From NCBI GenBank assembly GCA_964621445.1, contig CAZUNO010000051.1, positions 1-11,254 of the forward strand: 11,254 nucleotides of DNA. Reading direction: 5' to 3'. Made by a program: the position numbers and the translations under genes. Shown piece after piece: positions 1 to 11,254 of the stretch. The first letter of the stretch is position 1. Each line of letters opens with the position of its first letter. The notes below the pieces were generated by a model. That model did not search any database and was not told the origin of the DNA. It was given only the letters and a program-made list of their open reading frames with translations. Source of the DNA: Candidatus Hadarchaeota archaeon (lineage in GTDB: Archaea; CAYQAE01; CAYVLA01).

Positions 1-2
1 TA

Positions 3-1184
3 GCCCTTGCATTTAGCCATAACATGACCGCGGACAACTCGGACTACTGGATACTTAACGCCGGTAACCCTCACACCTCGGGGCAGGGAATACAAATCGA
101 CAGTCCCCAGTTCGACAAGTACGTGGACGGGGCCTATACATACCTCACCATAACCGATCTAGACGTCCCTGACGAATACACGATGTTCAACGAGAGCGAG
201 GACTGGCTTCTGGCCATTGTGGGAGAGGATGGGCACCCGATACAGGACAACCCGGGAAGAGGATACCTGTTGGGTTATTGGAGCCCATGGATGAAGGCCT
301 TTACCTACGATAACGTCCTGGCCTGGAGGGCATGGAGCCCGGTTATTAACCGTGTATGCCTGGATCGGGATGACGATAACGAGTTCGATGACAAACGCTT
401 GATGGAAGGGGACCACGTTGAGGCAAACAACGGAAACTGGGAACTATCCATTTTCCAGAACGAGACCACGGTCAACCTGACCTTTCACAACACCGATTAT
501 AACTACACCAGATACTACCTCCCCCAGGAGTACGACCTGTCCTCCATACCGGAATCGGCATCCGGACTGTATCATTTCGGGGTGATGAGCAAGATCAATA
601 AGCCCTCGCTCTGGAAGGACTATAAGGTGGTGCTAAGGGATTCCCAGGAGGAGGGTGTCTATGACGAGGCCTATATCTGGAATGGGAGCCAGTGGAACCT
701 CTACCGGCCGGGGATGATTTGGACCGAGGGAGGCAACCAGTGGGTGATTGGTATAGAGGATGACTTCCTGACCCTTACCCGCAACAACCCCATTACCCTC
801 AACGACCTCTCAGGTACCACCAGTTCAAGCCTTATGGTGGAGGGAGATTTCATAGAGATAGATGTTGACTCCGATGGGCCGAGAGAGATATGGCTCACCC
901 TAAATTACGAGGGACGGGAAATCGACAGGACCGTGTTCTCCAGGTCCCAGACAAACTCCTTCCGACAGATGTTCGGTACCTGGGGCAAGCTACGCGAGTC
1001 GAGCAGGGTCTACGAGACCCTTACCCTGGCCGAGGACTGGCTGACGGATACGGTGCAGGCCTCGAGGGCCCATGGTATGTGCGACCTGGCCCAGCAGACC
1101 ATCAAGTTCAACAAGATATACAATTCGGTTATAGAGGACAAGCTGACGGTTGCAGCTTGGGAAAAATCCCAGGGAGGGGGATAA
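3..1184 (+). CDS. 5'-truncated secreted/surface protein, probably the C-terminal part of another large pilin-like protein of the cluster
   Basis: The frame of the 24..1184 ORF stays open to the window edge (GCC CTT GCA TTT AGC CAT AAC ATG = ALAFSHNM), so ATG24 is probably internal. The product is acidic, rich in Trp/Tyr/Asn and has six sequons (NMT, NES, NET, NLT, NYT, NGS). It ends in KLTVAAW...; TAA at 1182-1184 lies 2 nt before the next start. Pilin status is inferred from context only. Confidence 0.8.
   Translation, partial: ALAFSHNMTADNSDYWILNAGNPHTSGQGIQIDSPQFDKYVDGAYTYLTITDLDVPDEYTMFNESEDWLLAIVGEDGHPIQDNPGRGYLLGYWSPWMKAFTYDNVLAWRAWSPVINRVCLDRDDDNEFDDKRLMEGDHVEANNGNWELSIFQNETTVNLTFHNTDYNYTRYYLPQEYDLSSIPESASGLYHFGVMSKINKPSLWKDYKVVLRDSQEEGVYDEAYIWNGSQWNLYRPGMIWTEGGNQWVIGIEDDFLTLTRNNPITLNDLSGTTSSSLMVEGDFIEIDVDSDGPREIWLTLNYEGREIDRTVFSRSQTNSFRQMFGTWGKLRESSRVYETLTLAEDWLTDTVQASRAHGMCDLAQQTIKFNKIYNSVIEDKLTVAAWEKSQGGG
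1173..1180 (+). promoter_or_regulatory. Shine-Dalgarno site for ATG1187
   Basis: GGAGGGGG ends 6 nt before the ATG. Confidence 0.65.
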
Positions 1185-1186
1185 AA

Positions 1187-1285
1187 ATGTGGTTTATTGA
1201 TGACAGAAGAGGCGCGATCTACATATTCTCGGTGGTATTGATAGCGGCCATGTTGGTGGTCCTGGTGGGAGCACTGGTGGCTCTG
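1187..1285 (+). other. Class III (prepilin-type) signal peptide; predicted cleavage after Gly9
   Basis: DDRRG followed directly by 24 uncharged, mostly hydrophobic residues. Confidence 0.75.
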
Positions 1286-4200
1286 GAGAAGACCGTCTCC
1301 GGGAGCATTGCTAACAGGGAGGAGGAGCTCTCCTACTTCCAGTTGGAATCGGTCCGGGCAATGGAGAACAAGATATCCTCGGTCATGAAACTGGACCCCG
1401 GCGGGGACAGTTTGAAGGAGGAGCTTGACCGCACGATTTCGGTGCTGCGAGAACAGGCCGAGGAGAGGGGGATGTGGCAAAATATTAGTTACATCATCGA
1501 CTTTCAGCCCAGTAGCCTGGACCTCAGCCCGCGCAGGGTCTGCTTCGAGGTCACCACCCGATCCCAGGGAAGGATCGCCTACGATGATGACCAGGTCTAT
1601 CTTAACGATATTTTCGTGAATAGCGGATACCTATTCATTAAGAACCGCAAGCTGGAGCTCAGGTTCAGGGTGAGAGGGGATAGCGATGAGGAGCGGGGAT
1701 ACGTGAACGGAGGGGCGGTTTACGCCGGCTCCGACGTGACCATGGCCTCCTCCATGCTGACCGATTACCTCAATATGAGTTCCTGGACCAACGCATCCTC
1801 GGTCTATTCCTACACCGTGGAGCAGCAACCGGGATTGATTACCCTGCGACTGCGAAATGAGACCGAGAAGGTGGCCCTGACCAAGTACCTGTACGTTAAA
1901 CCCGATGAGGTACAGTTCCAGATCAATGTCGAGCCCCAGGTTAGCACCGAGAACAGCGTTTCCTACGGAGTGGGCTTGACACCTAATATTAACGGGCCGG
2001 GGGACGACCAATTCCGGATTGACAACACAACCGGCGGCCAGCTAAATCCCTCCTCCGAGTGGGATAATGCAACCCAGGTTAACGCCAGCTTCCAGGTCCA
2101 GAGGTCCAACTCCTGGGTAGTGGTGTACGACAACGACCCCCAGCCCTACGCTTTTAGCATGATACTGGACGAGGCGGATAGCATGGAGTTCTCCTCCACT
2201 GGGGGGGACGAAATGGTGATGATGGCCCCGGGGAGAAGGGGAAGGTTCATAGTTAACGGGATAATTCGTACCTACAGAACATACTCGGATGCCGTTACCG
2301 ACATGAGAAACCTCAAGAAGCTGGGAAAGCCTCCCTCGGGCAGGTCCAACTACCTGGAACCCCTGGTACTTGCACTAACCATAGATGACCTGTATTTTGA
2401 TCCACCGGCACCAAATGCCAACCAGCGGGTGAGCATGATTGCCGCGGTGGACAACTACGGTACCAAGGACGCCTATGATGTGGTCGTGCATTTCTATGAC
2501 GGTGAACCGCTGGCGGACAGGAGCAATCTTCTAGGGGCCACCAACATATCGACCCTCCTTAACGGAAATACCGAGTTATGTTCAACCACCTGGACCTTCA
2601 GCGAGCCCGGGGTCCATGAGATATATGCCGTGTTGGACCCGGATAACCTGCTGGCCGAGGACCACTCCGATAACGTGGAGCACAGCCCCCTCAAGATATA
2701 CCCCCAGGACGTTGCTAATCACGATGTCTCGGTGGAGGCTCTGCAGATCGACGAGAGAAATCCATCGGACGGCGATGTGGTATCGGTAAGAGGCCTTATC
2801 CACAACTGCGGGAACAGGGAGGAACACGATGTGGTCGTCCGCCTCAAGGTCATAGATGATGCCAACGTTTCACGGAACATAAGTTCAAACATTTTGCCCA
2901 ACCTGCCCATCGATTACTACGTTTCCACATCGATAAGCTTCACATACCAGGACGGGGACCAAAGGGTTAACGTCACAGTCGATCCGGTGGCCAACGAGAC
3001 AAATCTATCCAATAATCACAAGGATGCCCTGATAGGTTCCTCGAGCATTCTCCTGGTCGCCGACGATAACCTGGGTCCCAAGGATGGGACCCTGGGCAGC
3101 ACCTCCACCATCGAGTTCCTCTCCGCTCTTGATGACCCTGCAAAGTATGACGTGTTTCTGTGGTCCGAGGAGGAGAGAGGTGATCCCGGCGTCGACGTGT
3201 TGCTGTTTTTCGATGCCGTGGCCTGGACCTGCGGGGATTACGACGGTCATGACGTGGAGACCAATGATGCCCGGACCCTGGTGGAGTTCGTGGATAGGGG
3301 AGGCCACCTGGTTCTGGAAGGCGAGGACATAGCCTACAGGCACCACCAGAACGCCACCGGTGATCCTGACTTCTTCCTGTGGAACGTGACCAGGAGCCAC
3401 ATAGCTGGTTATTATAATGCAAGCCTCGCTAAAACCGTGCCCTTCGATGATATCAACTTGGATGGAAGGACGGAGAACACCGTACCCCAGCTTAACGTGT
3501 ATACCACCCACCCGGTGATGAATCATGTGCCCAGGGTAATTCCCTCCAACTACACCGCAGCCTATCCGGATGTATTGGTGACCATGGGGTCGGAGCGCCT
3601 GGCGGTTTACGAGGCAGAGGGAGGAAGCGACGTGAATCTCACCGGTACATATTCTCCGGATGGGAGCGGCTTCATTCGTGACTGGTTAATAATCGGGGGG
3701 TATTCGGGATACGATATCGACCATGACTACCTGGGTGGCGAGTCCACGGTGAGGCCCTATGATGGCAGGGTGGATAATGGTGAGACCTGGCAGGTCCACC
3801 ATGATTCCAACAGGCACATCGATTTCAATTCACTTCTATCCCCCAACGATTACGCCACGGCCTATGCCTTCGCCTATGTTTACAGTCCGGAGGACCGGGA
3901 CGCCAAGATGAAGGTTGGTTCCGATGACGGGGTGAAGATATACCTCAACGGAAACATGGTTCACCGCAACCCGGTTTGGAGAGGCGCCAGCCCGGACCAG
4001 GACACGGTAAACGTTCACCTCGACCACGGGTGGAACACGGTGCTGGCCAAGGTCGTGGAGAAAACTGGTCAGTGGGGGCTTTACCTCAGGTTCACGGACC
4101 TCTCCGACCAGCCCATCGAGGACCTGGGCATAGAGCTCCGGGACCCCAGCGGGGCGTTCATGGTCCTTGAGGACTCGGTAAGGTCCAGCGAGTTCAGCTG

Positions 4201-7200
4201 GAACTACGCCCCCTCGGTGGTCTCCAGTCCCGTTTTACACGGGTCCGACGCCTTCCAGAGCAACGGGTATAACAACTTCTCCTACGTATTCCCCTACACC
4301 GTTGGGGAGGGCGTGGATCAATACAAGTACATAGACCTCTGGTTCTACTTCGAGGACTCCGACTCTGACATACTTTTTGCCGTAAAACAGGACGGTTCAT
4401 GGGACCACCGATGGGGTTGGGATGTGGAGTCCACCTACGATGGCTATCCGGATAGCAGGCAGGGAACCACGCTAAACTGCCCATCCGGGGAGTGGAAGCA
4501 CTACCGACTGGACCTGGTGAGCGATCTGGGCCTCACCCCCAGCGGTACCGTTGACGGCATGGGATTCCTGTCTGACAGCAGCGATGTGTATTTCGATCAT
4601 ATCCATCTGGCCAGAAAGGACTCGGGAAAGGCGTCCATGGTGGCCTGGGAGAACGCCACCACGGGGACCAAGGTGGCCTACTTCGCATTTCCGGTCAGGG
4701 TAATCGAGAACCGCACCCGCCGCCTGTTGATAAAAAATGCCATTGACTGGGTTGGCGGAAGGACCCTCAACCGGCCGCCGGTGATAACCATAACCGCGCC
4801 CTCCGGGGCCGAAGTATGGAGCGGGGACCAGAACATAACCTGGTCGGCCAGCGACCCCGACGGGGACACCCTGGATGTCGACCTCTATTACTCGTCCAAC
4901 GGGGGAACGACCTGGATAGAACTGGCCCATGGACTGACCGGGGTCAGTTACTGGACCTGGGATACCACAACCGTTCCCGATGACACCTACCTGGTAAAGG
5001 CGGTGGTGGACGATTCCACGCTTACCGACGAGGATACCTCCGCCAGCTTCGATATAGACAATATAAACGACCCCCCCACGGTCACCGTGACCAGGCCCAA
5101 CGTGGTAATGCGGCTCAGCGGTAACGAGCAGGTGACCTGGACTGCAAGTGATCCAGAGGGCCAACCACTCACCTACGACATACAGTGGTGGGACGGGACC
5201 ACCTGGCACACCATAGTAAGCGATTACACTCCCTCAAACCCTTCCAGCCCCGACTATTACTGGGATACCACCACCATACCGGACGGGGTGGACTACCTGC
5301 TCAAGGTAAAGGCCATGGACGAGGACAACACCGTCGAGGACGTTAGCGACGAGCCCTTCAGCGTGGATAACGATAATCAGGACCCCTCGGTGATATTGCT
5401 GGATCCAAACGGCGGCGAGGAGTGGGCTGGAACCCACACCATAACCTGGGATATGGATGACCCCGATGGGGCCGATGACGGGGACCCTCTGGGACATCCG
5501 TACCGCGACACCCTGACCGCGACCATAGACCTGAACAGCAGCGATGCCGAGTTCAGGGGAGGCTACTCGCCCGACTCGCAGGGATTCATACGGGACTGGC
5601 TGCTGGTAGGTGGATATTCTGGATGCAACATCGACCATGATTACCTGGGTGGCGAGTCCACTATCCTGCCTTGGGCGGGCAAGCTGGATAACGGGAAGCG
5701 ATGGTGGAAGCACCACGATTCGAATACCAGGATTGATTTCAACAGCCTGTTGAGTCCAAACCAATACGCAACCGGCTACGCATTCGCCTACCTATACAAC
5801 GAGGAGGATCGGGACGTAAAGATGAAGGTGGGTTCCGACGACGAGGTCAAGATATATCTCAATGGGAATATGGTCCACTGTTACCCCCATCCAAGGGGTA
5901 CCTCGGGGGTTCAGGACACCGTGGACGTGCACCTGAACCAGGGCTGGAACACGGTGTTGGCCAAGGTATGCGAGCACAGTGGGGGATGGGCCCTCTACTT
6001 CCAGTTCGTTAACATGACGGGGCATCCGGTGACCGACCTCAATATAGCGTTGGCCAAGCCAAACTCATACGATACGGGCAAGCCATACGCCACCGGGGCC
6101 AGGCTGGGCGCTGTGGTTGACCTCACCAACATGAACTGGGACACCACGACCTTCCCCAACGGAAACTACACCGCCAACCTAACGGTGAGCGATGGAAGAG
6201 GGGGCGTCGCCTGGGACGACAGCGACTCCCAGTTTGAGGTCATCAATAACAGGGATCCGGTTGTCGAGGTCATATACCCCAATGGGGAGGAGATCCTCTT
6301 CGGAAACGTTAGCGTGGTTTGGAACGCCACCGATCCCGACGGGGACGAGATGACCTTTGATCTCTATTACAAGCAGGGCACCGGGAGCTGGAACCACATA
6401 ATCAACATAGACAACTCCAGCTGGAGATGGTATCTCTGGGACATCAGCGGCCTTCCCGACTCTCCGCCGGAGTACTACATCAAGGTCGAGGCCAGGGATC
6501 CCTACAGCGGCCTGGGCTGGGACGTATCGGACGATGGATGGTACATAAACAACGCCGATGGCGAGTACGGCGATGGAGGCGGGGGGAACTACACCGGATA
6601 TGGAGACGGCGAGGGAAACATAGGTGGCTCCGGTACCCCGCCCGGATGGGGCGACGGTGACGGTGATGGAACCGGTGACGGGTCGGGTGACGAGGATCCC
6701 GCGGACCGGGAGTCCCTCATAATGCTCACCCAGCCCCTGGGCGGCGAGGAGTGGTCGGGAACCAGGACCGTTAGCTGGGTTCACGATAACTTCGGCACCG
6801 GCCTGGAGTTCGATGTCCTGGCCAGCAAGGACTCCGGCGCTACCTGGACGACCCTGGCCTCGGGTATCACCTCAACATCCTACACCTGGGATACCACGGA
6901 TGACGGCGACTCCAACGATTATCGCATCATGGTCCAGGGCACGGATGACGACGGGAACCAGGACACCGATTCGTCGAGCGATTTCCGGGTCTATAACAAC
7001 GACCTGCCCTCGGTCACCGTGACCTCCCCGAACGGCGGGGAGTGGGTGACCGGGACCCACACCATTACCTGGTCGGCCAGCGATCCCGACGGGGACGGGG
7101 ATAACGACCCGAGCACGCCCTACGACCTGCTGTTCGACGTCTACTACTCGGACAACTCGGGTGCCACCTGGAACCAGATAGGGTCCGATGTAAGCAGCAC

Positions 7201-7939
7201 GAACCTGGACTGGGATACCACCGCCGTAGCCGATGGAGACGATTACCGGGTGCGGGTGGTGGCCAAGGATGGTAATATCAAGGGACATACCGATGTCGAT
7301 ATATCAAACTCCGACTTCCACGTGGATAACTCGAACGAGGCGCCCGATGTAAGCGTTGGCTACCCGAATGGCGGGGAAATGCTCAAGGAAAACATCCCCA
7401 TACAGTGGACGTCAACCGACCCCGACGGGGATACGCTGACGCATTCCATATACTACAGCGATGACGCCGGTAGCACCTGGAATCTCATAGTGGGCGGATT
7501 CACCGATTCGGGGACCGACCATACCTATGACTGGGACTCCACCACCGTTCCCGACGGCACCCAGTACATGATCAAGGTGGAATCCGATGATGGATCGCTC
7601 CAGAACGCCGACATGTCGGACGACATGTTCATTATAGATAACACCGATCCAACGGTAAGCATGGATTCACCCAACAATGATGATCTGGTGAGCGGAGAAA
7701 TTCAGGTCCAGGGAACCGTAAGCGATGCTGGCGGCTCCGGCCTCGACAGGGTCGAGATCTGGGCACGAGGGGCGTTTGAGGGATATGCCACGGTGAGCGG
7801 CAACGATTGGGATTTCTCCCTGGACACAACAACCCTGCCCGAGGATGCCACGGTGACCGTGGAGGCCAGGGCATACGATGGGTCCGGTAACCTGGCAACA
7901 GATTCGATCGAGATAAAGATAGACAACGAGGGTAACTGA
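1187..7939 (+). CDS. Giant (2250 aa) type IV pilin-like multidomain adhesin: class III signal peptide, 2x CARDB, GATase-like, 2x PA14-like, CBM-like, 8 Ig-like domains
   Basis: ATG1187 is in frame with the 890..7939 ORF, follows GGAGGGGG (1173-1180) and lies 2 nt after the upstream stop. N-terminus MWFIDDRRG/AIYIFSVVLIAAMLVVLVGALVAL. Domain motifs are listed separately. No C-terminal TM helix or sorting motif. Confidence 0.9.
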   Translation: MWFIDDRRGAIYIFSVVLIAAMLVVLVGALVALEKTVSGSIANREEELSYFQLESVRAMENKISSVMKLDPGGDSLKEELDRTISVLREQAEERGMWQNISYIIDFQPSSLDLSPRRVCFEVTTRSQGRIAYDDDQVYLNDIFVNSGYLFIKNRKLELRFRVRGDSDEERGYVNGGAVYAGSDVTMASSMLTDYLNMSSWTNASSVYSYTVEQQPGLITLRLRNETEKVALTKYLYVKPDEVQFQINVEPQVSTENSVSYGVGLTPNINGPGDDQFRIDNTTGGQLNPSSEWDNATQVNASFQVQRSNSWVVVYDNDPQPYAFSMILDEADSMEFSSTGGDEMVMMAPGRRGRFIVNGIIRTYRTYSDAVTDMRNLKKLGKPPSGRSNYLEPLVLALTIDDLYFDPPAPNANQRVSMIAAVDNYGTKDAYDVVVHFYDGEPLADRSNLLGATNISTLLNGNTELCSTTWTFSEPGVHEIYAVLDPDNLLAEDHSDNVEHSPLKIYPQDVANHDVSVEALQIDERNPSDGDVVSVRGLIHNCGNREEHDVVVRLKVIDDANVSRNISSNILPNLPIDYYVSTSISFTYQDGDQRVNVTVDPVANETNLSNNHKDALIGSSSILLVADDNLGPKDGTLGSTSTIEFLSALDDPAKYDVFLWSEEERGDPGVDVLLFFDAVAWTCGDYDGHDVETNDARTLVEFVDRGGHLVLEGEDIAYRHHQNATGDPDFFLWNVTRSHIAGYYNASLAKTVPFDDINLDGRTENTVPQLNVYTTHPVMNHVPRVIPSNYTAAYPDVLVTMGSERLAVYEAEGGSDVNLTGTYSPDGSGFIRDWLIIGGYSGYDIDHDYLGGESTVRPYDGRVDNGETWQVHHDSNRHIDFNSLLSPNDYATAYAFAYVYSPEDRDAKMKVGSDDGVKIYLNGNMVHRNPVWRGASPDQDTVNVHLDHGWNTVLAKVVEKTGQWGLYLRFTDLSDQPIEDLGIELRDPSGAFMVLEDSVRSSEFSWNYAPSVVSSPVLHGSDAFQSNGYNNFSYVFPYTVGEGVDQYKYIDLWFYFEDSDSDILFAVKQDGSWDHRWGWDVESTYDGYPDSRQGTTLNCPSGEWKHYRLDLVSDLGLTPSGTVDGMGFLSDSSDVYFDHIHLARKDSGKASMVAWENATTGTKVAYFAFPVRVIENRTRRLLIKNAIDWVGGRTLNRPPVITITAPSGAEVWSGDQNITWSASDPDGDTLDVDLYYSSNGGTTWIELAHGLTGVSYWTWDTTTVPDDTYLVKAVVDDSTLTDEDTSASFDIDNINDPPTVTVTRPNVVMRLSGNEQVTWTASDPEGQPLTYDIQWWDGTTWHTIVSDYTPSNPSSPDYYWDTTTIPDGVDYLLKVKAMDEDNTVEDVSDEPFSVDNDNQDPSVILLDPNGGEEWAGTHTITWDMDDPDGADDGDPLGHPYRDTLTATIDLNSSDAEFRGGYSPDSQGFIRDWLLVGGYSGCNIDHDYLGGESTILPWAGKLDNGKRWWKHHDSNTRIDFNSLLSPNQYATGYAFAYLYNEEDRDVKMKVGSDDEVKIYLNGNMVHCYPHPRGTSGVQDTVDVHLNQGWNTVLAKVCEHSGGWALYFQFVNMTGHPVTDLNIALAKPNSYDTGKPYATGARLGAVVDLTNMNWDTTTFPNGNYTANLTVSDGRGGVAWDDSDSQFEVINNRDPVVEVIYPNGEEILFGNVSVVWNATDPDGDEMTFDLYYKQGTGSWNHIINIDNSSWRWYLWDISGLPDSPPEYYIKVEARDPYSGLGWDVSDDGWYINNADGEYGDGGGGNYTGYGDGEGNIGGSGTPPGWGDGDGDGTGDGSGDEDPADRESLIMLTQPLGGEEWSGTRTVSWVHDNFGTGLEFDVLASKDSGATWTTLASGITSTSYTWDTTDDGDSNDYRIMVQGTDDDGNQDTDSSSDFRVYNNDLPSVTVTSPNGGEWVTGTHTITWSASDPDGDGDNDPSTPYDLLFDVYYSDNSGATWNQIGSDVSSTNLDWDTTAVADGDDYRVRVVAKDGNIKGHTDVDISNSDFHVDNSNEAPDVSVGYPNGGEMLKENIPIQWTSTDPDGDTLTHSIYYSDDAGSTWNLIVGGFTDSGTDHTYDWDSTTVPDGTQYMIKVESDDGSLQNADMSDDMFIIDNTDPTVSMDSPNNDDLVSGEIQVQGTVSDAGGSGLDRVEIWARGAFEGYATVSGNDWDFSLDTTTLPEDATVTVEARAYDGSGNLATDSIEIKIDNEGN
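2369..3037 (+). other. Two tandem CARDB (cell-adhesion Ig-like) domains, about 2369-2700 and 2720-3037
   Basis: Typical pattern: P..P..(N/G)..V.....V/I.N.G......V.V, ending LDPDNLLAE..SDN in the first and VDPVANETNLSNN in the second. Confidence 0.8.
3650..4132 (+). repeat. PA14-like/galactose-binding jelly-roll domain, copy 1
   Basis: FIRDWLIIG...AYAFAYVYSP...GSDDGVKIYLNG...L.HGWNTVLAKV. 161 codons, colinear with 5564-6046. Confidence 0.75.
4157..4609 (+). other. Second type of carbohydrate-binding-module-like beta-sandwich
   Basis: PVLHGSDAF...YKYIDLWFY...GEWKHYRLDL...VYFDHIHL matches the generic CBM jelly-roll pattern (G.W....+.L; +Y+D.I.L) and is aromatic-rich. Confidence 0.55.
5564..6046 (+). 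repeat. PA14-like/galactose-binding jelly-roll domain, copy 2
   Basis: Ungapped alignment to copy 1 at a 1914-nt offset; 110/161 identical residues by manual count. Confidence 0.75.
6554..6700 (+). repeat. Gly/Asp-rich low-complexity linker with GDG repeats
   Basis: ADGEYGDGGGGNYTGYGDGEGNIGGSGTPPGWGDGDGDGTGDGSGDEDP. Confidence 0.85.
7928..7933 (+). promoter_or_regulatory. Probable Shine-Dalgarno site for ATG7942
   Basis: GAGGGT ends 8 nt before the ATG, inside the upstream coding region. Confidence 0.45.
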
Positions 7940-7941
7940 GG

Positions 7942-8070
7942 ATGATCTCCAGACTCAAGAACACATTCCGTTCATTCAGCCGATCCAGAAGGGCGGTCGA
8001 GGTACTGACCGGGAACCTGCTCATGATAATGGTCATGGCGGCGGTGTTCTCCTCCATAGCCTTCCTGGTA
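7942..8070 (+). other. Class III signal peptide; predicted cleavage after Ala18
   Basis: Basic leader ending SRRA, then VEVLTGNLLMIMVMAAVFSSIAFLV. Confidence 0.75.
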
Positions 8071-10155
8071 AAGGGCAGTTCCGACAGGTATGCCGACGCC
8101 CAGGAGAGGCAGATGATCGATTCCCTTTCCAGCCACATCAAGTCCAAGGTCTCGGAGGCCTGGGGTGTTGGGGCCGACGAGGTTCCCCTTGAGCTCCCCG
8201 AGATAATCGGATCGGGGCACTACATCATAGAGACCGATCCCAGCGGCAACTACCTTAGGATCAGAACGGATAGGAGTTCATACAGGATCAGGAGCAGTGG
8301 AATCCAACTAGGGAAGAGGTCCATAAGCAGCAGCCAGACCCATTATATCGGGATCCGAGAGGGCAAGGTGCTCATTGACCCGCCTCCACTGACCGAGATT
8401 TCATTCCCCCTGGACGGGTCCGTTTTCAGCGGCTCCTTCAACCTTAGCTACAGGACCAGCGACACCGCCGAGGAGCATTACATCTACCTTGACGGGTTAA
8501 TGGTTGCAAGCGGGTCGGGAAGCTTCGACGGCTTCCTTTTCAACCCCTCCAGCAGCCCCACAAACATGACCGATGGGACCCACTCAATAACCGTGGTCAC
8601 CGAGAACGATAGCGGCGAGGGTAGCGACACCGTAAGGTTTACCATGGACAGGACGCCGCCCAACGTGAACCTCAACCTGACCCAGATAGATAATCAGAGG
8701 TTGACGCTGACCGTCACCGAGACCCGGCCGGTGGGTAATCGGGTCGAGGCCTATATATTCGTCACCGACGACAAGAACCTGCCCGTGCGTGGGCTGGATA
8801 CGGATAACTTCTACGTATACAACTCCCAGGACGAGCTGGCCAACGGTGGAAGGTTCACCCTCTCCATAAATGCCACTGATGGGCAGAGCAGGATAGATCC
8901 CACCAGTTACCTGATCAAGAGGAACCACTCCAACCTCATCCGGGTAACCAGGTCGAGGGACGACTCCTGGGATAGCAAGGGCTTCAACGGCACCGTGAGT
9001 TTCCAGGCCAACGTCTCGGATATAGCGGGAAACGTACAGACCAGCAGCGAGGTAAGCAAGTCCCCTGTCAGCAGGCCGGTTGAGGTTGGAGCACCTGACA
9101 GGAAGTCGGATCTGAGCCTCATATTCACCAATGACGTATCGGGATCAATGGAGTGGGTCATGTGGAAGGATGAGTACCCAAAGCCCGGGGAGGAATCCAG
9201 GCTTGACTTCATGAAGGCAGCGGTCAAGAGCTTCATTTCAAGGATGTACCCGGAGGACGAGGCGGCTGTATGCAGTTTCACCACCAACTATGCCACGGGT
9301 ATGGAGGAGATCGTGCTGGAAAAGAATTTCACAGCCACGGATACCACTGGTAAAAGCCAGTTATCGACATGCGTTGATGGACTGAGCACCATCGATGGCA
9401 CTCCCCTCTACGATGCCCTTTACCAATCCCTGCTCTGGGTCCGGGAAAGGTCGAAGTTTAAGGCGGTTCTGGTGCTTACTGACGGCAAGGACCTGAACTA
9501 TGCCACCGGAAAGCCCTACAGCACCCGGACCTCGACCGAGGTCATAGACCTGGCCAGGGCGGAGGGCATCCCAATTTACTGCGTCGGCCTGGGGGAGGAG
9601 GACAAGGTGGATGTGAACGTGCTAAACGCCATATCGGAGCAGACGGAGGGCAGGCTCTACCTAGCGCCCACGCCCGAGAAGCTGCAGGAGGCCTACGACC
9701 AGATCGCCGGTGAGCTTCTATCCGGATACCGCCTGACCTACACTCCTGGTTTTTTCATATCCGGGGGGGAGGAGATCAACCTCGTGGTTTACGACGATGA
9801 GGACCGGAGCGGGAAGGAGACCATAATCCTCCCCGAGCCCGAGAACCTTCCACCCCAGGTGACACTGTCCGCTCCCAACGGCGGGGAGGTATGGGAAGAC
9901 CAAGGGACCATCGAGTGGTCGGCCACCGATGATGATGGGGACCCGCTGACATTTGACCTCTACTACAGCGATGATGCGGGAACCAACTGGAACGGGATTG
10001 CATCCGACCTATCGGGAACCGGTCCCGACTATACCTATCTGTGGGACACCTCAGGCCTTCCCGAGGGAGATCAATACAAGGTAAAGGTGGTTGCCGATGA
10101 TGACCAGGCCCAGAGCAGCGATCAGTCGGCATCAGTTTTCGAGATCGATGATTAG
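7942..10155 (+). CDS. Type IV pilin-like protein with Ig-like domains and a von Willebrand factor A (MIDAS) domain
   Basis: 737-aa ORF starting 2 nt after the upstream TGA. N-terminus ...SRSRRA/VEVLTGNLLMIMVMAAVFSSIAFLV. vWA motifs DVSGSM, GTPLYDAL, VLVLTDG, IPIYCVGLG. The C-terminal Ig-like repeat resembles those of the upstream gene. Confidence 0.9.
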   Translation: MISRLKNTFRSFSRSRRAVEVLTGNLLMIMVMAAVFSSIAFLVKGSSDRYADAQERQMIDSLSSHIKSKVSEAWGVGADEVPLELPEIIGSGHYIIETDPSGNYLRIRTDRSSYRIRSSGIQLGKRSISSSQTHYIGIREGKVLIDPPPLTEISFPLDGSVFSGSFNLSYRTSDTAEEHYIYLDGLMVASGSGSFDGFLFNPSSSPTNMTDGTHSITVVTENDSGEGSDTVRFTMDRTPPNVNLNLTQIDNQRLTLTVTETRPVGNRVEAYIFVTDDKNLPVRGLDTDNFYVYNSQDELANGGRFTLSINATDGQSRIDPTSYLIKRNHSNLIRVTRSRDDSWDSKGFNGTVSFQANVSDIAGNVQTSSEVSKSPVSRPVEVGAPDRKSDLSLIFTNDVSGSMEWVMWKDEYPKPGEESRLDFMKAAVKSFISRMYPEDEAAVCSFTTNYATGMEEIVLEKNFTATDTTGKSQLSTCVDGLSTIDGTPLYDALYQSLLWVRERSKFKAVLVLTDGKDLNYATGKPYSTRTSTEVIDLARAEGIPIYCVGLGEEDKVDVNVLNAISEQTEGRLYLAPTPEKLQEAYDQIAGELLSGYRLTYTPGFFISGGEEINLVVYDDEDRSGKETIILPEPENLPPQVTLSAPNGGEVWEDQGTIEWSATDDDGDPLTFDLYYSDDAGTNWNGIASDLSGTGPDYTYLWDTSGLPEGDQYKVKVVADDDQAQSSDQSASVFEIDD
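9109..9720 (+). other. vWA domain with complete MIDAS
   Basis: DxSxS = DVSGS (9133-9147), Thr in GTP (9400), Asp in LTDG (9481). Confidence 0.9.
9844..10152 (+). repeat. Ig-like repeat of the same family as the 4769-7642 array
   Basis: NLPPQVTLSAPNGGEVW...EWSATDDDGDPLTFDLYYSDDAGTNW...WDTSGLPEGDQYKVKV. Confidence 0.85.
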
Positions 10156-10220
10156 TGATGGATATGAGATTTCATGAATCAAACCAGGTAACGCGGAGGA
10201 CGGGATTAAATACGGGTGGT

Positions 10221-10226
10221 AGGTGG
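10221..10226 (+). promoter_or_regulatory. Probable Shine-Dalgarno site for ATG10229
   Basis: AGGTGG just upstream; a second GGTGG lies at 10215-10219. Confidence 0.5.
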
Positions 10227-10228
10227 AG

Positions 10229-10336
10229 ATGAATATATTTCGGGATCATCGTGCCGTCTACATTGTGACCGGAGCTCTGCTGACCACCCTGGTGGTCACC
10301 GCGGGGAGCATACTTACTTACACCCTCATCGCGCCC
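10229..10336 (+). other. Class III signal peptide; predicted cleavage after Ala9
   Basis: DHRA, then a hydrophobic helix ending in Pro+27. Confidence 0.75.
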
Positions 10337-11032
10337 GAGATCGAGAAACGTAAGGATGAGAACAACCTTGACTTGGCCAAGGACTCCCTAATGGATCTTA
10401 ACTCCCATGTCATGGACCTGCTCGCCAAAGGTCCAAAATCCACGGCCATCTTCACCATGGTGGTCCCGGGGGGAGATATATCGGTGGATGAGGATCAGAA
10501 CTCGGTCAGTTACCTGACCAGGACAAAGGTGGATTATAACCCGGGGAGCAAGTCGACGCTGTCGGTAAGCAGGTCGACCAAGGATACCCTGAGCATGGAC
10601 TCCAGCCTCCCCGTGGACCTGGTCTCCAGGTACGACAACATAAAGCCGGGTCAATATACGGTGGTTCTATCCTTTGAGAAGGAGAGGCTGTTCCGTATCG
10701 AGGACTGGACGCTGCACAAGAACACCACCTTCGCGGGCACGGTTAGCTCAAGCACCAGCAACTACTACACCAGCCGCCTGAACGAGACGGCGATCGATTG
10801 GGATATCAACAGGGACGGGGACAAGAATGACGTATGGAGGCTTTACCTCTCCGATCCCAATGAGGATTATATCTTCGACTCTGTGGCCATACACGACGCC
10901 GGGGGAAACCTCCTGGAGGTACTGGAGGAGGGGGACAACTTCCAACTGGGATCAATTCCCATAATGGTCTACAGGGTCAGGGAGCGTTACGTCGTGTTCA
11001 GATACGCCCAAATGAAGATGGTGGTTAAATGA
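10229..11032 (+). CDS. Archaeal type IV pilin-like protein (267 aa) with a C-terminal acidic, possibly Ca2+-binding module
   Basis: ATG10229 follows AGGTGG (10221-10226) and is preferred over GTG10223 because it gives a 9-aa leader like the neighbours: MNIFRDHRA/VYIVTGALLTTLVVTAGSILTYTLIAP, then an amphipathic helix. DINRDGDKND motif at 10802-10831. Confidence 0.85.
   Translation: MNIFRDHRAVYIVTGALLTTLVVTAGSILTYTLIAPEIEKRKDENNLDLAKDSLMDLNSHVMDLLAKGPKSTAIFTMVVPGGDISVDEDQNSVSYLTRTKVDYNPGSKSTLSVSRSTKDTLSMDSSLPVDLVSRYDNIKPGQYTVVLSFEKERLFRIEDWTLHKNTTFAGTVSSSTSNYYTSRLNETAIDWDINRDGDKNDVWRLYLSDPNEDYIFDSVAIHDAGGNLLEVLEEGDNFQLGSIPIMVYRVRERYVVFRYAQMKMVVK
11020..11024 (+). promoter_or_regulatory. Probable Shine-Dalgarno site for ATG11029
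   Basis: GGTGG ends 4 nt before the ATGA start/stop overlap. Confidence 0.5.
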
Positions 11033-11136
11033 GGTTAATGGAGGACCTTAGGGCCATGGACCAGACCATAGCGAACCTACTAATTCTCTTCGTTAGCCTG
11101 GGGGCGCTTTCGTTGGCCATTACCGTAGTGAGTCCT
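11029..11136 (+). other. Class III signal peptide; predicted cleavage after Ala9
   Basis: DLRA, then a hydrophobic helix ending in Pro+27. Confidence 0.7.
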
Positions 11137-11254
11137 CTCCTATCCCGATACGAATCCCAGAACAAGATAAAACAGGCCGAGGCCATAATGACCTCCCTTC
11201 ACAACGAGATACTCAAGGTTCAGGAGGAGCCCCCGGGTTCCAGGAGGAGAATAG
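11029..11254 (+). CDS. 3'-truncated archaeal type IV pilin-like protein, paralog of the preceding gene (not in the ORF track)
   Basis: ATG11029 overlaps the upstream stop (ATGA) and follows GGTGG (11020-11024). Manual translation: MRLMEDLRA/MDQTIANLLILFVSLGALSLAITVVSPLLSRYESQNKIKQAEAIMTSLHNEILKVQEEPPGSRRRI..., open to the window end. Alternative start ATG11038. Confidence 0.85.
   Translation, partial: MRLMEDLRAMDQTIANLLILFVSLGALSLAITVVSPLLSRYESQNKIKQAEAIMTSLHNEILKVQEEPPGSRRRI

What the first reader, a model, noticed from the sequence alone, without database searches (positions are those of the whole stretch)
1..11254. Candidate archaeal type IV filament tip-adhesin cassette: every visible N-terminus is a prepilin, two of them carrying large adhesin payloads
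Seen: four consecutive, tightly coupled genes start with class III-type leaders; one carries lectin-like/CARDB/Ig domains and the next a MIDAS vWA domain. Known: archaeal pilins and archaellins are processed by PibD/FlaK-type peptidases and are usually small. In bacteria, modular minor pilins with vWA or lectin modules (Streptococcus sanguinis PilB and PilC) and vWA proteins such as PilY1 and TadG act at the pilus tip. Inference: this is an archaeal counterpart, a minor-pilin complex displaying both glycan-binding and metal-dependent protein-binding adhesins. I know of no characterised archaeal example with this architecture.
Basis: partly seen in the sequence, partly recalled or inferred. Interest (0 to 1): 0.85.

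Follow-up and report, generated by a model that had tools for sequence, protein, structure and literature searches.

The report
Archaeal pilus adhesin-pilin gene block
This stretch of an uncultured Hadarchaeota-like archaeon is the accessory half of its only type IV pilus gene cluster, and it encodes pilin-like proteins, two with very large sticky domains, that probably make the pilus adhesive.

Summary
The window is a whole contig with five co-directional, tightly coupled genes. g2 (2250 aa), g3 (737 aa), g4 (267 aa) and g5 (cut at the 3' end) each start with a 9-18 residue charged leader. The leader ends in R-[G/A] and is followed by 20 or more hydrophobic residues, which is the published archaeal prepilin rule. 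CARDB and Ig domains in g2 and a vWA domain with a complete MIDAS motif in g3 are confirmed. The "lectin-like" call is not.

The window joins, by an exact 55-nt overlap, a contig carrying the genome's only A24 prepilin peptidase. In two relatives one locus runs ATPase, two TadC-like genes, PilA pilin, p375, g1, g2; other contigs there carry g3, g4, g5, a propeller protein and the peptidase.

The N-termini of g3, g4 and g5 are related to each other and to PilA above a same-genome control. The N-terminus of g2 is not. AlphaFold models of g3 and g4 show a 60-65-residue N-terminal helix followed by beta domains.

Tip location, complex formation and ligands remain inference. Archaeal pilus loci with minor-pilin sets and large adhesin-like proteins are already in print. 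Unchecked notes of this scan report similar giant vWA pilin-like operons on other archaeal DNA.

The parts
3..1184 (+). g1. This is the C-terminal 393 aa of a protein of about 800 aa. Full-length relatives have an N-terminal hydrophobic helix and an alpha/alpha-toroid domain.
   Evidence: Searches give the ORF. It has no Pfam or NCBIfam hit. Relatives of 798-800 aa are 55-61% identical. The relatives' N-terminus reads ...YEAG|VAIMIVLV, and SQHop_cyclase-like hits have E 3e-7.
1187..7939 (+). g2, a 2250-aa pilin-like giant surface protein.
   Evidence: It has a single N-terminal hydrophobic segment at residues 13-31 and 30 N-glycosylation sequons. Only 3 homologues turned up, of 1597 to 2250 aa.
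1187..1285 (+). g2 leader (9 aa, ending R-G) plus the hydrophobic helix (residues 10-33).
   Evidence: R-G|[A/Q]IY is kept in 5 of 5 relatives while the leader varies. Homology to pilin N-termini is not shown: the best hhalign score is 19.7 against a control maximum of 19.4.
2375..2674 (+). CARDB domain of g2.
   Evidence: Pfam PF07705, E 4.5e-12, 46.5 bits. PDB 2kut_A matches at E 1.8e-4.
3629..4171 (+). Jelly-roll-like domain of g2, copy 1 (the 'lectin-like' module).
   Evidence: It is 66% identical to copy 2. It has no Pfam hit. The best PDB sequence hit is 7oa8_A, the PilC minor pilin, at E 0.12, which is not significant. The Atlas gives leads at 0.88-0.89, including a RhaB_D2/PA14 cluster.
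5543..6064 (+). Jelly-roll-like domain of g2, copy 2.
4772..7936 (+). Array of Ig-like repeats (Big_7 / Kre9_KNH type). It is interrupted by jelly-roll copy 2 and by a Gly/Asp-rich linker.
   Evidence: Big_7 E 3.7e-17. Big_7 and Kre9_KNH match the piece 4772-5380. The sequence was read.
7942..10155 (+). g3, a 737-aa pilin-like protein with Ig-like spacer domains, a vWA domain and a C-terminal Ig domain.
   Evidence: The AlphaFold model has a helix at 16-76, strands at 81-145 and confident Ig-like domains at 150-383. Twelve homologues are 57-100% identical.
7942..8169 (+). g3 leader (18 aa, ending R-R-A) and the long N-terminal helix.
   Evidence: Conservation starts at RS[KR][KR][AGS]|[VI]EVLTGN in 12 of 12 relatives. 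hhalign scores are 28.5 to the g5 family and 25.6 to the g4 family, against a control maximum of 20.9.
9121..9702 (+). vWA domain of g3. The MIDAS DxSxS motif lies at nt 9133-9147.
   Evidence: PF00092, 30.4 bits against a cut-off of 23.8. D398, S400, S402, T487 and D514 are invariant in 12 of 12. The only PDB sequence hits at E <= 0.01 are 7b7p_A and 7ba2_A, Streptococcus sanguinis PilB.
9853..10071 (+). Big_7 Ig-like domain of g3.
   Evidence: E 3.9e-7.
10229..11032 (+). g4, a 267-aa pilin-like protein. An alternative GTG start lies at 10223.
   Evidence: The AlphaFold model has pLDDT 82.7, with a helix at 3-67 followed by all-beta domains. It is paralogous to g5 (hhalign probability 98.3%, E 1.7e-14). 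Its N-terminus aligns with PilA (score 34.9 against a control maximum of 19.4). Only 7 hits were found in 1.84 billion representatives.
11029..11254 (+). g5, the first 75 codons of a pilin-like protein of about 160 aa. It continues on contig C74.
   Evidence: The 55-nt exact overlap C51 to C74 is, and the continuation is visible. The g4-family profile hits it at E 1.6e-8 in a six-frame scan of the genome. Nine homologues have 160-162 aa.

Best explanation
The window is the accessory-pilin and adhesin block of the organism's single type IV pilus locus, which is closest to the euryarchaeal PilA-based 'clade 2 / system 2' kind.

Proposed mechanism:
1. g2, g3, g4 and g5, together with p375 and g1 just upstream in relatives, are inserted into the membrane by their N-terminal hydrophobic helix.
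2. Their short leaders are cut after R-[G/A] by the FlaK/PibD-type A24 peptidase encoded two genes downstream of g5.
3. The ArlI/PilB-like ATPase and the split TadC-like platform load them into a filament built mainly of the small PilA pilin.
4. Their payloads are bulky: the CARDB, jelly-roll and Ig array of g2, and the Ig stalk plus MIDAS vWA of g3. They therefore most likely sit in the first turns of the filament (a priming or tip complex) and make it adhesive. The small g4 and g5 act as adaptor subunits.

Shown here: gene order, domain content, motif conservation, N-terminal homology of g3, g4 and g5 to PilA, and the helix-plus-beta models.

Inferred: cleavage, incorporation, tip position and ligands.
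For: 1. Locus membership.
- The genome (96% complete) has one T2SSE ATPase hit, one adjacent pair of T2SSF genes and one A24 peptidase hit.
- C51 joins C74, and C5 joins C57, by exact 55-nt overlaps.
- This places g5 two genes upstream of the peptidase, and the ATPase next to the two TadC-like genes and a PilA pilin.
- Relatives G001 and G003 carry ATPase, TadC x2, an Ig/TPR protein, an HTH protein, PilA, p375, g1 and g2 on one contig. They carry g3, g4, g5, the propeller protein and the peptidase on another.

2. Published processing rule. It requires G/A/S at -1 and a charged residue at -2, with the site in front of the hydrophobic domain (PMC4371748, passages of section 8). The rule is met by g2 to g5, and is conserved in 5 of 5, 12 of 12, 10 of 11 and 9 of 9 relatives.

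3. Peptidase. It has Peptidase_A24 plus Arc_PepC_II domains, and the WSD...RREV and GGAD motifs.

4. Homology.
- The g4-family profile, scanned over the whole genome in six frames, finds only four places at E <= 1: g4, g5 (1.6e-8), PilA (0.0115) and the g3 N-terminus (0.63).
- hhalign scores for the first 130 residues are g4-g5 83.8, g4-PilA 34.9, g3-g5 28.5, g5-PilA 26.5 and g4-g3 25.6.
- Against 71 unrelated R/K-G/A/S signal-anchor N-termini of the same genome, the maxima are 19.4, 17.5 and 20.9.
- PilA itself passes TIGR02537 at 35.8 bits against a cut-off of 20.

5. Fold. The g4 model (pLDDT 82.7) has a helix at 3-67 followed by beta domains. The g3 model has a helix at 16-76 followed by strands at 81-145. 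Nine of the 50 listed VIA rows for g4 are type IV pilins or pseudopilins aligned to residues about 14-130. They are weak, at Z 3.5-4.4.

6. vWA. The g3-family profile hits only the vWA module of the modular pilin PilB of S. sanguinis in the PDB at E <= 0.01 (E 3.6e-4). The two share DxSGSMxW...ESRxD.
Against: - None of g2 to g5 matches Pilin_N (PF07790) or TIGR02537, even at relaxed thresholds.
- g2's N-terminus is not distinguishable from generic signal anchors by profile comparison.
- From the relatives, g1 has A rather than K/R at -2.
- Structural matches of g4 to solved pilins are below the level the tool calls meaningful (Z under 5). Foldseek found none.
- The vWA part of the g3 model has low confidence, pLDDT 35-60.
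- The controls are single sequences, while the in-locus comparisons used small alignments. This may favour the latter.
- Four to six bulky subunits cannot all occupy one tip position, so some may sit elsewhere or not in a filament at all.
- There are no expression, proteomic or microscopy data.
Confidence: 0.6

Rival explanations
1. Bindosome-like or pseudopilus display. The proteins are cut by the A24 peptidase and held together by their N-terminal helices. They form only a short, membrane-rooted stub that presents the adhesin and binding domains at the cell surface, and they are not part of a long pilus.
For: Class III signal proteins with large functional domains that use a type IV machine as a base are documented for the Sulfolobales bindosome. 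They are proposed to be widespread (PMC13705601, sections 18 and 21 read). There are several bulky subunits in a row, which is hard to fit at one tip. In G001 an ABC transporter is inserted inside the locus.
Against: A small PilA-type pilin that could build a long filament sits in the same locus. The payloads are adhesin-type domains (vWA, CARDB, Ig arrays), not solute-binding proteins. The ABC genes are absent from the same place in G003.
Confidence: 0.2
2. Uncleaved signal-anchor accessory proteins. The N-terminal helices stay as membrane anchors. The proteins form a base, stator or envelope-spanning collar for the pilus, like ArlF/ArlG of the archaellum or the proposed membrane-anchoring role of bacterial TadG. 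Alternatively they are simply anchored adhesins co-regulated with the pilus.
For: There are no hits to Pilin_N or TIGR02537. g1 lacks the charged -2 residue. [quoted passage not shown] Makarova et al. cite a hypothesis that TadG anchors the pilus (PMC4858521, section 16 passage).
Against: In four families conservation begins exactly at the R/K-G/A/S pair, while the residues before it vary in length and sequence. This is what a processing site predicts and a plain anchor does not. The N-termini of g3, g4 and g5 are homologous to PilA's.
Confidence: 0.13
3. Ordinary Sec-secreted or anchored surface proteins that lie next to pilus genes by chance and have no functional link to them.
For: The loose N-terminal motif occurs in 73 of 2796 ORFs. 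Giant Ig-rich surface proteins are common in this genome, according to earlier unchecked scan notes.
Against: The order of the genes from p375 to the peptidase is kept in the two relatives with long contigs, at 52-65% protein identity. The genes are coupled by 2-nt spacers or a 4-nt overlap. The genome's only A24 peptidase closes the operon.
Confidence: 0.04

Closest known systems
Streptococcus sanguinis PilB, a bimodular type IV minor pilin with a vWA module (PDB 7b7p, 7ba2; PMC8179133, passages read)
   Same: An N-terminal pilin-type helix carries a vWA domain with a complete MIDAS. PilB is the only PDB sequence hit of the g3-family profile at E <= 0.01 (E 3.6e-4), and the two share DxSGSMxW...ESRxD. 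In PilB the bulky module is argued to force a tip position.
   Different: PilB is bacterial, with a G|FxxxE-type leader and N-methylation, and is 426 aa in the crystal construct. g3 has an archaeal R-A|VE site and three Ig-like spacer domains between the pilin part and the vWA domain, plus a C-terminal Ig domain. Shared ancestry of the fusion is not shown.
Streptococcus sanguinis PilC, a modular pilin with a concanavalin A-like lectin module (PDB 7oa8; PMC9934059, search listing and abstract only)
   Same: The idea is the same: a pilin carrying a carbohydrate-binding beta-sandwich. 7oa8_A is the top PDB sequence hit of g2's jelly-roll profile.
   Different: That hit has E 0.12 and is not significant. 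g2 is 2250 aa with many more domains. Its lectin nature and its pilin homology are both untested or unsupported.
Euryarchaeal 'clade 2' (Makarova, Koonin & Albers 2016, PMC4858521) or 'system 2' (Sivabalasarma & Albers 2026, PMC13705601) PilA-based type IV pili, for example Haloferax volcanii PilB3/PilC3 with PilA1-6
   Same: The ATPase has a long N-terminal extension (T2SSE at residues 299-550 of 675) and a PilB3_C-like tail of 26.2 bits. The locus has a PilA-family pilin with an RA|IT site, several further pilin-like genes and large adhesin-like proteins.
   Different: [quoted passage not shown] The 2026 paper gives that as a system 1 trait, although the 2016 paper says many clade 2 loci have two. 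Here the peptidase and the whole pilin set lie in one locus. vWA-bearing pilin-like proteins are not mentioned in either paper's main text.
Epd pilus of Methanococcus maripaludis (clade 1 / system 1)
   Same: [quoted passage not shown]
   Different: Epd substrates have Gln at +1 and a tiny major pilin without a globular domain. Here +1 is A, V or M, and the major pilin candidate is a 143-aa PilA type.
Bacterial TadG and PilY1
   Same: Both are vWA-containing proteins tied to type IV filaments. A beta-propeller protein is also encoded in this locus.
   Different: No Tad-type or PilY1-type (Neisseria_PilC) family was hit in g3 or in the propeller protein. The propeller is of FG-GAP/PQQ type, is fused to a long coiled-coil, and shows no signal sequence.
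Sulfolobales bindosome (class III signal sugar-binding proteins on a Bas machine)
   Same: Large functional proteins with class III signals use a type IV machine as a scaffold.
   Different: The payloads here are adhesin-type domains, not solute-binding proteins. The ATPase matches BasE only weakly, at 194 bits against a cut-off of 1000.

Membership tests
Archaeal class III (prepilin-type) signal peptide, substrate of PibD/FlaK-type A24 peptidases | G/A/S at -1 and a charged residue at -2, with the site in front of the hydrophobic domain (PMC4371748, section 8) | tested here: met
   g2 has RG|A, g3 RA|V, g4 RA|V and g5 RA|M. The pair is conserved in 5 of 5, 12 of 12, 10 of 11 and 9 of 9 relatives. 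From relatives, g1 has EAG|V and does not meet the -2 rule.
Archaeal class III (prepilin-type) signal peptide, substrate of PibD/FlaK-type A24 peptidases | A short leader, then a hydrophobic stretch of about 20 residues as the only membrane segment | tested here: met
   Leaders are 9, 18, 9 and 9 residues. Each protein has a single N-terminal hydrophobic segment.
Archaeal class III (prepilin-type) signal peptide, substrate of PibD/FlaK-type A24 peptidases | A cognate A24 peptidase is present | tested here: met
   The only A24 hit in the genome lies two genes downstream of g5. The same holds in G001 and G003. Both Asp motifs are present.
Archaeal class III (prepilin-type) signal peptide, substrate of PibD/FlaK-type A24 peptidases | Match to curated N-terminal models (Pfam Pilin_N PF07790; NCBIfam TIGR02537) | tested here: not met
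   g2 to g5 have no hit at E up to 1-10. The neighbouring PilA passes TIGR02537 at 35.8 bits.
Archaeal class III (prepilin-type) signal peptide, substrate of PibD/FlaK-type A24 peptidases | The leader is actually removed | not testable with these tools
   This needs a cleavage assay or N-terminal mass spectrometry. No SignalP or FlaFind was available.
Type IV pilin fold | An N-terminal helix of about 50 or more residues followed by a beta-sheet domain | tested here: met
   The g4 model has a helix at 3-67 followed by strands (pLDDT 82.7). The g3 model has a helix at 16-76 followed by strands at 81-145. g2 and g5 were not modelled.
Type IV pilin fold | Structural similarity to solved pilins | tested here: inconclusive
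   Nine of the 50 listed rows are pilins or pseudopilins, at Z 3.5-4.4. Foldseek gave nothing. The N-terminal module of g3 was barely tested, because Ig domains filled the lists.
Type IV pilin fold | Sequence homology to a bona fide pilin | tested here: met
   Met for g3, g4 and g5 only: with the control. Not met for g2, whose score of 19.7 compares with a control maximum of 19.4.
Modular type IV pilins (PilB/PilC type) | A pilin module followed by a domain not specific to pilus biology | tested here: met
   g3 has a helix-plus-beta module, then Ig domains, vWA and Ig. g2 has an N-terminal helix, then CARDB, jelly-rolls and an Ig array. The pilin module of g2 rests on the motif only.
Modular type IV pilins (PilB/PilC type) | Bacterial N-terminal methylation motif (G|F/M-x-x-x-E; InterPro IPR012902) | tested here: not met
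   The archaeal-type sites have Glu at +2 in g3 and none at +5 in any of g2 to g5. This was read. The motif itself is recalled, apart from its mention in PMC8179133.
Modular type IV pilins (PilB/PilC type) | A lectin module | tested here: inconclusive
   There is no Pfam hit. 7oa8_A matches at E 0.12. Atlas leads are below 0.9.
vWA domain with MIDAS | DxSxS, Thr and Asp metal-coordinating residues | tested here: met
   PF00092 scores 30.4 bits against a cut-off of 23.8. D398, S400, S402, T487 and D514 are invariant in 12 of 12. Structural matches to vWA chains are 4rck_B at Z 10.2 and 4fx5_A at Z 8.4, on a low-confidence part of the model.
Archaeal T4F 'system 2' (PMC13705601, section 12) | An ATPase with an extended N-terminus and sometimes a C-terminal region | tested here: met
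   T2SSE lies at residues 299-550 of 675. PilB3_C lies at 590-659, at 26.2 bits against a cut-off of 27.
Archaeal T4F 'system 2' (PMC13705601, section 12) | [quoted passage not shown] | tested here: not met
   There are two adjacent TadC-like genes in G000, G001 and G003. The 2016 paper nevertheless reports two tadC genes in many clade 2 loci.
PilY1 / TadG | A PilY1 C-terminal propeller family, or a Tad-type pseudopilin N-terminal family | tested here: not met
   Neither family is among the Pfam hits of g3 or of the propeller protein.

The most novel reading that the evidence does not exclude
These archaea may use their only type IV pilus as a display scaffold. It would be primed by a multi-subunit tip of five or six modular pilins, each with a different payload: an alpha/alpha-toroid domain, a 2250-aa CARDB/jelly-roll/Ig array, and a MIDAS vWA domain. 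That would make g2 by far the largest pilin subunit known; the largest in the bacterial survey of PMC8179133 has 860 residues. The pilin-vWA fusion may also share ancestry with that of Streptococcus PilB, meaning an ancient fusion or one exchanged between domains.
Probability: 0.15. Interest if true: 0.75.

Novelty: new variant of a known kind. Interest (0 to 1): 0.47.

Why it matters
If the reading holds, the 'graft an adhesin onto a pilin' strategy worked out in Streptococcus also operates in archaea, with several very large payloads at once. It would also give a concrete, complete 14-gene locus (motor, platform, major pilin, six pilin-like proteins, peptidase) from an uncultured sediment lineage. 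That locus could be moved into a tractable euryarchaeon to ask how bulky subunits pass through the assembly machine and the S-layer, and what these cells attach to. For annotation, it shows that archaeal pilin-like N-termini missed by Pilin_N and TIGR02537 can be recognised from locus context plus family-specific profiles.

Tried and rejected
- Co-fold of the G001 homologues of g4 and g5, mature parts, with alignments: score 0.01 against a mark of 0.32. The tool's verdict was 'no answer'. It is not used as evidence either way.
- Foldseek of the g4 model against the PDB: best E 0.034, all antibody-like two-domain beta proteins. Rejected as uninformative.
- Foldseek and VIA on the 737-residue g3 model: the lists were filled by tandem Ig/FN3 proteins and a few vWA chains, so the N-terminal module was not really tested.
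- ESM Atlas on g3 residues 1-385: no usable hit.
- phmmer of g2 and g3 against PDB sequences: only a CARDB-like NMR structure for g2, and nothing for g3 as a single sequence.
- g4-family profile against PDB sequences: the best hit was 8fk7_A, deposited as 'Flagellin' and aligned to profile positions 1-42, at E 0.057, not significant.
- hhalign of whole alignments A1 against A2: probability 3%, E 0.013.
- Weak Pfam hits to DUF7266 (g3 N-terminus, E 0.035), DUF7311 (G001 g4, E 0.012) and DUF7287 (p375, E 3e-5, below cut-off). I could not establish what these families are, so they are not used.
- Loose class III regular expression over the genome: too permissive at 73 of 2796, and it missed three of the four window genes for technical reasons. 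It serves only to show that the motif alone is weak.
- I first read the G000 peptidase as frameshifted. It is instead interrupted by a run of 10 N.
- I considered a split PilY1 (g3 vWA plus the downstream propeller). I dropped it because the propeller is of FG-GAP/PQQ type, has no signal sequence, and carries a long coiled-coil.
- Szabo et al. 2007 (the FlaFind paper) is not held. The rule was taken from PMC4371748 instead.

Full report
WHAT IS IN THE WINDOW

The window is a complete 11,254-base contig, C51 of an 89-contig, 3.2-Mb assembly that is 96% complete. It carries five genes on the + strand:
- g1, 3..1184, cut at its 5' end.
- g2, 1187..7939, 2250 aa. The listed ORF starts at 890, but the conserved start is the ATG at 1187, behind a GGAGGGGG box.
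- g3, 7942..10155, 737 aa.
- g4, 10229..11032, 267 aa.
- g5, 11029 to the contig end.

Spacers between genes are 2, 2 and 73 nt, followed by a 4-nt overlap.

Pfam results:
- g2: CARDB (E 4.5e-12) and Big_7 (E 3.7e-17).
- g3: VWA (30.4 bits, cut-off 23.8) and Big_7.
- g1, g4, g5: nothing.

The MIDAS residues D398, S400, S402, T487 and D514 of g3 are invariant in all 12 family members found. The two 'lectin-like' jelly-roll copies of g2 are 66% identical to each other. They have no Pfam hit. Their best PDB sequence hit is the lectin-bearing pilin PilC of S. sanguinis, but at E 0.12. The Atlas gives only sub-threshold leads to a RhaB_D2/PA14 cluster.

THE N-TERMINI

g2, g3, g4 and g5 have leaders of 9, 18, 9 and 9 residues. 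Each leader ends in R-G or R-A and is followed by 20 or more hydrophobic residues. That stretch is the only hydrophobic segment in each protein.

This fits the published archaeal rule: G/A/S at -1, a charged residue at -2, and the site in front of the H-domain (PMC4371748, section 8 passages). Known sites listed there, such as RA|VS, KA|IS and RA|QI, look the same.

In every family the alignment is variable before the pair and conserved from it onwards:
- g2: 5 of 5.
- g3: 12 of 12.
- g4: 10 of 11.
- g5: 9 of 9.

The motif by itself is weak. A loose version marks 73 of 2796 ORFs in this genome.

CONTEXT, THE DECISIVE CHECK

The genome has one T2SSE ATPase hit, one adjacent pair of T2SSF genes and one A24 peptidase hit. 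All of them lie at contig ends. Exact 55-nt overlaps join C51 to C74 and C5 to C57.

Downstream of the window lie, in order:
- the rest of g5;
- a 756-aa FG-GAP/PQQ-type propeller protein with a coiled-coil tail;
- the peptidase (Peptidase_A24 plus Arc_PepC_II).

The apparent frame break in the peptidase gene is a run of 10 N.

In relatives G001 and G003 one contig reads:
- a large CARDB-like protein;
- a 108-aa protein;
- the ATPase;
- two TadC-like genes;
- an 841-845-aa Big_1/TPR protein;
- an HTH protein;
- a PilA pilin;
- (in G001 only) three ABC transporter genes;
- p375, with the site RRA|FEL;
- g1, 798-800 aa;
- g2.

Another contig in each relative reads g3, g4, g5, the propeller protein, the peptidase, and then unrelated genes. 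Contigs in all three assemblies break inside the repeat-rich g2 or g3. p375 and the 5' half of g1 are missing from this assembly.

PilA passes TIGR02537 at 35.8 bits against a cut-off of 20. It is just under the Pilin_N cut-off. The window is therefore the accessory block of the organism's only type IV filament locus.

HOMOLOGY AND FOLD

g4 is rare, with 7 hits in 1.84 billion representatives. Its distant relatives are pilin-like proteins that sit beside Pilin_N pilins and, at one locus, a gene that reads like an A24 peptidase (by eye, no family search), in small 'same domain' genomes.

A g4-family profile scanned over the whole genome in six frames finds exactly four places at E <= 1:
- g4 itself;
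- g5, E 1.6e-8;
- PilA, E 0.0115;
- the g3 N-terminus, E 0.63.

Profile-profile scores over the first 130 residues:
- g4-g5: 83.8 (probability 98%).
- g4-PilA: 34.9.
- g3-g5: 28.5.
- g5-PilA: 26.5.
- g5-p375: 26.5.
- g4-g3: 25.6.

As a control, 71 unrelated signal-anchor N-termini of the same genome reach at most 19.4, 17.5 and 20.9 against the g4, g5 and g3 profiles. g2 (19.7) and g1 do not exceed that control.

AlphaFold models:
- g4 (pLDDT 82.7): helix at 3-67, then beta domains.
- g3 (pLDDT 69): helix at 16-76, strands at 81-145, confident Ig-like domains at 150-383, and a low-confidence vWA domain.

Nine of the 50 listed VIA rows for g4 are type IV pilins or pseudopilins aligned over residues about 14-130. 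They score only Z 3.5-4.4. Foldseek found nothing.

The g3-family profile hits only S. sanguinis PilB, the vWA-bearing modular pilin, among 177,635 PDB sequences at E <= 0.01 (E 3.6e-4).

HOW IT MOST LIKELY WORKS

The proteins are inserted by their N-terminal helix. They are trimmed by the in-locus FlaK/PibD-type peptidase and fed by the ATPase and the split platform into a PilA filament. Their bulk places them in the first turns of the filament, where the vWA domain and the g2 array act as adhesins and g4 and g5 act as adaptors. I give this reading 0.6.

Rivals:
- A short bindosome-like display stub (0.2).
- Uncleaved anchors acting as base or collar proteins (0.13).
- Unrelated surface proteins (0.04).

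Cleavage, incorporation, tip position and ligands are all inferred.

COMPARISON WITH WHAT IS KNOWN

The locus is closest to the euryarchaeal PilA-based clade 2 / system 2 kind. The ATPase has a long N-terminal extension and a PilB3_C-like tail. The two platform genes, however, are given as a system 1 trait in the 2026 paper.

Both papers already describe minor-pilin sets, large adhesin-like proteins and class III proteins with binding domains in such loci. In their main texts, vWA appears only as a regulator domain or as bacterial TadG, or not at all. 'Hadarchae' does not occur in the 2026 paper.

Modular pilins have been characterised only in bacteria. PMC8179133 does not contain the word 'archaea'. 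Of the 9 papers that hold both 'modular pilin' and 'archaea', I opened one (PMC10191384), whose passages on modular pilins concern bacteria, and I saw only the listing and abstracts of the other seven listed, which also concern bacteria. Supplements of these papers were closed and may list such proteins.

This scan's earlier, unchecked notes report 20 findings that hold the search words; the eight shown are pilin-like gene clusters, most with giant vWA or lectin payloads, from DPANN, Thermoplasmata and Alkanophaga genomes. None is on DNA like this window.

VERDICT

This is a real, conserved accessory-pilin and adhesin block of a type IV pilus locus. It is a new variant of a known kind and of moderate interest.

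Noticed in passing
window 11200-11254, with L025 (G000:C74) 1-55; also L027 (C5) with L026 (C57): Contigs C51 and C74, and contigs C5 and C57, overlap by exactly 55 nt. The assembly graph therefore links the window to the peptidase contig, and the ATPase contig to the TadC/PilA contig. No contig overlaps the window's 5' end.
   Followed up: yes
L025 (G000:C74) 2995-3004: A run of 10 N lies inside the A24 peptidase gene and makes it read as two overlapping ORFs. It is a gap, not a frameshift. The relatives have an intact 263-264-aa gene.
   Followed up: yes
L025 (G000:C74) 319-2589: A 756-aa protein lies between g5 and the peptidase, and it is kept in G001 and G003. It has an N-terminal FG-GAP/PQQ-type propeller and a charged coiled-coil half of about 350 residues. 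No signal peptide or clear membrane segment is visible. Its role and its location (inside or outside the cell) are unexplained.
   Followed up: partly
L026 (G000:C57) 4272-6779: An 835-aa protein directly after the two TadC-like genes combines Big_1/Invasin_D3 Ig domains with C-terminal TPR repeats. It has no predicted membrane segment, which is an odd mix of 'outside' and 'inside' domains. It is conserved in G001 and G003.
   Followed up: no
L024 14565-16967 and L022 15464-17860 (full-length g1 homologues): Full-length g1 has an alpha/alpha-toroid domain (SQHop_cyclase / prenyltransferase-like, E 3e-7) behind an N-terminal helix. Its putative site, EAG|V, lacks the charged -2 residue.
   Followed up: partly
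L022 10280-14141 (G001:C76): Three ABC-transporter genes are inserted between PilA and p375 in G001 but not in G003.
   Followed up: no
window 3014-3631 (g2 residues 610-815): This stretch resembles a Rossmann-like or DUF4350-like module, but the hit is weak (E 0.082). An earlier unchecked scan note (e1-354230) reports an expanded GATase1-like surface family in this genome. A possible link was not tested.
   Followed up: no
window 4772-7936: The Ig-like repeats of g2 and g3 carry Asp-box-like S-x-D-x-G-x-T-W motifs (recalled name). A Gly/Asp-rich linker lies at about g2 residues 1790-1840.
   Followed up: no
G000:C1:219403-219879, C29:2615-2896, C12:75614-76096: Three further copies of the g2 jelly-roll-like domain (26-37% identity) occur in other genes of the genome.
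   Followed up: no
L008-L012 (G024, G009, G020, G029): In small-genome archaea, distant g4-like proteins lie beside Pilin_N-type pilins and, in L011, beside a gene that reads like an A24 peptidase (by eye; no family search was run on it). The g4/g5 family is therefore an old, fast-evolving pilin-like family that Pfam and NCBIfam do not capture.
   Followed up: partly
L038 (G000:C13:30239-30325): The only other weak Pilin_N-like match in the genome (E 0.065) lies in a 372-aa ORF. It was not examined.
   Followed up: no

Follow-up and report, generated by a model that had tools for sequence, protein, structure and literature searches.

Gene order and the start of P0001

The window, by which we mean the whole 11,254-nt stretch of DNA analyzed here (positions 1 to 11,254 of contig CAZUNO010000051.1 from Candidatus Hadarchaeota archaeon), holds five genes, and these, like all other features of the window described below, lie on the plus strand. 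An upstream gene is represented by its C-terminal 393 amino acids (positions 3 to 1184), its N-terminus lying beyond the window. It is followed by the gene for the pilin-like adhesin P0001 (1187 to 7939), which starts with the ATG at 1187 and encodes 2250 amino acids, by P0003 (7942 to 10155; 737 amino acids), by P0004 (10229 to 11032; 267 amino acids), and by the 3'-truncated P0005 (11029 to 11253), the start of which overlaps the stop of P0004 by 4 nt. Rfam gave no match in the window.

The longest open reading frame through P0001 runs from 890 to 7939 and would encode 2349 amino acids, with ATG 1187 located 99 codons 3' of ATG 890 in the same frame. A preliminary description of this DNA had claimed that the longest-ORF call adds 99 residues overlapping the upstream gene and that the true start lies at 1187, behind a Shine-Dalgarno sequence and a 2-nt gap and opening on a 9-amino-acid leader; coordinates and codon statistics agree with it on both points, as do the orthologs on the second. 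Across the 99-codon extension (890 to 1186), codon positions 1, 2, and 3 have GC contents of 0.747, 0.485, and 0.434 when read in the P0001 frame and of 0.485, 0.434, and 0.747 in the frame of the upstream gene, GC3 being 0.68 to 0.74 in all five genes of the window, and the codon log-likelihood is -45.8 in the former frame versus +30.1 in the latter. In that other frame the stretch encodes the C-terminus of the upstream protein, whose last 99 amino acids are conserved right to the end in all three orthologs (43 to 57% identity; E values of 2e-24 to 5e-38), and in the three orthologous loci the extension frame is stopped within 45 nt of the start. The TAA of the upstream gene (1182 to 1184) leaves a gap of 2 nt before ATG 1187, and a Shine-Dalgarno-like sequence, GGGAGGGGG (1172 to 1180, containing GGAGG), lies 6 nt 5' of this ATG. 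A GGAGG-type motif is likewise found 4 to 10 nt 5' of the start in each orthologous locus (L001, L002 at ATG 9992, and L003), and none was seen before ATG 890. Thus, the true start of P0001 is ATG 1187, and the extension is noncoding in the P0001 frame. A 2349-amino-acid protein starting at ATG 890, with the hydrophobic helix internal, has the longest reading frame in its favor and deserves next to no credence against these codon statistics, the upstream protein conserved up to its last residue, the extension closed in every ortholog, the missing Shine-Dalgarno sequence, and the choice of 1187 by gene callers. The further suggestion that a wrong start had hidden the protein holds for the naive longest-ORF call only: the public protein collection already contains the exact 2250-amino-acid form from the same contig, together with short-leader forms of two P0001 orthologs.

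A predicted class III signal is the only membrane tether

The first nine residues of P0001, MWFIDDRRG (1187 to 1213), form a predicted class III leader with cleavage predicted after Gly9. Directly after it comes the 24-residue hydrophobic H-domain, or predicted alpha1-N helix, AIYIFSVVLIAAMLVVLVGALVAL (amino acids 10 to 33; 1214 to 1285). The processing-site context is RG/AI (R8-G9/A10, the slash marking the predicted site), immediately before the helix, and RG/QI in the L003 ortholog. Published criteria for class III signals are G, A, or S at -1, a charged residue at -2, and a site before the hydrophobic domain, and the archaeal processing sites in Table 1 of the same review are KGQI, KGQV, RAQI, RALS, and RAVS (PMC4371748). 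P0001 agrees with these criteria, with R at -2, G at -1, and a site before the helix; a hydrophobic domain of about 20 residues is expected right after the site and close to the N-terminus, and P0001 has its 24-residue stretch there, behind the 9-residue leader. At +3 the P0001 family has Tyr in place of the aliphatic residue of the FlaFind pattern, so that the strict pattern may fail on it. Residue +5 is Phe14 and not Glu.

The R-G before the hydrophobic helix is invariant in all five orthologs, the loss of which in homologs the preliminary description had named as grounds for rejecting its reading. The leaders themselves vary in sequence and in length (6 to 13 amino acids), in contrast to positions +2 to +9, which show almost no variation.

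With a Kyte-Doolittle window of 19 residues and a mean of at least 1.6 as the criterion, the sole hydrophobic segment in the 2250 amino acids covers residues 7 to 42, peaking at 3.07. No C-terminal anchor was found, the last 60 residues peaking at 0.27 in a 15-residue Kyte-Doolittle window, nor was a PGF-CTERM or other sorting signal, P0001 being free of any NCBIfam match. Hydropathy and NCBIfam thus bear out the earlier claim that the pilin-like helix is the only visible tether. A lipobox was considered and rejected, as there is no Cys near the N-terminus, the first being residue 119.

The N-domain is an orphan family

Between the hydrophobic helix and the first recognizable domain lies a candidate pilin module (amino acids 34 to 396; 1286 to 2374), predicted to contain a helix extending to about residue 69, a second helix at 76 to 93, and then beta strands. 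This layout comes from AlphaFold2 models of residues 1 to 400 and 1 to 185 (pLDDT of 51.9 and 69.0, from alignments of 5 and 4 rows), in which residues 5 to 69 form one long helix, followed by the helix at 76 to 93 and seven strands. In models of such low to moderate confidence, the order of helix and then beta sheet would correspond to the general layout of pilins.

The preliminary description had called P0001 a pilin. Signal motif and pilus context speak for this part of its reading, and no match to a pilin family, fold, or profile was obtained. Pilin_N (PF07790) did not match the whole of P0001 at E ≤ 0.01 or residues 1 to 100 at E ≤ 10. No pilin family in Pfam and NCBIfam matched the first 100 amino acids of P0001, P0003, P0004, or P0005 at E ≤ 10, the best weak match of that search being DUF7266 on P0003 (E = 0.13). 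The proposed Foldseek comparison of the mature N-domain, run with both models against the PDB, gave no match at E ≤ 0.001 and, for either model, no pilin among the matches listed. In hhalign comparisons, the N-domain scored a probability of 0.1% against the Pilin_N pilins of the orthologous loci and aligned with the P0004 family over only 20 columns, covering the leader and the start of the helix (E = 0.002; probability of 14%); P0004 against the Pilin_N pilin gave E = 0.14. A complex prediction for the P0004 family and the P0001 N-module scored 0.00, a value that bears neither way on binding.

A profile search with the N-domain among 1.84 billion representatives hit a single cluster, the family's own. 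Word-indexed searches yielded two homologs, P0006 (2073 amino acids) and P0007 (1597 amino acids), the latter probably incomplete, because it matches the L001 copy that is cut by the contig end. The proposed survey for the same N-domain on short or different payloads accordingly came back empty in both kinds of search. By sequence, then, the N-domain is an orphan family, and what would justify the label "pilin" for P0001 is its signal motif and its genomic context. Separately, the Atlas look-alikes of residues 1 to 185 are small archaeal hypothetical proteins (177 to 294 amino acids; best score of 0.91), which we treat as a lead only.

The payload consists of beta-sandwich modules

Domains and repeats of the remainder were tabulated with phmmer and hmmsearch, a BLAST of P0001 against itself having returned the identity match only. 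The payload comprises 2 CARDB, 2 PA14-like, and about 9 Ig-like domains. A first CARDB domain (amino acids 397 to 496; 2375 to 2674) scores 46.5 bits against a cutoff of 22.7, and a second, CARDB-like domain (amino acids 519 to 612; 2741 to 3022) falls just below that cutoff at 22.2 bits (E = 1.7e-4). Two copies of a PA14-like beta sandwich follow. Copy 1 (amino acids ~810 to 985; 3614 to 4141) is present in this window's protein only and is missing at that place in P0006 and in the L001 and L003 proteins; copy 2 (amino acids 1451 to 1626; 5537 to 6064) is inserted within an Ig-like repeat, is 61% identical to copy 1, and is kept in all four proteins that reach this region. The PA14 label is tentative and derives from an Atlas lead (score of 0.79, with PA14 in 13% of members); the domain has no sequence relative in the PDB and no Pfam match at E ≤ 1.

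The array of Ig-like repeats (4778 to 7927) was delineated with its own HMM (domain E values of 3e-7 to 5e-38). Repeats 1 to 4 cover amino acids 1198 to 1292, 1297 to 1395, 1400 to 1429 continued at 1645 to 1686 (the split repeat), and 1691 to 1773. After a G/D-rich linker, further repeats occupy amino acids 1845 to 1937, 1941 to 2048, and 2053 to 2152, and the protein ends with a Pfam Big_7 domain (PF17957) at 2155 to 2247 (63.2 bits; cutoff of 24.1). CARDB (PF07705) and Big_7 are the only Pfam families above cutoff, just as had been anticipated for automatic annotation, which was expected to read P0001 as a CARDB or Ig protein. Pfam gave no match to DUF2341 in P0001, no TadE/TadG-like domain or C-terminal beta-propeller was found in it, and its payload bears no resemblance to solute-binding proteins.

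Pilin-like N-termini recur in a type IV pilus locus

The genes flanking P0001 encode N-termini of a similar kind. Full-length orthologs of the truncated upstream gene encode 798 to 800 amino acids and combine a prenyltransferase/cyclase-like toroid with a hydrophobic helix at the N-terminus, and those of L001 and L002 carry the type of pilin-like N-terminus seen on P0001. P0003 has the pilin-like N-terminus RRA/VEVLTG... and, besides it, a VWA domain bearing DxSxS as well as an Ig-like repeat resembling those of P0001. P0004, a candidate minor pilin, has the N-terminus HRA/VYIVTGALL..., and in all 14 members of its family, position -2 is R and position -1 is A, G, or S. P0005 starts with LRA/MDQTIANLLILFV..., so that the processing-site contexts read RA/VE, RA/VY, and RA/MD for the three proteins; the orthologous loci add a 375-amino-acid protein with RA/LE and a Pilin_N pilin of 145 to 150 amino acids with RA/IT. 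Among 336 stop-to-stop segments with 60 or more amino acids, a crude motif detector picked out 17, and 12 of the 17 are these co-oriented genes.

Pilus context comes from L002, a related Hadarchaeota locus in which the end of a PilB-like ATPase gene, a Pilin_N pilin gene, and two genes for T2SSF platform proteins lie upstream in the same orientation. The platform genes score 56.2 and 61.1 bits against T2SSF (cutoff of 25.2) and the pilin (L002:5560-6042) 26.2 bits against Pilin_N (cutoff of 25.2); the ATPase fragment (L002:3-368), which is cut by the end of the locus, reaches 23.8 bits against PilB3_C, below the cutoff of 27 (E = 5e-5). The L001 counterpart of the pilin (L001:1261-1713) stays below the Pilin_N cutoff with 22.8 bits, and its first 32 residues are identical to those of the L002 pilin. 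The window contains no ATPase gene, and a platform gene is absent both from the window and from the 10 kb upstream in L001, which include an ABC transporter. A search for a prepilin peptidase gene came up empty in the window, in the plausible ORFs of L001 to L003 (four minus-strand ones included), and in the 10 kb that precede L001 and L002.

A proposed modular minor-pilin-like adhesin and its alternatives

Taken together, we consider it reasonably probable that P0001 is a giant modular, minor-pilin-like adhesin with a class III signal, encoded in a Hadarchaeota-related type IV pilus operon and either presented at the tip or retained in the membrane. P0001 would leave the cell through Sec, a prepilin peptidase would cut it after Gly9 to give a mature start of AIYIF..., and its N-terminal helix would hold it in the membrane. 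The helix could then dock in the filament core beside neighboring minor-pilin-like proteins, the VWA-bearing P0003 among them, with P0001 sitting at the tip in one or a few copies and presenting carbohydrate- or surface-binding domains. The tip and a low copy number are proposed because growth of type IV pili proceeds from the tip toward the base and because some 2200 residues of payload could not be packed into the filament body. Were P0001 not polymerized, the helix would leave it as a membrane-tethered adhesin. Both the cleavage and the location, tip as opposed to membrane, are what we infer. The strongest form of the proposal, in which a protein of about 20 domains and 2250 residues is truly cleaved by prepilin peptidase and polymerized as the tip (first) subunit of an archaeal type IV pilus, with a pilin module that escapes all current family models and fold searches, is one that we put forward tentatively and with some doubt.

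Rather unlikely, in our estimate, is that the helix is an uncleaved signal anchor, making P0001 a type II, membrane-tethered adhesin or sheath protein that is coexpressed with the pilus genes and never processed or polymerized. A single N-terminal hydrophobic helix with no second anchor, the absent pilin family or fold match, and the very large payload are all consistent with it; an uncleaved anchor, too, would show a charged N-region and then a long hydrophobic helix, and membrane-associated pilins alone confer some adhesion in Haloferax volcanii lacking PilB3-C3 (PMC4371748). Yet an anchor needs no invariant R-G at the edge of the helix, a motif that all five orthologs keep amid a drifting leader and that has its equivalent in all 14 members of the P0004 family and in other genes of the operon, and the operon context is that of a type IV pilus locus.

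It is improbable that P0001 is processed as a pilin only to enter a short surface pseudopilus or raft, or to be released, in the manner of a bindosome or secretion system. Class III signals do occur on nonfilament proteins, such as the substrate-binding proteins of the Sulfolobus bindosome (mentioned in PMC4371748 and PMC4858521), and several large pilin-like proteins share one operon here. However, the canonical small Pilin_N pilin in the orthologous operon argues for a real filament, and a payload unlike solute-binding proteins speaks against this reading. Very improbable is an ordinary Sec or Tat signal peptide that is cut after the hydrophobic region and leaves P0001 freely secreted: the R-R of the leader (DDRRGAI) loosely resembles a twin-arginine motif, but only three of the five orthologs have it (P0006 has D-R and the L003 protein S-R), the 24-residue hydrophobic stretch is of transmembrane length, helix and sequence beyond are highly conserved, unlike a discarded signal, and the N-terminus offers no lipobox Cys.

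Should the tip-subunit proposal be true, P0001 would be by far the largest pilin-type subunit described, the operon, with its 800-amino-acid toroid protein, P0001, and the 737-amino-acid VWA protein, all with pilin-like N-termini, would encode a multi-adhesin tip complex, and the assembly machinery would be shown to tolerate a cargo above 200 kDa when no secretin has to be passed. If P0001 is processed and borne on a filament, the modular-pilin principle would reach Archaea, at about 2.6 times the bacterial extreme named. The Hadarchaeota, an uncultured deep-subsurface lineage, would gain a concrete and testable surface-attachment apparatus. For annotation, the case illustrates that a class III signal goes unnoticed on a very large protein when domains guide the call, and censuses of archaeal pilins based on Pilin_N-type models would not count the P0001 N-module, because no model covers the family.

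Comparison with known systems

The concept itself is already known: large, signal-bearing, adhesin-like proteins occur in archaeal type IV pilus loci, where a role as tip adhesin or minor pilin has been proposed for them. Until processing and location have been demonstrated, P0001 thus adds only an increment, a familiar idea (an adhesin on a pilin-like handle) realized at unusual size. A loose literature query found nothing specific on Hadarchaeota pili among the papers listed, which only weakly suggests that none has been published, and the main text of PMC13705601 does not contain the name Hadarchaeota.

Among the closest known systems are the large adhesin-like, putative minor-pilin proteins of archaeal type IV pilus loci, in Clade 1 (Makarova et al. 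2016, PMC4858521) and in the Epd-type "System 1" (PMC13705601). Clade 1 loci have two TadC genes, no fewer than five minor pilins that FlaFind recognizes, and large proteins regarded as putative tip adhesins (PMC4858521). The likeness extends to two platform (TadC/T2SSF) genes and one small major pilin, an uninterrupted series of at least five proteins with class III signals, one or two very large secreted proteins for which a tip-adhesin role has been proposed, and a lineage close to Thermococci. In contrast, DUF2341 (arCOG03508, PilY-like) is carried by the large proteins of those loci and gave no match in P0001, and the P0001 N-domain is of an orphan family.

Pilins of the Pilin_N type, such as PilA1-6 of H. 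volcanii, share the R-A/G site followed by an H-domain, and one of them is encoded in the orthologous operon of P0001, which nevertheless has no Pilin_N match and exceeds that small pilin about 15-fold in length. The TadG/PilY1-type adhesins of bacterial Tad and T4a pili are similar in their large size, in their VWA or beta-sandwich modules, and in being accompanied by a set of minor pilins, TadG being cited as a VWA-bearing pilus component in PMC4858521. PilY1, however, does not belong to the pilins, and its C-terminal domain is a beta-propeller, which was not found in P0001.

P0003 is a direct architectural analogue of PilB from Streptococcus sanguinis, one of the bacterial modular pilins. 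Several module types are shared with these proteins, Big_7 among them; of the others, IPR002035 corresponds to vWA, IPR011635 to CARDB, and IPR011658 to PA14. In S. sanguinis, PilB is a pilin joined to a vWA module and PilC a pilin joined to a lectin (Raynaud et al. 2021, PMC8179133), and Dataset S1 of the corresponding census lists PF17957 (Big_7), IPR011635, and IPR011658. As proposed for P0001, a small pilin handle carries grafted functional modules, and the tip location is derived from steric bulk, the bacterial proteins having been modeled as fitting at the filament tip only (PMC8179133). P0001 has no Glu at +5 and no match to a bacterial pilin model; inclusion in that census, in contrast, depended on IPR012902, the bacterial N-methylation motif, and the word "archaea" does not occur in the main text (PMC8179133). 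The extreme multidomain case named there has 860 amino acids and 12 extra domains (PMC8179133), compared with the 2250 amino acids of P0001, which, by analogy, may work like the bacterial modular pilins without being a member of their family.

The large gene and its start codon

Five co-oriented, closely spaced genes occupy the + strand of the window: the 3' half of a large upstream gene (positions 3 to 1184), the gene for the 2250-aa protein P0001 (1187 to 7939), and the genes for P0003 (737 aa; 7942 to 10155), P0004 (267 aa; 10229 to 11032) and P0005, of which only the beginning is present (11029 onward). In gene order, they are spaced by 2, 2 and 73 nt and then overlap by 4 nt. The start of P0004 is GTG 10223 in the ORF list and ATG 10229, giving the 267-aa form, in the public protein collection; GGTGGAG lies directly 5' of this ATG. 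A search of the window against Rfam returned no RNA families.

The longest ORF containing P0001 opens at ATG 890 (2349 aa), 99 codons 5' of ATG 1187 in the same frame. The true start is ATG 1187, because translation signals, codon statistics, conservation of the upstream C terminus and the closed frame in orthologs agree on it. The upstream gene stops at 1182 to 1184, leaving the 2-nt gap, and the Shine-Dalgarno-like GGGAGGGGG precedes ATG 1187 at 1172 to 1180 (+ strand). Between 890 and 1186, GC content at codon positions 1/2/3 is 0.747/0.485/0.434 in the P0001 frame versus 0.485/0.434/0.747 in that of the upstream gene, GC3 being 0.68 to 0.74 across all five window genes, and the codon-usage log-likelihood is -45.8 versus +30.1. 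For the final 99 residues of the upstream protein, the alignments with all three orthologs reach their extreme C termini (43 to 57% identity, E 2e-24 to 5e-38). Finally, the three orthologous loci all have a stop in the P0001 frame no more than 45 nt upstream of the large gene's start, and all three have a GGAGG-type motif 5' of it. The preliminary description was thus right to place the start at 1187 rather than 890. Its claim that a wrong ORF start had hidden the gene does not hold, since the public protein collection already has the exact 2250-aa form: the wrong start arises from the longest-ORF rule, not from existing annotation.

The N terminus carries a predicted class III signal

P0001 begins with MWFIDDRRG, followed by AIYIFSVVLIAAMLVVLVGALVAL and EKT. 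Residues 7 to 42 form the sole hydrophobic segment in its 2250 residues (peak 3.07 in a hydrophobicity scan). The C-terminal 60 residues peak at a hydropathy of 0.27 and an NCBIfam search detected no sorting signal, in agreement with the earlier proposal that no C-terminal anchor exists. Taking the class III criteria for archaeal pilins from one review (PMC4371748), we find G at -1, a charged residue at -2 and the site placed before the hydrophobic domain. The predicted processing site, RG↓AI, can be set beside KGQI, KGQV, RAQI, RALS and RAVS, which are tabulated there for characterized archaeal pilins. Homologs lacking R-G before the hydrophobic helix had been named as evidence that would speak against the pilin reading; R-G is kept in 5/5 orthologs (P0001, the 2073-aa P0006, and the copies at loci L001 [= P0007], L002 and L003), with Ala at +1 in four and Gln in one. 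The leaders vary in sequence and in length (6 to 13 aa), and the helix is nearly invariant. A twin-arginine signal was rejected because R-R is retained in just three of the five.

Pilin-like N termini of neighboring genes and a pilus context in relatives

The N termini of P0003, P0004 and P0005 are of the same kind, with sites ...RSRRA↓VEVLTGNLLMIMV, ...RDHRA↓VYIVTGALL and ...DLRA↓MDQTIANLLILFV, respectively. In the P0004 family (n = 14), R occupies -2 in every member and -1 is A (10), G (3) or S (1). A motif spanning the predicted cleavage site, R-[GA]-x-x-Y-[IV] with Tyr at +3, is common to P0001 (1214 to 1225) and the P0004 family (10256 to 10267); judging from sequence, it may be the recognition signature of one peptidase. 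No prepilin peptidase gene was found in the window or in L001 to L003. P0003 is hydrophobic at residues 17 to 47 (site RRA↓VEVLTG...), harbors a VWA domain at 394 to 587 with DxSxS at 398 to 402, and ends in a single Ig-like repeat resembling those of P0001, as detected by the P0001 repeat HMM. Applied to the window and loci, a crude detector ([KRDE][GAS] plus 22 residues of mean hydropathy ≥1.7, at most 35 codons from a start) flagged 17 of the 336 stop-to-stop segments that were 60 aa or longer. Twelve were exactly the co-oriented pilus-locus genes, and the other five were internal helices of membrane proteins or spurious/antisense ORFs; P0004 scored marginally below the threshold.

Scanning contigs with the N-domain alignment yielded three loci, one from an uncultured Thermococci archaeon MAG and two from Candidatus Hadarchaeota archaeon, Hadarchaeota being a phylum of Methanobacteriati. 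In the 10 kb upstream of the large gene at L002, and in its orientation, the first gene in 5' to 3' order encodes a PilB3-like ATPase, of which the C terminus is present (23.8 bits, short of the cut-off of 27), and two platform genes of the T2SSF family follow. Next come genes for an Ig/TPR protein, a regulator with an ArsR-type HTH and a small pilin of the Pilin_N family (MFSEKRA↓ITPVIATLLL; 26.2 bits versus a cut-off of 25.2). A 375-aa protein (RA↓LE/FE...) with a weak DUF7287 match and an 800-aa ortholog of the window's first gene complete the series ahead of the large gene. L001 has the same order, except that a three-gene ABC transporter (one ATPase, two ABC-2 permeases; 2393 to 6254), which L002 lacks, separates the small pilin from the 375-aa gene. 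Full-length orthologs of the upstream gene (L001, 7577 to 9973; L002, 7584 to 9986; 798 to 800 aa) carry a hydrophobic helix at the N terminus (..TYEAG IAVLIVL..) and match squalene-hopene cyclase/prenyltransferase alpha-alpha toroid models at no more than 42 bits, an unexpected fold in a pilus-operon surface protein.

The payload of P0001 is of an adhesin type

As anticipated, automatic annotation would be of the CARDB/Ig type only: Pfam reports CARDB at aa 397 to 496 (46.5 bits) and Big_7 at 2155 to 2225, besides a second, CARDB-like stretch at 519 to 612 (22.2 bits versus 22.7). An HMM built from P0001's own repeat located Ig-like repeats at aa 1198 to 1292, 1297 to 1395, 1691 to 1773, 1845 to 1937, 1941 to 2048, 2053 to 2152 and 2155 to 2247. 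Another is split (1400 to 1429 and 1645 to 1686; window 5384 to 5473 and 6119 to 6244) by an inserted domain of ~176 aa (1451 to 1626; window 5537 to 6064), an arrangement kept in all four proteins that span the region. A first copy of this domain, 61% identical, lies at aa ~810 to 985 (window 3614 to 4141). P0006, L001 and L003 lack this copy at the corresponding position, hence the lengths of 2250 aa for P0001 and 2073 aa for P0006; by sequence comparison, the copy looks like a lineage-specific gain. No relatives of the domain were found in Pfam or among PDB sequences, and an Atlas match (0.79; PA14 in 13% of members) gives a PA14-like identity as a lead only. A Gly/Asp-rich low-complexity linker of GDGxG type (1774 to 1844; window 6506 to 6718) divides two Ig-like repeat blocks. 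P0001 is strongly acidic (net charge -232, Asp 11.7%), which together with six DPDGD-type motifs within its repeats suggests cation binding. Such features are typical of an extended adhesin.

A candidate pilin and its possible assembly

The pilin identity put forward in the preliminary description stood in part: the class III signal and operon context argue for it, while matches to family models, in Foldseek and in hhalign against Pilin_N were all absent. Pfam and NCBIfam pilin models gave zero matches on P0001, and an N-domain profile (residues 1 to 407) searched against 1.84 billion representatives recovered its own cluster only. Word-indexed searches found no forms with this domain on shorter or different payloads. 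Two AlphaFold2 models (alignments of 5 and 4 rows; mean pLDDT 51.9 and 69.0) place a helix at 5 to 69 and a second at 76 to 93, followed by seven strands, a predicted layout that is pilin-like in the general sense of helix then sheet. With both models, Foldseek against PDB returned nothing at E ≤ 0.001, and none of the matches listed was a pilin. The comparison by hhalign with the operon's Pilin_N pilins was null, and that with the P0004 family aligned the leader and helix start only (20 columns, R-G/A-x-x-Y-I; E 0.002, probability 14%). Because these searches gave no pilin, the pilin-fold assignment stays a candidate. Atlas look-alikes of residues 1 to 185 (small archaeal hypothetical proteins of 177 to 294 aa; best 0.91, 198/256 features) offer a lead that this module is similar to small proteins that stand alone.

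The sequence data directly support the start, the motif and its invariance among orthologs, an N-terminal helix as the one visible tether, and a payload of the adhesin type; in relatives, they also support a T4P operon context. On the pilin reading, P0001 would be exported by Sec, cleaved after Gly9, retained through its N-terminal helix and incorporated, along with neighboring proteins that resemble minor pilins, into the complex that assembles first, at the tip. The tip placement is drawn from the argument of Raynaud et al. that a bulky vWA pilin is compatible solely with the filament tip, filaments being assembled from tip to base (PMC8179133). Alternatively, P0001 might be kept at the membrane. 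A less probable but plausible reading is that the helix is an uncleaved signal anchor, in line with the report that membrane-associated pilins by themselves confer some adhesion in H. volcanii (PMC4371748).

Comparison with known systems

In architecture, P0003, with its pilin-like N terminus, VWA domain with DxSxS and Ig-like repeat, is directly analogous to PilB, the bacterial vWA pilin, and is an archaeal counterpart of TadG as well. In Dataset S1 of Raynaud et al., we take IPR002035 to be vWA, IPR011635 CARDB and IPR011658 PA14. The authors catalogue 1219 multimodular bacterial pilins, some of whose architectures include PF17957 and some IPR002035, and the most extreme multi-domain pilin that the authors name has 860 aa (PMC8179133). 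For archaea, Makarova et al. (2016; PMC4858521) describe Clade 1 loci, which occur in Methanococci, Methanothermobacteria and Thermococci. Besides a pair of TadC genes, these encode five or more minor pilins positive by FlaFind and two large proteins with DUF2341, for which a role as PilY-like tip adhesins is hypothesized. Large signal-peptide proteins of other loci are, in the words of that paper, "either a minor pilin or an adhesin". A 2026 survey likewise gives System 1 two platform genes and finds large adhesin-like multi-Ig proteins encoded in many archaeal T4F loci; its main text makes no mention of Hadarchaeota, VWA or CARDB (PMC13705601). The sequence observation on P0001 is confirmed and its pilin interpretation partly supported, and the protein fits an already described kind, the adhesin-type large pilus-locus protein or modular pilin. 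Within that kind, it differs in its size, in an N-module covered by no model and, relative to the large Clade 1 proteins, in lacking DUF2341 and coming from a lineage that lies outside those papers' discussion.
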